A stretch of DNA of 64,000 bases from Bacteroidota bacterium (GTDB lineage Bacteria > Bacteroidota > Bacteroidia > Bacteroidales > SZUA-534). The stretch lies in the NCBI GenBank assembly GCA_003250355.1, contig QKGS01000078.1:616-64615 (forward strand), read 5' to 3'. Below are positions 1 through 64,000 of this stretch, piece by piece (the stretch's first letter is position 1; each line of letters begins with the position of its first letter). Below the pieces are notes generated by a model. The model worked only from the letters and a program-made list of their open reading frames with translations, was not told where the DNA came from and made no database searches. The position numbers were made by a program, and so were the translations under genes.

Positions 1-227
1 ATTGCGCCAGTAAGGTTTTGGGGATTATTTATTTTGTTAGAGTTAATCACTTACTTTTAATTTTTCAGGCGGTTAATATATATAAAATATGGTTAAAGCG
101 AGAATTTTTGGTTGGGGTAAATGTTTCATAATCTTAAAAATCTGTCGCCATGATACCAACATATTAATAATAAGCATTAACTTTGTATCGTTATTCGTTT
201 GTATTACGTATATAAGACAAAAAAGTC

Positions 228-413
228 ATGGCAAAACCATTTACAGATACTCCTATTCTAAAAGGAAAAGATGCCGAAAGTTTTTTGGCCAATCTTGCTG
301 AGACTTTGCAGGACTTTTCTTCTGAACAAAAAATAAAGGAAAAAGATGCAAAACTCAAGAAGATGAAAGAAAGCTTTGATTTCCTTAGTACTATTTCAAA
401 TGACGTTTTCTAA
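228..413 (+). CDS. 61-aa protein, candidate antitoxin/partner of the downstream GNAT enzyme
   Basis: ATG ORF whose stop (411-413) overlaps the ATG at 400 of the next gene by 14 nt, suggesting translational coupling. The C-terminal half is K/E-rich. I see no RHH/DUF1778-type signature. Confidence 0.45.
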   Translation: MAKPFTDTPILKGKDAESFLANLAETLQDFSSEQKIKEKDAKLKKMKESFDFLSTISNDVF

Positions 414-957
414 AGATATATTTCCTCCCAATACAAAACTATCAAGATTAACACAGGATTATACTATTAAGCCTTTTTCTTGTGGTGATGCAAGTTTAAA
501 CAGTTTCTTAACAGAAAAAGCAAAAATATACCAACAACATCTTCTTACTGTTACTAATATATTAGATTGTGATGATTGTACTATTGCATTCTATTCTGTA
601 TCAAATGACCTTTTAAGAATTGGTGCAAATATTTCCAGAGAATTTAAAAGTTTTCTTAGGCAAAATATATCAAACCAAATTCTGTATGAGTTACTGGACT
701 GGGATACATTTCCTGCGGTGAAATTAGATATGTTCGCTGTTCATGAAAACTTCCAAAGGTCAAAAATAGGTACTGTTCTTATGGAATCTATTTTGTATAA
801 TTTCAGGACAAATAATAAAACAGGGTGCTTCTTTGTTACTGCCGATGCTTTAAATACAAAGGAAGCTATTGCTTTTTATGAATCTCACGACTTTAAATTT
901 CTTTCGAAATATGACCCGTCTAAAAAATCGGTATTGATGTATCGGTCACTACTTTAA
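400..957 (+). CDS. GNAT-family acetyltransferase, TacT/KacT-like toxin-type
   Basis: Has an N-terminal FSCGDASLNSFLTEKA motif typical of GNAT toxins, a QRSKIGTVLM acetyl-CoA loop and a C-terminal AFYESHDFKF motif. The internal ATG at 400 is preferred over the ORF-track start at 376. Confidence 0.7.
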   Translation: MTFSKDIFPPNTKLSRLTQDYTIKPFSCGDASLNSFLTEKAKIYQQHLLTVTNILDCDDCTIAFYSVSNDLLRIGANISREFKSFLRQNISNQILYELLDWDTFPAVKLDMFAVHENFQRSKIGTVLMESILYNFRTNNKTGCFFVTADALNTKEAIAFYESHDFKFLSKYDPSKKSVLMYRSLL

Positions 958-1019
958 TAGAATTAAACCGTCTTTTTTACAGCAGAAACTTTTCATAAAG
1001 GCATGAGTGCGTGGGCAAA

Positions 1020-1088
1020 AACAGCTCTTTACAGTTTTGTTTTACCTTTCAAAACAATACTCTCAAAACAAAACTGTAATGTGCTGTT
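1020..1088. repeat. long hairpin: 15-bp perfect stem plus 6-bp outer stem, 21-nt loop
   Basis: ttacagttttgtttt (1029-1043) is the exact reverse complement of aaaacaaaactgtaa (1065-1079). The outer pair is aacagc (1020-1025) / gctgtt (1083-1088). A locally GC-rich patch follows at 1089-1140. Confidence 0.6.
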
Positions 1089-1171
1089 GCGGGGTGTGGG
1101 TTTAATTTTGCACTAAAGTTTCTTAACAGCGGCGCGCGGGGAAAAACAAAATAAATTGATTCGGATTTGCA

Positions 1172-1408
1172 GTGAAGTTGAAGCGAGATAGTTGGTTTTT
1201 AGTCTCTCTTCTCGGCTTGCATACAACACAAATGTATGTCCAATGTTTAAAATACTCACCATGTTTGTTCAATTTTATTCCAAATTCTGAACACTATCCG
1301 TTTTCAATAATTAAAATAGATATGACAGATTACATATCATCAACCTATTTTGTAAAAGTTTTATCAGAAAACCAACCGGTTAATGAATTTAAAATAATTA
1401 AACTGTAG
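1172..1408 (+). pseudogene. possible orphan remnant of a T9SS C-terminal sorting domain
   Basis: The ORF tail FNFIPNSEHYPFSIIKIDMTDYISSTYFVKVLSENQPVNEFKIIKL resembles the last strands of Por_Secre_tail domains (compare the ends of the two large PKD proteins). No cargo domain lies upstream, and the match is short and degenerate. Confidence 0.25.
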
Positions 1409-1700
1409 AGGCGCACGACCAATGTCGTTAAGTTAAGGTATTTAACGTTCACCCTCCTAACCTCCCTCAAGGGAGGACTGTTTCAAATTAGCTTCAGTGC
1501 TAAATCGGAGCTGTATCCTTGAACTTTTTTGAATCACATTCAAAAAAGTTAGCACTAAGCATTTATGCATTAATCCGCAACAAAAAAATCATTTATTAAA
1601 ACTACCATTTTTATAAAAATTATTAACTTGCAATCTTTTACCAAATTACATATAAACAATATACTTTTGTTATTTGTTAATTAACCTAAATATTTTTACC

Positions 1701-4700
1701 ATGAGCAAAAACTACATTAAACAAACAAAAAAAGCAATTATAACTATACTTGCTGCTTTTATTATGCTTTTATCTATAAATATAAAAGCAGGTACTACAC
1801 CCACTCAAACCACTCCGGTAGGTTGGGAGTTCTACAACTCCAGCAATGGATTTTACGATTCCATAACCCATATTACTATCCAACAATTTAATGGATACAA
1901 GGGTACTGGTGAATTTATATCCTTCGCAACCAATAAAGGCTTACTTATTGCCAATTATGACTCCAATACATTTACCTATACTACACTAATTGATTCACTT
2001 AATAGCATTGCAACTATTGTCCCCAAAGACAATAGCAATGAAATATGGCTTGCCAATAATAATGGCTCTATTGTAAAAATAGCTAACATTGAATCAACCC
2101 CCGAATATTCTGTATTAAGCAGCCAACCAACAGGCACATACACTACTTGCTCATTTTACAGCTATGAAAATAATTTTATTTATTTTGGTTCTAACTCTAA
2201 TAATGGAGTTGCAGCTTACTATACTAATGATTCAGATCCGTCTCCACAGATTTTATTTAATACTCAAAACATAAATGACATAATTTCCGAAGGTTTTACT
2301 AATATTCTTTTAGCTTTCGACGATAGCTTAGGGTATATCAGTGGAGATTCTTTCCCTTCTGGAGGTATGGTTAATAAAAGTGCTTTTGCCGGAATAAAAA
2401 ATATGTGCTATGTTCAATTTGACTCACAAACTCTATGGTATTCTACTGCCGACTCACTATATGTATATAACTATGATTCTAAAGAAACAACCCACATACC
2501 CGAAGCTCAAAAAATTGGTTCTATTGTTGATATAATTAACTATAATAGCGACATTTGGATAGCCGGTAAAAAAGGTTTGTTAAAATATACATATAACCCA
2601 TCAAAAAGTACTCCCAATGGCTTTACTTCCGAATTATTTACCCGTGCCGATGGTTTACCCAATGCCGATATAACAAGTATAATAGCAACAAACTCAGGTA
2701 AAATAATTATTGGTACTAACGGTGCCGGCATTGTAACAATATCGCCTACTGAACAATTAAATGTATATGCATATAAAACAACCGGATTAAATGCTAATGT
2801 ATCTGTCAATTTAGATTATTATAACTCTGATAGTATTGTTTTTACTACAAATTATGGAGACAATAATACTAAGGATACTATAATTTATTATAATTATTCC
2901 TATTCCGAAAATTACACCTACCGAACACCCGGCACATATAAAGTATGTGTTAGCGCTCTGACAAATGATGGCATATCAGCAAGCAATTGCACCTATGTAA
3001 CTGTCGATGACGGTAGTAATAACACATTCGCCGACTTTTTAATAGAAGGAATAATAGGCGATGGAGTTTACTTAAATAATAAATCGAGGTCAACCGGCAC
3101 CCCAAAATACAAATGGGAAATGGGCGATGGAACTATTTACACCGACTCGGTAAATGTAATGGGACACAAATACCCCGCAAACGGCAAATACACCATTACA
3201 CTCAATTTATATAACACATCAACCGGCGAAGTAACTTCCGCTTCAAAAGAAATAGAAATATATGGTTCGCCCAATATAGTAACAGCCCCTTTTGCTTCTT
3301 TTGGACATAAAATAACCGATAAAAGAATATCGCTTATTAATAACTCCACAGGTAATATTACCGGCTACCATTGGGATTTCTGCGACGGATATACATCAAC
3401 ACTTAAAAACCCCTCGCATACATTTGCCAAACCGGGTATTTACAACATAATACTTTATGCTTACGACACTGTCAATAATAAAGTAAGCCGAGCAGCTAAC
3501 AAAATTGAGATAATCGATACCGTTCCTCAATGTAAAGTATGGTGTAATTATATTCCCGACACCAAAATAAGTGTAACAGTAATACCTCCAAGCGTATCGG
3601 TTGACCTCAATATTGTATTTGCAGGCAAGGCAACCGGCGGTACCGACTTATATTTCTGGGACTTTGGCGACGGCCAGTATGCATCGGGTATTAATCTCGA
3701 TACACTTGTTCATAAATATACAAAACCGGGTGTTTATGAAGTATCGCTTACTGCTCGTTCGTCAGACCCTAAAAACCCTGCCTTCGGCAAATACACTCAA
3801 AAAGTGATTGTATCAGCTCCCGATTTAAGTAGTTACCCCAATGCTCCAACACTTGCCCAGTTCTGCAATGCCGATTTCTCACCATTTGTATATGGAAACA
3901 AACTGGCGTTAATTAATAAAAGTAAATTCCCTAAAGGGCTTATAGTTTCGTACCGTTGGGACTTTGGCGACGGCTCTTATTCAACCAATATTAATGCCGT
4001 TCATACTTACAGCAAACCGGGTGTATACAAAGTAAAACTTACAGTAAGCGGTCCTGCTATTTCAGAACTAATGGATACATACACACAAACCATACGTATA
4101 GCTCCCGACAATACCGCTGTATTTAGTGCCGATTTCAGCTACTTTACCGATGGTACTAAAGTGTACTTCACCGACGACAGCCAGGGCGACGTAACTCACT
4201 ATTCGTGGTACTTTGGCGACCGTCAGGGACACGCCACTACCAAACAGGCTGTTTACAACTTCAAAGAACCGGGATACTATACCGTTGTTCACCGTATATA
4301 CAACAGTGAAACAGGACTAATGGACGAAGTAAGCAAAGAAATAGTTGTAAAATACGATGAAAGCAATATAAAAGCCGACTTTGTGTTCTTTAGCCACGAC
4401 AATATTAACTATAAGTTCATGTCGCGTTCTATTGGCGAACCCGATTCATACTCGTGGGATTTCGACAATGGATACAACTCTAATGAAGAAAACCCGTCGC
4501 ATAAATTTACCGAACCAGGTTATTACAACGTATCGCTTACTGTAGCTCAATATGGTGCTGCCGATACCATATTGAATACTATCACTAAAAACGTGTATGT
4601 ACCTGCCAATACAAAATCGGACAACAACATTGTTATGGCCGACTTTGTAAGCTCTGCATCTACTATCGACTCTACTGTTACTTTCAACAATCGTAGCCTG

Positions 4701-6137
4701 GGTAATGTTACCGGTTTGTATTGGGACTTTGGCGACAACACCACTCCGGTTAATACTCAAAACCCTGTGCATGAGTACGCTCAAAGCGGATATTACAATG
4801 TTTGCCTCACTGCACGTAGTACTACACATCAGAACACAAATTGCAAAACCATAGCAGTAGGCGATATTACAAGCAAGCACTCTGCACTCTTCACTTACTT
4901 TGTTGATGCTACAAAAAATTTGGTTGTATTCGACAATAAATCGGCAGGTAACATCGTCGGCTATAAGTGGAACTTTGGCGATGGTGTAACATCAATGGAA
5001 GAACAGCCGTCACACACATACACAAAGGTTGGTTACTATGCTGTATGCCTTACTACAACATCGGCTTCGGGAGCAAGTAAAACATTCTGTCAGGACATTA
5101 ATATAAATGCCGCTGATATTGACACTTGTACATACAACTGTGTATGGCCGGGCGATGCTAACCACGACCTTGAAGCAAACCATTACGATATACTTACCAT
5201 AGGTATGAACTATGGTATGGAAGGCCCTGCACGTAAAAATGCATCGAACAATTGGAAAGGACAAAACTCACAACCTTGGGCCAATTATCAGCTAGACAGT
5301 ACCAACAATATGCATGGCGACTGTAACGGCGACGGTATTATTAACCTCAACGATACATTGGCTATTCGACAAAACTTTGCATTCAGCCACTCCCCTAATG
5401 CGGAAGAATTTACCAAAGCCGGCGAATGGACTCTTACTGCCGAAATAAGCGAAATAGTTCCAACAAAAGGAGCAGCCACTACCCGAGTAGTACGCTCTAT
5501 ACTTTCCGAACCAAGCGACAAAGCAGAAAACGAAATATATGGTCTTGGTTATGAACTGGAACTTGTTGGTGTTGAAGGCATAAACTGGAACGGTATTGTT
5601 GTCGATTTTAATGGCTCAATACTATCACAAACCGCTAACGATATTATTACTTTCTATACTGTCGACATAGCTAAAAGCACCATTTACATAAGTTTATGTA
5701 AAAACGACCAACAAAACATTTCACAATCGGGTGCTGTTGCTACCATTTACCTCCCATTCCCCGATGGCGGTGGTGAGAATATTGAAGTTATTATTACCAC
5801 CGATGGCGGTATTGAAGCCAATGGTACCGATGTTCCGGTTAAGGGTGGCACATTCTACATAAGCAGCCCCGACAAACAAGTGGAATCGACTTTTGTAACA
5901 GTGTATCCTAACCCTAACAATGGTCAATTCAATGTATCGGTTTACTCCAACTCTGCGCAAAATATAAATATTGACGTTTTAAATATTATAGGTCAGCCGG
6001 TATTATCACTCCAGCAAAATATTGAACACGGATTAAACGAAATACCTGTTGTTTCGGGTGATATTGCTCAGGGTATTTATAATGTAAAAATAACAGTAGG
6101 CGAAAACACTATTGTAAAACGAATTATAGTACAATAA
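1701..6137 (+). CDS. large T9SS-secreted surface protein: Reg_prop-like beta-propeller region, about 8-9 PKD domains, dockerin-like and cohesin-like module, T9SS CTD
   Basis: Signal peptide MSKNYIKQTKKAIITILAAFIMLLSINIKAG. The WDFGDG / PGxY...V motif recurs about every 85-90 aa. DCNGDGIINLNDTLAIRQNF is a Ca-binding dockerin-type loop. The C-terminus VYPNPNNGQFNV...GIYNVKITVGENTIVKRIIVQ is a T9SS sorting domain. Confidence 0.9.
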   Translation: MSKNYIKQTKKAIITILAAFIMLLSINIKAGTTPTQTTPVGWEFYNSSNGFYDSITHITIQQFNGYKGTGEFISFATNKGLLIANYDSNTFTYTTLIDSLNSIATIVPKDNSNEIWLANNNGSIVKIANIESTPEYSVLSSQPTGTYTTCSFYSYENNFIYFGSNSNNGVAAYYTNDSDPSPQILFNTQNINDIISEGFTNILLAFDDSLGYISGDSFPSGGMVNKSAFAGIKNMCYVQFDSQTLWYSTADSLYVYNYDSKETTHIPEAQKIGSIVDIINYNSDIWIAGKKGLLKYTYNPSKSTPNGFTSELFTRADGLPNADITSIIATNSGKIIIGTNGAGIVTISPTEQLNVYAYKTTGLNANVSVNLDYYNSDSIVFTTNYGDNNTKDTIIYYNYSYSENYTYRTPGTYKVCVSALTNDGISASNCTYVTVDDGSNNTFADFLIEGIIGDGVYLNNKSRSTGTPKYKWEMGDGTIYTDSVNVMGHKYPANGKYTITLNLYNTSTGEVTSASKEIEIYGSPNIVTAPFASFGHKITDKRISLINNSTGNITGYHWDFCDGYTSTLKNPSHTFAKPGIYNIILYAYDTVNNKVSRAANKIEIIDTVPQCKVWCNYIPDTKISVTVIPPSVSVDLNIVFAGKATGGTDLYFWDFGDGQYASGINLDTLVHKYTKPGVYEVSLTARSSDPKNPAFGKYTQKVIVSAPDLSSYPNAPTLAQFCNADFSPFVYGNKLALINKSKFPKGLIVSYRWDFGDGSYSTNINAVHTYSKPGVYKVKLTVSGPAISELMDTYTQTIRIAPDNTAVFSADFSYFTDGTKVYFTDDSQGDVTHYSWYFGDRQGHATTKQAVYNFKEPGYYTVVHRIYNSETGLMDEVSKEIVVKYDESNIKADFVFFSHDNINYKFMSRSIGEPDSYSWDFDNGYNSNEENPSHKFTEPGYYNVSLTVAQYGAADTILNTITKNVYVPANTKSDNNIVMADFVSSASTIDSTVTFNNRSLGNVTGLYWDFGDNTTPVNTQNPVHEYAQSGYYNVCLTARSTTHQNTNCKTIAVGDITSKHSALFTYFVDATKNLVVFDNKSAGNIVGYKWNFGDGVTSMEEQPSHTYTKVGYYAVCLTTTSASGASKTFCQDININAADIDTCTYNCVWPGDANHDLEANHYDILTIGMNYGMEGPARKNASNNWKGQNSQPWANYQLDSTNNMHGDCNGDGIINLNDTLAIRQNFAFSHSPNAEEFTKAGEWTLTAEISEIVPTKGAATTRVVRSILSEPSDKAENEIYGLGYELELVGVEGINWNGIVVDFNGSILSQTANDIITFYTVDIAKSTIYISLCKNDQQNISQSGAVATIYLPFPDGGGENIEVIITTDGGIEANGTDVPVKGGTFYISSPDKQVESTFVTVYPNPNNGQFNVSVYSNSAQNINIDVLNIIGQPVLSLQQNIEHGLNEIPVVSGDIAQGIYNVKITVGENTIVKRIIVQ

Positions 6138-6171
6138 ATATAACCGGCATACCGCTTAAAAATAAAAAAAA

Positions 6172-6202
6172 AGAGCTTCGATAATTCGGAGCTCTTTTTT
6201 TT
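6172..6202 (+). terminator. intrinsic terminator
   Basis: agagcttcg-ataatt-cggagctct stem-loop followed by a T8 run. Confidence 0.75.
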
Positions 6203-6284
6203 GTGGACTTATTTCATTTCTTAATTTTGCACTTCATTTTTTGTGATAAAAAAAAATAATCATAAACTAAACTTTTACTGAGGC

Positions 6285-7781
6285 ATGAATCAGGAAAACA
6301 ACAATTCTTCTTATAAGGAAAGAAGAAAAAAAGCAAAAGAATTTAGCAGCCGTCAAGATTATCTTGAACATGAGTTGCAAATAATGAAGTTTAAACGTTG
6401 GAGACCCAACCTCCCAATGCGCGACTTTAACATTGAACTTGAAGACCTAGTACCTGCAATAGCAGCAACAATAGGTAAAATAGTAATGGTGGCGGCAATG
6501 GTTGCTGCATTTGCAGTAGAATTTAACTTATTTGGTGGCGACCCATCATTACGTAATGCATTTATTGCCGAAAACGTTCGTTGGGAGTTACTAATTGCCG
6601 GAGGTATTTTTGTAATCCTGTTTTCAGGCATACTTAATCCTAATGCAAACCTTGCAGGAACACACGGCCCTATGATTCCTCTTATTGCAATGATAGCTGC
6701 AGCCGGAGGTCACCCTCTTGCACTTGGGGTTATGGTAGGTGTATTTGGTATGTTTTTAGCTATAACCAAAGGTGGTTCAAAACTAATGAATTTAACAGGA
6801 GTAGGTGTTAGAGCCGGTTTGTTAATATTCCTTGGAGCAACCGGATTATTGTCGCAAATTAAAGCTTTTGGTATTTGGTCGGCTGGTGAGGCAGGACTTG
6901 CCGGAGCTAATGCCGGACCAATTTCATTTGTAGTAATTGGCGTTACAGTTATTGTTTACGCTCTTCTTGCCCGTATTGGTAAACGTTGGCTTGCTATTCC
7001 GTTATGTTCGGCTATTGCAGGGCTTGTAGCCTTTGTTATGGGTGCCGACTTTGCTTTTGTTACCGCTCCCGGATTACCTCACTTTGACCCAACATGGTGG
7101 TGGGGAGAAACTACCGGATGGACATTAGGCTGGCCGGGCTTAAAAGAGTTCCTTGCAGTAACTCCGTTCGCTATTCTTGCTGTAGCTATGTGGACTCCCG
7201 ATTATTTAGGCCACCGCGTATTTCAGGAACTTAACTACCCTAAAAAAGCTAAAGATGTACTTATGGATATTGACGATACTATGACTGTAACATCTATCCG
7301 TCAGGCTGTTGGTGCTTTCCTTGGTGGTGGTAACTTAGCCTCTTCGTGGGGTACATATATGATTCCTGCCGCTATTGCAAAACGCCCAATACCCGGAGGT
7401 GCCATTCTTACAGGTATCTTATGTGTTCTTGCCTCTGTTATTGGTTATCCTATGGACTTAGCTATGTGGGCTCCGGTATTGCGTGTAGCTCTTATTGTAG
7501 GTGTATTCTTACCATTGCTTGAAGCCGGTATGCAAATGGTTCAGGAGCATAAAGATGCTTTAAGTGCCGGTACTTGTATATTTGCTAGTGCATTTGTAAA
7601 CCCTGTGTTTGGCTGGGCTCTTACTATGTTGCTCGACAATATGGGGCTTATTGGCGACCCTGAAAGAGCTAAAGAACTTAAACTAAGCGAAAAACTAATT
7701 ATCCCCGGTATTATGTTTATTATTTGTGTTGTTTCACTTGCACTGGTGGGACAGCTTCCGGGTATTAAAGGGATATTCTAA
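6285..7781 (+). CDS. multi-pass inner-membrane protein, putative transporter/permease (family not recognised)
   Basis: 498 aa with 10 or more hydrophobic segments rich in G/A (NLAGTHGPMIPLIAMIAAAGG...) and a charged cytoplasmic N-terminus. Confidence 0.55.
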   Translation: MNQENNNSSYKERRKKAKEFSSRQDYLEHELQIMKFKRWRPNLPMRDFNIELEDLVPAIAATIGKIVMVAAMVAAFAVEFNLFGGDPSLRNAFIAENVRWELLIAGGIFVILFSGILNPNANLAGTHGPMIPLIAMIAAAGGHPLALGVMVGVFGMFLAITKGGSKLMNLTGVGVRAGLLIFLGATGLLSQIKAFGIWSAGEAGLAGANAGPISFVVIGVTVIVYALLARIGKRWLAIPLCSAIAGLVAFVMGADFAFVTAPGLPHFDPTWWWGETTGWTLGWPGLKEFLAVTPFAILAVAMWTPDYLGHRVFQELNYPKKAKDVLMDIDDTMTVTSIRQAVGAFLGGGNLASSWGTYMIPAAIAKRPIPGGAILTGILCVLASVIGYPMDLAMWAPVLRVALIVGVFLPLLEAGMQMVQEHKDALSAGTCIFASAFVNPVFGWALTMLLDNMGLIGDPERAKELKLSEKLIIPGIMFIICVVSLALVGQLPGIKGIF

Positions 7782-7793
7782 ATTTGAATCTAT

Positions 7794-7822
7794 AAAAAGC
7801 TGTCTTATGACAGCTTTTTTTA
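7794..7822 (+). terminator. intrinsic terminator
   Basis: agctgtc-ttat-gacagct stem-loop followed by a T7 run. Confidence 0.75.
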
Positions 7823-7909
7823 TCCCCTTTTGCAATCGATAATAATAACGTGAGTTCGATGTGAAGAATTACTCAATGTATTGATATTCTGACCTTTGCA
7901 ATTATAGCT

Positions 7910-7973
7910 TTTTAGTATCAAGTATCAAGATATGTGTAGTTTTTTACTTTGTACTTGATACTTGATACTAAAA
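7910..7973. repeat. perfect 20-bp inverted repeat built from tandem heptamer AGTATCA (x2 per arm), 24-nt spacer
   Basis: ttttagtatcaagtatcaag (7910-7929) is the exact reverse complement of cttgatacttgatactaaaa (7954-7973). Confidence 0.85.
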
Positions 7974-8052
7974 TCACACATTAGGATATAAATGATAAAA
8001 AAAATAGCACAACCCATTGACCACTAGAATAAATTTTTATCTTTGCTTTGCA

Positions 8053-8742
8053 ATGAATATTATTAAGAACAGCACCTATATTATTTTATCGTCTTTATTA
8101 CTCCTTGGAGGATGTAAAAGTATAAAGAAAGAATTTCTCTGCGATGAAGGAGAAATAACATATACCGTTGAGTATTTAGAAAGTGCAGAATCGAACCCTC
8201 TTATCAGCCTTCTTCCCGAAGAACTCAAAATGATTTTCAAAAACGACAATATCTCAATGAATGTTGAAGGATGGATGGGTATATTTAAATCGGGATTTTT
8301 ACGTACCGGCCGAGATAAAAACATTTTCACCCTCATGAAGGTTCTTAATAAAAAATACTACTATAAAAATATCGATTCAAATAATTTTATGGGGCTTACT
8401 TCATACTTAAATATCGAAGTTCAGTTCGACGACTCCACAAAAAGAATTTGCGATATATGCTGCAAACACGCCATAGTGAGAGTCCCTTCAAAAGACCTTA
8501 TATTCGATGTATTTTATACAACTGAAATAGACATAAAAGATGCTAATTTCGGAACCCCTTTTGCTCAAATTCCGGGTGTTCTTATGGAATTTCAACTAGA
8601 TATGAACAATATTCCTATGCATATAACTGCATCGGAAATAAAGTATATAGATATAGAAAACAACATTTTCGATATCCCCGAAGGATATGAATGCGTTGAC
8701 AAAGAAATTGTTGATGAGCTTATTGCAAGCTTGCTTAATTAA
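8053..8742 (+). CDS. lipoprotein of unknown function (possibly GLPGLI-family-like)
   Basis: Lipobox signal MNIIKNSTYIILSSLLLLGGC. The FAQIPGVLMEF motif loosely resembles the GLPGLI motif, so the family call is weak. Confidence 0.5.
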   Translation: MNIIKNSTYIILSSLLLLGGCKSIKKEFLCDEGEITYTVEYLESAESNPLISLLPEELKMIFKNDNISMNVEGWMGIFKSGFLRTGRDKNIFTLMKVLNKKYYYKNIDSNNFMGLTSYLNIEVQFDDSTKRICDICCKHAIVRVPSKDLIFDVFYTTEIDIKDANFGTPFAQIPGVLMEFQLDMNNIPMHITASEIKYIDIENNIFDIPEGYECVDKEIVDELIASLLN

Positions 8743-8867
8743 AAATCTTACCTGTTTATATCTTTTTCATAATCTTACTCTTATCATACATTAATTGTTG
8801 AAAGAATATCGTTATTAAGTATTGAACCTTGGTAACGAAATGTTATTTTTGCCAAAAAAAGGAGCAA

Positions 8868-11417
8868 ATGGCTAAAACTGCAAACAACAAAAAGAAAATA
8901 TTAAAAGCACCGGTATCGAAAGATGAAAGAATAAAACTACTGTTAGGATTGTTTGCAGTGTTTTTTACAATATACTTATTGTTCGGTTTTATCTCATATC
9001 TTTTTACATGGAAAGCCGACCAAAGTAAACTCGATATTTCGGCATTCAAACTCATATTTGATTCTACTATCGAAATAGAAAACTGGGCAGGTAAGCTGGG
9101 CGGAATATTATCACACGTTTTTATTCACAACTGGTTTGGTTTAGCCTCATTTGGCTTTTTGCTAATATTTGCAACATTAGGCTTCCGTTTGCTAGGCTTT
9201 CGCTTTTTACCCATACGAAAAACTTTCAAGTACGTAATAATATACACTATTTGGGTTAGCATAGCATTTGGTTACCTGTTTCACAATTCCGATTTCCTTC
9301 CCGGTGGTGCTCATGGTTACTTTTTAAGTAGTTGGTTCAATGCTTTTGTTGGTAAAATAGGCACGGCATTCCTTTTACTCATTTCTCTGTTTGCAATTCT
9401 TGCATTCTCATTCAACTCATTTATCGATATAGTAAAAAAAGCCATAAAACTAGATTTTACACTTGCATTTCCTGAAAGAAAAAACACTGAAACACAAGAT
9501 ATTGCTGCTGAAAATAATCAGCACATTGAAAATAACCCTACAGAAAAAACAAATACCGATAATTCGGACAACAATAACAACGATGAGTTTTCTGATGACT
9601 CATTTACTTTTAAAGTATACGGTAACGAGTCGGAAACCGAAAATACTGACCATAATTACGAACCGGAACAAGATGATTATGACAACCTTAACGCTTTCGA
9701 CAATCTGGAAACAGTAGAGGTAAAAGTTGTTGAACACCAAACTAAGAATAATAACAGTGAACAAGCATATACTGCAAAACAATATAGTGTATCTGACAAT
9801 AGTAATGCGAATGAACAACATAATAATTCTGATTTTGGTTTTGAAGTTGAAATAAAGGAAAATGAGGAGGACGAAGAATTTTTTGAGTCAATGCCGGTAG
9901 GCGATTACGACCCAACCCTCGATTTGTCGAACTACAAAATGCCCGATATTAATTTCCTTGCCGACCATGATGCAGGAAACACATCGGTTAGCAACGATGA
10001 ACTGAAAGCCAATAAAGATAAAATTGTAGAAACCTTAGCTCACTATAAAATTGAAATTGTAGACATAAAAGCTATAGTTGGCCCCACTATTACACTATAT
10101 GAAATAGTACCTGCTCCCGGTATCCGAATTTCAAAAATTAAAGGTTTAGAAAGCGACATTGCATTAAGTCTTGCCGCATTAGGAATTCGTATTATTGCAC
10201 CTATCCCCGGTAAAAATGCTGTGGGTATTGAAGTTCCCAACCTTAAACCAAAGGTTGTTTCTATGAGGTCGATTATTGCTTCAGCGAAATTTCAAAATTC
10301 AAAATACGAACTCCCATTGGCATTGGGCAAAACCATATCGAATGAAACATTCGTTTTAGATTTAGCAAAAGCTCCTCACTTGCTTGTTGCCGGTGCTACC
10401 GGACAAGGCAAATCGGTTGGGCTTAATGCTATACTTACTTCATTGCTTTACAAAAAACACCCGGCTCAATTGAAAATGGTTCTGGTTGACCCCAAAAAAG
10501 TTGAATTAACCCTTTATCAGAAAATTGAAAAGCACTATCTGGCAATGCTTCCCGATGCCGAGGAATCAATTATAACCGACACTCAAAAAGTTGTTAATAC
10601 TCTCAACTCGCTTTGTGTTGAAATGGATTCACGATACGACCTTCTTAAAGCTGCTCATTGCAGAAATATTAAGGAATACAATGCAAAGTTTATTTCAAGG
10701 AACTTAAACCCGACAAAAGGGCATAAATTTTTACCTTATATTGTTGTTGTTATCGATGAATTTGCCGACTTAATTATGACTGCCGGCAAAGAAGTTGAGC
10801 TCCCTATTGCACGACTTGCTCAGCTTGCCCGAGCTATTGGTATTCATCTTATCATTGCTACTCAAAGGCCTACTACCAATATTATTACCGGATTAATAAA
10901 AGCTAACTTCCCTGCTCGTATTGCATTTAGGGTTACCAGTATGATGGATTCCAGAACTATTCTCGATTCGCCGGGTGCTAATCAGCTTATAGGTAGAGGC
11001 GATATGCTTATTTCGCAAGGCAGCGATGTGGTGCGCTTACAATGTGCATTTGTCGATACTCCGGAAATAGAAGAAATAGTGAAACATATTGAACAGCAAC
11101 AATCGTATCCTTCGGCTTACTATTTACCTGAATATAGCGGCGATGAATCAGGCGACCCTATTGATGTTGACCTTTCAAAGAAAGATGCAATGTTCGACGA
11201 TGCCGCACGTTTAGTTGTTATGAACCAACAGGGCTCTACATCTATGATTCAACGCAAATTCTCAATAGGTTATAACAGGGCAGGTAGAATTATGGATCAG
11301 CTCGAAGCTGCCGGTGTTGTTGGCCCGTTCGAAGGGAGTAAAGCACGACAAGTATTACTCCCCGATGAATATAGTTTAGAACAATTATTAAATAACATGA
11401 ATAATGGAAATTCTTAA
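8868..11417 (+). CDS. ftsK: DNA translocase FtsK/SpoIIIE
   Basis: N-terminal TM segments, an N/D/E-rich low-complexity linker, Walker A GATGQGKS, Walker B VVVIDEFADL, and a C-terminal gamma domain STSMIQRKFSIGYNRAGRIMDQLE. Confidence 0.95.
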   Translation: MAKTANNKKKILKAPVSKDERIKLLLGLFAVFFTIYLLFGFISYLFTWKADQSKLDISAFKLIFDSTIEIENWAGKLGGILSHVFIHNWFGLASFGFLLIFATLGFRLLGFRFLPIRKTFKYVIIYTIWVSIAFGYLFHNSDFLPGGAHGYFLSSWFNAFVGKIGTAFLLLISLFAILAFSFNSFIDIVKKAIKLDFTLAFPERKNTETQDIAAENNQHIENNPTEKTNTDNSDNNNNDEFSDDSFTFKVYGNESETENTDHNYEPEQDDYDNLNAFDNLETVEVKVVEHQTKNNNSEQAYTAKQYSVSDNSNANEQHNNSDFGFEVEIKENEEDEEFFESMPVGDYDPTLDLSNYKMPDINFLADHDAGNTSVSNDELKANKDKIVETLAHYKIEIVDIKAIVGPTITLYEIVPAPGIRISKIKGLESDIALSLAALGIRIIAPIPGKNAVGIEVPNLKPKVVSMRSIIASAKFQNSKYELPLALGKTISNETFVLDLAKAPHLLVAGATGQGKSVGLNAILTSLLYKKHPAQLKMVLVDPKKVELTLYQKIEKHYLAMLPDAEESIITDTQKVVNTLNSLCVEMDSRYDLLKAAHCRNIKEYNAKFISRNLNPTKGHKFLPYIVVVIDEFADLIMTAGKEVELPIARLAQLARAIGIHLIIATQRPTTNIITGLIKANFPARIAFRVTSMMDSRTILDSPGANQLIGRGDMLISQGSDVVRLQCAFVDTPEIEEIVKHIEQQQSYPSAYYLPEYSGDESGDPIDVDLSKKDAMFDDAARLVVMNQQGSTSMIQRKFSIGYNRAGRIMDQLEAAGVVGPFEGSKARQVLLPDEYSLEQLLNNMNNGNS

Positions 11418-12072
11418 AAAAACTCTGACATTTTTATTTATTGCAACGTTTACTTTAACAACATTTGCTCAAGATGAAGCTGAAGCACTTGATATTTTAA
11501 AGAAAACAAGGAACAAAGTAGAAACAAAAAAAATTGTTGAAATATCGTTCAGCTATGTTATTAGTTATGCTGAAACAGAAAAGCCTGAAAAATATGAAGG
11601 AACTTTTTTAGCAAAAGGTAAAAAATTCAAGCTCGAAATTGACAATACTATAACATATTGTAATGGCAAAACCCGCTGGGTTTATTTGCCCGAAAGTAAC
11701 GAGGTAAATATCTCAAATGTAGAAGCATCAGAGGAAATGGAACTGGAAGAACAGTTTATGAACGATCCTTTATCAATATTTCGACTTTATGAAATGGATT
11801 TTAAATATCGCATGACCGGCAATGTCGATTATGAAGGCAAAAACGTTTGGCAAATTGACTTTATGCCAAATGACAAAAACAAACCATACTTTAAAGTACG
11901 CAGTTGGATTAAAGACGATTATGAATTAATGGGTATCCGTTATTTTCAAAAAGATGCAACAATTATTACTATGAATATATTAGATAATAAAGCCGACTCA
12001 AAGCATAAGGAATCAGAATTTGAATTCAATGTTGCCGATTATCCCGATATTGAAATTATTGATTTACGATAA
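11404..12072 (+). CDS. LolA-like outer-membrane lipoprotein carrier family protein
   Basis: Signal peptide present. About 220 aa and immediately downstream of ftsK with a 14-nt overlap, the conserved Bacteroidota ftsK-lolA arrangement. The call rests mainly on synteny and size. Confidence 0.6.
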   Translation: MEILKKTLTFLFIATFTLTTFAQDEAEALDILKKTRNKVETKKIVEISFSYVISYAETEKPEKYEGTFLAKGKKFKLEIDNTITYCNGKTRWVYLPESNEVNISNVEASEEMELEEQFMNDPLSIFRLYEMDFKYRMTGNVDYEGKNVWQIDFMPNDKNKPYFKVRSWIKDDYELMGIRYFQKDATIITMNILDNKADSKHKESEFEFNVADYPDIEIIDLR

Positions 12073-12107
12073 AAAAATAGGGTTTGCTTGGCAAACCCTA
12101 TTTTTTT
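12071..12107. terminator. bidirectional intrinsic terminator between convergent genes
   Basis: A7-tagggtttgc-ttg-gcaaacccta-T7. Confidence 0.8.
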
Positions 12108-12498
12108 ATTGAATTTTACTTATTATATCGGCTATAGCTAATTTCACATTGTCAAATGCATTATCGTCTTTAACAACATAGTTTGTTGCATTTTCTCTTA
12201 CAAAATCGTAAACCAAATTACCATCTTCCTGCCCTGAAAGTATTATAACTTTTGCCTTAGGATTTATATTATGTATTTCCTTTAATACTGTTAGTCCATC
12301 TTTAGCATTGGCGTTTTCACTGTTCAAATAGTAGTCGAGAACAATTACATCGGGGTTAAGGTGCATATGATTTAAACACTCCTCTCCTGTTTGAAATGCA
12401 ATAAGATTATAATCAGGATTATCATTAAGAGATTCTTTTAGCATCTCAAGAAAAATAAAGTCGTCGTCAACCAGTATTATATTGTATTTCCCATCCAT
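12106..12498 (-). CDS. stand-alone response regulator receiver (CheY-like)
   Basis: 130 aa with an ILVDDD acidic pocket, phospho-acceptor VIVLDYYL and KVIILSG. No output domain. Confidence 0.85.
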   Translation of the reverse strand: MDGKYNIILVDDDFIFLEMLKESLNDNPDYNLIAFQTGEECLNHMHLNPDVIVLDYYLNSENANAKDGLTVLKEIHNINPKAKVIILSGQEDGNLVYDFVRENATNYVVKDDNAFDNVKLAIADIISKIQ

Positions 12499-12590
12499 AG
12501 CTTTTTTGTTTTTTGATAAGTTTAGTTATAAAAATAAGAAAAACTTAAGATACTACATTAACAGAATTCACTTTTTAATGTTCAAATATT

Positions 12591-13928
12591 CTATTCCTTT
12601 TCTGTAAAGTCTATAATTTTTTGTTTTAATTCTCTGGGGTTAAATGGCTTAGTTACATATTCATTCATCCCATTTTCCATTGCTGTATGTTTTTCCTGTG
12701 GCAGTGCATGAGCTGTCATACCAATAATAGGTATATTACACTTCGGAGCCGCCATTTTCTTTCTTATATGAATTGTAGCTTCATTGCCATCCATAAGCGG
12801 CATCATTATATCCATTAAAATAATATCGTAGTTGTTTTTCTCGTGCATATCAATAGCTTCCATACCATTTTGTGCTATATCAATGTTAAAATTCATGTTC
12901 CACGAATTAATTGTATCAACTGCAAGCTCCTGATTTATCTCATTATCTTCAACAAGTAGTATGTTTACACGCTTAGTAATGTTAATATTATCAACTGCAT
13001 TATCGGTATTTTTCTTTTTCTTTATAACCATTTCAGGGGGAGCAATTGAGTAAGGAATAGTAAACTTGAATTTTGAACCTTCATTCACTTTACTATCAAC
13101 AGTAATACTACCTTTTTGCAGCTCTATCAATCGTTTTACAATTGCTAACCCCATACCGGTACCTGTTTGGTTTCGTGCTGTATTGCTGCTAATTTGTGCA
13201 AAACTTTCAAATATGTTTGCCAGTTTGGTTTCTTCTATACCTATACCTCTGTCAACAACCCCAATGTTGAGTTCATAAATATCGTTTCTCAAAATACCGT
13301 TAACATTTATAGTAACCTCCTGCCCCGATTCTGAAAACTTTATTGCATTGTTAACCAAATTTGTAAGTATCTGCGAGAGTCGATATGGATCGCCCAACAA
13401 ATGGTCAGGTATCATCGGATCAAGATGCAGTTCTACTGCAATATTCTTCTCTTCGGCTTTATATTTCAATGTTGACATAACTTGTGTTACAACAGTAACC
13501 GGATTATAGCACAATTGTTCTATTACCATTTTCCCGGCTTCTATTTTCGATATGTCAAGCAAATCGTTGATTATAACACCAAGATTTTCGCTTGAAGTTA
13601 AAATATTATGGATATAAGTATTCTTATTATCAGGGTCAAGTTGTTTTTGAAGCAGGTATATATATCCTGTTATGGCATTGAGCGGAGTGCGAATTTCATG
13701 ACTTATATTTGCAAGAAATTCACTTTTATAACCACTAATTTTTTCAGCATGGTTTTTTGCTTCTACAAGCTCGCTATTTGTTTCTTCAAGCTTCTTTCGT
13801 TGTAGCTCATTTTCTTGCTGTTGACGATGAAGCTTAATATTTACTTTTTTCATTTTCAAATAAAAAGAAAGAAGCATTATAAGCGATGCTGCAAATAGTA
13901 TTGTAAGTCCTAATAAAAAAAATAGCAT
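12591..13928 (-). CDS. hybrid sensor histidine kinase (TM, coiled coil, HisKA, HATPase_c, REC)
   Basis: H-box SHEIRTPLNAI, N-box NLVNNAIKF, G-boxes DRGIGI and GTGMGLAI, and a C-terminal REC with IILMDIMMPLMDG. Confidence 0.9.
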   Translation of the reverse strand: MLFFLLGLTILFAASLIMLLSFYLKMKKVNIKLHRQQQENELQRKKLEETNSELVEAKNHAEKISGYKSEFLANISHEIRTPLNAITGYIYLLQKQLDPDNKNTYIHNILTSSENLGVIINDLLDISKIEAGKMVIEQLCYNPVTVVTQVMSTLKYKAEEKNIAVELHLDPMIPDHLLGDPYRLSQILTNLVNNAIKFSESGQEVTINVNGILRNDIYELNIGVVDRGIGIEETKLANIFESFAQISSNTARNQTGTGMGLAIVKRLIELQKGSITVDSKVNEGSKFKFTIPYSIAPPEMVIKKKKNTDNAVDNINITKRVNILLVEDNEINQELAVDTINSWNMNFNIDIAQNGMEAIDMHEKNNYDIILMDIMMPLMDGNEATIHIRKKMAAPKCNIPIIGMTAHALPQEKHTAMENGMNEYVTKPFNPRELKQKIIDFTEKE

Positions 13929-13950
13929 ATCTGTAAGGTTGGTTGTTTAG

Positions 13951-16191
13951 TTAGTTTTTATTTTCGTTTATGAAATCATCAATTTCGTGAATAGCTTTTC
14001 CCCAATATGAATTTATTTCAGCTATTAAGTGTTCTATTTCATATCTTTCTGTCTCTTTTTGGCTTTTTATTTCTATCTCTTTAGCAATATTTTGAATAGG
14101 GTTCATACCCAAATATCCAAGTTTAGGTTTTAGTGCATGAGCTTTGTTTCTGAGTATTTCCCATTCGCTATTTTGGTACGACAAACTTATTTCATCAATT
14201 TCAATTGGGATGCTTTTTCTACACATCTCCACTATTTTAAGAATTTTTGAAACATTAGTATTATAAATTAGTTCTAAACTTGAAGTATTAAAAAGCCTTC
14301 CGTCTTCTATTTTGTAATCAATTGATAGTTCTTTCCTTGAAGTTTTATTCACTATTTCAACAGCTCGTTTTTTGTCCTTTGGTGCATAAAAGGCAATTTT
14401 TGCATAAAGCTCTTCCGGATCAAATGGCTTTGAAATGTAATCGTCCATTCCAACTTTCAGGCAATTGCTCTTCTCATTTTTTAAAGCATGGGCTGTCATG
14501 GCAATTATAGGAGTCTCTTTTTTGGGAGAATCCATTTGTCGTATAAGTTTGGTTGCTTCAATCCCATCCATTATGGGCATTTGAATATCCATAAGTATAA
14601 GGTTATAGCTCTCTTTTTGTATTTTATCTAAAGCAACTTTACCATTCGATGCACTATCTATTTTTATAGTATTATTCCATGCTTTAATAGTATCGTGGGC
14701 AAGTTGTCGGTTTATTTCATTGTCTTCAACTATAAGAATTGAAGTAGCTTCGGTTATTTGCTTTATTGTATTACCCGGCTTATGCTTCACATGAGGTTCG
14801 CTGGTAGGTGTAGCCTTTTTAAGGAGTATATAAAAAGTAAATACAGTCCCCTTCCCTACTTCACTATCAACCGAAATATCGCCACCTAAAAGCTCAATAA
14901 GTTGCTTCACTATTGAAAGCCCCAAACCGGTTCCTCCATAGTTTCGGGTAGTATCACTTTCGGCCTGAGTGAAACTCTTAAATATATCACCTAGCTTATT
15001 CTTTGGTATACCTATTCCATTGTCTTCAACCTTGAATAAAACTTTTATTTTATCGTCAACAGGTTCACCAATAGCAATATATAACTGAATATCACCACCT
15101 TCGGGGGTAAATTTTATTGAGTTTCCTACCAAATTTATTAAAATTTGATTTAGCCTTACCGGGTCACCTATAATAAATTCCGGCACATCGCTTCCAAAAT
15201 CATAACGCAGGTTTATATTCTTTTCCTTTGCCTTAACCGATAATGTATTTACTGTATATTTTATAAAATTTTTAAACTCAAACTCTATTTGTTCAAATGT
15301 CATTTTACCCGACTCTATTTTTGAAAAGTCAAGTATATCATTTATTACAACCAATAAATGATTACTCGATGTTTTTATATTATCGAGATATTTTTTTTGA
15401 GAATCGTTGAGTTTTGAATTAAGTAAAAGATTTGTAAAACCAATAATTGCATTTAATGGAGTTCGTATTTCATGGCTTGTGTTAGCCAAAAAAATCTCTT
15501 TCATGCGACTTCCCTCTTTTATCTCTTTGTTTGCTCTCTCTAAATCGTCGTTTTGCTTATTAATAGTTGTAATAGCAGACTCCAATTCCTCCTTTTGACT
15601 TTCAATCTTGCGTAAAGCTTTTTGCAACATTATATGGTGCTTACTCGATTTTTTAAAAGCCTGTTCCAGCTCACTTTTCTGAGCTTCTATTTCATCTACA
15701 AGTTTTAGCGCAACATTCCTTTGTTCTTCAAGCGACTGTTGTTTCGACAATTCAGAATTGAGTAATTCTGTAAAGCTTGAAATTAGCGAAACCGATGTCA
15801 ATTCACTATTAGTAAAAACAGGTGAGAATATTACTTCATGTCGCTTTGTATACTCACTATTCTTTGTCTCACTAAGTTTTACTGAAATATTCTTTTTTGT
15901 TTTTATGCAAGTGTCAAAATATTTATTGAAGTTTTTCAGCCTTTTATAAGTCGAAATATTATCACCTTCTTTTAATTCTCCGGCAAACGGTTCGTTTTTT
16001 AATGCCTGCGAAAGTGATTGCAAATTACCATTAAGGTCAAAATTATAAATTGAACAATTTTTGCTCACTACATTATCAGGCTCATTAGTTTCTTTATCTA
16101 TTTTTCTTATTTTTTTCAACAAATAAACAGTCCAAATTATGAGGCCAAATATTATAATCAAAAGAATTATCGTTAAGTATATATTGCTCAT
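13951..16191 (-). CDS. hybrid sensor histidine kinase with REC and C-terminal HPt domain
   Basis: TM segment, coiled coil, H-box SHEIRTPLNAI, GTGLGLSI, REC LILMDIQMPIMDG, and an HPt-like AHALKPKLGYLG. Confidence 0.9.
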   Translation of the reverse strand: MSNIYLTIILLIIIFGLIIWTVYLLKKIRKIDKETNEPDNVVSKNCSIYNFDLNGNLQSLSQALKNEPFAGELKEGDNISTYKRLKNFNKYFDTCIKTKKNISVKLSETKNSEYTKRHEVIFSPVFTNSELTSVSLISSFTELLNSELSKQQSLEEQRNVALKLVDEIEAQKSELEQAFKKSSKHHIMLQKALRKIESQKEELESAITTINKQNDDLERANKEIKEGSRMKEIFLANTSHEIRTPLNAIIGFTNLLLNSKLNDSQKKYLDNIKTSSNHLLVVINDILDFSKIESGKMTFEQIEFEFKNFIKYTVNTLSVKAKEKNINLRYDFGSDVPEFIIGDPVRLNQILINLVGNSIKFTPEGGDIQLYIAIGEPVDDKIKVLFKVEDNGIGIPKNKLGDIFKSFTQAESDTTRNYGGTGLGLSIVKQLIELLGGDISVDSEVGKGTVFTFYILLKKATPTSEPHVKHKPGNTIKQITEATSILIVEDNEINRQLAHDTIKAWNNTIKIDSASNGKVALDKIQKESYNLILMDIQMPIMDGIEATKLIRQMDSPKKETPIIAMTAHALKNEKSNCLKVGMDDYISKPFDPEELYAKIAFYAPKDKKRAVEIVNKTSRKELSIDYKIEDGRLFNTSSLELIYNTNVSKILKIVEMCRKSIPIEIDEISLSYQNSEWEILRNKAHALKPKLGYLGMNPIQNIAKEIEIKSQKETERYEIEHLIAEINSYWGKAIHEIDDFINENKN

Positions 16192-16406
16192 GTTATTCTC
16201 AATAATATATTTTATGATTGATATTTAAACAGTTATAATTAAAAATAAAGAAACTCATTGATAATAACTAATATTTAGACTATAACCATTAAACAAAGCT
16301 TAAAAATAGAAAATATTTCAACATAAATACAATAACTATATAGTGATATAATTTCGTTAAAAATAGTATTAAACTATCTTTGTGAACTTATATTTAAAAC
16401 AATAAT

Positions 16407-17009
16407 ATGTTAAAAACAGATTTAGCGAAAGTGAGTTACGGTTTTGGGATAAATATAGCTCAAAATATGAAACAGCAAGGCATTACAGATATTGATGCTC
16501 AGTTATTAGCAAAGGGTATTGAGGATTTTTTGAGTGAATCGGAGCTTGAAGTAGCAGTAAACGATGTTCAAATAATATTGCAAGAATATTTCAGACAATT
16601 ACAAGAAAAACAGTTTGCTAAAAATATTGACGAAGGAAATGCATTTTTAGCTAAAAACTCAAAGCGCAGCGAAGTAGTGGTATTGCCTAGCGGTTTGCAG
16701 TACGAGGTTATAGAACAGGGAACCGGTATTAGACCCAAAGAAACCGATAAAGTTACAACACACTATCATGGAACACTAATAAACGGTACAGTATTCGATA
16801 GTTCAATAGAACGCGGACAACCTGCAACATTTCCTGTAAATGGTGTTATTAAAGGCTGGGTAGAAGCTTTACAATTAATGACAGTTGGTTCAAAATGGAA
16901 GTTATTTGTTCCTAGTGAACTTGCCTATGGAGCAAACCCTCACCCGGGAGGTCCTATTGAACCGCACACTACTCTAATATTTGATATCGAATTAATATCA
17001 GTGAATTAA
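16407..17009 (+). CDS. FKBP-type peptidyl-prolyl cis-trans isomerase (FklB/Mip-like, no signal peptide)
   Basis: VTTHYHGTLINGTVFDSS...GVIKGWVEALQLM...LIFDIELISV FKBP core preceded by an FKBP_N-like helix. Confidence 0.9.
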   Translation: MLKTDLAKVSYGFGINIAQNMKQQGITDIDAQLLAKGIEDFLSESELEVAVNDVQIILQEYFRQLQEKQFAKNIDEGNAFLAKNSKRSEVVVLPSGLQYEVIEQGTGIRPKETDKVTTHYHGTLINGTVFDSSIERGQPATFPVNGVIKGWVEALQLMTVGSKWKLFVPSELAYGANPHPGGPIEPHTTLIFDIELISVN

Positions 17010-17010
17010 T

Positions 17011-18750
17011 ATGCGTCAGTTTTTCAAAAATCAGCTTTTTGCAGTTGTATTATTGCTTATGTGCGGAAATAGTATGGCTCAATTAAAGCTTGACACACTT
17101 CAATGGCGTTCCCCGGTTGGTATTCCAATTAAATTATCGGGGAACTTTGCTGAATTGCGTCCCGATCATTTTCATGCCGGAATAGATATAAAAACAAATG
17201 GAAAGGAAGGTTACAAAATATATGCTGTACAAGACGGTTATATTTCTCGCATTAAAGTATCACCTACAGGATACGGAAAAGCTATATATATAGTTCACCC
17301 CGACGGTTATACATCGGTATATACTCACTTAAGCAGGTTCAATATTCAAATTGAAAAATATGTTCGCAGCGAACAATATAAAAATGAGAGTTTCGATGTT
17401 GATTTATATCCTGCTGTTGAATCAATGAAAGTGTTGAAAGGTGAAGTTATAGGCTTATCGGGTAATTCCGGTTCTTCGGGTGGGCCGCATCTGCATTTTG
17501 AAATAAGAAAAACAGCTACATCGGAACCGTTAAACGGTCTGTTTTTAGGATACGATATTTTAGATAACATTCCACCAAAATTATATCAATTATATGTGTA
17601 TACAGAAACAGAGTATGCAAACCCTAAAGCGAGTATTTACAGCTTAAGAAAAATAAATGGTTCATACACTCCTCATAATGGCGATACTATAAAAGTAAAT
17701 GGCAACTTTGGACTTGGTCTAAAAGTAAATGATTACTTAAATGGTTCGTCGAATAGTTGCGGAGTACATTACATAAAAGTATTTGTTGATGATGAATTAT
17801 ATTTCCACAGCCAGTTCGATAAATTCTCATTTGCTGAAACCCGCTATATTAACAGCCTAATGGACTATAAAGAAGCTGTAGAACTTAAAAGAAAACTACA
17901 TAAACTGTATGTAGAACCCAATAACAAATTATCGGTTTATAAAGAGAAAAAAAACGGCGGTATTATAGTTCCCGAAGATGGCAAAGTAAAACATATTTAT
18001 ATTGAAACTGCCGATGTGGCAGGAAATACTTCAACACTCAAATTTAGCGTACAACTAGACCGAACTATAAAGAGAGTTATTAATTCAAATGGTTATTTGG
18101 TATACTATGATAATAATTTTTCGATTGACACATTATGCCTAAATCTGACCATACCTGATAACTCACTGTATAGCAATTATATAATGGAAATTAGTGTTGA
18201 CACAACAGATAATAGTAATTATTCAAATACTTATAGAATAGGTAATGAAACAGTACCGTTACATAAATATTTCACTTTAACTGTTGATTGCAAAAATGTA
18301 AAACCTGAACTTGAAAATAAATTAGTCTTTGCAAAAAAATATAAAGACAAATTATATTCAGCCGGTGGAATTTATGAAAATGGCAAAATGGTATTAAATA
18401 CCCGAGAGTTTGGAAATTACTTTGTTACTTTAGATACCATACCTCCTACTATTAAACCAATTGGCGATTGGGCTGACAGTAGTGTGATAACTCCTTATTC
18501 TACAATAGCATTTAAAATAGACGATGACTTTTCGGGTATTAAAAGCTATAGTGGCGAAATAAATGGGAAATGGGTATTATTTGAATATGACCCTAAGAAT
18601 AATTATCTATATTACGAAACCGATGAATATTTTCCTGACAACGGAATATTATCTTTAGAGGTTACAATTTCTGACAATAAAGGTAATATGGCAATATATG
18701 CAAAGGAATTTACAGTAAACAGACTTTCTGATTTAAAAAATGAGCAATAG
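17011..18750 (+). CDS. M23-family metallopeptidase
   Basis: Signal peptide; HFHAGIDI and GPHLHFEI zinc-ligand motifs; long C-terminal beta-rich extension. Confidence 0.85.
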   Translation: MRQFFKNQLFAVVLLLMCGNSMAQLKLDTLQWRSPVGIPIKLSGNFAELRPDHFHAGIDIKTNGKEGYKIYAVQDGYISRIKVSPTGYGKAIYIVHPDGYTSVYTHLSRFNIQIEKYVRSEQYKNESFDVDLYPAVESMKVLKGEVIGLSGNSGSSGGPHLHFEIRKTATSEPLNGLFLGYDILDNIPPKLYQLYVYTETEYANPKASIYSLRKINGSYTPHNGDTIKVNGNFGLGLKVNDYLNGSSNSCGVHYIKVFVDDELYFHSQFDKFSFAETRYINSLMDYKEAVELKRKLHKLYVEPNNKLSVYKEKKNGGIIVPEDGKVKHIYIETADVAGNTSTLKFSVQLDRTIKRVINSNGYLVYYDNNFSIDTLCLNLTIPDNSLYSNYIMEISVDTTDNSNYSNTYRIGNETVPLHKYFTLTVDCKNVKPELENKLVFAKKYKDKLYSAGGIYENGKMVLNTREFGNYFVTLDTIPPTIKPIGDWADSSVITPYSTIAFKIDDDFSGIKSYSGEINGKWVLFEYDPKNNYLYYETDEYFPDNGILSLEVTISDNKGNMAIYAKEFTVNRLSDLKNEQ

Positions 18751-19798
18751 GGCTTATAATGCAATAGGAATAATGTCAGGCACATCGCTAGATGGTGTTG
18801 ATATTGTTTTTGCTTCTTTCTGCCAAAATGGAGCAAATTGGAGTTTTAAAATTAATTATGGAGAAACATATTCATATACAAGTAAAATTCTTAATTCGCT
18901 AAAACATTCACAGTATTTATCGGGCATTGAGCTTACTATGCTAAATGTTGAGTACGGTAAGTTTTTAGGTAATTTGGTTAACGAATTTATTAATAAGAAC
19001 AATATAGTTCCCGATTTTATTGCAAGCCATGGTTATACAGTATTTCATGAACCGACAAAGGGCTTTACTTTACAAATAGGTTCAGGAGCAGAAATAGCTG
19101 CCATTACAGGCATTAAAACTATTTGCGATTTCAGAACAACCGATGTAGCACTGAAAGGACAAGGAGCTCCGCTTGTACCAATTGGCGATATGCTTTTATT
19201 TGAAAAATATGTAGCTTGTTTGAATTTGGGTGGTTTCTCAAATATTTCATACGAGCAAAATGGAACAAGAGAAGCTTTTGATATTTGTCCGGTTAATTAT
19301 GTTTTCAATTATTTGGCAGAGAAACTAGATAAAGAGTTTGATAAAGATGGAGAAATTGCTCAGAAAGGAAATGTGTTACCGTTTTTATTTGATAAGTTAA
19401 ACAGTATAGAATACTATTTACAAAAACCACCTAAATCGCTTGGACGAGAGTTTGTTGAAAATAATATTTTTCCCCTTTTTAAAGAAGATTATTATGTACA
19501 AGATATAATGCGAACATATAGTGAACACTCTGCATTACAGATTTCATTAATTATAAATAAATTGGAAAAAGGGGAAGTGTTAGTTACAGGCGGAGGTGCA
19601 TATAATACTTTTTTAATTAAAAAACTTAAAGAGCTAACAAACTCGCAGATTATAATACCAGATAAAGGAACTATTGATTTTAAAGAAGCTCTTTTGTTTG
19701 CTTTTCTTGGTGTATTAAGGTTAGAAAATATACCTAATTGTATTAAAACAGTAACAGGGGCTGAAAGAGATAATATTGGAGGTGCTGTTTATTTATAA
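18740..19798 (+). CDS. anmK: anhydro-N-acetylmuramic acid kinase
   Basis: N-terminal IGIMSGTSLDGVD motif, about 350 aa, and GGGAYN near the C-terminus. Overlaps the M23 gene by 11 nt. Confidence 0.85.
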   Translation: MSNRAYNAIGIMSGTSLDGVDIVFASFCQNGANWSFKINYGETYSYTSKILNSLKHSQYLSGIELTMLNVEYGKFLGNLVNEFINKNNIVPDFIASHGYTVFHEPTKGFTLQIGSGAEIAAITGIKTICDFRTTDVALKGQGAPLVPIGDMLLFEKYVACLNLGGFSNISYEQNGTREAFDICPVNYVFNYLAEKLDKEFDKDGEIAQKGNVLPFLFDKLNSIEYYLQKPPKSLGREFVENNIFPLFKEDYYVQDIMRTYSEHSALQISLIINKLEKGEVLVTGGGAYNTFLIKKLKELTNSQIIIPDKGTIDFKEALLFAFLGVLRLENIPNCIKTVTGAERDNIGGAVYL

Positions 19799-19815
19799 AA
19801 TACCACACTCCCTAT

Positions 19816-22020
19816 TTATATTTTTATACCAAGAATAATAATATCATCAACCTGACTGGTATTTTCCATCCATTTCTCAATTTCAAGGTCAAGCATTACC
19901 TTCTGTGTTTCCATAGGGTGCTTTTGAATAGAACCTAAATATTCTTTGAAACGTTTAGTAGAATATTTCTTTTCTTTGTCGCCTCCAAACTGATCGGGGA
20001 ATCCATCGGAGAAAACATATAAGGTATCACCTTTTTGAATATCAATAACTGTTTGTTCAAATGGTTTTTCTTTAATATGAACAGCAATAGGGTTTCGGGT
20101 TGCTTTTGTTTCCATTAATTCACCTTTCCTGTATAAGAACAAAGGATTATAAGCACCGGAGAACTGCACCTTCATGTTATTAAAATCAATAACCATAAGT
20201 CCCATATCCATACCATCTTTATTAGTGTTAGCTTCACCTGTTTGACCTAGAGTCTCTTTTACTTTTTCTCTTAAGTGATTAAGTATTTCATCGGATTGAA
20301 CTATATGTTGCTGGTTCACTATCTCATTTAAAAACGATACTCCCAACATACTCATGAATGCTCCGGGAACACCATGACCTGTACAGTCGGCAGCCGTTGC
20401 AATAACGTATCCGTCTTTTTCGCCAACCCACCAAAAGTCGCCGCTTACTATATCGCGCGGTTTCCAAAGCAGGAAGTAATCTTTAAGCAAATGTTGTGCT
20501 TTCTCTTCAGAAGGGACTATTGCGCGCTGAATACGCTGTGCATAATGAATACTTGCCTTAATCTCTTCATTTTGTTTTTCAATCTTATTCTTTTGCTTTT
20601 CTAATAGTATATTATCCTTTTTCTTGCGCTGATAGCTTCGTAATACCTGAATTGAAAATATTACAACTATAACAAGTACAGAAAGAATAAACCCCCTAAT
20701 CATACGATCTCGCTTACGCTTTTGTTCATATTCGAGTTGCTGAATTTCCTGTTGCTTGTCAAATTCATGCTGCATACTCATTTGTGTAAGCAATTCTACA
20801 TTCTGATCTTTCTTAAGCGAATCTTCAAGCGATTTATATATTTCATATGTATTAAAAGCATTAACAAAATCACCTTTCTGCTTATATGCTTTTATCAGAT
20901 ATTCGTAAGCTGTAGAAAGGTAAATTAAAAAATCGAGTTCTTTACTCTTATCTCGTACATGGCTTAAATACTTTATTGCTGCATTTAATTCACCTCGATA
21001 TAACTTAACTTCACCAAGCCCCTGATATGAAACAATTAATTCACGAACATCATCAATAAGTTTTTGATTTAATTCCAAAGCTTCAGTAAATTCTTTTTCG
21101 GCCATAGCAAGCGACTCCAATGAATTGTTATTTAGGTATTGATTTTCATATAAAATACCAAAACGGTTCTTTACCATTATTACTCCCAGAACATCATCCA
21201 TTTCATCGTAAATTGCAATTGCTTCGTTAAGCATTACCATTGCAGAATCAACATACCCACTCTCACTTAGTATACTTCCTAATCGTTGTGCGGTAGTAGC
21301 AACCCCTCGTGCATCGCCTATATCTTTTGCAAGACTATATGCTTGAGCAAAGAATTTTGCGGCGTTTTCATTTTTATTTTGCTGATTATATACACCTCCA
21401 ATATTGCCAAGTGTTTTGAATATTCGCGAGCTATCTTTTATTTTCTCACTTTGACGAAGGCTTGCATAATAGTTATCTAAAGCCTTTTCAAAATTTCCCT
21501 GATCATAATATACTGCTCCAATATTATGATATACATCGGCAACTCTCTTATTATCTTTTATTTGCTCGCTTATTTTAAGTCCATTAGAGTAATGTTCAAT
21601 AGCTTTCATATACTCCGACTTATTGTGATAGAATAATCCTATGTTTATTTCTGCCTTACCTTGTGCTAAAAGATCACCAAGAACTTTATTAAGTTCCAAA
21701 TTTTTATAGGCATAAACTAACGCAGAATCAAACTCATATTTGTAGTAAAAACTATTGGCACAACGCAAATAAGCTAAAGCGAGTCCCTTTTTAAAGTCTG
21801 ATTTTTGAGCAAGTTCAATAGCCTTATATGCATATTCTGTTGATTTATCAACACTTATATTTTTAGCGCACAGCGATAATTCATTGAGAATATTAACTTT
21901 TGCAGTATCTTCCTTTGCTTTGCTTAATGCCGAAAGCAACTCCAGTTCCTCTTCCTTAGGACTTTGGGGAAAGGCTGTTGCAACAGTAAAAGTAAACAAT
22001 AGCAAAAAAAGAAATCTCAT
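19816..22020 (-). CDS. TPR-repeat sensor with TM segment and SpoIIE/PP2C serine phosphatase domain
   Basis: Signal peptide plus about 9 TPR-like repeats, one TM (ILSVLVIVVIFSI), a coiled coil, and PP2C motifs SGDFWW, ADCTGHGVPGAFMSMLG, DGFPDQFGG and DDIIILG. Confidence 0.85.
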   Translation of the reverse strand: MRFLFLLLFTFTVATAFPQSPKEEELELLSALSKAKEDTAKVNILNELSLCAKNISVDKSTEYAYKAIELAQKSDFKKGLALAYLRCANSFYYKYEFDSALVYAYKNLELNKVLGDLLAQGKAEINIGLFYHNKSEYMKAIEHYSNGLKISEQIKDNKRVADVYHNIGAVYYDQGNFEKALDNYYASLRQSEKIKDSSRIFKTLGNIGGVYNQQNKNENAAKFFAQAYSLAKDIGDARGVATTAQRLGSILSESGYVDSAMVMLNEAIAIYDEMDDVLGVIMVKNRFGILYENQYLNNNSLESLAMAEKEFTEALELNQKLIDDVRELIVSYQGLGEVKLYRGELNAAIKYLSHVRDKSKELDFLIYLSTAYEYLIKAYKQKGDFVNAFNTYEIYKSLEDSLKKDQNVELLTQMSMQHEFDKQQEIQQLEYEQKRKRDRMIRGFILSVLVIVVIFSIQVLRSYQRKKKDNILLEKQKNKIEKQNEEIKASIHYAQRIQRAIVPSEEKAQHLLKDYFLLWKPRDIVSGDFWWVGEKDGYVIATAADCTGHGVPGAFMSMLGVSFLNEIVNQQHIVQSDEILNHLREKVKETLGQTGEANTNKDGMDMGLMVIDFNNMKVQFSGAYNPLFLYRKGELMETKATRNPIAVHIKEKPFEQTVIDIQKGDTLYVFSDGFPDQFGGDKEKKYSTKRFKEYLGSIQKHPMETQKVMLDLEIEKWMENTSQVDDIIILGIKI

Positions 22021-22107
22021 ATATTATAGCTTATAATAAACAGTAAAAGTACACAATATTTTAACTTATACTAAATAATAGTATTGGTTTAAAAGTTTAA
22101 AAATAAT

Positions 22108-22131
22108 AAAAGCCGCTAAAAAGCGGCTTTT
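22108..22131 (-). terminator. intrinsic terminator of the second PKD/T9SS gene
   Basis: aaaagccgc-loop-gcggctttt hairpin in an A/T-rich context directly after the stop at 22157. Confidence 0.7.
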
Positions 22132-22156
22132 ATTATTCAATATATTTTGTAAAATG

Positions 22157-25100
22157 TTACTTAATTACAAAGCGTTCAATAGTAGAATTACCATTAATTA
22201 AGACTTTGGCAGTATAAATACCCGGCATAATACTGTTAAGCTCAATAAATTCATTAACTAAACCGGCAGAAATAGTCCTGGTATCAGAGAAGATAATTTT
22301 ACCTGTAATATCAATAATGTCAATTTGTATTTCATCATCGTCGGCAATAACTGACGAGATATAAAATGACCCATTATTCGGATTCGGATAGATACTAATG
22401 TTACTTGATTTCAATTTTTGTGCATCGCTACTAGCCGAGACTGTTCCTCCTTTAATAGTTATTTCCTCACCCGATGCCTTTATACCGCCATCGGAAGTAA
22501 TAATAACTTCAATACTCTCGCCACCTCCACTTGGGAATGGTAAATAAACAGTAGCTACTGCACCTGCCGAAGTAACATTTGCCTGATCATTTTTACTTAA
22601 ACTAATATATATTTTACTGTTACCCTGATCAACAGTAAAGAATGTTATAAGATCATTCGCTGTTTGAGTTAAGAAGTTACCGTTAAAATCGACAATAATA
22701 CCACTCCAATTAACCCCTTCAACTCCTACAAGTTCAAGTTCATAACCAAAACCATAAATTTCATTTACTGATTTATCGCTTGGCTCTGTTAAAATAGTAC
22801 GTACTACACGAGTAGTGGCAGCTCCTTTTGTTGGTACTATTTCGCTTATTTCGGCGGTAAGAGTCCACTCTCCTGCTTTATTAAATTCTTCTTTGTTTGG
22901 AGTATGGCTATGTGCAAAGTTTTGACGAATAGCCAAAGTATCGTCGAGGTTAATAATACCGTCGCCGTTACAGTCGCCATGCATATTATTGGTACTGTCT
23001 ATTTGATAGTTAGCCCAAAGCTGACTTGTTTGTCCTTTCCAAAGTATACTTGCATCGAGCCTTGAAGGACCTTCCATTCCATAATTCATACCAATGGTAA
23101 GAATATCGTAATGGTTTGCTTCGTTATCATTATTGGCATCGCCCGGCCAAACACAGTTATAGGTACAAGTATCAATGTTCTCTTCTGAAATGTTAATGTC
23201 CTGACAATATCGTTTAGGTGCACTTGTTACTGATTCTACAGTAGGTGTGGTAGTTAAACAAACTGCATAGTAACCTTTTTGACTATATGTATGCGAAGGG
23301 ACTTCTTCTACCGATGTTACTCCATCTCCAAAATCCCAAAAGTAAGAGTCAATATCACCAGCCGACTGGTTATTGAAGTGTACGATATTACTTTCCTTAT
23401 CGGCAAAGTATGTAAAGTACGAAGAGTGCTTACCTGTAACATCACCAACTGAGAGTATTTGACAATCGGTATTTTGATATTTTTCATTTTTAACGGTTAA
23501 GCAAACATTGTAATATCCACTTGTAGTATATACGTGTTCTGGATTTTGTTCTGTCGAAGGTCGGCTATTGTCGCCAAAATCCCAATACCATGCTAAAACA
23601 TCGCCAAGGCTTCTGTCTTCAAACTGTACTGCATTAGTATCGGTACTTGCATTACTTGCAAAGTCGGCATCTACCGGAATTACTGTATCGGTTTGTGATG
23701 TAAATGGCTTAATATATACACGTTTCTTTACAGCGTGCATATAAGTAAGCGTTTTTGATTTAACAGTAAGTGCTACTACATAATAACCACTTTTCTTATA
23801 TGTATGTACAGGGTTTTCTTCGTTTGAAATTAATCCATCGTCAAAATCCCAAGAGTAGGAGTCAAAATTACCAATCGATTGGGTAAAGAAACTTACCATA
23901 CCATTTGAATCGGCAAAGTATGAAAAGTCGGCTTTACATATATCATCCCCAAACGAAACAACTACTTCTTTGGCTACTTCATCAATCTTACCGGTTTTTT
24001 CGTCGTATATTCTTAACAAAACTTTATAATAGCCTGCACTCTTGTATTCGTATTTAGCTGTTGATTCATAAGAATAACCTCTACCATCACCAAAGTCCCA
24101 GAAATATTTTGATATTTCGCCTTCGCTTGTACTTGAGAAATATACAATATTACCTTCTGTATAAAAACTAAAATCGGCTTTGTATACAGGAATATAAGTA
24201 GCTGAAATTCTAACAGGTATGGTATATGTATTTATCATTTTTTGACCCGATAATGTAATTCCGCTTGCTGTTAATTTTATGTAATACACACCTGGTTTAC
24301 TATAAGTATGTGTAGCATCTTTAGTATAAGCATAGCTACCATCGCCAAAATCCCATATATATTTCAATTCTATATTAGCCGATGTTGTACTCTCATTTGC
24401 AAGTTTTACAGTATTTTCTTTGATGTAGTATGAAAATTTTGCGGTACAGTAATCTTTATAACCAATTAAATCTTTAGTTGGATTAACTACCACTTTCATT
24501 ACATATTTATTGCAAGAAGTAATATTTACTTTATCTGATGATTTTGCCTGTAACACAACTTCATATGTACCCGGCTCTTTATATGTATGAACAATAGTAT
24601 CGTTGCCGGTATAGTATGTGCCGTCGCCAAAATCCCAAAAGAATTCTTCGGCATTTCCAACATATTTAGCAGCAAACATTACATTCAAATATACTTTAGT
24701 TAAGATAGTTTTTGGAGTTTCCATATAAGTAAATGAAATATAACACCTTTGCTCCTGGTCTTTAATTTCAATTGTATTATATATTTTATCGGCTTGACCG
24801 GTTTTATCGTTGTAGGCAACTAACCTAACATCATATACTCCGGCTTCCTTATATATGTGTCGCGGAGAGCGCATCTCAGAAGTATATCCATCGCCAAAGT
24901 CCCAATAGTATCCACCTATATCGCCTGTTGAGCTGTTTATAAAATCGACAGTATCACCCTTTATTATACTTGAAAATGATGCTCTTATTACTGTATTTTC
25001 ACCAAGTGCATCTTTTATTTCTATTTCACGTTTGGTTTCACTATAACAATCTTTATCGGCATTGTATGCTCCTAAATAAATGGTATAAAAGCCATTGTCT

Positions 25101-27175
25101 TTATATGTATGGTTTGAAATGTTTACAGAATCGTATCCTGTTCCATCGCCCATATCCCATTTGTATTTTGGTGTACCATTAACTTGCGAAGTGTTGGTTA
25201 ATGAAATAGTACCACCTCCTAATTGTGAAATTGTGAAATTTGCAAAAGCACAAGGAGTAGCTTCGGCAGTTACGGTAACGTATAAGCTTGCATTACCTGT
25301 TTCTCCAATAGCACTTTCTGCAGTAACAAAAACCTTATAAGTTCCCGGTTTTTCATAAGTGTGAGTATATGTAACTGCACCCCCATTAGGTGAATACACT
25401 GATTTTCCATTTCCATCGTCAAAGTTAAAGTAGTATTTAGCCTCAGTTGTTATTGATGCAAAATTGGCATCGAACTTAACCTGAAGGCTGCCGGGGGTGT
25501 TTGTTGCAGTAACCTCACCTTTTACTTCGGGGTATATAGCTACCATACCGGCTCCTTTAGTCCCTACCCATATTGTTCCATTGTCAATAATTTCTATACA
25601 AGTAATTGAAGCTCTAAAACCTGCTGTATATACCTTCCATTCCTGATAATTATTCAAAACAGCAATTCCTTTTTCCCCTGCAATACACACCTTATTTCCC
25701 CAAGCTCCTACTTTGTATTTTATATCAACTATTTGTCCAATTTCAGGTATAACCGAATTGCACTTTTCTGTTAATTTGGCATCTAATGTATTTGTTGAGA
25801 CAGAATAAATATAAATTACATTTTTGTATTTGTCATGTAACCATAAATGTTTCTGAACATTTGCATAGCACATATTTTTTATTCCACGGGTATATTCGTT
25901 ATCTAATTTTATATAATCACTATATAATAAATAATCGTCAAGTGAAAAAAGCATTTTTGAAGCATTTGCATCGTATACAGCATCGTAAACATTATCTTTA
26001 TAAATAATATTTGACCAGCTTGAACCATCGAAAACAGCAACGCCATTACCAACATCGGAACACAAGTAATATGTGTTATTGTATACAGAAGCAGAAGCAG
26101 AGAAATTCCCATTAGGATAGTTTGCCGGCACCCCTTTATTGGTTAATAATGTACTTGCATCAGCAAATAATGCCGGTTTACCTTCAGGATTAACCACAAT
26201 AAGATTATCATTTGCAGGGTTTACTGCAATTGTTTTACCACCTCCGGGAATATCCGTTCTAACCGGATTTGCTTGGATTTTGTTACTAAGTATGGTGTAT
26301 CGGTATAAATATTCAGAAGTGGTAAAAAACCCGAATTGTGATGTTCCGCCAAGGAACGCAATACCTGTTATATCGTCGGGAAATCCGTTTTTGGAGTTAA
26401 AGTATTCCATACCGGCCGGAGCCTGATCGGGATTGGGAGCCACACTACTTTCATCGTATATGGCTTTATATTCCGATGATAAGTCGGTAACAAAAGTTCC
26501 GGGAAGAATAATAACCCCCTTTGATGAGCTCCATTTATTAAATGCAGCGGCTGGTGCCGGTAATTTCATTCCATTGAATTTATTGCTTGCAAAAGCAATT
26601 TCTCCAATAATGTCTAACCCATCGGGTAGTTCTATGTTTTGAATACCCATCCCTTTAAAAGCTCCGGGAGCAATTGATTTTACATTAAACCCATTAAATA
26701 CAGGTGGAATATAAATTAAAGGGTATTCTGCCACAATACTACTGATACATTTTACAATGGCTCCATTAGTTTTATCAAACTCTATATCTTTGTCCGGATT
26801 AATTACATGAACTCCTTTACTTGTTAACTGGCATAGTAACAAAGGATCTGCTAATTTTCTTGTAAATTGATTATTAAAAGCATCAAATAGTACTATTCCA
26901 TTATTGTATTCTTTTATATCAACAATATAGTCTTTTCCGTCAATAAGCGATGAAAATTTTGCAACACCATAAATATTAGTAGTTTCATCGTACGTGGTTT
27001 GTGGATTGTCTTTTTGTGTTACTGTTACCACAATTCCGGAAACAGGTTTGCCGTTGTATTGTTTTACAACTTCAATTGACATATCCTGTGCAAAGAATAC
27101 AAGGCTTAAGAAGCTTAGTGTAAGTGTCAGAACATATCTGACGAAATACTTAATTGGGGGTGAAAATGATTTCAT
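22157..27175 (-). CDS. large T9SS-secreted surface protein, paralog of 1701..6137, with an extra CarboxypepD_reg-like and BspA-type LRR N-terminus
   Basis: Same architecture as the first gene: about 9 WDFGDG PKD repeats, a dockerin-like DCNGDGIINLDDTLAIRQNF, a cohesin-like block and a T9SS CTD IYPNPNNGSFYIS...GIYTAKVLINGNSTIERFVIK. The C-terminal ~450 aa are clearly homologous to gene 1 (segments compared by eye look roughly 80% identical). Confidence 0.9.
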   Translation of the reverse strand: MKSFSPPIKYFVRYVLTLTLSFLSLVFFAQDMSIEVVKQYNGKPVSGIVVTVTQKDNPQTTYDETTNIYGVAKFSSLIDGKDYIVDIKEYNNGIVLFDAFNNQFTRKLADPLLLCQLTSKGVHVINPDKDIEFDKTNGAIVKCISSIVAEYPLIYIPPVFNGFNVKSIAPGAFKGMGIQNIELPDGLDIIGEIAFASNKFNGMKLPAPAAAFNKWSSSKGVIILPGTFVTDLSSEYKAIYDESSVAPNPDQAPAGMEYFNSKNGFPDDITGIAFLGGTSQFGFFTTSEYLYRYTILSNKIQANPVRTDIPGGGKTIAVNPANDNLIVVNPEGKPALFADASTLLTNKGVPANYPNGNFSASASVYNNTYYLCSDVGNGVAVFDGSSWSNIIYKDNVYDAVYDANASKMLFSLDDYLLYSDYIKLDNEYTRGIKNMCYANVQKHLWLHDKYKNVIYIYSVSTNTLDAKLTEKCNSVIPEIGQIVDIKYKVGAWGNKVCIAGEKGIAVLNNYQEWKVYTAGFRASITCIEIIDNGTIWVGTKGAGMVAIYPEVKGEVTATNTPGSLQVKFDANFASITTEAKYYFNFDDGNGKSVYSPNGGAVTYTHTYEKPGTYKVFVTAESAIGETGNASLYVTVTAEATPCAFANFTISQLGGGTISLTNTSQVNGTPKYKWDMGDGTGYDSVNISNHTYKDNGFYTIYLGAYNADKDCYSETKREIEIKDALGENTVIRASFSSIIKGDTVDFINSSTGDIGGYYWDFGDGYTSEMRSPRHIYKEAGVYDVRLVAYNDKTGQADKIYNTIEIKDQEQRCYISFTYMETPKTILTKVYLNVMFAAKYVGNAEEFFWDFGDGTYYTGNDTIVHTYKEPGTYEVVLQAKSSDKVNITSCNKYVMKVVVNPTKDLIGYKDYCTAKFSYYIKENTVKLANESTTSANIELKYIWDFGDGSYAYTKDATHTYSKPGVYYIKLTASGITLSGQKMINTYTIPVRISATYIPVYKADFSFYTEGNIVYFSSTSEGEISKYFWDFGDGRGYSYESTAKYEYKSAGYYKVLLRIYDEKTGKIDEVAKEVVVSFGDDICKADFSYFADSNGMVSFFTQSIGNFDSYSWDFDDGLISNEENPVHTYKKSGYYVVALTVKSKTLTYMHAVKKRVYIKPFTSQTDTVIPVDADFASNASTDTNAVQFEDRSLGDVLAWYWDFGDNSRPSTEQNPEHVYTTSGYYNVCLTVKNEKYQNTDCQILSVGDVTGKHSSYFTYFADKESNIVHFNNQSAGDIDSYFWDFGDGVTSVEEVPSHTYSQKGYYAVCLTTTPTVESVTSAPKRYCQDINISEENIDTCTYNCVWPGDANNDNEANHYDILTIGMNYGMEGPSRLDASILWKGQTSQLWANYQIDSTNNMHGDCNGDGIINLDDTLAIRQNFAHSHTPNKEEFNKAGEWTLTAEISEIVPTKGAATTRVVRTILTEPSDKSVNEIYGFGYELELVGVEGVNWSGIIVDFNGNFLTQTANDLITFFTVDQGNSKIYISLSKNDQANVTSAGAVATVYLPFPSGGGESIEVIITSDGGIKASGEEITIKGGTVSASSDAQKLKSSNISIYPNPNNGSFYISSVIADDDEIQIDIIDITGKIIFSDTRTISAGLVNEFIELNSIMPGIYTAKVLINGNSTIERFVIK

Positions 27176-27350
27176 GATATTTGAATGTTTAGTTAATACC
27201 AGATTTAACTGTTAAATAAATAGTTACATTAAAATTGAACAGAAACAAAGTTACAAAAAATATATGTTTTATCCTGAATATGATAGTATGTTATAAAAGT
27301 AATACTACAAAATAAAAGCATACTGATTTTGTATAAAAAGAGAAAATAAT

Positions 27351-27470
27351 GGGGGTGTCCAAAAAGTCACGGGGTGAATAGATTTGTTAGAATTCTCAAA
27401 TGACAAATTACTGTATAGCTAACAATTAGCAATTCACCCCGTGACTAATCTGAAGTTTTTGGACAGCCCC
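27351..27470. mobile_element. 120-nt MITE-like palindromic repeat, copy A
   Basis: Termini gggggtgtccaaaaagtcacggggtgaat ... attcaccccgtgac(taatctgaag)tttttggacagcccc form a long stem. Its reverse complement matches 46966..47083 with only a few mismatches by eye. Confidence 0.8.
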
Positions 27471-27671
27471 ATCTGATATAATAAGAAGAAAGTTTAACCC
27501 GCATTATGCATTAGTTTTTTAAAATTAACGTTAATCAATTAGTAACCAGCGTCTTTCTAATGCAACGAATTAGAGCGGGTTGAACCCAGATGGTTGACTG
27601 ATGTTTTTCATTAACCTACTGCATTGCTTCTATTTACCATCATTTTTTCAATTCTAATGCATAATTAGGGT

Positions 27672-29642
27672 TTAATCTACATCAATAATTTCAAATTCAA
27701 TAAAACTACTATTTTTACCTGTACTGGAAGAAAATCCTTCATACTGTAAGCGTTCCTGCTCTACCCCTTTTTCTATCAGATAGTCATAAACTGATTTTGC
27801 TCTTTTTTCCGACAATCGGGTTTTGAGGTCATCTACAGTAGCCATACGACCATTAATCCTAATTTTAACAGCTATATTTTCTTGCATAAATTCAACAAAG
27901 TCGGCAAGTAATATATTGGCAGAAGCTTCAAAGACAAAGCTATTTTTTGGAAAATCGAGCCCGGTAAGTTCAAATTTTTCACCAACTCTAATAGGAAACA
28001 TATTTACACTCTTATAATAAAATTCTGCCCCTTTTACTGTATTCAAAATTTTATCGGTAAAGCTGTAACCTTCTTTAGAAATACTAAATAAATAACGGTG
28101 CTCTATATTAGGAATTACTGCACTAAAACGTCCGGTATATTTATCGAATACTACGGGTATTCGTTCGTTAGTAAGCATACTTATAATATTCAGTTCAATA
28201 TCTGATAAAACTTTATTGTTATGATCAAGGATAATGCCTGATACTATGGAATTTTGGTTACATTCAATAAAATTGGATAATTTGGTTCTGTATATTTCAC
28301 AACCGCCTATGGGGCTTAAATACTTGCGTACAAATATTGCATAGTTTTCAGCCGATGAAAAAGTAAAGTCTTTATCGTCGTCGTATGAATTAACAGGCTT
28401 ACCCAAGTTTTGGGGCTTACTCCAACCTGTATCGGTTTTGTGCGAAACAAAAATATCGAAACCTCCCAAGCCAAAATGACCATTGGATGCAAAAAACAGA
28501 TGTTTACCATCGGCAGTAATAGTCGGATTTATTTCATCGTTTACTGTATTAATAACATTTCCTAAATTTACAGGTTTCATCCAGTTGCCATCGTTACTCA
28601 TTTTAGTTTCGTAAATATCCATCCCTCCAACACCTGCATTTCTGTTACTCACAAAATACATAGTTTGTTCATTGGCAGTAAGAGTCGGATAACCTTCAAA
28701 ACTGGTTGGTGTATTTATATTTTTCGGTTTTGAATATTCTGAAAGCTTTTTATTTTCAAAATTGGCCTGAAATATATCGACACTATTGGGGTCTTTCTTT
28801 CCTGTTGATTGTTTGGGTTCAGTAGTTAAAAATACTTTTGTTGAATTATTGAATGGTAATAGTGCATGACATTCGGAATCGTCGGGAATATTTATAATAC
28901 TGTACTTAGAAGAATATACCGGTTTATTTATACTGTCAACCCCTTCCAAATAGCTGTAAACCCATTTTTCGGCAGGTGTGTTGTAAATAGACATACTAGG
29001 GTTACGTTTAAGCTTATTGCGGTATATTACAAAAACAGCATCTTTTGAAACAGCTGCATCGGTTTCGTCGTTAACAGTGTTTACCCCTTTTAATTCTTCA
29101 TAATCGGCTATGTTAGCAGAATCTTTCCACTCTTCCCATTGAATGCAGTTATACAAGTATTCATTTGCTTTATTCAATGCTATTTCATTGTCTGTATTTA
29201 ACTGCTTATATTGTTTTAAATAGAGGCCGGCAAGGTCGTACTGCCTGTTAATAAACATATTTTCACCTAAATAAAAATATGCATTATAACTATCGATACG
29301 GTTACACAGAACTACTGAATTAAGAAAGCACTTTTCTGCTTTATTAAAGTAGTAAGCTGTGTTAGCCGAGAGCATCATATCGTACTGCGATACTATTGCC
29401 TTAAAATGATAGATCTTTCCTAAAAGATACCAAGCGTCGGCAAATGCTGTATCTTTTGCGGTAATACGTTTAAGTATAGGAATAGCCTTATTTTCATTAC
29501 TATCGGCTACTAATTCGAGTGCTTTTGAATATAATTCAGATGTTTCAGAATATCTGGACTGAGTACAAGTGTATTGCTGAGCTTTTATAAGCGGCAAAAA
29601 TGCTATACTTATTAATAGATTTATTACAATATTTCTGAGCAT
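27672..29642 (-). CDS. TPR + TolB-like (PD40) beta-propeller + OmpA-like C-terminal domain protein
   Basis: Signal peptide, TPR-like N-terminus, repeated PD40 motifs (MYFVSNR...GGMDIY, HLFFASN...GGFDIF), and a degenerate OmpA-like C-terminus (RLSEKRAKSVYDYLIEKGV). Confidence 0.7.
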   Translation of the reverse strand: MLRNIVINLLISIAFLPLIKAQQYTCTQSRYSETSELYSKALELVADSNENKAIPILKRITAKDTAFADAWYLLGKIYHFKAIVSQYDMMLSANTAYYFNKAEKCFLNSVVLCNRIDSYNAYFYLGENMFINRQYDLAGLYLKQYKQLNTDNEIALNKANEYLYNCIQWEEWKDSANIADYEELKGVNTVNDETDAAVSKDAVFVIYRNKLKRNPSMSIYNTPAEKWVYSYLEGVDSINKPVYSSKYSIINIPDDSECHALLPFNNSTKVFLTTEPKQSTGKKDPNSVDIFQANFENKKLSEYSKPKNINTPTSFEGYPTLTANEQTMYFVSNRNAGVGGMDIYETKMSNDGNWMKPVNLGNVINTVNDEINPTITADGKHLFFASNGHFGLGGFDIFVSHKTDTGWSKPQNLGKPVNSYDDDKDFTFSSAENYAIFVRKYLSPIGGCEIYRTKLSNFIECNQNSIVSGIILDHNNKVLSDIELNIISMLTNERIPVVFDKYTGRFSAVIPNIEHRYLFSISKEGYSFTDKILNTVKGAEFYYKSVNMFPIRVGEKFELTGLDFPKNSFVFEASANILLADFVEFMQENIAVKIRINGRMATVDDLKTRLSEKRAKSVYDYLIEKGVEQERLQYEGFSSSTGKNSSFIEFEIIDVD

Positions 29643-29738
29643 ACACTTAATTCAATCAGTATAATTGATTAAATATCGGAATAATGCCTTGAGAAAACAA
29701 GAAATATGTTAATTATAAAAACGGCAATAAACGGAGAG

Positions 29739-30770
29739 CTAAACTACTTTAGCATATTCTGATGATTCAGCAGCTTTCTGAGCCTTATATTTACGGTTAA
29801 CTATTGGTAAAAGTATTACGCAAAGTACTCCTATAACTATTAATAAAAGGTTCATAGAAGTATGACAAACTAAAGCAAATATTTTGCCGTCGCCTTTATC
29901 TAAACCATAAACAAAAAGTGTTTCTATTACCATAAAATGCCATGCTCCTATGCCTCCCTGAACCGGAGCAAGCATAGCTAAACCTCCCATTATAAAGGCT
30001 GTTAATCCTACAACAGGCCCTAATGTTGATGTAGGTTCGTAACTAAAAAACACTACATACATCATTAAGAAATACATGATAAAAATAAATACACTATGAG
30101 CAATATATCGCCCAGGATGCTTTAGATTCTTAATAGATTTTATACCCTGCCAGAAATTCGATAATAAATCATACACTTTAGCAAATAGATTTATTTGCTT
30201 AAGCTTTGATTTAAATTTCCAAACAAATACTATAAAACCTACAAATAAAGTTATACCCAATATCCATGTTACGGGTGAAAACAGGAATGATATTTTCTCA
30301 CCAAATTCAGGATTATTGGCTATAAATTTTTTAAAAACGCCTATTTGTGAAAATATAGTTGCAAAAACCAACATTGCCAGTAAAACTGTATCGGAAGCAC
30401 GTTCTATAACAACTGTTCCCACTAGCTTTGTGAAAGGTATTTTTTCTTGTTTTGATAGTACAGTACAACGAGCTAACTCTCCACCACGCGGTATTGCAAG
30501 GTTAGTTGCATACATTATCATTACAGAGAAGAATGTATTGATAGTTCGTGGTTTGTAGCCCAAAGGGTTAATAAGCATATTCCAACGAACTGCACGGCTA
30601 TAATGGCTTAGCAATGAGAATACAAACGACAACCAAATCCAGCCCCACTTAAGGTCTGTTATTTCTGACATAATGGTATCGACACCCAAATCGCGGTATA
30701 CAAAATAAAACATTACGATTCCCACTGTCAGGAAAGCCAGATATTTTAATACATTTAGAAACTTCTTCAT
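29739..30770 (-). CDS. LPG_synthase_TM / UPF0104 flippase-like membrane protein
   Basis: 343 aa with about 8 TM segments and a PRGGELARC motif typical of this family. Confidence 0.6.
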   Translation of the reverse strand: MKKFLNVLKYLAFLTVGIVMFYFVYRDLGVDTIMSEITDLKWGWIWLSFVFSLLSHYSRAVRWNMLINPLGYKPRTINTFFSVMIMYATNLAIPRGGELARCTVLSKQEKIPFTKLVGTVVIERASDTVLLAMLVFATIFSQIGVFKKFIANNPEFGEKISFLFSPVTWILGITLFVGFIVFVWKFKSKLKQINLFAKVYDLLSNFWQGIKSIKNLKHPGRYIAHSVFIFIMYFLMMYVVFFSYEPTSTLGPVVGLTAFIMGGLAMLAPVQGGIGAWHFMVIETLFVYGLDKGDGKIFALVCHTSMNLLLIVIGVLCVILLPIVNRKYKAQKAAESSEYAKVV

Positions 30771-30873
30771 TTTTTAAATTTTGTTTTTTTGAATAAACTC
30801 CGCAAATATATATTTATTATTCAGGTGTCAAAATTCAATCTAATAATATGTAGTGCATTTTGCGTAAGCTTAA

Positions 30874-31638
30874 CTAATAATTAAGTTTTGCCAATAGCTT
30901 ATTTGCCTTAATTAAATCTTCGGGCGTGTCAACACACAATGTTTCTTCAATTTCTGTTATGCCTATTTTTACTTTGAAGCCATTTGTAATCCAACGCAAC
31001 TGCTCCAACGACTCTGCCTTTTCGATTACTGATGGTTCCAGTTTTATTATCTCAAATAATATATCGGTTCGGTAACCATACAGCCCCATATGACGATAAA
31101 ATATTGCGTGCTCTAACCAATGTTTTTTTGATACATTTTGTACAAATGGTATAGGCGAACGGCTGAAAAGTACGGCATTCATATTGTTATCGACTACTAT
31201 TTTCGCCTCTTTTTCATCGAATATTTGATGATGGTCGCAAATAACCTGCGCCAAGGTTGCTAATTCTGTTTTTCCATTATCGAAACAGGCAACCAAATCG
31301 TCGATCTGCCGGGGATTAAAGAAAGGTTCATCGCCCTGGATATTAATAATATAATCGAATTTGATACCTGTTTCCTCAACAACAATATTAACAGCTTCAG
31401 CGACACGTTCAGTACCTGAACCATGGTCGGGGTCGGTCATTACGGCTTTGCCGCCAAAGCCTACTACTGCATTTACAATACTAATATCGTCGGTTGCAAC
31501 ATAAACATATTCGAGCGATTTTTTACAGTTTTCATAAACGTGCTGAATCATAGGTTTGTCGCCAATCATAGCCAGAGGCTTGCCGGGCAAACGGGTTGAA
31601 GCATATCGTGCTGGAATTATTCCTAGTATTTTCATCAT
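30874..31638 (-). CDS. kdsB: 3-deoxy-manno-octulosonate cytidylyltransferase (CMP-Kdo synthetase)
   Basis: ILGIIPARYASTRLPGKPL, VATDD, SGTERVAEA and IQGDEPF motifs. I start it at MMKILG, because the ORF-track extension (to 31677) translates heptamer-repeat DNA. Confidence 0.9.
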   Translation of the reverse strand: MMKILGIIPARYASTRLPGKPLAMIGDKPMIQHVYENCKKSLEYVYVATDDISIVNAVVGFGGKAVMTDPDHGSGTERVAEAVNIVVEETGIKFDYIINIQGDEPFFNPRQIDDLVACFDNGKTELATLAQVICDHHQIFDEKEAKIVVDNNMNAVLFSRSPIPFVQNVSKKHWLEHAIFYRHMGLYGYRTDILFEIIKLEPSVIEKAESLEQLRWITNGFKVKIGITEIEETLCVDTPEDLIKANKLLAKLNY

Positions 31639-31728
31639 TTTCAGACTTTGAGTAGTGAGACTATGGATAGTGAGCAATATATAAATTTTTATCTCAATAC
31701 TTATATCTCATATCTCAATACTCATATT
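31639..31728. repeat. miniature heptamer palindrome: TGAGTAG-type block followed by an inverted TGAGATA-type block
   Basis: tttgagtagtgagactatggatagtgag ... tatctcaatacttatatctcatatctcaatactcatatt. It uses the same motifs in the same order as the large arrays at 32831..33285. Confidence 0.7.
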
Positions 31729-32814
31729 CTACATTTTTCTATATAAATCCTTTATAATGTCAGCATTTATGTGATTACGCCATTCTTTTCCAAATGCATT
31801 ATCCCACATATGTTCATTTGCAAGTGCTTTAGCTGCCATTACATTAAGTTGCTCATCGGTTACGTTTGCACAAATGCCTTCGGGGATTTCAACTCCTGCT
31901 TTTATTTGCATTTCCTTAAACTTTTTGTAACCTTCGGGATAATATTTTTCAAGCTGATTGAATACAATACAGTTACCAACACCATGGTGAATTCCCAACA
32001 CATGAGCTAATCCGTACGATAAAGCATGACACACTCCTACCTGAGCATAGGTAATACTGTTACCGCCAAGTATAGATGCAACCATAAGTTTTTCATCGGC
32101 TTCAATTCGGCTTAATGAATCGTTCATGAAAACATCTTCGCACATTTCGTTTGATTTTTCAGCGAAAGCTTTTCCCATAGTTGTTATCCATGTTCCTTCG
32201 AGCGATTCTACGTTATGGATAAAACAATCCATTCCGGTGTAAAAACGTTGAGCATCGGGAACGGTATCTAGTAATTCGGGGTCGAATATTATTTCGTCAG
32301 GCATAGTGTAGTCGCACTTAATACCAAGTTTTTTTTCCGGTCCGCTAAGTACAGTAGTCATTGATACCTCAGCACCTGTACCTGAAATAGTAGGTATACA
32401 AATGCAATAAATACCGGGATTTTTAATTTTATCTAACCCCTGATATTCGTGCGAAGCACCACTATTAGTTACCATTAAACGAACAGCTTTACCATAATCC
32501 ATAGCTGTACCGCCTCCCATACCAACAACAACAGAAGGTAATTGCGGGTTATGAGCTTTGATTTGAGCTGCATATTCATCGACCAAACTGGTTTTGGGTT
32601 CAAGAACAGGGTCGATCCAAATAATAAGGTCGCCGGCTATAATCGGAAGCTTAGCTTCAATATTTTTATCTTTGAAATAGATGTCGATCAAATATGCAGT
32701 CCAGCCTTTACCGTTTTCTTTTCTACGGTCAATTAATTGTCCCAAACGGCTTAAGGTACCTTTACCAAAAGCATAGTATCCTGGGTTTATAAAACTTCTA
32801 AAATCGTATAACAT
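31729..32814 (-). CDS. iron-containing (group III) alcohol dehydrogenase family protein, KdnB-like candidate
   Basis: [24 protein letters not shown] and [16 protein letters not shown] metal- and nucleotide-binding motifs of the Fe-ADH family. Confidence 0.8.
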
Positions 32815-32830
32815 TTTTTCTTAGTATGTG

Positions 32831-33089
32831 AGTAATGAGTAATGAGTAATGAGTAATGAGTAATGAGTAGTGAGTAGTGAGTAGTGAGTAGTGAGTAGTG
32901 AGTAGTGAGTAGTGAGTAGTGAGTAGTGAGTAGTGAGTAGTGAGTAGTGAGTAGTGAGTAGTGAGTAATGAGTAGTGAGTAATGAGTAGTGAGTAGTGAG
33001 TAGTGAGTAGTGAGTAATGAGTAGTGAGTAGTGAGTAGTGAGTAGTGAGTAGTGAGTAGTGAGTAGTGAGTAGTGAGTAGTGAGTAGTG
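32831..33089 (+). repeat. tandem heptanucleotide array, 37 x AGTARTG
   Basis: Counted directly: 37 contiguous 7-nt units. The A variant (AGTAATG) occupies units 1-4, 20, 22 and 27, and the rest are AGTAGTG. A degenerate unit precedes at 32823-32830. Confidence 0.97.
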
Positions 33090-33098
33090 TTTCAATTA

Positions 33099-33285
33099 CT
33101 CATATCTCATATCTCATATCTCATATCTCATATCTCATATCTCATATCTCACATCTCATATCTCACATCTCACATCTCATATCTCACATCTCATATCTCA
33201 CATCTCATATCTCATATCTCATATCTCATATCTCATATCTCATATCTCATATCTCATATCTCATATCTCATATCTCATATCTCAT
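33099..33285 (+). repeat. tandem heptanucleotide array, 26 x CTCAYAT plus a partial unit
   Basis: Counted directly: 26 contiguous units, with the C variant (CTCACAT) at units 8, 10, 11, 13 and 15. A 9-nt spacer (tttcaatta, 33090-33098) separates it from the first array. Confidence 0.97.
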
Positions 33286-33302
33286 TACACACTACTAAAA
33301 AT

Positions 33303-34484
33303 CTAACCTAGTATTTTATCAAATGAGTCACAAATTTTCTTCATATCATCATCGGTCCATTTAAGCTGAATAATGATAGAAATTAAACGTCCCACCACTT
33401 CGTCTGATTTTGGGAATTTAATAGTGGCATAATTCTGAGGAGAGCCGAATTTCTGTACACCCACAGGAGCTACGGTTTTCATTTCCTTTATATGCTCCCA
33501 GTTACGGAAATAGTGGTAATTATTGGTAAACCAATAAGCTGCAGGTATTCCGGCAGCAGCCATTTCTTTTGCAACTTTCTCTGCTTCGGTCTGAGTTGGA
33601 AGGAAAATATTCAACATAGTAGCAGAGTCGCCTTTTTCGTCAGGAATATTACGGAACTCTATTTGTGAGAATTTTTTCATGTAGTCTTTAAGAACTTTTT
33701 TATTCTTACGTTGAGTTTCCAATATATAGTCAATTTTACGGAACTGAGCCAATCCAACTGCAGCGTGAAGTTCGCTTATACGTAGGTTCATACCTAAAAC
33801 AGGGTGAGCTTCCATACCTCTGTTATTGCCAATATGGCTATGGCCGTGGTCGGAATATGTATGGCAATTTTCATAAACAGCGTCGTCGTTGGTGATAACA
33901 GCACCCCCCTCGCCTGCTGTAATTATTTTAAAAAAGTCGAACGAAAAACAAGCTGTTTTACCGTAAGTTCCAAGCATTTTACCTTTATAAGAACCACCCA
34001 TAGCCTGTGCTGTATCTTCAATAAGTACTATATTATGCTCTTGGCAAATAGCAATTATCTCATCGAGTTTTGCCATTGAACCACACATATGTACTAATAC
34101 AATTGCCTTAGTATTTGGTGTAATAGCAGCTTTGAAACCTTCAGGTGAAATACAGAGTGTTTCGTCTATTTCTGCAAATACCGGTATAGCACCAATACTT
34201 ATTACTGCTTCAACAGGAGCAATAAAAGTAAAAGGGGGAACAATAACTTCGTCGCCGGCACCAATACCGGCAGCAGTTAAAGCCAATACGTCGGCAGTGG
34301 TTCCGCTGGTTGTCATATGACAGTGCTTAACGCCGTGGAACTTTGCAAATTCTTGTTCGAAAGTTTTAGCTTTCCATATTCCATTACGGATATTATCGTG
34401 ATTGTAACGGAAGAATACTCCTGTTTCCATTACGTCATTTACTTCTTTACGCTCTTCGGCTCCAAATAGTTCTGTACCCGGCAT
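33303..34484 (-). CDS. DegT/DnrJ/EryC1/StrS-family PLP-dependent aminotransferase, KdnA-like candidate
   Basis: 393 aa with TSGTTADVLAL, IEDTAQAMG and FSFDFFKIITAGEGG (PLP-lysine context) motifs. Confidence 0.85.
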   Translation of the reverse strand: MPGTELFGAEERKEVNDVMETGVFFRYNHDNIRNGIWKAKTFEQEFAKFHGVKHCHMTTSGTTADVLALTAAGIGAGDEVIVPPFTFIAPVEAVISIGAIPVFAEIDETLCISPEGFKAAITPNTKAIVLVHMCGSMAKLDEIIAICQEHNIVLIEDTAQAMGGSYKGKMLGTYGKTACFSFDFFKIITAGEGGAVITNDDAVYENCHTYSDHGHSHIGNNRGMEAHPVLGMNLRISELHAAVGLAQFRKIDYILETQRKNKKVLKDYMKKFSQIEFRNIPDEKGDSATMLNIFLPTQTEAEKVAKEMAAAGIPAAYWFTNNYHYFRNWEHIKEMKTVAPVGVQKFGSPQNYATIKFPKSDEVVGRLISIIIQLKWTDDDMKKICDSFDKILG

Positions 34485-34539
34485 ATTGTTATGTTTTTTA
34501 GTTTACAAATAAAGTGGCAAATATAGAAAAAAGTTACAA

Positions 34540-35787
34540 TTACTCCTTAATGTGTCTTAAATGTAAAAAATGTCCCATTTTATCGCGTTTGGTTTGCATA
34601 TAATATTCATTGAATTTATTGGTAGGGACTTCAATGTTTACATTTTCAACTATCTCAATACCAAATCCTTCGAGACCAATTCTTTTTACCGGGTTATTGG
34701 TTATCAGTCGCATTTTTTTAACTCCTACTTGTTTCAGAATCTGAGCACCTATACCATATTCACGCTCATCTTCCTTAAATCCAAGAGCTATGTTTGCTTC
34801 AACAGTATCCATACCCTGCTCCTGAAGTTTGTATGCTTTAATTTTATTGAACAACCCTATTCCGCGTCCTTCCTGATTCATATATACAACAACACCTTTG
34901 CCTTCGGCTTCAACCATTCTCATGGCCAAATGGAGCTGATTGCCACAATCGCAACGCTGTGAGCCAAATATATCGCCGGTAATACACGATGAATGAACTC
35001 GAACAAGAACCGGTTCATTTTCGTTCCACTCGCCTTTAACAAGTGCAATATGCTCCAAACCTGTTTCTTTATCTACAAAAGGTATTAAATTAAAACTTCC
35101 GTGTTCAGTAGGCATTTTTACTGTTTCACCTTTTATTATAAGACTTTCGTTTTTTAAACGATATGAAATAAGGTCTTCTATTGAAATGATTTTGCAATTG
35201 AACTTTTCTGCAATTTTCATTAACTGTGGCAATCGAGCCATACTGCCGTCTTGGTTTAGTATTTCAACAAGCACACCTGCGGGTGTAAGCCCTGCTAATT
35301 TGGCAAGGTCAACTGTTGCTTCGGTATGTCCTGAGCGTTGAATTACACCACGCCCTTTTGCTTTCAAGGGGAATATATGTCCCGGGCGACCAAGGTCGTC
35401 GGGTTTAGTATTGGGGTTTACAAGAGCCTGAATAGTTTTTGCCCTGTCGTGAGCCGAAATACCTGTTGTGCAACCATGTCCTATAAGGTCAACCGAAACT
35501 GTAAAAGGGGTATCATAGTGTGATGTATTCCCTTTTTTTCCAACCATCAGCTCCAGTTCAAGTTCATTGCAGCGTTGCTCAGTTAATGCTACACAAATAA
35601 GCCCCCTTCCGTGAGTTGCCATAAAATTGACCATTTCAGGGGTAATTTTATCGGCTGCAGCAATAAAATCGCCTTCGTTTTCGCGATTTTCATCGTCAAC
35701 TACTATTATTAATTTTCCTGCTTTAATATCCTCAATAGCTTCTTCAATGGTATTGAGCTTTATTTCATCATCGTGGAGAGTACTCAT
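34540..35787 (-). CDS. ribBA: bifunctional 3,4-dihydroxy-2-butanone-4-phosphate synthase / GTP cyclohydrolase II
   Basis: [10 protein letters not shown] and GHTEA (RibB half); [21 protein letters not shown] and NQEGRGIGL (RibA half). The start is taken at MSTLHDD. Confidence 0.93.
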
Positions 35788-35888
35788 GCTTGCTCTTTTT
35801 TTATAAGGGTGCAAAAATAGTTAAAGTTTTTTGAAAGCGTAAGTATTATTGAAGCGTTTTAGCTATTATATTAAGAATGCAGCCGCAA

Positions 35889-37061
35889 CTATGCAGCTCG
35901 TTGAGCGCGCTCCCAATTAACCGATTGTTTGCCTTTTGCATATTTAAAACAACCTCGCCACATAGCCAAATTTGCCATAAAGAAATAATAAGGGACAAAC
36001 AGAATGCGTGCCTTTATTTTAGTATTCTGAAGTAACCTGCCACAAACTACAGAAAGGTAAAAAACTATTTGTAATGCAAGTAAAATAGTGTAAAAGTTTA
36101 ATTGATAGTTTTGTTTTACAACAAGAGCTGTATTTACAAAAAATAATACTGGAAGCATTACAGGAACAATAATCCATCGGAATACTTTGTGTGAAATGTA
36201 CTGAAAAGAGAGTATTCCGTACTTGAAAAAGTTTAACAAAGGTAATAACCAAATAAACGATTGGATAGCTCCTGCTGCTATTCGCACCTTCCGCTTCATT
36301 TCTTCCTTAATATTTGCTGAAGGCTTTTCCATGGCATAGGCATTTTTATTGTAAGCGACTTTATACCCTTGCATAGCAAGCTTTATTGACAACATAAAAT
36401 CGTCGAGTATAGCTTCTGTTGGAACATCAATAAAAAGGTTTGTTCTGATAGCAAATAATTCGCCGGCAGCTCCAATACATGAACCTACTTTTGCATCGCG
36501 CCCTTTCAGCCACGATTCATATTTCCAGTAAATGCTCTCTCCACTTGAAGCGGCTGTATCTTTACATTCGGCTATTACTCGTTTCTCGCCTGCTACGCAC
36601 CCTGTTTGGGGGTTTTCAAACTCTTTTGCAATATTAAGTAACGTATCTTTACCTAAAGCGGTATTCCCATCGGAAAAGACTACTATGTCTGATTTGATAA
36701 ATTCCATACCGCGCTTCATAGCATGAGTTTTACCATTACGCTCGGGTTGATAATGAACTATTGCTTCGGGATACTGTTTTAGTATTTCATTAGTGCTATC
36801 GTCAGAACCGTCGGTAACCCATACTATATCAAGTTTATTTTTTGGATAATTAAGGCAAAGGGAATTATCCATTTTGGATTTTACAAAAGCAGCTTCGTTA
36901 TATGCAGTTATAAATAAAGTTATAGTTGGAAGATTATCGCTGTTAGGAGTACTAAGTTGCTTACTTTTAACAAAAACTGATATTATACCAATAATAACAG
37001 GGTATAAAATATATGAATAAGCAATAAGTATAATTAATATCCAGAGTAATAATTCAAGCAT
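35889..37061 (-). CDS. family 2 glycosyltransferase, membrane-integrated (synthase-like)
   Basis: N-terminal TM, GT2 core (ITAYNE, VTDGSDD, FSDGNT), an HKVFRW (QxxRW-like) motif and C-terminal TM helices. Confidence 0.8.
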   Translation of the reverse strand: MLELLLWILIILIAYSYILYPVIIGIISVFVKSKQLSTPNSDNLPTITLFITAYNEAAFVKSKMDNSLCLNYPKNKLDIVWVTDGSDDSTNEILKQYPEAIVHYQPERNGKTHAMKRGMEFIKSDIVVFSDGNTALGKDTLLNIAKEFENPQTGCVAGEKRVIAECKDTAASSGESIYWKYESWLKGRDAKVGSCIGAAGELFAIRTNLFIDVPTEAILDDFMLSIKLAMQGYKVAYNKNAYAMEKPSANIKEEMKRKVRIAAGAIQSFIWLLPLLNFFKYGILSFQYISHKVFRWIIVPVMLPVLFFVNTALVVKQNYQLNFYTILLALQIVFYLSVVCGRLLQNTKIKARILFVPYYFFMANLAMWRGCFKYAKGKQSVNWERAQRAA

Positions 37062-37063
37062 TA

Positions 37064-38263
37064 TTATAAAAGTGTATTTTTATAGAACTCAAACAAATCA
37101 TTTGTAATATTTGTGTTGTTATAGTTCATGAGTGCAAATTTATAAGCTTCTTTTCCAATTTCGGAAACAATATCGCAATTATTTATTAAGTATAAAATTT
37201 CTTTTGTCATACTTTTTGCATCATCTGCAATAATTATGTTCTTTTTATGAAAAAGACCCAAACCTTCGGCACCAATAGTAGTAGTTACTATGCATTTGCT
37301 TCTGGCCATAGCTTCCAATATTTTAATTCGAATGCCGCTTCCTGAAAATAATGGTACTATCATGATACCATTAGCGTCAATATATTCATCGGCATTTTCA
37401 ATTTCACCAATAAACTGAATATTTGCATTAGCAATATCTGCCGGAAAATTGGCAGGTGCATTTCGTCCGGCTATTTTCAGTGTAGTATTTGGGTTTGTGT
37501 TAATAATTTCGGGCCACACTTCATTACAGAACCAAATTAATCCTTCACGGTTTGGTTCCCAATCGAGTGCTCCGATATAAAAAAGGGTATTACAGTACTG
37601 ACCTGTGTTTTTGTTGAATTTATTATCGGTTATTCCGGTAGTTGAAACTTTCAGATACCCGGTATAATATTTTTCGAAATAATTGGCATCGACAGGGCTA
37701 ATGGGCACAAGGCAATCAAAAGTAGAAAGTGTTTCATGTTCCATTTTTTTTACCCTCTTACTCAATATATTTTTATAAAATGCTTTTAAAATATTACTCT
37801 CCTTTTGCGCCATTCGCTCCCATATTTTATGTTCAATATTATGTGAACGCATTGATATTTTTGCAACAGAGTATTCTTTAATAATATTTGTATATGGAGT
37901 AAGATACAGACCCTCAAGCTGTACTATATCGTAATTATTGCTTTGCAATAATTTTTTAAGCTTTTCAGCAAAACTTTTTGAAATAAACCGTTCGGCATTG
38001 TAAGGCAATTTTGAAAACAAGAGGTTAAAAATAGCTTTAACCGGATTGATTTTTGTGTCGACAAAAACACTATGCCAGTTAATTGACTCTGTTAAATAAA
38101 CAGGTATGTTGCCGGCTCCCGAATTGTGTTTAGGTGTTTGCATAGACAAAACATCGACACTGGCACCGGCTTTACTAATACCGGTTATCATATTAAGTGT
38201 AGCAATAGTGCCGCCGTCGGTTGGTGGATATGGTATTTTATGTGCTAATACAAGAATTTTCAC
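37064..38263 (-). CDS. family 4 (GT-B) glycosyltransferase
   Basis: N-terminal HKIPYPPTDGG and C-terminal SGSGIRIKILEAMA (EX7E-type) motifs. Confidence 0.8.
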   Translation of the reverse strand: MKILVLAHKIPYPPTDGGTIATLNMITGISKAGASVDVLSMQTPKHNSGAGNIPVYLTESINWHSVFVDTKINPVKAIFNLLFSKLPYNAERFISKSFAEKLKKLLQSNNYDIVQLEGLYLTPYTNIIKEYSVAKISMRSHNIEHKIWERMAQKESNILKAFYKNILSKRVKKMEHETLSTFDCLVPISPVDANYFEKYYTGYLKVSTTGITDNKFNKNTGQYCNTLFYIGALDWEPNREGLIWFCNEVWPEIINTNPNTTLKIAGRNAPANFPADIANANIQFIGEIENADEYIDANGIMIVPLFSGSGIRIKILEAMARSKCIVTTTIGAEGLGLFHKKNIIIADDAKSMTKEILYLINNCDIVSEIGKEAYKFALMNYNNTNITNDLFEFYKNTLL

Positions 38264-39741
38264 TATTGCTTTTTCTTTTTACTGAAGAATTTAAATATTT
38301 TTTGAAAAAAGTTTTTCACCGGCTTCAAATAAGTTCCAATATCCATAATGACAGAATCGGTAGCAGCCTTATAAGTAAGGAATAGCCCTATGGGGAAAAT
38401 AACGGCAATACCCATCCACATAGCCTGCCAAGCCGGGGTAGCTCCGAGGCGAGCCGATTTTTCGCTACTAATGCCTATAACATAATATATAACAAAAAAG
38501 AGTACCGATATTACAATGGGCATACCCAAACCACCCTTGCGTACTATTGCACCAAATGGAGCTCCTATAAAAAACAACACAAAACACGATACAGCCAGAG
38601 TAAATTTCCTGTGCCATTCAATCATGTGCTTGTTTATCCATTCGTCACGCATTCTTAAGTCACTATGTGTTTGAGAAACAAAACTTTGTGCATTTCGGGC
38701 TAATTGTGTTGCCGAAATTATAACCTTCCCTTTTTCACTTTGGCTCAATGAATTATAGAGTGAGTCGAAATGCTGAAACTGAGAATATTTTTTTAACGAA
38801 TCGGCATAAAAAGTATTTAATTTAAAATCGGGTTTAACAGTTTTATAATAATTGTCGAACTTAAGTCTAGCAACAAAATGAAGCCTTTTAATCTCATATA
38901 TTTTATTAAGAGAGTCAATAGAATATTGCAACTGACTAAGGTTCAGCATTTGATAATGATTTTTGAACAGATTTTCGTCGGTTCGTTCAAATCCCAGCCC
39001 CGACATATCGATAAGTACACGCTGCTCCTGAAATTTATCTTTTTGGTGGGGAAATTCTTTTTCGTCGCGGTTACGCTTATTTTCTTCTACTTCGGAATAA
39101 CTATGCCCGTTGTACATAGTTAGAATCATATACCTGTTGTTGGCCGACATTTTCATAGTTGCCGAATCGGCCACAGTAACTTTAACATTGCCTCGTTTTT
39201 CGGTATGGTCGTATATTAACAGGTTATAAAGCATCCCTGTTTTTTTATTTTTACCTGAAACCTTAATACTATATCCCTCAAGAGAATTGGAAAAAATTCC
39301 TTCTTTAATTGACACCTCGGGCTTTTGCTTTCTGACATCGTGGAGTAAGGCTCCCATTTTAAGGTTAGTATATGGCATAGCATTATTGGCAAAAAAGAAA
39401 GCTCCTACCGATATTATAAATATAAATATAACAAGCGGGAACATTATTCTCACCAGCGAAGTACCTGAAGCTTTAAGAGCCATAAGCTCGTTATTTTGGC
39501 CAAGGTTTCCGAAAGTCATAATAGAGCTTAACAAAACAGTAAGAGGTAAAGCCAACGGCACCAAACTAGCTGAGGCATAAAGCATAAGCTCGGCAATAAC
39601 ACCGACAGAAAGTCCTTTTCCTACAAGGTCGTCGATGTATTTCCATAAAAATTGCATAAGCAACAGGAAAATACATATAAAGAAGGTCATAAAAAACGGA
39701 CCTATATATGAACTAACCATAAAACGGTGAAGTCGTTTCAC
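38263..39741 (-). CDS. LptF/LptG-family LPS export permease
   Basis: YjgP/YjgQ-type N-terminus (YIGPFFMTFFICIFLLLMQFLWKYIDDLVGKG), a periplasmic beta-jellyroll insert and 6 TM segments. Confidence 0.8.
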   Translation of the reverse strand: MKRLHRFMVSSYIGPFFMTFFICIFLLLMQFLWKYIDDLVGKGLSVGVIAELMLYASASLVPLALPLTVLLSSIMTFGNLGQNNELMALKASGTSLVRIMFPLVIFIFIISVGAFFFANNAMPYTNLKMGALLHDVRKQKPEVSIKEGIFSNSLEGYSIKVSGKNKKTGMLYNLLIYDHTEKRGNVKVTVADSATMKMSANNRYMILTMYNGHSYSEVEENKRNRDEKEFPHQKDKFQEQRVLIDMSGLGFERTDENLFKNHYQMLNLSQLQYSIDSLNKIYEIKRLHFVARLKFDNYYKTVKPDFKLNTFYADSLKKYSQFQHFDSLYNSLSQSEKGKVIISATQLARNAQSFVSQTHSDLRMRDEWINKHMIEWHRKFTLAVSCFVLFFIGAPFGAIVRKGGLGMPIVISVLFFVIYYVIGISSEKSARLGATPAWQAMWMGIAVIFPIGLFLTYKAATDSVIMDIGTYLKPVKNFFQKIFKFFSKKKKQ

Positions 39742-39850
39742 TGTAATGATTTTAAGTTTAACTTACAATAGAACTCTCTTTCTATCAGAAACATTGTAAA
39801 ATCCTTAGAAAAATGCTCATTTTTATAACGGGGTACAAATATGTAGAAAT

Positions 39851-39880
39851 AAAAAATCCCCTGAAAGGGGAATTATAAAA
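39851..39880 (-). terminator. intrinsic terminator
   Basis: On the minus strand, a tcccct-ttc-agggga hairpin followed by a T6 run, just after the stop at 39901. Confidence 0.7.
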
Positions 39881-39900
39881 ATGTTGTATTGATAATGCAT

Positions 39901-40284
39901 TTATAAACCTAAAATATGTTTTAGGTCGGAAATTTGACTTTCCCAAAGTTCCTTTGAGCTTTCCACCTCATCGGGTTCGGCAAAATCGGTAACTACAAGA
40001 GCTATATCGTTTGTAAGTTCATCAACATTAATTCGAAATTCGAAATATGAGCGTTCTTCGTCTTCTTCGTCGAGCCATTTAAACCGAACGTATTTTAAAT
40101 CTTTTTTATTAACCATTTCGGCTTCCTGATCTACTCCGTCCCAGGTGAATGTGTATTTATTTCCCTGCACTCGAACATCGTCGGCAAACCATTCATTTAA
40201 ACCACCGGCAGTACTAAGCCTGTTGAAAAGCACTTTCACCGATGAGTGTACTTCGAATTCTAATGAAAATTTTTCTTTGCTCAT
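39901..40284 (-). CDS. SRPBCC/START-like (AHSA1-type) small protein
   Basis: About 127 aa, with GLNEWFADDV and an acidic C-terminus. Start taken at MSKEKFSLEF. The family call is by general resemblance only. Confidence 0.5.
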   Translation of the reverse strand: MSKEKFSLEFEVHSSVKVLFNRLSTAGGLNEWFADDVRVQGNKYTFTWDGVDQEAEMVNKKDLKYVRFKWLDEEDEERSYFEFRINVDELTNDIALVVTDFAEPDEVESSKELWESQISDLKHILGL

Positions 40285-40555
40285 TGGAGAACGTTTAATT
40301 TTGAATTTTCGCAATTTGTTGAAAAAAAAGTAAAAATGCAATTTATTCAGGATGTTTTTTTTTCACTGATGTCTAACTATTTTTTTTAGACTTAAATCCT
40401 ATTGTTTTTCAATTAGCTTTTAAGCTACCTCAATACACATTAAATACACTGTATAATCAGTATTAATGCCCAAATAAAAAATGGGTTATTTATATTATCA
40501 TACTTTTTTAATAATGGAATAGATTTGAGTTTTTAAATACTAAAATTATTAATAT

Positions 40556-41581
40556 ATGTTGATACCTTTTTTAATTCCATTTATTATTGCAATGTTTCTT
40601 TCTATAAATATGGGAGGAAGCGGCACTGCACCCGCATTTTCGGCAGCTTTTGGTGCTAATGTTATCAAAAAGAGTTTGATACCCGGTTTGTTTGGGTTGG
40701 CTGTTTTTGCCGGGGCAATAATTGGGGGCGAACAAACAGCTAAAACAATAGGCAAAGGGCTTCTTGCTCCGGAAATGATGACATTTACCATAGTATCTGT
40801 TATACTATTCTCTATTGCTGTTTCTCTTTTTATTTCAAACATTTTGGGTATTCCTCAGTCTACCAGCCAATCAACGGTTATGGCAGTTGTTGCTCCGGCA
40901 GTATATTTCAATTCATTAAATAGCAATAAATTATTTTATGAAATAATTCCTACATGGTTTATAATGCCTGTTGCTGCATTTATTATTTCGTTTGTAATAG
41001 GTAAGTATATTTATAAACCGATTCGTAAGCGGGGTTATACTATGTCGAAAAAAATAAATGAAAGTTTTGTTCTCAAAGGCTTAATTATTGTAATGTCGAT
41101 GTATGTTGCATTCTCTATTGGTACTAACAACGTTGCTAATGCAGTAGGACCACTTTCGAGTTTGGCTTTTAATATTTTAGATATTTCTCCCTCAAATTAT
41201 TTACACGTATTAATATTGGCAACTCTTATTGTTGCTCCTTGCTTTGCAATAGGTAGTTCTATTTTTGGTTATAAAGTTGTAAAGAATACAGGTAAAGAAA
41301 TTGTATTATTCGGTAAAATTGAAGCTGTAATTATTGCGTTTATATCGGCTACATTGCTTATGTCGGCTTCACTTTTTAAAGGAATACCTACTTCATTGGT
41401 TCAGCTTAATGTTGGTGCAATTATTGGTATTGGAACGGCTAAGCTTGGATTTAAAAATATTTTCAGGCAAACTCAGGTTAATAAGTTTTTTATAATGTGG
41501 GTTATTGCTCCTGTTTTGGCTTTCGGTTTATCATTACTTTTTACATACCTAGCCGATAAGTTCGATTTACTCTATTTATAG
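40556..41581 (+). CDS. PiT (PHO4) family inorganic phosphate/anion transporter
   Basis: Duplicated signature loops NMGGSGTAPAFSAAFG and GTNNVANAVGPL in a protein of about 10 TM segments. Confidence 0.65.
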   Translation: MLIPFLIPFIIAMFLSINMGGSGTAPAFSAAFGANVIKKSLIPGLFGLAVFAGAIIGGEQTAKTIGKGLLAPEMMTFTIVSVILFSIAVSLFISNILGIPQSTSQSTVMAVVAPAVYFNSLNSNKLFYEIIPTWFIMPVAAFIISFVIGKYIYKPIRKRGYTMSKKINESFVLKGLIIVMSMYVAFSIGTNNVANAVGPLSSLAFNILDISPSNYLHVLILATLIVAPCFAIGSSIFGYKVVKNTGKEIVLFGKIEAVIIAFISATLLMSASLFKGIPTSLVQLNVGAIIGIGTAKLGFKNIFRQTQVNKFFIMWVIAPVLAFGLSLLFTYLADKFDLLYL

Positions 41582-41695
41582 TTTTTATGGTTCTGCTATT
41601 TGAATTAATTAAAAAATAAGCAAACCTTTGTCGGCAACAACATATAGAACTTTCACTAAAGTTTTGTGTTAAATATAAAAACGACAAATAAGTAT

Positions 41696-42442
41696 ATGAG
41701 AATAATATCACTGGCTCCGAGTATTACCGAAACCATTTTTGCTTTAGGTTCGGGTGATAGTTTGATTGGAGTTACTAATCATTGCAACTATCCTGCTCAG
41801 GTTAATGGAATTGCTAAGGTTGGTGCATTTGCATCGCCTTCAATTGATGAAATACTCCGGCTCAACCCCGATATAATTATTACTACCACGTTTCATAAGG
41901 CCGAAAAGCTTGAGCCTATTACCTCTAAAGGGATAAAGCTATACCAAATTGAAGGTGACCAATTGCTAGATGCTCCTAAAATGATTAGAGATTTGGGTAA
42001 AGCAATTGGAAAATACGATGTTGCCCATATTATGGCTACTGATATTGAAACTATATTTGAAAGCTTATTCCGAAAAGCATCAACAATGAATAAGGTAACG
42101 GTTTGCTATTTATGTACTTCAACAAAATTTTGCGGTCATAAGCCTTTATGCCATACAAATAATTTGGTTGAAAAACTGGGTGGCGTTCTAACCGATTACA
42201 ATAAAGATAATTTGGCAGAATCAATTGTATGCTCAATGCCCGAATCAATAATTATCCCTTATTCAAAAGAGTGTGACGATTACAAAATACAGATGGATTT
42301 TTTTGAAAACAACGCAATATTTAAGAAAACGCCTGCTTACAAAAACGGCCGGGTTCGTAATATGAACGGCGAACTTCTATCGCGCCCCGGTTCACGAGCT
42401 GCTGAGGGATTGAAACAGCTTTTTGAATTGATACATAATTAG
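41696..42442 (+). CDS. BtuF/TroA-like (Peripla_BP_2) cobalamin/metal-chelate binding protein without signal peptide
   Basis: RIISLAPSITETIFALG...LIGVT and RLNPDIIITT motifs. There is no hydrophobic leader after any candidate start. Confidence 0.7.
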   Translation: MRIISLAPSITETIFALGSGDSLIGVTNHCNYPAQVNGIAKVGAFASPSIDEILRLNPDIIITTTFHKAEKLEPITSKGIKLYQIEGDQLLDAPKMIRDLGKAIGKYDVAHIMATDIETIFESLFRKASTMNKVTVCYLCTSTKFCGHKPLCHTNNLVEKLGGVLTDYNKDNLAESIVCSMPESIIIPYSKECDDYKIQMDFFENNAIFKKTPAYKNGRVRNMNGELLSRPGSRAAEGLKQLFELIHN

Positions 42443-42489
42443 TTGTTGTATAACTAAATGTGGAATTTATGAAATATGAGAATTTAAAA

Positions 42490-43299
42490 ATGAAAACAAC
42501 AGTGCTAATATTATCAATATGCATTTCTGTTATATTAAACGGACAAACATATAAACGGATAGTTTCACTATCTCCGGCAGCATCATTTAACCTCACAGAG
42601 CTAGGTTGTGAAGATAAAATAGCAGGTGTTACCAGTTATTGCGACCTTGCTGCAAATGAGAATTTGGTGGTAGCTTCGGCTATTTCAATGAATATGGAAA
42701 AAGTGTTGATGCTTCAACCCGATTTGGTTATTTATACTACCATGTTCAAACCTGCTCAAATAGAACGCTTAAAACAAATGGGCATACACACTGAGATGTT
42801 TGCATCGCCTAAAAACTTTGAAGAAACCTGCACCCAATTTATTAGGCTTGGCGAACTGGTTGGCAAGAAAGCTCAAGCACTGCAATATGTTGATTCTGTT
42901 AAGAAAGAAATGGTTTCAATTCAAAATACAATTCCAAAAGGGAAAAAACCGAAAATGTTTATTGAAATAGGTTCAAAACCTTTATTTACTGCTATACCGG
43001 GTACTTTTATGCAAGACTATATTGATGTTATGGGGGGTGTAAATATTGCAGCAGACCAAACATCGGGTACTATATCGCGTGAAAAGGTTATTCAACAAAA
43101 CCCCGATTATATTATTATTGTTACTATGGGTATTGTTAGCCAAAAAGAGAAAGAGATGTGGGAAGGTTATCCTCAGTTAAGTGCCGTTAAAAACAATAAA
43201 GTGTTTATTGTTGATGCTACTATGAGCTGCCGCCCTACTCCTTATAATTTTATTAGTACCATTAAAGAGCTTAACAGGCTTATGTATGGAAAGAGATAA
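42490..43299 (+). CDS. BtuF-like periplasmic cobalamin/metal-chelate binding protein
   Basis: Signal peptide MKTTVLILSICISVILNG, followed by RIVSLSPAASFNLTELG, IAGVTSYCD and LQPDLVIYTT. Confidence 0.75.
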   Translation: MKTTVLILSICISVILNGQTYKRIVSLSPAASFNLTELGCEDKIAGVTSYCDLAANENLVVASAISMNMEKVLMLQPDLVIYTTMFKPAQIERLKQMGIHTEMFASPKNFEETCTQFIRLGELVGKKAQALQYVDSVKKEMVSIQNTIPKGKKPKMFIEIGSKPLFTAIPGTFMQDYIDVMGGVNIAADQTSGTISREKVIQQNPDYIIIVTMGIVSQKEKEMWEGYPQLSAVKNNKVFIVDATMSCRPTPYNFISTIKELNRLMYGKR

Positions 43300-43362
43300 A
43301 TTTGAAAATAAGGGAATTTGGAAATAAAGGAATTTGAGAATATGAAAATTAGGTGATATGTA

Positions 43363-43466
43363 ATGAAATATGAAAAAACGTGTAACCTGCAACTTGATAC
43401 TTGTAGCAATCTTCAGTCGGCAGTCTCCCTGCAACCCTGCAACCTTTCAACCTTTCAACCTTTCCC
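43363..43466. repeat. left copy of an inverted repeat pair (partner 52634..52736): conserved 43-nt core plus degenerate CYTGNAA heptamers
   Basis: aaaaacgtgtaacctgcaacttgatacttgta (43374-43405) equals the reverse complement of 52694-52725 at 31/32 positions. Including the flanks gives 40/43. Confidence 0.9.
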
Positions 43467-43589
43467 AATATTGTTAAAACCCTTCCACATCAATTCCTTT
43501 GCAAATCATTTTATTGATTTTATTGGTCTCAGAATATTTAATCAATATTACTAAAGCACTGTCAAATTATTATTTATATATTTGCCAAC

Positions 43590-43795
43590 GAATTTGGTTC
43601 TTTTCTTAGTTGTATCAATTAAGTAAGATAAAAAGGGAATCCGGTGCTTAGTTAAACTAAAAATCCGGAGCTGTACCCGCAGCTGTGAATCCTACCCGAA
43701 AGGGAAATGACTTTTGAACCGCAATGCCACTGCTCTGATAACTATAGAGTCGGGAAGGCATCGAAAGTTGGGATAAGCCAGAAGACCTGCCATAA
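43590..43795 (+). promoter_or_regulatory. cobalamin (B12) riboswitch
   Basis: aaaagggaatccggtg...aatccggagctgtacccgcagctgtga core, gccactg (43726-43732), gggaaggc, and the B12 box aagccagaagacctgcc (43775-43791). It lies directly upstream of a TonB-dependent receptor. Confidence 0.9.
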
Positions 43796-43848
43796 TTCAT
43801 AACAATTAATTTAATAAAAAGCCTCGGGGTAAAGGTTTTATTAAAGGT

Positions 43849-45834
43849 ATGAAATCAATATTTTCAATAAGGGTAATAAGTGTGAAGTTGTATAGTATTA
43901 TACTGTTAATACTTGCAGGGAAAGGTGTATTTGCTACCGATAATAAATACTATATACTGCCCGATACAGTTCACGTTGAAGAGGTTGTAGTGTCGGGTAA
44001 TAGTATTAACAGGTATCAAGTGGGGGCTAAGGTTGAAAAAATAGAAGCTCGTATATTCGATGCCAATAGCGATGCAAGCCTCGATGAGGTACTGTTCAAA
44101 TTCACTCCGGTATCGATTAAAACAATGGCAGGCAGCTTTTCGATGATTCGATTCAGAGGCACTTCGCCTAACCATACAAGCGTTAATTTTGGCGGACTTA
44201 ATATTAATTCGCTTACTCTTGGAGAAACAAACTTCGGCAATGTACCGGTTTATTTATTCGATGAACTTGGAGTACAATACGGCAGCTCATCGGCGGTTAA
44301 TGGTTCGGGAAGTATTGGCGGAGCTATTCATTTGGGGTTGAAAAGCCACTGGGTAAATGGAATTAAGGGCGAAGTACGTTTAACTCATGGCTCGTTTGGC
44401 GAACAGCTTACCGGATTTAAATATTATAGCGGAAACGGAAAATTTGAATCTGTTACACGGGGATATTGGTATTCCAAAGAGAACAATTTCACTTTTTTTA
44501 ACCCTAATTATCGCGATGTTGAAGCAGGTATTAGAGGAAAAACTGATGTTCAAAAAAATGCAAACATCGACAATAAAGGGATTATACAAGAGCTAAATTT
44601 TAAAATTGCCCCTAACCATTTCGTTAAGTCAAAAGTATGGATTGAGAATGACTGGCATTTGATTCAACAAAATATGGCTACAAACCTGAAAGATACCTTA
44701 CCCCGCGAAACACTTGAAGACCAAAACTTAAGGGTTTGGATTGATTATGAAAACAATCGCAATATTATCAAATATAAACTGGGAGCAGGTGGTGCCAGAG
44801 ATTTGAGCCGTTACAATAATACCTTGCAACCTATTATTACCAACCGTATTGAATCGGAAGGAAACATTGAGTTTAATATATCTGATAATTCATCGGTAAA
44901 AGCTGGTTTCGACTTTTCACGCATTACACCCGAGGTAAAATCGTACGATGAATTGCTTGAATACGAAGACCGTATTGATTTATTTTTACAATATCGCCAT
45001 GAATTGTTTAATAACAAACTAAGAACAACTCTTAACCTGCGCAAAGGTTATGTTACAGGGTTTATTGTACCCTTTACTCCGGCTTGGGGATTATCGTATT
45101 TATTGTATTCGGGCGAAAAAACTTTATTAAAACTTAACGGCAATATATCGTATAGCTACAGAGTTCCTACATTTAACGACAGGTTTTGGAAACCGGGCGG
45201 TAATCCAAATTTGAAACCCGAAAAAGGATTCAATTATGAGCTTGGAGCAAAATACAGTTATTGCGATGGAGCAAAATCGGGGAATATAAAGCTCAATTGG
45301 TTCTATATGGATATCGATAATTGGGTACTTTGGAAACCGGGCGGTAGTTTTTGGTATGCAACCAATGCAGAAAGGGTTATTAGCCAAGGTGTTGAACTAC
45401 AAACCGATGTAACTGTTAATGTATTTAATTCAGAAATAAACGGAGGCTTAGTTTTTTCATACAACCCTGTGTCGCGTAAAGAGGTACTAAATATGCAAAA
45501 CATTGCCGAAGCTAAACTCATAGGCAGGCAAATGGAGTATGTACCCCTTTATACCGGTTCAGCATTTGTATCGTACAACATTCGAAACTGGAGTATAGGA
45601 TACGATGTCCGTTTTAATCCTTGGCAATACACCGATGGAACCGAAGAAAACTTTATTGACGGGTATCTGTTATTTAACGCTAATGCCGGATATACATTAA
45701 ATATTTCACCTATTCATATAATAAAATTCCGCGGACACATTAATAATATTTTAAATACCAATTACCAATCGTCGTATGGTTATGCCATGCCCGGGCGGAG
45801 TTACAGAATTAGTATAACATATAACTTTAATTAA
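43849..45834 (+). CDS. btuB: TonB-dependent receptor, vitamin B12 transporter BtuB-like
   Basis: Plug domain (EEVVVSG..., IRFRGTS, GSIGGAIHL), a 22-strand-type barrel and a terminal aromatic residue (YNFN). The B12 riboswitch sits upstream. Confidence 0.85.
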   Translation: MKSIFSIRVISVKLYSIILLILAGKGVFATDNKYYILPDTVHVEEVVVSGNSINRYQVGAKVEKIEARIFDANSDASLDEVLFKFTPVSIKTMAGSFSMIRFRGTSPNHTSVNFGGLNINSLTLGETNFGNVPVYLFDELGVQYGSSSAVNGSGSIGGAIHLGLKSHWVNGIKGEVRLTHGSFGEQLTGFKYYSGNGKFESVTRGYWYSKENNFTFFNPNYRDVEAGIRGKTDVQKNANIDNKGIIQELNFKIAPNHFVKSKVWIENDWHLIQQNMATNLKDTLPRETLEDQNLRVWIDYENNRNIIKYKLGAGGARDLSRYNNTLQPIITNRIESEGNIEFNISDNSSVKAGFDFSRITPEVKSYDELLEYEDRIDLFLQYRHELFNNKLRTTLNLRKGYVTGFIVPFTPAWGLSYLLYSGEKTLLKLNGNISYSYRVPTFNDRFWKPGGNPNLKPEKGFNYELGAKYSYCDGAKSGNIKLNWFYMDIDNWVLWKPGGSFWYATNAERVISQGVELQTDVTVNVFNSEINGGLVFSYNPVSRKEVLNMQNIAEAKLIGRQMEYVPLYTGSAFVSYNIRNWSIGYDVRFNPWQYTDGTEENFIDGYLLFNANAGYTLNISPIHIIKFRGHINNILNTNYQSSYGYAMPGRSYRISITYNFN

Positions 45835-45842
45835 TAAAAATT

Positions 45843-46931
45843 ATGAGAAACAGATTATCAATTTCTGCTTTACTGCTTATGGCAGTTGTTTTCTTTAGTT
45901 CATGTACAAAAGATAACGCAAAAGGTGCATTAACCGAAATTACCCCTTCGTCGGGTATAATTGTAAATTTTGGTCAGTATAATGGTGCAAAAAGTACCCT
46001 GTCGTTCTACGACGGTATTACACAAAGTGTAATTAACAATTATTTTAAATCGGTTAATGATTTCAATTTATTATCAAATATTCAATATGCATATAAGGCC
46101 GACAGTACAATTTATTTTATGAATAATAATGTTGACGAAGTATTATATGTAAGTGCCAAAGATTTGAAACAAGTTAAGAATGCAATATCAGGAGCCGATA
46201 TTGTAAAACCTCGTAACTGTGTTGCATATAATAATATATTGTATGTTTCGTGCTGGGATGGTGAACCATGGACAGATGCAACTTTAGGTAAAATTGTTAA
46301 AATTGATATGAAAACCAATACAATTATTGGTTCTATAACAATGCCTGGGGGTCCGGAAGGGTTAGAGGTTTCTAATGGAAAGCTTTATGCAGCATTGAAT
46401 TACGACACAAAAATTGCAGTAATTGATTTAATAACCGAATCGGTTAGTTATATATACACTCCTGCTAAATCATCGTATTTAAAAAAGGATAATATGGGTA
46501 ATATATATGTGTCGTTAATATCGTATACTGCAACAGAGACCGGTATTGGTTATATTAATACTGTTACAGATGAGATAACTGTGTATGAAATTGATGGGGT
46601 GAGTACATCATATGTAAGTGTGTTAGAATTTAGTAAAGATTATTCAAAGCTTTATGTATTACAATCAGCATGGAATACAGAAATAGGTGGTTATTCGGGA
46701 AGTGTTGCTGTATTTAATACCGCAACAAAAGCATTAGAACCCCAAAATTTAGTTTCTGATTTAAACGGTATAAATGGTGTAGATGTAGATGAAGTAGGTG
46801 GCAAGATTATGGTTTTTATATCAAATGGTGGCTCAACAAATGGTATTGTAAAAATATACAATGATAATGGTACTTATATAAAAGATGTGGAAACAGGAAT
46901 TAATCCATTCATGTATCTTTCTTTGAAATAG
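45843..46931 (+). CDS. surface lipoprotein with YncE/YVTN-type beta-propeller repeats; BtuG-like candidate
   Basis: Lipobox VVFFSSC. Repeated ...LYV/A...KI.VID... blades. Sits immediately downstream of btuB, as in Bacteroides B12-uptake loci. The BtuG assignment is inferred from synteny. Confidence 0.55.
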   Translation: MRNRLSISALLLMAVVFFSSCTKDNAKGALTEITPSSGIIVNFGQYNGAKSTLSFYDGITQSVINNYFKSVNDFNLLSNIQYAYKADSTIYFMNNNVDEVLYVSAKDLKQVKNAISGADIVKPRNCVAYNNILYVSCWDGEPWTDATLGKIVKIDMKTNTIIGSITMPGGPEGLEVSNGKLYAALNYDTKIAVIDLITESVSYIYTPAKSSYLKKDNMGNIYVSLISYTATETGIGYINTVTDEITVYEIDGVSTSYVSVLEFSKDYSKLYVLQSAWNTEIGGYSGSVAVFNTATKALEPQNLVSDLNGINGVDVDEVGGKIMVFISNGGSTNGIVKIYNDNGTYIKDVETGINPFMYLSLK

Positions 46932-46965
46932 ATTCATAAGAATATAAAATTTAAATTAGAACTTA

Positions 46966-47083
46966 GGGCTGTCCAAAAACTTCAGATTAGTCACGGGGTG
47001 AATTGCTAATTATTTGCAATACAGTAATTTGTTATTTGAGAATTCTAACAAATCTATTCACCCCGTGACTTTTTGTACACCCC
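46966..47083. mobile_element. MITE-like palindromic repeat, copy B (inverted relative to copy A)
   Basis: gggctgtccaaaaacttcagattagtcacggggtgaat ... attcaccccgtgactttttgtacacccc. It ends 17 nt before the cobU ATG. Confidence 0.8.
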
Positions 47084-47100
47084 TTTCCTTATTCGCAAGT

Positions 47101-47610
47101 ATGGCAAAAATTACGTTAATTACAGGAGGACAACGGTCAGGGAAAAGCAGTTTTGCTCAAGATAAGGCATTGGAGTTATCTGAAAATCCGGTATACCTTG
47201 CTACATCGCGTATTTGGGACGAAGACTTCCACGACCGTATAAAACGTCATCAGGCCGACCGTGGCGAGCAATGGGAGAATATTGAAGAGGAAAAGAACAT
47301 TGATACTATAGAACCAAAAGGTAATGTAATACTGGTTGATTGTATTACCTTATGGTTGACCAATATCTTCTTCGATAACGATAACGACCTTGATAAATCG
47401 CTTGAAGAAGCTAAAATTATCTGGAATAAATTTACGCAGAAAGATGTTACCTTACTTGTAGTTACCAATGAGCTCGGAATGGGAATGCATGCCGAAACAG
47501 AACTTGGAAGAAAATTTCAGGACTTACAAGGCTGGATGAACCAATATATTGCCAAACAAGCCGACGAAGTAGTGCTTATGGTATCGGGTATTTCTGTTAA
47601 AATTAAGTAA
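47101..47610 (+). CDS. cobU: adenosylcobinamide kinase / adenosylcobinamide-phosphate guanylyltransferase
   Basis: ITLITGGQRSGKS P-loop, about 170 aa, and LVDCITLWLTN. The ORF-track N-terminal extension overlaps the repeat element and is rejected. Confidence 0.9.
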   Translation: MAKITLITGGQRSGKSSFAQDKALELSENPVYLATSRIWDEDFHDRIKRHQADRGEQWENIEEEKNIDTIEPKGNVILVDCITLWLTNIFFDNDNDLDKSLEEAKIIWNKFTQKDVTLLVVTNELGMGMHAETELGRKFQDLQGWMNQYIAKQADEVVLMVSGISVKIK

Positions 47611-47661
47611 TATGAAAATTTGTAAATTGGGGAATTAGAAAATTAATTAATCCAATTTATT

Positions 47662-47996
47662 ATGAAGACAGATAATCTTATTCTTGATTTAACTTTTGAA
47701 TTTTCATTAAATGTAATTGAATATGTTGAACTTCTTGAAGAAAATAGAAAGTATAATTATTAAAATCATGAACTCCAATAGTGGCAAATACCAGAGAAGC
47801 ACAAAGTGCAGAAAGTAGAGCCGATTTTGTACATAAGTTTAAAATAGCAGATAAAGAGGTGAAGGAAACATAGTATTGGTTAATGCTTTGTGAAAAAGCA
47901 AGTAAATACCCAGATCCTCCCGAAGAAGTAATGAAACAGATAAAAGATATAGGAAATATAATCTCTAAAATAATAATATCATCAAAGAAAAAATAA
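47662..47996 (+). pseudogene. disrupted four-helix-bundle protein gene (TIGR02436 / 23S rRNA IVS-protein family)
   Basis: The N-terminal piece MKTDNLILDLTFEFSLNVIEYVELLEENRKYNY stops early. A second frame gives ANTREAQSAESRADFVHKFKIADKEVKET*YWLMLCEKA..., matching the family signature EAQ..S..DF..K..IA.KE..ET.YWL but with an in-frame TAG and a missing central helix. Confidence 0.7.
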
Positions 47997-48001
47997 ATGT
48001 A

Positions 48002-48117
48002 GAATTTGAGAATTTGAAAGTTGATAGGAATAAGGATTCTTGTGAGTATTTTTAATTTTCACATTTCCCAATTCCCACTTTTTCACATTTTCACATTTCC
48101 AAATTTCCAAATTTCAA
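48002..48117. repeat. purine-rich GAATTTG-type block followed by a mirrored pyrimidine-rich TTTCCAAA/TTTTCACA block
   Basis: gaatttgagaatttgaaagttgataggaataagg ... ttttcacatttcccaattcccactttttcacattttcacatttccaaatttccaaatttcaag. The two arms are partly complementary if G:U pairs are allowed. Confidence 0.65.
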
Positions 48118-48122
48118 GAAAC

Positions 48123-49121
48123 ATGAAGAAAGAATTACAACACAAAATAGACTTTAAAACCAAGCCGCAAGGTGCTTTAGGACAGTTAGAAGAACTGGCG
48201 TTACAAATAGGACAAATACAAAACACCCTTACGCCCGAGTTGAAGAATCCTACATTTTTGGTATTCGCAGCCGACCATGGTTTAACAGAAGAAAAGATAA
48301 GTACCTTCCCTAAAGAGGTTACTTTCCAAATGGTTATGAACTTTCTTTACGGCGGGGCTGCAATCAATGTATTTTGTAATCAGCACGATATTACCCTAAA
48401 AATAGTTGATGCAGGGGTCGATTACGATTTTCCCGACACATACAAACTTATAAATGCCAAAATTGCTCATGGTACAAAAAACAGCCTTAAAGAGCCGGCA
48501 ATGTCAACCAATGAATGCGAGCAGGCACTTGCAAAAGGAGCAGAACTGGTAAAGGCTGAGGCCGCCGCAGGGTGTAACGTTATTGGCTTTGGCGAAATGG
48601 GAATTGGCAATACATCGGCTGCAGCGCTTATAATGCAAAAAATAACCAAGCTCCCTATTGAACAGTGTGTAGGTGCCGGAACAGGCCTCGATAACGATGG
48701 TATTGACCATAAGACCGAGGTTCTCAGAAAAGTTACACAAAAACACAATGTTACAGCTCCAAAAGATATTCTTGCCGCAGTGGGTGGATTAGAAATTGCA
48801 ATGATGTGTGGTGCTATGCTTGAAGCAAAAAAGCAGAATATGCTTATACTTGTTGACGGTTTTATTGCCACGTCGGCATTTATGGTTGCTAATGAAATAG
48901 ACAAATCAATAAAAGATAACGCCGTATTCGGACACGTATCGAACGAGCAGGGACATAAGCGAATGATTGAGTATTTGGGCGTAAAGCCTATATTAAATAT
49001 GGGCTTACGCCTTGGCGAAGGTACCGGTGCTGCATTAGCTTACCCTTTAATTAAGTCATCGATTGAGTTTCTTAACAAAATGGCAAGCTTTGAGGATGCA
49101 GGGGTATCAGAGTCTAATTAG
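48123..49121 (+). CDS. cobT: nicotinate-nucleotide--dimethylbenzimidazole phosphoribosyltransferase
   Basis: KTKPQGALGQLE, FAADHG, GEMGIGNTS and LGEGTGAAL motifs. Start taken at MKKELQHKID, because the upstream extension translates repeat DNA. Confidence 0.92.
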   Translation: MKKELQHKIDFKTKPQGALGQLEELALQIGQIQNTLTPELKNPTFLVFAADHGLTEEKISTFPKEVTFQMVMNFLYGGAAINVFCNQHDITLKIVDAGVDYDFPDTYKLINAKIAHGTKNSLKEPAMSTNECEQALAKGAELVKAEAAAGCNVIGFGEMGIGNTSAAALIMQKITKLPIEQCVGAGTGLDNDGIDHKTEVLRKVTQKHNVTAPKDILAAVGGLEIAMMCGAMLEAKKQNMLILVDGFIATSAFMVANEIDKSIKDNAVFGHVSNEQGHKRMIEYLGVKPILNMGLRLGEGTGAALAYPLIKSSIEFLNKMASFEDAGVSESN

Positions 49122-49355
49122 GAAATTAGGAAATATGAAAATTAGGGAATGAGAAAAAATAAGAATTTTAGTGTTACCTAGATTTCGCAAGTCATCGGAT
49201 GAATTATTGATTTGGAACCAATTAGCTTTTTAAAGTTGGTGCTTTCTATTTGGTATTCATCCTATGACTATTAGACGATTGTGAAAAATACCTGCGGATT
49301 TTAGGTGTTACTAATTTCCAAATTTTACATTTTCACATTCTCAAATTGAAATTTG
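49121..49355. repeat. cobT-cobS spacer: GGAAATTAGG-type block, about 145-nt insert with 13/14-nt direct repeats, mirrored CTAATTTCC-type block
   Basis: ggaaattag (49121-49129) is the exact complement of ctaatttcc (49311-49319). Direct repeats attttagtgttac (49165-49177) / attttaggtgttac (49298-49311). Internal IR gtcatcggatgaat (49191-49204) / attcatcctatgac (49255-49268). Confidence 0.6.
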
Positions 49356-49376
49356 AATAAACACACAAACAGAATA

Positions 49377-50132
49377 ATGTATCAATTAAAGTTACTACGC
49401 ACAGCAATAATGTTTTACACCCGTATTCCGGTAGGAATCATTAAAGGGTATTCCAATGAAATGGCATCGCAGTCAGTTTCGTATTTTCCATTAGTCGGAG
49501 GAATTATCGGGCTGTTATGTGCAGGAGTATTTTATGCCTTTTCGCTAGTGCTTCCGCAAAATGTAGCAATACTATTAAGTATGGCATTTTCGGTTTATCT
49601 GACCGGAGCATTTCACGAAGATGGCTTTGCCGATTTCTGCGACGGCTTTGGAGGTGGTTACACCAAAGAGCGTGTAATGGAAATAATGAAAGACAGCCGC
49701 ATAGGTGCTTACGGAACCATTGGAATTGTTTTTATGCTTGCCATAAAGTTTTTTGCATTGGTTGAGCTTTCGCAAATGCAGGTGGTATATGCTTTAGTTG
49801 CCGGCCATATTCTTAGCAGAATGGTTACCGCTGTTTTAAGCTTTACTGCCAAATATGTACAGAGCGTTGAAAAAAGCAAACTTAAAGCAGAGCTATCTAC
49901 AAGTAAATTTCAAGGTATGATATTTCCGGTTTTGATAGGACTTGTTCCGGTTGCATGGCTTGGATGGCAGACTGTTGCATTTTATTTAGCAGTAGTATTG
50001 CCCGTGTTTCTTATTTACAGGCGATACATTATAAAGAAAATAGGCGGCTACACCGGCGATGTACTTGGCGCTTTTCAGCAAATAACAGAGGTGATTTTTT
50101 ATTTGAGCTATATTGCTTATTTGGGGTTCTAA
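49377..50132 (+). CDS. cobS: adenosylcobinamide-GDP ribazoletransferase (cobalamin synthase)
   Basis: FYTRIPV, TGAFHEDGFADFCDG and GGYTGDVLGA motifs in a polytopic membrane protein. Confidence 0.9.
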   Translation: MYQLKLLRTAIMFYTRIPVGIIKGYSNEMASQSVSYFPLVGGIIGLLCAGVFYAFSLVLPQNVAILLSMAFSVYLTGAFHEDGFADFCDGFGGGYTKERVMEIMKDSRIGAYGTIGIVFMLAIKFFALVELSQMQVVYALVAGHILSRMVTAVLSFTAKYVQSVEKSKLKAELSTSKFQGMIFPVLIGLVPVAWLGWQTVAFYLAVVLPVFLIYRRYIIKKIGGYTGDVLGAFQQITEVIFYLSYIAYLGF

Positions 50133-50186
50133 GTTGCAGGTTATAGGTTATAGGTTATAGGTTGCAAGTTGCAGGTTCATAGGCTG
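50133..50186 (+). repeat. degenerate heptamer array GTTRYAG (about 7 units)
   Basis: gttgcag gttatag gttatag gttatag gttgcaa gttgcag gttcatag, starting directly after the cobS stop. Confidence 0.85.
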
Positions 50187-50256
50187 TTCAAAAGTTCAAA
50201 TGAAAGGGGAATTAGTGAATTTGTTTGAGAATGCTTAATTGATATATGAAATTAAT

Positions 50257-50368
50257 CCCCAAAGGGGCGACATATATTAGCCCGGTGCGTAGCGCCGGGT
50301 ATGAGGTAGGAAAGCTGAAATTGTCGCAAGCAGTAGCGTTTATTTGAAATAGATTGAAACCATGCGAC
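50257..50368 (+). ncRNA. about 112-nt structured repeat element, copy 1 (candidate RNA motif, unassigned)
   Basis: Three hairpins: cccc-aaa-gggg; cccggtgc-gta-gcgccggg; and ttgtcgca...tgcgacga (8 bp). The same order, spacing and conserved loop AGCAG.AGCG recur at 53845..53958. Confidence 0.5.
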
Positions 50369-50492
50369 GAAAAGCTAAAAGTAATCTGATTCGTAAATTT
50401 TGCAAGACTTTTGTTTCTTTTGAGACCAAAAGAAATATAAAGAAAAATGAAAGCCTTGTAATATTATTGAGTCATACAGAAAATAAGAGAAA

Positions 50493-51020
50493 TTGATAAC
50501 ATTCATACGTCATACAAGTGTTAATTTTCCGCAGGGAATATGCTACGGAGCTACCGATGTTCCTGTTGCCGAATCATTTTTCGATGAAGCTCAGGCAATA
50601 AAAAACAGCATTCGTGAATCAACATTTCATGAAGTATGGGTTAGTCCTTTATCACGTTGTACTAAGTTAGCTGATTCATTATTTGGGCTTGAGGGATATA
50701 AGGTTGATAATAGGTTAAAGGAGCTGAATTTCGGAGAGTGGGAGAAAGTTCCATGGAAGAATATTTACAATATGGAATATGGCAAACACTGGATGGATAA
50801 CTACGCCGCTGCCCGCTGCCCCAATGGTGAATCATTTATGGATCAAATATCGAGAGTAAAATCATTCTATGCCGATAAAGTAAACGGGAACAATAAAAAT
50901 ATAGCCATAATAACACATGCCGGGGTAATTCGTGCATTTTTATGTTATTTAAAGCAAATATCACCCTACGAAGCATTTGAACACAAAATAGGGTATGGAG
51001 AAGTGATGGAGGTAGCGTAG
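50493..51020 (+). CDS. cobC: alpha-ribazole phosphatase (histidine phosphatase family)
   Basis: ITFIRHTSVN...CYGATDVPV and a later ITHAGVIRA motif. An apparent TTG start. Confidence 0.8.
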   Translation: MITFIRHTSVNFPQGICYGATDVPVAESFFDEAQAIKNSIRESTFHEVWVSPLSRCTKLADSLFGLEGYKVDNRLKELNFGEWEKVPWKNIYNMEYGKHWMDNYAAARCPNGESFMDQISRVKSFYADKVNGNNKNIAIITHAGVIRAFLCYLKQISPYEAFEHKIGYGEVMEVA

Positions 51021-51040
51021 AGACAAGGCATGCCTTGTCT
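51021..51040 (+). other. perfect 20-nt palindrome/hairpin directly after the cobC stop
   Basis: agacaaggcatgccttgtct with no clear U-tract. Probably an intercistronic RNA hairpin rather than a terminator. Confidence 0.5.
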
Positions 51041-51160
51041 TGTCTGTACATTCTGGTATCCAGTTCCGGTATTTGTATAGGAAAACCTGACAGTTTTTTT
51101 ATAACCAGTCAGGTCTGGTAAAACAGAAGAGAATAAGAAAAAAAGAGGATATTAGAGGTT

Positions 51161-52648
51161 ATGAAGAATATACAAAATAAAGTAGCTCCCGTAATGTTCG
51201 TAGGAACAGGGTCTGACGTTGGAAAGAGTGTTGTAAATGCAGCATACTGCCGCATATTGTTACAAGACGGTTTTGCACCGGCACCGTTTAAGGCGCAGAA
51301 TATGTCGCTCAATAGCTTTGCTACCCCCGAGGGGCTTGAAATAGGCAGGGCTCAGGCAGTACAAGCCGAAGCGTGCGGTATTCCTTGCTCTGTCGATATG
51401 AACCCCGTACTGCTAAAACCGGTAAGCAACCAAACTGCTCAGGTTGTGTTAAACGGCAAACCTATTGGTAACCAATCGGCAAAAGAGTACTTTCTTGGAA
51501 CCGACCGCGATTATATTTTCGCCCAGGCAAAAAATGCTTTCGACCGCCTTGCGGCAAAATATCATCCCATAGTATTGGAAGGTGCAGGAAGTATATCGGA
51601 GCTGAATCTTAGAAGCAAAGATATTGTTAATATGCGTATGGCAATAGCCACACAAGCTGCCACATTCCTTATTGCCGATATTGACCGTGGCGGTGTATTT
51701 GGCAGTGTTTACGGAACTATTAAGTTACTTGAACCCGAAGAGCGCGCCAGAATTAAGGGTATTATCATAAACAAATTTCGCGGCGATATCGACCTGTTTA
51801 AAGATGGGCGAAAAATGCTCGAAGAACTTACCGGAGTACCTGTGGTTGCAATACTTCCATATTTCACCGATATTAAAATTGAGCAGGAAGATTCTGTTGT
51901 AGTTGACAACTATATGGGGCGTACCGAACAAGGCAAACTCAATATTGCAGTAGTGTTGCTTCGTCATATGAGTAATTTCACTGATTTCAATGCAATGGAA
52001 AAAGTTCCCGGAGTACACCTATTTTATACTGCCGACCCTGTTGAGATTGAAAAAGCCGATGTTGTAATTATTCCCGGCTCTAAAAATACAATATTCGATA
52101 TGCTCGATATTCGCAAAAAAGGGATAGCCAAAGCTATACTCAATGCTCACCATAGCGGAAAGGCAGTATACGGCATTTGCGGAGGCTACCAAATAATGGG
52201 TACCCAAATAAACGACCCTTATGGAATGGAAGGCGATACTCAATCTATCCCCGGATTGGGAATACTCCCTGTTAATACTATCCTGAGTAAAGAAAAAGTT
52301 ACAGAGCAGTGTACATTTACCTTTCAAGGTTATGAACAAAAATGCGAAGGATACGAAATACATATGGGACAAACCCAACGCCTTGGCGGTACTGCCGTAT
52401 GCAATATTAACGGCAAAGAGGGCGACGGTTGTTTCTTAAACCCCCAAACATGGGGAACATACATACACGGTATACTCGATAACAAAGCCGTTATTGATTA
52501 TATTCTTGAACACAACGGAGTAACAGAGCGAACAGAGGCATTTGATTATGCAGCATTCAAGGAAGAGCAATACAACAAACTTGCCGATCATGTGCGCGCA
52601 AATACCGATATGGAGTTGTTTTATGACTTGATAAAGGTTGAAGGGTAG
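51161..52648 (+). CDS. cobQ: cobyric acid synthase
   Basis: MFVGTGSDVGKS, FKAQNMSLNS and INKFRGD motifs, plus a C-terminal GATase with ICGGYQIMG and H..IHG. Confidence 0.92.
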   Translation: MKNIQNKVAPVMFVGTGSDVGKSVVNAAYCRILLQDGFAPAPFKAQNMSLNSFATPEGLEIGRAQAVQAEACGIPCSVDMNPVLLKPVSNQTAQVVLNGKPIGNQSAKEYFLGTDRDYIFAQAKNAFDRLAAKYHPIVLEGAGSISELNLRSKDIVNMRMAIATQAATFLIADIDRGGVFGSVYGTIKLLEPEERARIKGIIINKFRGDIDLFKDGRKMLEELTGVPVVAILPYFTDIKIEQEDSVVVDNYMGRTEQGKLNIAVVLLRHMSNFTDFNAMEKVPGVHLFYTADPVEIEKADVVIIPGSKNTIFDMLDIRKKGIAKAILNAHHSGKAVYGICGGYQIMGTQINDPYGMEGDTQSIPGLGILPVNTILSKEKVTEQCTFTFQGYEQKCEGYEIHMGQTQRLGGTAVCNINGKEGDGCFLNPQTWGTYIHGILDNKAVIDYILEHNGVTERTEAFDYAAFKEEQYNKLADHVRANTDMELFYDLIKVEG

Positions 52649-52736
52649 GTTGAAGGGTTACAGGTTACAAGAATACTGGAGACTGGAGACTGTTACAAGT
52701 ATCAAGTTGCAGATTACACGTTTTTGCATAATTCAT
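52634..52736. repeat. right copy of the inverted repeat pair (partner 43363..43466)
   Basis: ggttgaaggg x2, ggttacag/gttacaag, actggag x2, then tacaagtatcaagttgcagattacacgttttt (52694-52725). It begins inside the last codons of cobQ. Confidence 0.9.
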
Positions 52737-52761
52737 AATTCAAATTATATATTTATAATAA

Positions 52762-53787
52762 ATGTTACACGGTCACGGAAACGATAAATACAAGTACAGC
52801 AAAGCAATAGTTGCCGATTTTAGTTCAAATGTATGGTTCGAGGGGACACCAAAAGCTCTTACCAATTATTTGGTTCAAAATATCAATACAATATCGGAAT
52901 ACCCCGAACCCGATGCCGGCTCCCTTGCCACCAATATTGAACAACATTACAACCTGTCGAAAGGGGCTTGTATGGTTACTAACGGTACCGCCGAAGCCTT
53001 CTATGTTATAGCCCGCTATTTCGAAAAAAAATCGTCGACAGTAGTAATACCATCATTTGCCGAATACGAAGATGCGGTTAGGTTCAACAATCATAAAATA
53101 AGCTTCGTAATGAACGGAACTTTGAGTGCCGATTCCACTTTCAACACCGATATGGTATGGCTGGGTAACCCCAACAACCCCGACGGTAAAGTGCTTAGCT
53201 ACCAAACCATTCAAACATGGCTGCGCAACAATGGTAACACTATATTTATAATTGACGAAGCTTATGCCGACCTTTGTATAGGCTACAATTCTGTAATTCC
53301 GCTTATTAACGAACACCAAAACCTGATAGTTATAAAATCGTACACCAAGTCGTTTGCCATTCCGGGACTCCGATTGGGGGTTATATTGGCTCATGCCGGA
53401 TTTATCGATAAATTCAAGTTTTACATGATTCCGTGGTCGGTAAATTCACTTGCTCAACAAGCCGGTAAATACATAATACGAAACTACAATTCACTGTTGT
53501 TCAGTGCTGAACTTATGAATAAGCTTTCGCAAAATATGCAGCAAGCCCTTTCGGAAAATACAAGTCTGGAGCTTACTCCTTCGCAATGCAACTATTTTCT
53601 TCTGAAACTCAAAGTTGGCGACAGTTTGGGGTTAAAACAGTGGCTTATTAATAACCACGGCTATCTTATTCGCGATGCATCGAATTTCAGAGGACTATCG
53701 ACACAGCACTTTAGAGTTGCAATACAAGACGAAGAATTGAACAATAAACTTGTTGAGGCAATCAGGGAGTTTTGTGGGAGTATATAG
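52762..53787 (+). CDS. cobD: threonine-phosphate decarboxylase (class I/II aminotransferase fold)
   Basis: MLHGHGND N-terminus, NPNNPDG, DEAYADL and SYTKSFAIPGLRLG (PLP lysine). Located in a cob gene context. Confidence 0.8.
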   Translation: MLHGHGNDKYKYSKAIVADFSSNVWFEGTPKALTNYLVQNINTISEYPEPDAGSLATNIEQHYNLSKGACMVTNGTAEAFYVIARYFEKKSSTVVIPSFAEYEDAVRFNNHKISFVMNGTLSADSTFNTDMVWLGNPNNPDGKVLSYQTIQTWLRNNGNTIFIIDEAYADLCIGYNSVIPLINEHQNLIVIKSYTKSFAIPGLRLGVILAHAGFIDKFKFYMIPWSVNSLAQQAGKYIIRNYNSLLFSAELMNKLSQNMQQALSENTSLELTPSQCNYFLLKLKVGDSLGLKQWLINNHGYLIRDASNFRGLSTQHFRVAIQDEELNNKLVEAIREFCGSI

Positions 53788-53844
53788 ATGCTGGACACAG
53801 TATTCTGGATTCGTGACATTGGACACTTGATGGCAGGTTTAAAG

Positions 53845-53958
53845 CCCCAAGGGGGCGATATATAATAGCCCGGTGCGAAGCGCCGGGTGATAATACGAAT
53901 TAAAAAAGCGATGCAAGCAGAGCGGTATCTTTGAAAGAACAAAGTTATTATGCATCGC
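53845..53958 (+). ncRNA. about 112-nt structured repeat element, copy 2
   Basis: cccc-aa-ggggg; cccggtgc-gaa-gcgccggg; gcgatgca...tgcatcgc (8 bp). Relative to copy 1, the third stem changes at 4 paired positions while keeping complementarity. Confidence 0.5.
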
Positions 53959-53997
53959 AACTATACAAACTATAATTATTTTGAAAAACACTAATAA

Positions 53998-54939
53998 TTG
54001 GAAACAATATTAAATATTACACTACAAGTACCGGCACTAGCCCTCATAATTGGCTTCATCCTCGATACTATAATCGGCGACCCTTACAAAATGCCTCACC
54101 CTATAAAATTATTCGGTAACCTTATTGCAGCATTTGAGCGCAAGCTGAATGAAGGCAAAGAAAAATTTTTAAAAGGGGTGATATCAACCCTGATCCTCGT
54201 TTCATCAGTATGGATATTCTTTTATTTTTTGCTGAAAATAATATCCCCATACCCTATTGCAACACTAGTTGTAACCTCTGTTTTCGTATTTTACGGAATC
54301 GCTAACCATATGCTCATTAAAGAAGGGCTGAAAGTAGAAAAAGCCTTGCGTAACCAAGGATTAGATGCAGGTAGGAAAGCTGTATCAATGATAGTAGGGC
54401 GAGAAACAGGTAAGCTTACCACAAATCAAATACGTAAAGCGGTATTGGAAACCATTTCCGAAAATTTGAGCGACGGTGTTATTGCACCGCTCTTTTACTA
54501 TGCCTTAGGCGGTATCCCGGCCATGATGGCATACAAAATGATAAACACCCTCGATTCAATGATAGGATATAAAAATGACCGATACAAGGAGTTTGGGTAT
54601 TTTGCCGCTAAGCTCGATGATGTGGCTAACTTTATTCCGGCCCGCATTACCGCACTGTTAATGGTAGCAATTACATTTAGCCTGCGCGGGTTAAAGTTTA
54701 TATTCAAATACGGCAACAAACATTCAAGCCCCAATGCCGGATACCCCGAAGCAGCTTTGGCAGGAATAATAAATGTACAATTTGGCGGACCAAATTATTA
54801 CCATGGCAAACTGGTTGAAAAACCGTATATAGGCTCTAACGAACAAGATATTACTCCAGCCCATATATTTAAGGCTTCGACAATAAACTTTGCTGTTTCT
54901 GTTGTAGCCGTAGTTATAATTATATTATTATTAAATTAA
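53998..54939 (+). CDS. cbiB: adenosylcobinamide-phosphate synthase
   Basis: LDTIIGDP...PHPIKLFG, SENLSDGVIAPLFY, SPNAGYPEAA and GGPNYYHG motifs. An apparent TTG start. Confidence 0.88.
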   Translation: METILNITLQVPALALIIGFILDTIIGDPYKMPHPIKLFGNLIAAFERKLNEGKEKFLKGVISTLILVSSVWIFFYFLLKIISPYPIATLVVTSVFVFYGIANHMLIKEGLKVEKALRNQGLDAGRKAVSMIVGRETGKLTTNQIRKAVLETISENLSDGVIAPLFYYALGGIPAMMAYKMINTLDSMIGYKNDRYKEFGYFAAKLDDVANFIPARITALLMVAITFSLRGLKFIFKYGNKHSSPNAGYPEAALAGIINVQFGGPNYYHGKLVEKPYIGSNEQDITPAHIFKASTINFAVSVVAVVIIILLLN

Positions 54940-55067
54940 AGTAAAATAAAAACCACCCTATACACTCTTTAAGTCATTATTTTAAAAGTAACATAACATT
55001 TACGCAACATTATAAACAGAGTTTAAAAATACTTTTGGAGCATATTTTAAATAATGCTTTAAATAAG

Positions 55068-56969
55068 ATGGTTCATAAACTACGGTTTCGTTTATTATTA
55101 GTTTTTATTGGGTTTGGAGTTGTAAACATTTTAGTAGTGCTGATATACATATTTATGGATCAGCGAAAAAACAGTATTGAAAAAGTAGATAATCACATAC
55201 ACGAAATAGAGCTGAAAGTGTATGAGTGCAACAGCCATATCAACGATTTTTTCACTTACGACACCCGCCAATCAGCATATTTTGAAACAGGCAAAAGTAT
55301 ATACCTAAACAAGCATAACATAACTGTTCAACAGATAGATAGCTTAAAAAACACTCTGCTAAAAATGCCTGAGAGCAAAAAAATAGAAAGATGGGCTACC
55401 CTTAATGATATTTCTGCAAATTTTGATTCCCTAACACATATAGTTGAGCAAATATCACATAACATATACCTACGAGGATTTAAAGATTATGGTATTGAGG
55501 GAACTATGCGAAACCATGCCCATAAACTTGAAAATATTAGTGAAGTTCCATTAAGCGATTTACTTATGCTTAGGCGAAATGAAAAGGATTATATTATAAG
55601 GAATGAGCCAAAATATATTTCGAGTTTTAATAAAAATATAACTAACCTGAAATCAGCAATACAAACAGATACCGGGATACAAATAAAAAAACGTTCAGCA
55701 ATAGTAGCCGAGTTGCAAGAGTATCAAAATGCATTTAATAAAATGGTTTACTATGATAAGATAATTGGAATAAAGGATAACTCAGGTTTGAAAGCCGAAT
55801 TAGAGCGAATAAATTCAAAAATATTGAATGATATGCAAATACTTAGTTCCGGTTGCAATGAGTACAAGTCAGGTATATATCTATATTTCAGCTTGCTAAC
55901 TACTTTTGTTCTTTGTGCCTGTATTATTATTTCATTAATATTAAGTGTAAAAATTTCAAAAATAGTAACCACTCGTATATCGTTATTATCCAACAATATA
56001 TCAGCTTTCATCAATAGTAATTTTACAATAATTGAAAAAGTTGCAGTAAAAACTAAAAACGACGAAGTAGGTGTACTTATTGAAAATTTTGAGTTTCTGA
56101 AACAAAATATTTGTGAACAGATAAGGAACTTAGAAGTTAAAGTTGCCTCACGAACCGAAGAGATAAATGTGCAGAAAGAGCAATTGTTTCAACAGAATTT
56201 AAAAATTACCGATAGTGTACGTTGCGCATTGAACATACAGGAGTCAATATTACCCGACAAATATTATATAAGTGAAACTTACCCCGAGCACTTTATTTTT
56301 TATAAGCCTAAAGATATAGTAAGTGGCGATTTTTATTGGTACAAAAGGGTTAAAACCGATAAAAATAATTATTCAATTATAGTAGTTGCCGATTGTACCG
56401 GTCATGGTGTTCCCGGAGCGTTTATGAGTATGCTGGGTATCTCTATTTTAAATGAGATAACCGCCAAAAACAGAAAACCCGATAGTGCCGAACTGCTTAA
56501 TACATTAAGGATAAAAGTACTTGATAGTTTTGGCGGGTGTCGCGAAGTAGGAAAAACATATACCGGAATGGATTTGGGGTTAGTAATAGTTGATCACAAT
56601 TCAAAATCGTTTCAGTTTTCAGGAGCCTTTCGCGATTTATTATTAATTAAAAACGGAGAGCCTATACGAATAAGAGGTAACAGAATGCCAATAGGAAGAT
56701 ATATAAAAGGAAATAATGCCTTTTCAGCAGAACAACTTAACTACGAAACAGGTGATTCATTTTATATGTTTACCGATGGCTTCTCTGACCAGTTTGGAGG
56801 TAAAAAAAATCAAAAATACTTGCGTAAACGCTTTTATGATTTTTTACTCAATATTCGTAATGAATCGTTTAGTAATCAAAAAGTATTAATTGAGAAAGAG
56901 TTAAACACATGGATGGGTAATACAGACCAAACCGACGATATTTTAGTAGCCGGGTTTAAGCTTTCATAG
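55068..56969 (+). CDS. membrane sensor with SpoIIE/PP2C serine phosphatase output
   Basis: N-terminal TM, an extracytoplasmic region of about 250 aa, a second TM, a HAMP-like segment and coiled coil, then SGDFYWY, ADCTGHGVPGAFMSMLG, DGFSDQFGG and DDILVAG. Confidence 0.85.
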   Translation: MVHKLRFRLLLVFIGFGVVNILVVLIYIFMDQRKNSIEKVDNHIHEIELKVYECNSHINDFFTYDTRQSAYFETGKSIYLNKHNITVQQIDSLKNTLLKMPESKKIERWATLNDISANFDSLTHIVEQISHNIYLRGFKDYGIEGTMRNHAHKLENISEVPLSDLLMLRRNEKDYIIRNEPKYISSFNKNITNLKSAIQTDTGIQIKKRSAIVAELQEYQNAFNKMVYYDKIIGIKDNSGLKAELERINSKILNDMQILSSGCNEYKSGIYLYFSLLTTFVLCACIIISLILSVKISKIVTTRISLLSNNISAFINSNFTIIEKVAVKTKNDEVGVLIENFEFLKQNICEQIRNLEVKVASRTEEINVQKEQLFQQNLKITDSVRCALNIQESILPDKYYISETYPEHFIFYKPKDIVSGDFYWYKRVKTDKNNYSIIVVADCTGHGVPGAFMSMLGISILNEITAKNRKPDSAELLNTLRIKVLDSFGGCREVGKTYTGMDLGLVIVDHNSKSFQFSGAFRDLLLIKNGEPIRIRGNRMPIGRYIKGNNAFSAEQLNYETGDSFYMFTDGFSDQFGGKKNQKYLRKRFYDFLLNIRNESFSNQKVLIEKELNTWMGNTDQTDDILVAGFKLS

Positions 56970-56981
56970 CAATTGTAAATT

Positions 56982-57629
56982 CTACTCACTAAAAGCATAG
57001 CTAATAATATTGGCTCCCATTTGCAGAGCCTTTGTTCGTGTTGCCTCTGAGTTGTTGTGAACTTCGTAGTCTTCCCAGCCATCGCCAAGGTCGCATTCGT
57101 ATGAGTAAAAACATACTAATCGGCCATTTATGATAATACCAAAACCCTGCGGCGGCTTATTGTCATGTTCGTGAATTTTTGGTAATCCGTTATTAAAAAT
57201 ATATGGTTTTGAATATATTTTGTGGTCAAACGGAAGTTCAACAAATTCATTATCCGGAAACACTTTTTTCATTTCACGGCGAATAAATTCATTCATACCG
57301 TAATTGTCGTCTATGTGAATAAAGCCGCCGGCTTCGAGATAAGTTCTCAGGTTGATAACATCGGTTTGTGAAAAAAGTACATTTCCATGCCCGGTCATGT
57401 GAATAAAAGGGTAATTGAATATTTCGGCACTACCGGCTTCAATAGTAACCGGTTCGGGATTTATATTGGTTTTAATTTTGCTATTGCAAAATTTTATCAG
57501 ATTTGGTAACGAGGTAGGGTTAGCATACCAGTCGCCGCCACCGCTATATTTTAATAACCCAATTTTTACCGGTTGTGAAAATACTGATAAAGAAAGAAAA
57601 AGAGCTGTAAAAAAGGGAGTTATCCTCAT
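56982..57629 (-). CDS. DUF4159 domain protein
   Basis: Signal peptide followed by IGLLKYSGGGDWYANPTSLPNL and FIHMTGHG motifs, as I recall them for DUF4159. Confidence 0.6.
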   Translation of the reverse strand: MRITPFFTALFLSLSVFSQPVKIGLLKYSGGGDWYANPTSLPNLIKFCNSKIKTNINPEPVTIEAGSAEIFNYPFIHMTGHGNVLFSQTDVINLRTYLEAGGFIHIDDNYGMNEFIRREMKKVFPDNEFVELPFDHKIYSKPYIFNNGLPKIHEHDNKPPQGFGIIINGRLVCFYSYECDLGDGWEDYEVHNNSEATRTKALQMGANIISYAFSE

Positions 57630-58333
57630 TATTCATCTTTCAAAAGGTTAACAGTATGACAGGCTACTATACCTGCGGTTTCGGTTCTTAAACGGCTTTT
57701 GCCTAAGTGTATCTCATTATATCCCATATCAATTGCAAGAGCAACCTCTTCGGGCGAAAAATCGCCTTCAGGACCTATAAGAATAGTAATATCGTTTTGT
57801 TCTTTAATTGCATTTTTGAGAGATGGTTTAGGAGTGTCGCCACAGTGTGCAATTAGCTTGCACATAGAATCGTTTTGATTTACAAAATCGGTAAAATTGG
57901 TTAATTCATTTAGCACCGGTATATATGCTTTAACCGATTGTTTGCAGGCCGAAAGAATTATTTTTTCAAGACGTTCAGGCTTTATTTGCTTTCGTTCCGA
58001 GCGTTGACAAAGTATTGGTGTTATTTCATCAACACCTATTTCGGTAGCTTTCTCCAGAAACCACTCAAGGCGTTCTATATTTTTAGTAGGAGCTATTGCA
58101 ATATGCACCTTAAAGCTTCTGCGGCCGTATTGTTCTATTTTTTCAATTATTCTTATAATAGTTTTTTTAGTATCAACCTCATCGGCTATTCCGTAATATA
58201 AGCCACCTTTACCGTCAATAAGAACAACTTCGTCGCCGGGTTGCATACGTAATACTTTGGCAGCGTGTTTCGATTCTTCGTCTGATAGCTGATACGTTAT
58301 TTTTTTTAGGTTGGGTGCAAAAAATACCTGCAT
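57629..58333 (-). CDS. rsmE: 16S rRNA (uracil1498-N3)-methyltransferase
   Basis: HAAKVLRMQPGD PUA-like N-terminus, KNIERLEWFLEKATEIGV, ILIGPEGDFS and LGKSRLRTETA. Confidence 0.9.
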   Translation of the reverse strand: MQVFFAPNLKKITYQLSDEESKHAAKVLRMQPGDEVVLIDGKGGLYYGIADEVDTKKTIIRIIEKIEQYGRRSFKVHIAIAPTKNIERLEWFLEKATEIGVDEITPILCQRSERKQIKPERLEKIILSACKQSVKAYIPVLNELTNFTDFVNQNDSMCKLIAHCGDTPKPSLKNAIKEQNDITILIGPEGDFSPEEVALAIDMGYNEIHLGKSRLRTETAGIVACHTVNLLKDE

Positions 58334-58393
58334 GATTATATTTTATATTTTGAGCGGTAAATATAATAAAAGTTATATATGAACCTTATTGTA

Positions 58394-61300
58394 TTACTCT
58401 GTTTCAGTTTCATTTTCCTCTTTTATGGCATCACCTTCCGATTCTTCATTATCTGTATCACCATCATCGGTTTCGCTAAGGTCTTTACCTTTTCTAAGCT
58501 TTTTATCATCGTCTTCGTTGTCTTCAAATTCATCGCCCGATTCTATGTGTTGCAAGAATTTATCTTTGTTTCGGGCATTCGATAAGAAGAATATATACGG
58601 TGCTTCGCCGGGAATAGGTTTAAGTTTTCGGTCTGAGCTTTTTATTTCTGATATTATTTTGTTGTATGGTTTTTCGCTGGAGTATGTTTGCATTAATCCG
58701 CGGCGATAGTTAAAATAATACCAGTGACCGGGATTAACTTCAATATAAAGGTTAAATATATCGCCACTCCGTTTTTTTATAATTTCTATATGCCCTTTCA
58801 GCACTTTATTTACTTGCTGTCCTTTAATGATAGAGATGCTTAGTGGCCCTGACGATTGCCATGCTCGCATATCGTGATTCCATTTCAAACGTAAATCGGT
58901 AAATACAAATGAGGTAGTAAGTTCTTTTGGTAATTCCTTGGCTTCGCCAAATATTTCCAATTGAGCCTGAAGCCGTTCAACACTATAATTTTTAACCATT
59001 TGCTTTAGCGAACGGTCAAGTGATATACTACGCAAGTTTAGGTTTGGTAGCGAAGAACCTTTTGAATTAATAGTATCGGCAATATATTTGAATGATGCAT
59101 CGGGCAGGTAAAAGTCGAGTGTCATAAGTACCTGAACCGACTCTTCATTTTCTTCAAGTTTATAATTTGATGTACCTGTGGTTTTTATTTTTATACGTCC
59201 CAGTTCGGCTGTAAGGTCTATATCGCCTTCGCCAAATATATTGCAGTATTCGCTGTTAAGCGAGATAATATTTCCGGTGGTATCGTTATTTTGCAAACGG
59301 TACTTTTGAGCTATTTTATAGGTTTTTACTTTTTTGTCGTACATCATATAGCCTTCGGCAGTACTCACAGAGCGGTTGCTGTATCGTTTACGTTGAGTTA
59401 AGAATGCAGGGAACATATGTACTGAGTCGGTAGCAATCATAGGTCCCGATACTAAAAATGACTCATTTATATCCATAGGCTGAGCTGAAATAGGGATATA
59501 TATATCTTCAGGATTAATGGTTTCTGAGAATTTAACCCAGCTTTCGTCAATAGCATAATCGCACTCGTGGCTTATTTTGGCAGCACCGGTAAATTTCAGG
59601 AATTTCTCGGGAGCATACATATCAACATTGCCTTGGTAGGCAAATGCCGGTGATAATGTAAAGTCTTGAATACCCGGAATTTTACCTTTGGCAAATGAGT
59701 TTCCTGAACCAAGAGTGTCAACAGCTATCATGTGAAAATCAATGGGTTGTATTTTTCCATTTTCATCGTGATAATCGTAAGTACCTTCTCCGAAGTATTT
59801 GGTTCGTGTAAATATATTAACGGTAGCACTGTGGAAATTGTGGTATCGTAATTCTCTGTTGGCAAATAGTTTTGCATTTTTCAAACTTTGAAGTTTTGCG
59901 GCTACATTAACAGTTACATCTCCATTGTTTGGGAATATTCTGGCATCGGCAATATCTATATGGGTTACTTTATGAGCATTTATAATATTGGTATTAAGGT
60001 CGAAATCGGCAAGCGGCGATATCCAGTTTAGTGAGTCTTGTGCACTATGAGTTGATATAAACAGTGAACCAATAGGTGCCTCCTGAGCATCAATTTCACT
60101 AACTACACCGGTTCTTAACAATGGCTCGTACATTGAAGTAGTATTGGTAGCAAACTGCATTTTCTTTTCGAGCATCATCCAACTGAACTCTTCAATATAT
60201 GCCGCATAAAGGTTTTTGGGCAGTTCTACTCTGGTAATACCGCTGTTGGACTGGAAGGTCGATTTCATTTCATCAAAGTCTACTAAAGCCGACACGTTAT
60301 TTGCCGCAAAGGCAATAGTGTCTGACTCTTCGGCATACACTTTAAAGTTTGAAGTACTGGCAGCAGCTGAGCTGTAATTATAGGTTATGTATTTCGATGT
60401 AAGGTCGCTGTTGTAGTAGTTCATAAGTCCGCTACCAATAAGGCTTGCCGGTGTATAATCGAGTGTGCCGTAGTGTTTGCTTTTTCCATTGTACATAACA
60501 AAAGGCTCGCCGGTCGATTTTGTTTGCATATTGTCTTGGTAAGGCATCCAGTGAATGTAAATATTACCTGCTTTTACATCGGGGTATTGTACTCCCTGAT
60601 TTCGGCCGGCTATTTCATATGAATTGGTAAATCCGTTCATAGAATCGGGGTAGAATATAAAGTCGTTTGAACTTGAAATTGACGATAGGTATTCCAGTTT
60701 TCCATCGCCGCGAAGCCCTTGGTTACTAAGATTAATTTTTTCATAATACTGTCCTTTGCCACCGTATGCCGGAAAACCTTCTTCGGGGGTTGGGTGAGAG
60801 AAACCAAGCGAGTAGTCTTTTTGTAAAACCAAGCGCTGCTCAAAAACGGGGAATATTGCTGCTGATTTGAACTTGCCGTCGTATCCCATACCAAGGGTTG
60901 TAAATGTGTTCAAACTGTCAATTGTATATGGATATACTTCAAAGTAAAATGAATCGCGCGGGTATTTTCCATACTGTATTGAGTAGTCGTCGTAATATAC
61001 ATACGATGATTTTTTACTTTCAAATATTGGATATTGTGGAAAGTGCTGAACACCCGATTTATTGTCTGGATTATCAATTTGCAGGTTGCCTGTAACATTT
61101 TCAATTACGTTTTGTACATTCGACAGTTGACGGCGTCCCCAACCATCGACACCACTTTGTACTTTTATTGAAAGTGAGTCAATTTTATTTAAATCGACAA
61201 GGAAACTGTCGTATTTGAATTGGAAGTTATCGCCATAGAAAGTAAATAGTCCGGCTTCAATACGACCGCTAAAGTCGAAGTTGCGGTTTTTCTTAAATAA

Positions 61301-63082
61301 TAGCTCTTGATTTTTAGGATAAAAAATAACATTTTGGCTATCGCTCAGGTTTATTTCCGGTACACCCTGAATTTCGAGGTCCATATTTTTAAGGTTTAGA
61401 ACAGCATTGCTCTTAGGGGCATTGGTTCTAGACTCAAACTTAATAAGATCATAATCAATTAATCCTACCCGCGATTTTAGGTATTTGTACATTTTAGGCT
61501 TAATGAAAGCTATTTGGTTTTCGGTGTTGTACTCAAGAAATCCCTGGTATGATAGTTCTATAAACAGGTTATGAATAGGAGGCAGAGGCAAACGCCAGAA
61601 TTTTGCAAAATCGTGTGCATGAACAAAGTCGGTATCGTATTTTTCGGCATATCGGTGAAGCATTGAGAAAGGGTGCGATGTTTCGAGCCCTTGAAGTTCA
61701 TAGAACCGACGGGCACTAAAGTAGTTTGTCGATTCAAATTTGGCAACATTAATAGCTGTTCCTTTGAGCATGGTTAGGTTTACTTCTTCCTGATCCATGT
61801 TCCATGTAAGATACTCAAAGTCCATTTCTATTTGGTGATAAGTATTGTAATAAGGGCTGCGCGATTTGTTTTCGGCACTCTCTTCGCGAATAAGGTTTAT
61901 TTCACGGTTTTTATTATAGTATTTGAACAAAAGGCCGGGGTGATAAATTGAGTCGGTATCAATGTACATAGAAACTTCGGCATTGTTCGAAGTAATGTTG
62001 GTTTCGGTAAGGGCGTATGTAAGTGAACGTGTTTGCATGAACAGCTCTTTGCGGATAAGGGTATCGCCATAATCGGTAACATATTCTACATTGCGCCACA
62101 TATTTAGCATTGCTTTTTGTTCCATACTACCTTTTCCAAGGAATTTGGCTCCTTTCATTGAAAACCCGCCAATGTAGTCGATATCGGGGGCAAAGTTTTT
62201 TAGCTCAAATCGTTTTTCGTCCGATTCAAAGCGCGGATAACTTGCAAGTGTTTTATTGCGAACTTCAACAACTTTATCGGTTAAAGTACCCACTATCGGA
62301 TAATCGAAATAAACAAGGTGATAAAGACGCGCATTTGGTATTTCGTAGAATGATTTGCTCATGTCGATAGTATAGCTGTCTACTTCGGCATATGTTGCAT
62401 TGCGGTCTATGTCGAGGTGCTCCCATGTAATGGTTGCTTTATTGCCCCGCCATATTCCTTCATAAGGGTAGTATGTTCCTGAGGTATTAAATATTTGAAT
62501 ACTGTCGTTGCGTAATTTACATTTTAATGTTAACGATTGAAAGGTGATTTTTGCAGTATCGTTTTCAAAAACTATATCGTAGTTAGGGTTGTCGGTATAC
62601 CAGTTAACTGTATTCGATTGGTGAATAATATTTTCAGAAACAAGAAAGTAAGCCGATGTTATGTATGTGTCAATTAGATCCAGTCTAGTTTTTTTTTGGT
62701 TTAACAGGTTTATTAAACCTTCTTCCCAAGCTTTATAATCGCGTGTTTCGACACTTTTTTCACGTATAGTTTTAAGTGTTCTTATATAATTGAAAAAATG
62801 GGGAAAATTGCGAGCCTTTTTTTTTAGCATCATGTTCGATATCTCAATTATTTTGGTTCTTTCATCGAACGAGAATCGATTATCGAGCCATAAATCTTCA
62901 AATCCGTCGAGTAATTCAGTACCTTGTTTTGCATACATTTCACTTCGGTCAAACAACGACTGCATTTCGCGGAGATATTCGTCGTGTGCGCCTGAAAATT
63001 GAGTAAACTGTTGAGAAAAAATGTTGTTTGATAATAAAGTTAAAAAGGTAAGCAATGAAATAACAAGGTGCTTTATTTTCAT
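58394..63082 (-). CDS. 1,562-aa secreted/periplasmic protein of unknown function with an acidic C-terminal tail
   Basis: Signal peptide MKIKHLVISLLTFLTLLSNNIFSQ. Uninterrupted ORF with no internal repeats or motifs I recognise. The last ~45 aa are D/E-rich (DEFEDNEDDD...EENETETE). Confidence 0.6.
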   Translation of the reverse strand: MKIKHLVISLLTFLTLLSNNIFSQQFTQFSGAHDEYLREMQSLFDRSEMYAKQGTELLDGFEDLWLDNRFSFDERTKIIEISNMMLKKKARNFPHFFNYIRTLKTIREKSVETRDYKAWEEGLINLLNQKKTRLDLIDTYITSAYFLVSENIIHQSNTVNWYTDNPNYDIVFENDTAKITFQSLTLKCKLRNDSIQIFNTSGTYYPYEGIWRGNKATITWEHLDIDRNATYAEVDSYTIDMSKSFYEIPNARLYHLVYFDYPIVGTLTDKVVEVRNKTLASYPRFESDEKRFELKNFAPDIDYIGGFSMKGAKFLGKGSMEQKAMLNMWRNVEYVTDYGDTLIRKELFMQTRSLTYALTETNITSNNAEVSMYIDTDSIYHPGLLFKYYNKNREINLIREESAENKSRSPYYNTYHQIEMDFEYLTWNMDQEEVNLTMLKGTAINVAKFESTNYFSARRFYELQGLETSHPFSMLHRYAEKYDTDFVHAHDFAKFWRLPLPPIHNLFIELSYQGFLEYNTENQIAFIKPKMYKYLKSRVGLIDYDLIKFESRTNAPKSNAVLNLKNMDLEIQGVPEINLSDSQNVIFYPKNQELLFKKNRNFDFSGRIEAGLFTFYGDNFQFKYDSFLVDLNKIDSLSIKVQSGVDGWGRRQLSNVQNVIENVTGNLQIDNPDNKSGVQHFPQYPIFESKKSSYVYYDDYSIQYGKYPRDSFYFEVYPYTIDSLNTFTTLGMGYDGKFKSAAIFPVFEQRLVLQKDYSLGFSHPTPEEGFPAYGGKGQYYEKINLSNQGLRGDGKLEYLSSISSSNDFIFYPDSMNGFTNSYEIAGRNQGVQYPDVKAGNIYIHWMPYQDNMQTKSTGEPFVMYNGKSKHYGTLDYTPASLIGSGLMNYYNSDLTSKYITYNYSSAAASTSNFKVYAEESDTIAFAANNVSALVDFDEMKSTFQSNSGITRVELPKNLYAAYIEEFSWMMLEKKMQFATNTTSMYEPLLRTGVVSEIDAQEAPIGSLFISTHSAQDSLNWISPLADFDLNTNIINAHKVTHIDIADARIFPNNGDVTVNVAAKLQSLKNAKLFANRELRYHNFHSATVNIFTRTKYFGEGTYDYHDENGKIQPIDFHMIAVDTLGSGNSFAKGKIPGIQDFTLSPAFAYQGNVDMYAPEKFLKFTGAAKISHECDYAIDESWVKFSETINPEDIYIPISAQPMDINESFLVSGPMIATDSVHMFPAFLTQRKRYSNRSVSTAEGYMMYDKKVKTYKIAQKYRLQNNDTTGNIISLNSEYCNIFGEGDIDLTAELGRIKIKTTGTSNYKLEENEESVQVLMTLDFYLPDASFKYIADTINSKGSSLPNLNLRSISLDRSLKQMVKNYSVERLQAQLEIFGEAKELPKELTTSFVFTDLRLKWNHDMRAWQSSGPLSISIIKGQQVNKVLKGHIEIIKKRSGDIFNLYIEVNPGHWYYFNYRRGLMQTYSSEKPYNKIISEIKSSDRKLKPIPGEAPYIFFLSNARNKDKFLQHIESGDEFEDNEDDDKKLRKGKDLSETDDGDTDNEESEGDAIKEENETETE

Positions 63083-63184
63083 AATGTTGGCTTTTTGTTT
63101 TTATTCGGAGATTATCTTAATAAATAGTATTAAGCTGGATTATATAAAAATAAACCAACTTAATAATATAAAAATAATGTTTAA

Positions 63185-64000
63185 TTATAATAGTTCAAAA
63201 AGAGCTGCAACCCAGTTATTTTTCTCTTTTCGTTGAACGAAACTAAGACCTAATGATAATGCTTTTTCCTGGATTATGGGTAAGTCTTCGGTGTAAAAAC
63301 CGCTAAAAAGAATTTGTCCTTCTTCTTTCAGGCAGTCAACATAAGCTTCCATATCTTCAAGAAGTATGTTTCGGTTTATGTTGGCAAGTATTATATCGTA
63401 TAGTTTACCCTCAATATCGGCTGCATCACCTTCAAGAGCATCAACATTAGCTATATGGTTACGTTCTATGTTTTCAATACTGTTTTCGTAAGCCCATGAG
63501 TCAATGTCGATAGCGGTTACGTGTTTAGCATTGAGCATAGATGCATATATAGCAAGTACACCTGTGCCGCAACCCATATCAAGAACCGATTTGTACGCAA
63601 AATTCATTTCCGACATTATGTCAATCATCAGGAATGTGGTTGAGTGATGCCCTGTACCAAACGACATTTTGGGTTCTATTATTATCTCATGTTCACAATC
63701 GCTATTTTCGGGGTGAAATGGTGCGCGGATATGGCAGGCACTGCCAATGGTAATGGGCGAAAAGTTTTTTTCCCATGCTTCGTTCCAGTTTTGGTCTTTT
63801 ATAAGCTCTGTCGATATTTCCAGTTTCGGAAATGATAATAAAACAGGCTCTAATGCTTCCATTATAGAGTCGTAGCAGTATGCTTCGTTAGGGATATATC
63901 CGGTAACACCATTGTCGGTATCTTCGGTAAAGCTTTCGAAAGGTAACTGGCTAAGCATAGCTATAATAATCTCATTTCTTTCCTGCTCCATATCGTCGTA
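63185..64000 (-). CDS. prmA: ribosomal protein L11 methyltransferase (5' end probably beyond the window)
   Basis: FGTGHHSTT and VLDMGCGTGVLAI SAM-binding motifs plus ILANI. The reading frame stays open to the window edge. Confidence 0.85.
   Translation of the reverse strand, partial: YDDMEQERNEIIIAMLSQLPFESFTEDTDNGVTGYIPNEAYCYDSIMEALEPVLLSFPKLEISTELIKDQNWNEAWEKNFSPITIGSACHIRAPFHPENSDCEHEIIIEPKMSFGTGHHSTTFLMIDIMSEMNFAYKSVLDMGCGTGVLAIYASMLNAKHVTAIDIDSWAYENSIENIERNHIANVDALEGDAADIEGKLYDIILANINRNILLEDMEAYVDCLKEEGQILFSGFYTEDLPIIQEKALSLGLSFVQRKEKNNWVAALFELL

Follow-up and report, generated by a model that had tools for sequence, protein, structure and literature searches.

Two convergent heptanucleotide arrays filling the kdnA–kdnB spacer of a Bacteroidota bacterium: a large new case of a known intergenic repeat class and a candidate intercistronic RNA hairpin

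Heptanucleotide repeats are the most abundant class of long simple sequence repeats (SSRs; Mrazek, 2007, as quoted in PMC4679880). In five Bacteroidetes, heptamer arrays with as many as 43 copies have been described between genes; their distribution is sporadic and they are missing from the same spacer in close relatives (MacGregor, 2015; PMC4679880). In Xanthomonas, each genome carries 70–75 convergent heptamer pairs, which follow a positional rule: repeats up to 50 bp past a stop codon have the G-rich strand in sense, and those up to 50 bp before a start codon have it in antisense (Rehm, 2015; PMC4692102). The Xanthomonas repeats are depleted between divergent genes, the loci that bear them are conserved more than controls, and transcripts begin or end at them more often than at controls (PMC4692102). 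The sole heptamer-array mechanism that has been resolved experimentally is that of hmw1A from Haemophilus influenzae, in which a long heptamer hairpin in the 5'-UTR is cleaved by RNase III (Rapun-Araiz et al., 2025; PMC12721329). Expression of hmw is inversely proportional to the repeat number, and both the hairpin and RNase III are required (PMC12721329).

Here, we describe a pair of long heptamer arrays in the window, which is the whole 64-kb stretch of DNA that was analysed. The pair lies between two genes on the minus strand. The upstream gene (33303–34484) encodes a KdnA-like DegT/DnrJ/EryC1 aminotransferase (Pfam PF01041, E = 1.4e-89), has the same position in the gene cassette as in relatives and ends with a UAG codon at 33305–33303. 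The downstream gene, kdnB (31729–32814), encodes an Fe-ADH-family 3-deoxy-manno-octulosonate 8-oxidase (Kdo 8-oxidase; Pfam PF00465/PF25137), and its homologues at 48–55% identity bear the JGI name Kdo 8-oxidase. The third cassette gene, also on the minus strand, is kdsB (30874–31638; NCBIfam kdsB models), which encodes a CMP-Kdo synthetase of 254 aa from the ATG at 31638, compared with 251–255 aa in relatives. We take the aminotransferase and the oxidase to be the KdnA/KdnB pair of the Shewanella Kdo8N pathway (Gattis et al., 2013), so that the arrays part two enzymes of one pathway. An earlier reading of this DNA from its sequence alone (the sequence-only reading) had placed the arrays between two minus-strand LPS genes; the profile matches and named homologues agree with this and identify both as Kdo8N genes. 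Every gene from 27.6 to 39.7 kb is on the minus strand. In the order of transcription, LptF/G, a GT1 glycosyltransferase, a GT2 glycosyltransferase and RibBA lie upstream of kdnA, and a flippase-like protein and a PorE-like OmpA protein follow KdsB. Matches to the PorE/CHU_0125 models identify the host as a member of the Bacteroidota, and its nearest homologues are from Marinilabiliaceae (~70% identity).

The kdnA–kdnB spacer is 488 nt long (32815–33302, between the kdnB ATG at 32814 and the kdnA stop codon at 33303–33305), and the arrays occupy 446 nt of it (91%), in line with the earlier statement that they fill it. On the plus strand, array 1 (32829–33087, or 32831–33089 when read as AGTARTG) consists of 37 exact TGAGTAR units, and array 2 (33099–33280, with a partial 5-nt unit to 33285) consists of 26 exact CTCAYAT units, by unit count and by TRF (scores of 469 and 339 with 96% and 95% matches, respectively). 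These are the unit numbers given by the sequence-only reading, as is the 9-nt gap between the arrays (33090–33098). Two of its details had to be adjusted. Its first array began at 32823; 32823–32828 is a degenerate unit, and the exact units start at 32829/32831. Its distance of 18 nt from array 1 to the kdnB ATG is in fact 14–16 nt. Measured from the exact units, array 1 lies 14 nt ahead of the kdnB ATG and array 2 lies 17 nt past the kdnA stop codon. The arrays are real and were accurately described, and the earlier interpretation is partly right.

The variable position of the units follows the pattern aaaaaGGGGGGGGGGGGGGaGaGGGGaGGGGGGGGGG in array 1 and TTTTTTTcTccTcTcTTTTTTTTTTT in array 2, or, written as blocks, aaaaa-G14-a-G-a-G4-a-G10 and T7-c-T-cc-T-c-T-c-T11. 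Blocks of identical units are thus seen in both arrays, as expected from the report that variant units are clustered, and the longest perfectly periodic stretch is ~104 nt. The rest of the 64 kb contains just 2+2 copies of TGAGTAG, which excludes a chance origin. The two arrays differ in coding properties. In the mRNA, which corresponds to the minus strand, array 2 becomes (AURUGAG)n, a G-type repeat that places stop codons and AUGs in each of the three frames. The five-codon mini-ORF AUG AGA UAU GAG AUA UGA, said in the sequence-only reading to open at each of 26 AUGs, can be read directly. Array 1 reads (YUACUCA)n on the same strand, a C-type repeat whose majority unit contains no G and which has no start or stop codon in any frame. 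Because the C-type strand is open in every frame, the ORFs that cross the arrays (32787–33095 on the minus strand, 102 aa; 33080–33298 and 33087–33311 on the plus strand) were rejected as spurious.

Both arrays share the core RTGAG, which is strictly kept across all 63 units, and differ in TA versus AT, so the proposal that they are diverged inverted versions of one motif is upheld. Array-1 units also turn up in exact complement at the two ends of array 2, as TTACTCA on the inner side (33095–33101) and CACTACT on the outer side (33290–33296), which suggests that the right arm was at first complementary to array 1 and that a variant unit later expanded. At present, the arms are only about 57–71% complementary. 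In the hairpin predicted for the plus strand, the R of array 1 stands opposite the Y of array 2 in 27/27 helical segments; this opposition accounts for the earlier remark that the polymorphic position is at the same place in both arrays. Covariation of R with Y was not significant; that A–C clashes are missing hinges on the register picked by the minimum free-energy (MFE) fold.

The mRNA-sense fold of 32800–33310 has an MFE of −151 kcal/mol, compared with −105 ± 5 kcal/mol for shuffled sequences (z = −8.8). The plus strand gives −203 kcal/mol as RNA (z = −12.3) and z = −8.6 when folded as DNA. The predicted mRNA fold is an interrupted hairpin of ~480 nt, in which helices of 4–5 bp alternate with 2 × 2 or 3 × 3 loops and the central non-repeat junction TGTTTCAATTA (33088–33098) forms the loop. 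According to the MFE pair list and cofolding, a near-perfect clamp of 20 bp closes the base of the hairpin, with −23 kcal/mol on its own. It pairs 33301–33281 with 32818–32839 (both minus strand): the 5' strand of the clamp (33281–33301) contains an array-1-type unit, AGUAGUG, and the 3' strand (32818–32839) is made up of the degenerate unit and the first array-1 units. The clamp opens 2 nt past the kdnA UAG and closes 3 nt ahead of the kdnB AUG, so the predicted fold would sequester the kdnB leader from position −4 to −25.

Signals for transcription are sparse in this region. No promoter consensus of the Bacteroidetes type (TTTG...TAnnTTTG) is present in the kdnA–kdnB spacer, while one is present at 30803–30832 (minus strand), upstream of the flippase-like gene. 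A sigma-70 scan of the spacer gave nothing convincing, and no Rfam family matched at the gathering score in or near it. A terminator scan of 32815–33302 found no intrinsic terminator, and no T-run follows either arm; the arrays were rejected as an intrinsic terminator on these grounds.

Three relatives share the gene order kdsA–kpsF–kdnA–kdnB–kdsB at ~70% protein identity. Their kdnA–kdnB spacers (188, 144 and 123 nt; relatives L002, L003 and L004) carry no array, and in two of the three (L002 and L003) a strong terminator-like hairpin with a T-run lies right behind kdnA. Thus, since the orthologous spacers are array-free, the arrays are a lineage-specific expansion at a place where relatives often carry a 3'-end hairpin. 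A k = 31 Logan assembly of SRR7216773 contains an identical kdnA, and its contig breaks a few units into array 2 because the repeat exceeds k = 31; it corroborates the start of array 2 and not the copy number. An exact-protein look-up for other assemblies returned no record for kdnB and, for kdnA, only this contig. Neither the central junction nor the kdnA–array junction was matched in metagenome scans (0 matches each).

The window contains no second long array, only short period-7 and period-8 repeats of like design. A miniature, degenerate version occupies the kdnB–kdsB spacer (31639–31728, minus strand; motif matches, fold z of about −3.2), where TGAGATA/TGAGTAT-type units follow the stop codon and CTCACTA/CTACTCA-type units precede the start codon; these are the only other intergenic matches of 1.5 units to either motif in 64 kb. 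The predicted hairpin runs from the kdnB stop codon to 3 nt ahead of the kdsB AUG. Other spacers of the window combine G-type short-period repeats past a stop codon with complementary C-type repeats ahead of the next start codon: 49116–49167 with 49313–49347 (fold z = −4.3), 48001–48017 with 48055–48115, 43299–43342 with 43427–43464 (no significant fold) and 7914–7929 with 7952–7969 (fold z = −6.9). As a separate observation, ordinary leaders and 3' flanks of the window weakly show the same polarity as the arrays: the 40 nt upstream of starts contain 14.3% C and 10.6% G, and the 40 nt downstream of stops contain 14.4% G and 13.0% C.

A k-mer search of other genomes, which the sequence-only reading had put forward as a check, showed that such arrays are widespread. 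The scan for (TGAGWWR)x4, with one genome per species, found at least 120 loci; flanking genes were called crudely as longest ORFs with the arrays masked, and arrays of period 7 no more than 300 nt apart were counted as neighbours. Among the matches listed, about 58 loci are from Bacteroidota by record title (including Flavobacterium, Chryseobacterium, Hymenobacter, Sphingobacterium, Prevotella and Alistipes) and 24 are from Cyanobacteria; the remainder are from Gemmatimonadota, Chloroflexota, Acidobacteriota, Planctomycetota and some Proteobacteria. The genome of the window itself is not among the matches listed. The motifs listed vary widely between arrays and genomes. Neighbouring arrays among these matches are inverted in 26 cases (16 with no more than one mismatch) versus direct in nine. 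All 23 of the listed inverted pairs with a scorable G/C skew are G-rich first and C-rich second; by spacer, 12 listed inverted pairs are co-directional, eight convergent and one divergent, and they often abut the flanking codons. Their arm copy numbers, in the genomes listed, look uncorrelated. When all listed arrays are considered, 52 lie in convergent spacers versus 16 in divergent spacers. Arrays listed no more than 50 nt from a stop codon show the G-type strand in the sense of that gene by 87:23, and for listed arrays equally close to a start codon the C-type strand is in sense by 33:9 (Fisher p of about 1e-10). Listed arrays without a partner follow the same rule (55:17 at stops and 20:7 at starts). 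The window pair obeys both halves, G-type past the stop codon and C-type ahead of the start codon, and reads G then C on both strands; hence the arrays `pointing at each other' are the standard arrangement of the class.

Two simple causes of this polarity were rejected. Stop-codon content cannot be the sole cause, as the polarity persists (25:9) where stops are on both strands or on neither, and the Xanthomonas unit, which has no stops, also contradicts it. Rho loading at rut sites is unlikely as a general account, since G-then-C pairs also occur in cyanobacteria, which lack Rho (PMC12642595). The cross-phylum rule carries the Xanthomonas observation over to motifs that are incapable of forming G-quadruplexes, which argues against quadruplex formation as the general explanation. 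These polarity statistics are a modest new result.

By sequence, the arrays are a large new case of a known class of intergenic heptamer repeats (LSSR/STRR type): their 7-nt units are arranged head to tail, highly identical and intergenic, and are absent from the relatives' spacer. The suggestion that such repeats had not been described in Bacteroidota does not stand, given the arrays in five Bacteroidetes in PMC4679880, the convergent pairs in PMC4692102 and the share of Bacteroidota (about 58 of at least 120 listed loci) in our survey. The arrays of MacGregor, from Beggiatoaceae, Cyanobacteria and Bacteroidetes, resemble the present ones in being long and intergenic with an array-free spacer in relatives (PMC4679880). 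Moreover, her TAACTGA arrays lie `forward' just upstream of starts, and TAACTGA resembles the mRNA-sense YTACTCA of array 1. Nevertheless, that set consists essentially of direct repeats with one inverted case, and neither convergent pairs nor a hairpin are described in it (PMC4679880).

The GGGAATC pairs of Xanthomonas are closer in layout, as they too are convergent, intergenic 7-nt tandem units that follow the same positional rule and, like the window arrays, are transcribed or likely to be so (PMC4692102). There are distinguishable differences. The TGAGTAR/TGAGATR motif of the window cannot form a G-quadruplex, its arrays have 37 and 26 units compared with the four preferred in Xanthomonas, the host is an AT-rich member of the Bacteroidota, and, unlike in the GGGAATC pairs, complementarity between the arms is incomplete (PMC4692102). 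The hmw1A/hmw2A system shares a 7-nt repeat ahead of a surface-structure gene and a long hairpin, which in the window is predicted (PMC12721329). However, only one arm of the hmw hairpin is a repeat array, whereas both are in the window; the hmw order is pyrimidine-rich and then G-rich, the reverse of the window order; and hmw is a proven phase-variable locus of a host-adapted pathogen (PMC12721329).

Cyanobacterial STRRs are likewise tandem heptamers in intergenic DNA. The analogy drawn by the sequence-only reading is apt, since the same motif class occurs in many cyanobacteria among the matches listed; TGAG-class arrays and G-then-C pairs are present in the listed Nostoc, Calothrix, Rivularia and Anabaena. 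Membership of the named STRR family was rejected, as the host belongs to the Bacteroidota and the motif is not a canonical STRR. The REP/BIME elements of enterobacteria resemble the window pair as extragenic imperfect palindromes between co-directional genes, and their hairpins can shield the mRNA upstream or alter how neighbouring genes are expressed. A REP-like palindrome in Hymenobacter piscis is prolonged at either end by heptamer arrays. REPs, however, are dispersed copies of a consensus of ~35 nt mobilized by RAYT transposases. A REP/BIME (REPIN) reading was rejected here because the units are tandem and motif matches are absent outside two spacers in 64 kb; the neighbouring genes that were scanned include no RAYT. 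A CRISPR array was rejected because the 7-nt units are contiguous and without spacers, and a MITE was rejected on anatomy.

Our main reading, to which we give a probability of roughly 0.45, is that the pair may represent the slippage-grown arms of an intercistronic RNA hairpin in the convergent configuration typical of the class. The arrays would have grown by replication slippage inside the kdnA–kdnB spacer of one Marinilabiliales-like lineage and would form the expandable interior of the hairpin. The kdnB–kdsB message is probably transcribed through both arrays, since the stretch from the arrays to kdnB has no promoter consensus. We infer that the transcript would fold in vivo into a giant interrupted hairpin, with helices of 4–5 bp every 7 nt and the 20-bp clamp at its base. 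Pairing of the arms would let the spacer lengthen and yet keep stop and start close in space. The clamp would hide the kdnB leader and draw the two codons together, and a ribosome terminating at the kdnA stop codon might melt it, so that kdnB translation would be coupled to that of kdnA or unmasked. Alternatively, the effect on expression might be double-stranded RNA processing or 3'-end protection, as could be envisaged from the 5'-UTR heptamer hairpin of H. influenzae hmw. The sequence-only reading had named a phase-variable switch, an mRNA processing or stability element and a protein-binding array as candidate roles; the predicted folds favour a hairpin in the RNA.

Several observations weigh against the intercistronic hairpin. 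Recognition by RNase III is doubtful for helices of 4–5 bp between 2 × 2 or 3 × 3 loops, and many alternative registers compete. The arms are unequal (26 versus 37 units), and the uncorrelated arm copy numbers among the matches listed elsewhere are evidence against the arms being strongly selected to pair. In a short spacer, growing arrays come to abut both genes anyway, which makes part of the stop-to-start geometry a by-product. The argument for read-through rests on the absence of one promoter consensus. Finally, the closest relatives do not carry the element, and whatever role it has is therefore dispensable for the pathway.

The last of these points would be expected if the pair were a neutral by-product of slippage, that is, a tolerated microsatellite-like expansion in a non-essential spacer which has no function of its own. 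Its orientation would be filtered by purifying selection that keeps G, AUGs and stop-rich sequence out of leaders, together with a G-poor background in leaders. We regard this as the strongest competitor, possible but distinctly less probable than the hairpin. The array-free spacers of all three relatives, the sporadic spread over loci and phyla (among the matches listed and in MacGregor, 2015; PMC4679880), the blocks of identical units typical of recent slippage and the listed arm copy numbers, uncorrelated as they are, are all consistent with it, as is the polarity that the leaders and 3' flanks of the window already show. Neutrality fits less well with the excess of inverted over direct neighbours (26 versus 9) and the strict 23:0 polarity among the matches listed, with a near-perfect 20-bp clamp that lies outside the pure arrays and with the like design in the next spacer and several others of the window. 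In Xanthomonas, moreover, repeat-bearing loci are more conserved than controls (Rehm, 2015; PMC4692102).

By analogy with hmw1A/hmw2A, the pair might instead be a phase-variable switch, in which gain or loss of units would alter kdnB–kdsB expression and hence the Kdo8N content of LPS. The heptamer does lie upstream of a surface-structure gene with a long predicted leader hairpin, hmw output falls as repeats are added and depends on both RNase III and the hairpin (PMC12721329), and the clustering of variant units suggests continuing expansion or contraction. Such arrays nevertheless adjoin all sorts of genes in free-living bacteria among the matches listed, and earlier surveys saw no functional pattern (PMC4679880, PMC4692102). 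The kdsB gene lies downstream in the same apparent transcription unit. As kdsB is generally essential for LPS, an off state is unlikely, and we consider a switch improbable at this locus.

A terminator or insulator, in which the pair would halt or pause polymerase arriving from either side (reading through from kdnA, or transcribing antisense from the side of kdnB) in place of the relatives' intrinsic terminator, appears to be about equally improbable. Pairs are enriched past gene 3' ends, with eight in convergent spacers and all arrays in 52 convergent versus 16 divergent spacers among the matches listed; terminator-like hairpins stand at this place in L002 and L003; and Xanthomonas transcripts end or start at heptamers above the level of controls (PMC4692102). 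Against this, neither strand has a U-tract behind the hairpin, and the spacer gave no match in the terminator scan. Full termination would also silence kdnB–kdsB, given that no kdnB promoter is detectable downstream of the arrays. A Rho-based terminator is unlikely to be general, as the same pairs are carried by cyanobacteria, which are Rho-less (PMC12642595).

It is very unlikely that the arrays are a binding platform that titrates or recruits a single-strand RNA- or DNA-binding protein (S1, cold-shock or CsrA-like). The strict retention of the RTGAG core in 63 units would suit such a platform; MacGregor (2015; PMC4679880) proposed one for heptamers just upstream of starts, for example TAACTGA, and reporter work on Nostoc recO/recF likewise invokes a binding partner. 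Profile searches of the neighbouring genes linked no candidate protein to the locus, however, and the motifs are too varied across the arrays and genomes listed for one dedicated binder. An assembly artefact, in which arrays or copy numbers would be unreal, has next to no credibility: the copy number does come from one assembly and the k = 31 assembly breaks at the array, but the irregularly interspersed variants are unlike a collapsed or looped repeat, the longest periodic stretch of ~104 nt is resolvable by common large k-mers or reads, the independent SRR7216773 assembly reaches the first units with an identical flank and comparable arrays occur in many isolate genomes among the matches listed.

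Heptamer arrays are the commonest long prokaryotic SSRs, and outside one Haemophilus locus their function is essentially obscure. The kdnA–kdnB locus, set between genes for two enzymes of a single pathway, is an example of unusual size and clarity. Since a miniature lies in the neighbouring spacer and relatives supply array-free counterparts to compare it with, it is a good test bed for paired arrays as an RNA hairpin, be it in coupling, processing or insulation. A wider form of the hairpin reading, which we think unlikely although somewhat less so than a switch or a terminator, is that the pair could be the hypermutable interior of a stop-to-start clamp coupling kdnB translation (or processing) to kdnA, with the arm imbalance (26 versus 37) acting as a heritable Kdo8N rheostat and G-then-C polarity as a general principle of operon building. 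If this were true, the polarity (23:0 among the matches listed, Rho-less cyanobacteria included) would be a principle so far undescribed, and arm imbalance would tune how far LPS carries Kdo8N in an environmental member of the Bacteroidota.

The two facing heptamer arrays between kdnA and kdnB are flanked by genes of the kdnA-kdnB-kdsB cassette (30874-34484) for the 8-amino-Kdo (Kdo8N) LPS modification. Upstream of kdnA, the window carries ribBA, whereas all three Marinilabiliaceae-like relatives with the same cassette (3/3; loci L002-L004) carry kdsA and kpsF. The sole exact match in the cluster to the Bacteroidetes-type promoter consensus TTTG...TAnnTTTG lies on the minus strand at 30803-30832, upstream of a flippase-like gene, and its position suggests that kdsB is the last gene of a transcription unit. 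A small degenerate version of the large kdnA-kdnB element occupies the kdnB-kdsB spacer in the window (31639-31728). Here, TGAGATA/TGAGTAT-type units follow the stop codon and CTCACTA/CTACTCA-type units precede the start codon, and the predicted hairpin begins at the stop codon and reaches a point 3 nt short of the kdsB AUG, with a folding-energy z-score against shuffled sequences of about -3. In the orthologous kdnA-kdnB spacer of one of the relatives, Labilibacter sediminis, a small heptamer repeat, AACTTTY in about 4.5 copies (L003, 2961-2993), is found immediately 5' of the kdnB ATG. Its motif differs from those of the window arrays; an intrinsic-terminator-like hairpin lies 3' of kdnA in the same spacer.

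The layout of the large element, in which G-rich (G-type) units, read in the sense of the adjoining gene, come just after a stop codon and C-rich (C-type) units just before a start codon, recurs elsewhere in the window with a different period. Period-8 repeats at 48001-48115 and 49116-49347 have G-type units AGAATTTG and AATTAGGA immediately after a stop and the complementary C-type units ATTTCCAC and AATTTTCA immediately before the next start; the spacer 49118-49356 is predicted to form a single hairpin (z -4.3). The stretch 7914-7969, between two plus-strand genes, holds two mini heptamer arrays that form a perfect inverted pair, (AGTATCA)x2.3 with (TGATACT)x2.6; their predicted hairpin has 20+ bp (z -6.9), and a canonical terminator lies upstream at about 7797-7822. 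The stop of the gene at 42460-43299 is followed by a repeat with a purine-rich 16-mer unit (43299-43342), and further downstream CAACCTTT is repeated four times (43427-43464) just 5' of a riboswitch of the cobalamin class (43578-43808; Rfam score, 88.8 bits); no significant fold was predicted for the spacer containing these two repeats. An Rfam match to the Acido-Lenti-1 sRNA (53843-53887, minus strand) is borderline, its 37.7 bits barely exceeding the gathering score of 37. The G-rich heptamer-like repeats at 50132-50180 and 52635-52700 (AGGTTAT/AGGTTGC/AGGTTGA type), which begin at or just past the stop codon of a plus-strand gene in both cases, are unpaired examples of the rule that G-type arrays follow a stop.

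Comparable loci occur in other genomes. In Hymenobacter piscis (L069, 5926-6200), a REP-like perfect palindrome, GGAACGTCATCCTGAGCGAAGCGAAGGATCC..., is prolonged on either side by heptamer arrays, GTGAGAA x7 and TTCTCAC x15, and the whole structure begins at the upstream gene's stop codon. Among the matches listed in the heptamer genome scan, the nearest structural twin of the window pair is a Psychromonas MAG locus (L046, 165-499), in which a stop codon marks the beginning of a degenerate G-type array of about 18 units, followed after 6 nt by a C-type array that repeats CATTACT at least 28 times and reaches the contig end; as in the window pair, the two arms have diverged from each other.

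Follow-up and report, generated by a model that had tools for sequence, protein, structure and literature searches.

The REP and REPIN repeats of Proteobacteria and their RAYT partner genes are among the described systems closest to the elements reported here. They are intergenic, multi-copy sequences built on a short G+C-rich hairpin with a conserved tetranucleotide at its 5' foot, they occur in inverted dimers and within transcription units, and a low-copy Y1 gene is found between inverted repeats (PMC3116915, PMC6006769, PMC3733652). In these classical systems each end carries one hairpin, the foot reads GT[AG]G, the repeats are lineage-specific, and the partner is a class 2 RAYT with the motif Y-x3-NP. 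A further point of comparison is provided by the ends of IS200/IS605 elements and PATEs, where a Y1 HUH transposase of the IS200 type (PF01797, NF033573) recognizes strand-specific subterminal hairpins at directly oriented left and right ends; such elements insert 3' of a fixed tetra- or pentanucleotide and do not duplicate the target. Subclass 1.2 of the TnpA-Y1 proteins (about 148 aa, low copy, with the motifs DH[IV]H, WQ and Y-x3-Q-x2-HH) is listed without IS200-type ends and as “REP: no” (Quentin et al. 2018, Table 1, PMC6006769).

The RNA family Acido-Lenti-1 was described from Acidobacteria and Lentisphaerae, in some cases close to group II introns, and was considered probably an sRNA (Weinberg et al. 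2010, PMC2864571). A 2026 preprint states that “little is known” about it and speculates that Acido-Lenti-1 annotations beside Tannerella protease genes represent regulators. Neither a function nor a transposase link for Acido-Lenti-1 was found in the searchable literature, and our literature search returned no paper tying Acido-Lenti-1 or subclass 1.2 to repeats.

The 64-kb stretch of Bacteroidota DNA analyzed here (the window) contains two copies of a three-hairpin element in its cob operon. We consider it likely, with a probability of roughly 0.7, that these are singlets belonging to a family of small, non-coding REP/REPIN-like repeats which has a Y1 partner; because the repeat elsewhere flanks an IS200-like Y1 gene, the units most likely represent miniature mobile DNA inserted into a B12 operon.

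Two units in the cob operon

The original prediction placed the two copies on the plus strand, in the cobS–cobC and cobD–cbiB spacers, and direct reading located both as claimed (gene order cobS, copy A, cobC; cobD, copy B, cbiB), copy A at 50257–50370 and copy B at 53844–53958. The predicted start of copy A is also correct, but the end at 50368 falls two bases short, because the 3' arm of stem 3 extends from 50363 to 50370. The features of the two copies are:

50254–50381, + strand: copy A, whole three-hairpin unit, extent of the match to model R2 (76.4 bits, E 6e-14); its two-hairpin module, + strand, scores 58.2 bits with model R1
50257–50267, + strand: hairpin 1 of A, CCCC-AAA-GGGG, seen in sequence, fold and family covariation
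50268–50280, + strand: linker of A, CGACATATATTAG, which contains the ATA...TAG found throughout the family, its TAG lying directly 5' of hairpin 2
50281–50299, + strand: hairpin 2 of A, CCCGGTGC-GTA-GCGCCGGG, containing a T·G wobble, a pair on the + strand only
50300–50320, + strand: spacer of A, purine/A-rich, 3' of hairpin 2
50321–50328, + strand: 5' arm of stem 3 of A, TTGTCGCA
50329–50362, + strand: loop of stem 3 of A, 34 nt, AGCAGTAGCG ... TTTGAAA ...
50363–50370, + strand: 3' arm of stem 3 of A, TGCGACGA
53842–53969, + strand: copy B, whole three-hairpin unit, extent of the match to model R2 (87.9 bits, E 2e-16); its two-hairpin module, + strand, scores 59.1 bits with model R1
53844–53856, + strand: hairpin 1 of B, GCCCC-AAG-GGGGC, 5 bp
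53857–53868, + strand: linker of B, GATATATAATAG
53869–53887, + strand: hairpin 2 of B, CCCGGTGC-GAA-GCGCCGGG
53888–53907, + strand: spacer of B, A-rich
53908–53915, + strand: 5' arm of stem 3 of B, GCGATGCA
53916–53950, + strand: loop of stem 3 of B, 35 nt, in which MFE folding places an inner hairpin
53951–53958, + strand: 3' arm of stem 3 of B, TGCATCGC

The plan common to both copies comprises two short G+C hairpins, a conserved linker of 12–13 nt, an A-rich spacer, and an 8-bp stem closing a loop of 34–35 nt. A 44-nt core (CCCCAARGGGGCGAYATATAWTAGCCCGGTGCGWAGCGCCGGGT) occurs exactly twice in the 64 kb and in none of 100 dinucleotide-preserving shuffles of the window, and a search of the window with the covariance model, filters off, did not return a third copy. 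The three hairpins are recovered by MFE folds of the + strand, with z = –2.3 for A and –4.2 for B. As predicted, four pairs of stem 3 differ between A and B (T-A to G-C, T·G to C-G, T-A to A-T, and C-G to T-A) with complementarity kept; three of these changes are fully compensatory, and one is a one-sided repair of a wobble to a Watson-Crick pair. The loop segment AGCAG(T)AGCG, likewise predicted as a common feature, is indeed present in A and B, though absent from the wider family. No + strand terminator was seen at the units, and the counts of promoters and terminators in the cob spacers are at shuffle level.

According to a CobQ comparison, the window belongs in or near the Prolixibacteraceae, its nearest relatives showing 78% and 74% identity. 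In the relatives’ operons (L120 and L122), cobS/cobC and cobD/cbiB overlap or abut, and no model matches were obtained; the cob spacers of the window (47611–54000) are unusually long, with 410, 231, 360, 140, 113, and 210 nt. As judged from these operons, the cob location of both copies is a gain specific to the lineage of the window. The source genome, which stems from a hydrothermal-vent metagenome, probably carries at least three copies, since one more contig of equal depth carries the module; with two copies in the window and probably one on that contig, its copy number looks low.

The cob spacers also contain short tandem repeats, namely AGGTTAT (3.7 copies) at 50138–63, 12-mers and heptamers at 52635–92, and octamers at 48055–115 and 49116–67; heptamer runs similar to those of the window adjoin other module copies in contigs of the same metagenome. 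Between cobC and cobQ, the two relatives possess a second DBI_PRT (cobT-like) gene (4716–5762 in L120, 4767–5822 in L122), which the window lacks at this position (51021–51160).

Presence and absence vary at other loci as well. L107 has a unit between leuC and leuD which three relatives with 89–92% LeuC identity lack, and its leuA–leuC unit is common to only one of four relatives. Insertion boundaries or a target site could not be read from filled versus empty leuC–leuD spacers, which are too diverged, and no conserved tetranucleotide or target site was seen flanking the units. An element-free joint does not occur among the metagenome contigs, which drop rare variants, so that this says nothing on absence. 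One leuC–leuD spacer (L203, 4111–4485) holds a small gene of the 23S_rRNA_IVP family in place of a unit. Two different MAGs (L063, 683–808 and 3070–3196; L038, 2398–2520 and 1–128) have units at two corresponding places in the trp operon, with matching types of stem 3, CCGTCCG upstream of trpE and GCGCCGA between trpG and trpD, and with strongly diverged loops and spacers, which points to long vertical persistence of these units.

The two-hairpin module, its folding strand and its proposed Y1 partner

The original prediction was unable to assign the element to a known class. A search of Rfam provides one for hairpins 1 and 2, which match RF01687 (Acido-Lenti-1) on the – strand, copy B with 37.7 bits against a gathering score of 37, and copy A with 30.9 bits, below the gathering score (E 2.8e-4 in a 4.4-kb search); other Rfam families were not detected over 49900–54300 at the E-value threshold. 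The likeness consists in two hairpins separated by a conserved 12–13-nt linker (CUAauuUAUgcCG in Rfam orientation) and in the occurrence of several copies per genome, e.g., in Lentisphaera araneosa. However, Rfam files the family as an sRNA gene on the opposite strand, and its model is missing the third hairpin.

In both window copies, hairpin 2 contains a C·A mismatch when read on the Rfam strand, which is a U·G pair on the + strand of the window. Counted in the orientation of the window + strand, 119 listed family members contain 39 G·T versus 11 A·C combinations, and at the single free pair of hairpin 2 the ratio is 11 G·T to 0 A·C. The alignment published by Weinberg et al., in Rfam orientation, contains 38 A·C versus 8 G·U. 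Since the wobble counts in both alignments favor the + strand of the window, this strand, rather than that of Rfam, is taken as the folding strand; the “ncRNA” annotation of Acido-Lenti-1 by Rfam and genome pipelines is probably on the wrong strand.

Searching a single genome per species for the 28-nt core pattern ATAnnnTAGCCCGGnGCnnnGCnCCGGG yielded at least 119 loci. Among the matches listed, the pattern occurs in more than 12 phyla, with several loci per genome, including Calditrichota, Planctomycetota, Desulfobacterota, Bacteroidota, and Deferribacterota, and further Acidobacteriota, Verrucomicrobiota, Fibrobacterota, and Cloacimonadota. Of the 119 listed loci, well over a dozen each come from two MAGs, one of Syntrophobacteraceae and one of Deferribacteres. 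Isolates that carry the repeat include Labilibaculum sp. K2S, Dysgonomonas hofstadii DSM 104969, Dyadobacter frigoris, and Tannerella forsythia. Viral contigs gave no matches to the core pattern. An inverted partner within 500 nt was observed for 92 of 175 modules. ATA and TAG are invariant in the 119-sequence alignment by construction, being fixed in the search pattern, and the same applies to the position of TAG directly 5' of hairpin 2 in all 119 listed members; the preceding base, which was not fixed, can be A, T, G, or C. The linker is also recovered by R1 and RF01687 at loci selected on protein alone, and its consensus is contained in Rfam’s own model. Hairpin 1, which lies outside the search pattern, covaries in the 119 listed members, with five of five pairs changing on both sides and a covariation score reached by none of 500 shuffles.

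At four loci (L005, L017, L042, L106), a module lies just upstream of, and co-oriented with, an ORF of about 150 aa, and an inverted module follows past the stop codon. The ORFs code for Y1_Tnp proteins (PF01797, E 1e-21 to 1e-27). The Y1 proteins score 55–61 bits with NF033573 (IS200/IS605 family transposase; cut-off 55) and 22 bits with NF047646 (REP_Tyr_transpos; cut-off 80), so that they are not assigned to class 2 RAYTs. With 146–151 aa and the motifs DHVH, WQ, and RYIxxQEEHH, the module-adjacent proteins fit subclass 1.2.

Conversely, 80 metagenome loci were selected solely for protein similarity and then searched with the module model. The module was present in the place and orientation expected for a REPtron in 50 of the 80 loci, and on both sides of the gene in 24. 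The end of the + module is mostly 44–81 nt away from the start codon (five are farther, at 147–217 nt), and the – module mostly begins 45–82 nt behind the stop codon, with two outliers at 1 and 171 nt. Rfam’s own RF01687 model, applied at its gathering score, matched on both sides of the Y1 gene in L156 and L173, and on a single side at five further loci. The module thus behaves as a REP-like repeat which flanks subclass 1.2 Y1 genes in inverted (REPtron) arrangement. The original prediction had set a structured RNA family against fragments of a known mobile element, and what was found comes close to the latter, as a REP-like repeat flanking Y1 transposase genes.

Like the REP/REPIN repeats, the module is built on a short G+C hairpin, preceded here by an (n)TAG whose TAG was fixed in the search pattern, is intergenic and multi-copy, occurs in inverted dimers as well as in units within transcription units, and encloses a low-copy Y1 gene between inverted copies. 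It differs in its partner, which is class 1, subclass 1.2 (Y-x3-Q-x2-HH), in having three hairpins per end instead of one, in the foot nTAG, and in a core that is nearly identical across phyla. With IS200/IS605 elements and PATEs it shares the type of Y1 HUH transposase and, by analogy, strand-specific subterminal hairpins as putative recognition sites, but the ends around the Y1 genes are inverted, not direct, and the gene is low-copy and lacks tnpB. These data attach a repeat family to a Y1 subclass listed as repeat-free, widen the REPIN-RAYT concept beyond Proteobacteria and Cyanobacteria, and offer an explanation for an Rfam family which has been without a function since 2010 and is annotated by genome pipelines as an “ncRNA” gene.

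Some arrangements deviate from the inverted pair. At a contig end, locus L026 (4013–4173) contains three two-hairpin modules in head-to-tail tandem with a period of 66–67 nt. A CRISPR was rejected as the identity of this array, since the period corresponds to a whole hairpin 1, hairpin 2 and spacer, and variable spacers are lacking; an integron attC site was also rejected, as the R''/R' GTTRRRY core is missing. At locus L022 (150–1000), a diverged Y1 gene, likewise of subclass 1.2 (36% identity; 321–764, – strand), lies between inverted copies of a module that is different but organized alike, with GCCACGAAGTGGC and CCGTGGGTGCAACCCACGG separated by a 13-nt linker. Because this Y1 gene has a different flanking module, sister repeat families coexist in one MAG, which also carries three-hairpin units.

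Stem 3 and the three-hairpin form

In most phyla, hairpin 2 is followed at a distance of 21–30 nt by a small third hairpin (GCCCTGAAAGGGC) and then by RAATA. In Marinilabiliales and related Bacteroidota, a stem of 7–9 bp enclosing 28–35 nt is located 19–22 nt behind hairpin 2, and AAT(T/A)G is usually next. Carriers of this form comprise Prolixibacteraceae, Labilibaculum, Draconibacterium, and a MAG labeled Odoribacter. Position and trailing motif suggest homology between stem 3 and the small third hairpin; the three-hairpin form is a lineage variant of the standard module.

The commonest arms of stem 3 are CCGTCCG/CGGACGG. Variants are CCGTTCGA/TCGAACGG, TTGTCCCA/TGGGACAA, CCGTCGCG/CGCGACG, GGCGCAT/ATGCGCC, GCGGCGCG/CGCGCCGC, GCGCCGA/TCGGCGC, and CCGGCCA/TGGCCGG, besides the two versions of the window, A and B; in 25 units, pairing is kept with at least ten different arm sequences. 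Pairs were counted in a model-fitted alignment, because plain MAFFT put four 5' arms out of register. In this alignment of 25 units, which leans towards structure, seven of eight pairs change on both sides, and 84% of the cells pair, or more if the weak innermost pair is left out, again in an alignment fitted to structure. The observed score was not matched by any shuffle or slid register. Shuffle tests of single units are individually weak (p 0.003–0.24), and the case for stem 3 is built on its constant position and its varied arm sequences rather than on these tests. As far as can be judged from aligned sequences, the covariation of stem 3 is real and family-wide, so that the selection on secondary structure proposed originally for the two window copies extends to the family.

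Like the standard module, the three-hairpin form occurs in REPIN-like dimers, in which two inverted units span about 270 nt (L068, L086, L090); the window copies A and B are singlets. Two three-hairpin units in tandem, 545 nt apart, were observed in L048. At the 80 protein-selected loci, all Y1-flanking ends have the small third hairpin, none of the Y1 genes lies beside the stem 3 form, and full-length R2 matches just bridge the small third hairpin or enter the gene. A motif search of the 64-kb window did not reveal a Y1 gene.

Orientation, rival readings and a proposed mechanism

Single three-hairpin units are, without exception (14 of 14, about 11 independent loci, based on ORF-based gene calls), in sense orientation to the adjacent gene or genes, and several are located between cistrons of leu, trp, and cob biosynthetic operons. 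Standard-type singles of other phyla, with gene calls likewise ORF-based, show no such bias (27 sense versus 20 antisense). The uniform orientation would not be predicted by a purely selfish DNA model; it suggests that selection acts on the transcript and is compatible with a role in mRNA. The units could accordingly be read as primarily functional RNAs of operon mRNAs, acting as segmental stabilizers, processing sites or cistron insulators under selection at the RNA level, with the transposase link reflecting only their origin or being incidental. This reading, which overlaps in part with the one we prefer, agrees with the location of the single units between or behind co-directional genes, with wobble pairs on the sense strand, with stem 3 pairing that is kept while loop and spacer drift, and with the persistence at orthologous trp positions in L063 and L038. 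Nevertheless, we regard it as rather unlikely, as the same module occurs on both strands, in inverted pairs and around Y1 genes, the distance of the units to the flanking stop or start codon varies from 9 to 477 nt, a terminator-like tail is lacking, and the number of independent loci is small, with gene calls derived from ORFs.

Two copies within one cob operon might also suggest a cobalamin-related cis-regulatory RNA, such as a second riboswitch-like sensor or an attenuator, and an association with cob/B12 genes was hinted at in the original prediction. However, the operon already has a standard cobalamin riboswitch aptamer upstream (43578–43808; RF00174, 88.8 bits), which is the sole aptamer match, the cob operons of the two nearest relatives have neither the spacers nor the units, and units elsewhere are found beside leu, trp, SprA, SusD, amylase, and other genes, with no cob family among 26 flanking proteins. 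Because the cob junctions of the relatives are free of units and the units elsewhere reside in leu, trp, and other loci, the cob location carries no B12 connection and the units are most likely not B12-specific RNAs; a regulatory role of this kind is close to refuted, and an annotation of the window should list the two elements as repeats instead of regulators of B12 genes. Another reading would see in each unit a complete IS200/IS605-type miniature element, similar to a PATE and moving as a single-stranded circle, with hairpins 1 and 2 as the left end and stem 3 as the right end on one strand. In its favor, the score of the associated enzyme is that of an IS200/IS605 family transposase, the hairpins of a unit all fold on the same strand, and tandem arrays exist in L026 and L048. 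Yet the Y1 genes are situated between inverted modules instead of direct left and right ends, stem 3 sits where a third hairpin exists on both sides of the gene, and the flanks of the units share no conserved tetranucleotide or target site, which makes this reading improbable, albeit less so than a cobalamin sensor.

If the window elements are REP/REPIN-like repeats with a Y1 partner, as we favor, their 5' module (hairpin 1, the linker with ATA-nnn-TAG, and hairpin 2) would correspond to Acido-Lenti-1 on its true folding strand. By analogy to IS608 TnpA and E. coli TnpA-REP, the Y1 enzyme would recognize, in single-stranded DNA of the window + strand, hairpin 2 together with the TAG preceding it, and would cut and rejoin nearby, spreading the units in trans. 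In Marinilabiliales, the small third hairpin would have been replaced by the 7–9-bp stem with its loop of about 28–35 nt, at equal distance from hairpin 2, and this lineage would have gained both window copies in cob spacers that its relatives lack. As they are sense-oriented inside an operon, the window units are presumably transcribed and should fold in the mRNA, where they may act, by conjecture from the E. coli REPs, as decay barriers or processing sites. E. coli REPs stabilize upstream mRNA segments. Counting against this explanation, there is no Y1 gene in the window, and the stem 3 form was found without a Y1 partner. Moreover, the copy number in the source genome appears low, and the partner, whose activity is putative, is not a class 2 RAYT but belongs to a subclass listed as free of REPs.

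The combined proposal that Acido-Lenti-1 is the REP partner of subclass 1.2 and that its Marinilabiliales derivative has been taken over as an RNA element of operons is tentative, and we would put it at well below even odds. If true, more than 12 phyla would share a REPIN-RAYT-like system whose recognition hairpin hardly varies, and an intercistronic role on the sense strand, in cob, leu, and trp operons, would account for the covarying stem 3 as well as for the exclusively sense orientation. The sense-only three-hairpin form provides a testable case of mobile DNA kept as an mRNA element of operons.

Outside the cob operon, the gap between two – strand ORFs at 32815–33302 of the window is filled by two adjacent heptamer arrays, consisting of about 38 copies of AGTAGTG (32823–33089) and about 27 copies of CTCATAT (33099–33285). 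These arrays resemble the short tandemly repeated heptamers of cyanobacteria and are unusual for a Bacteroidota genome.
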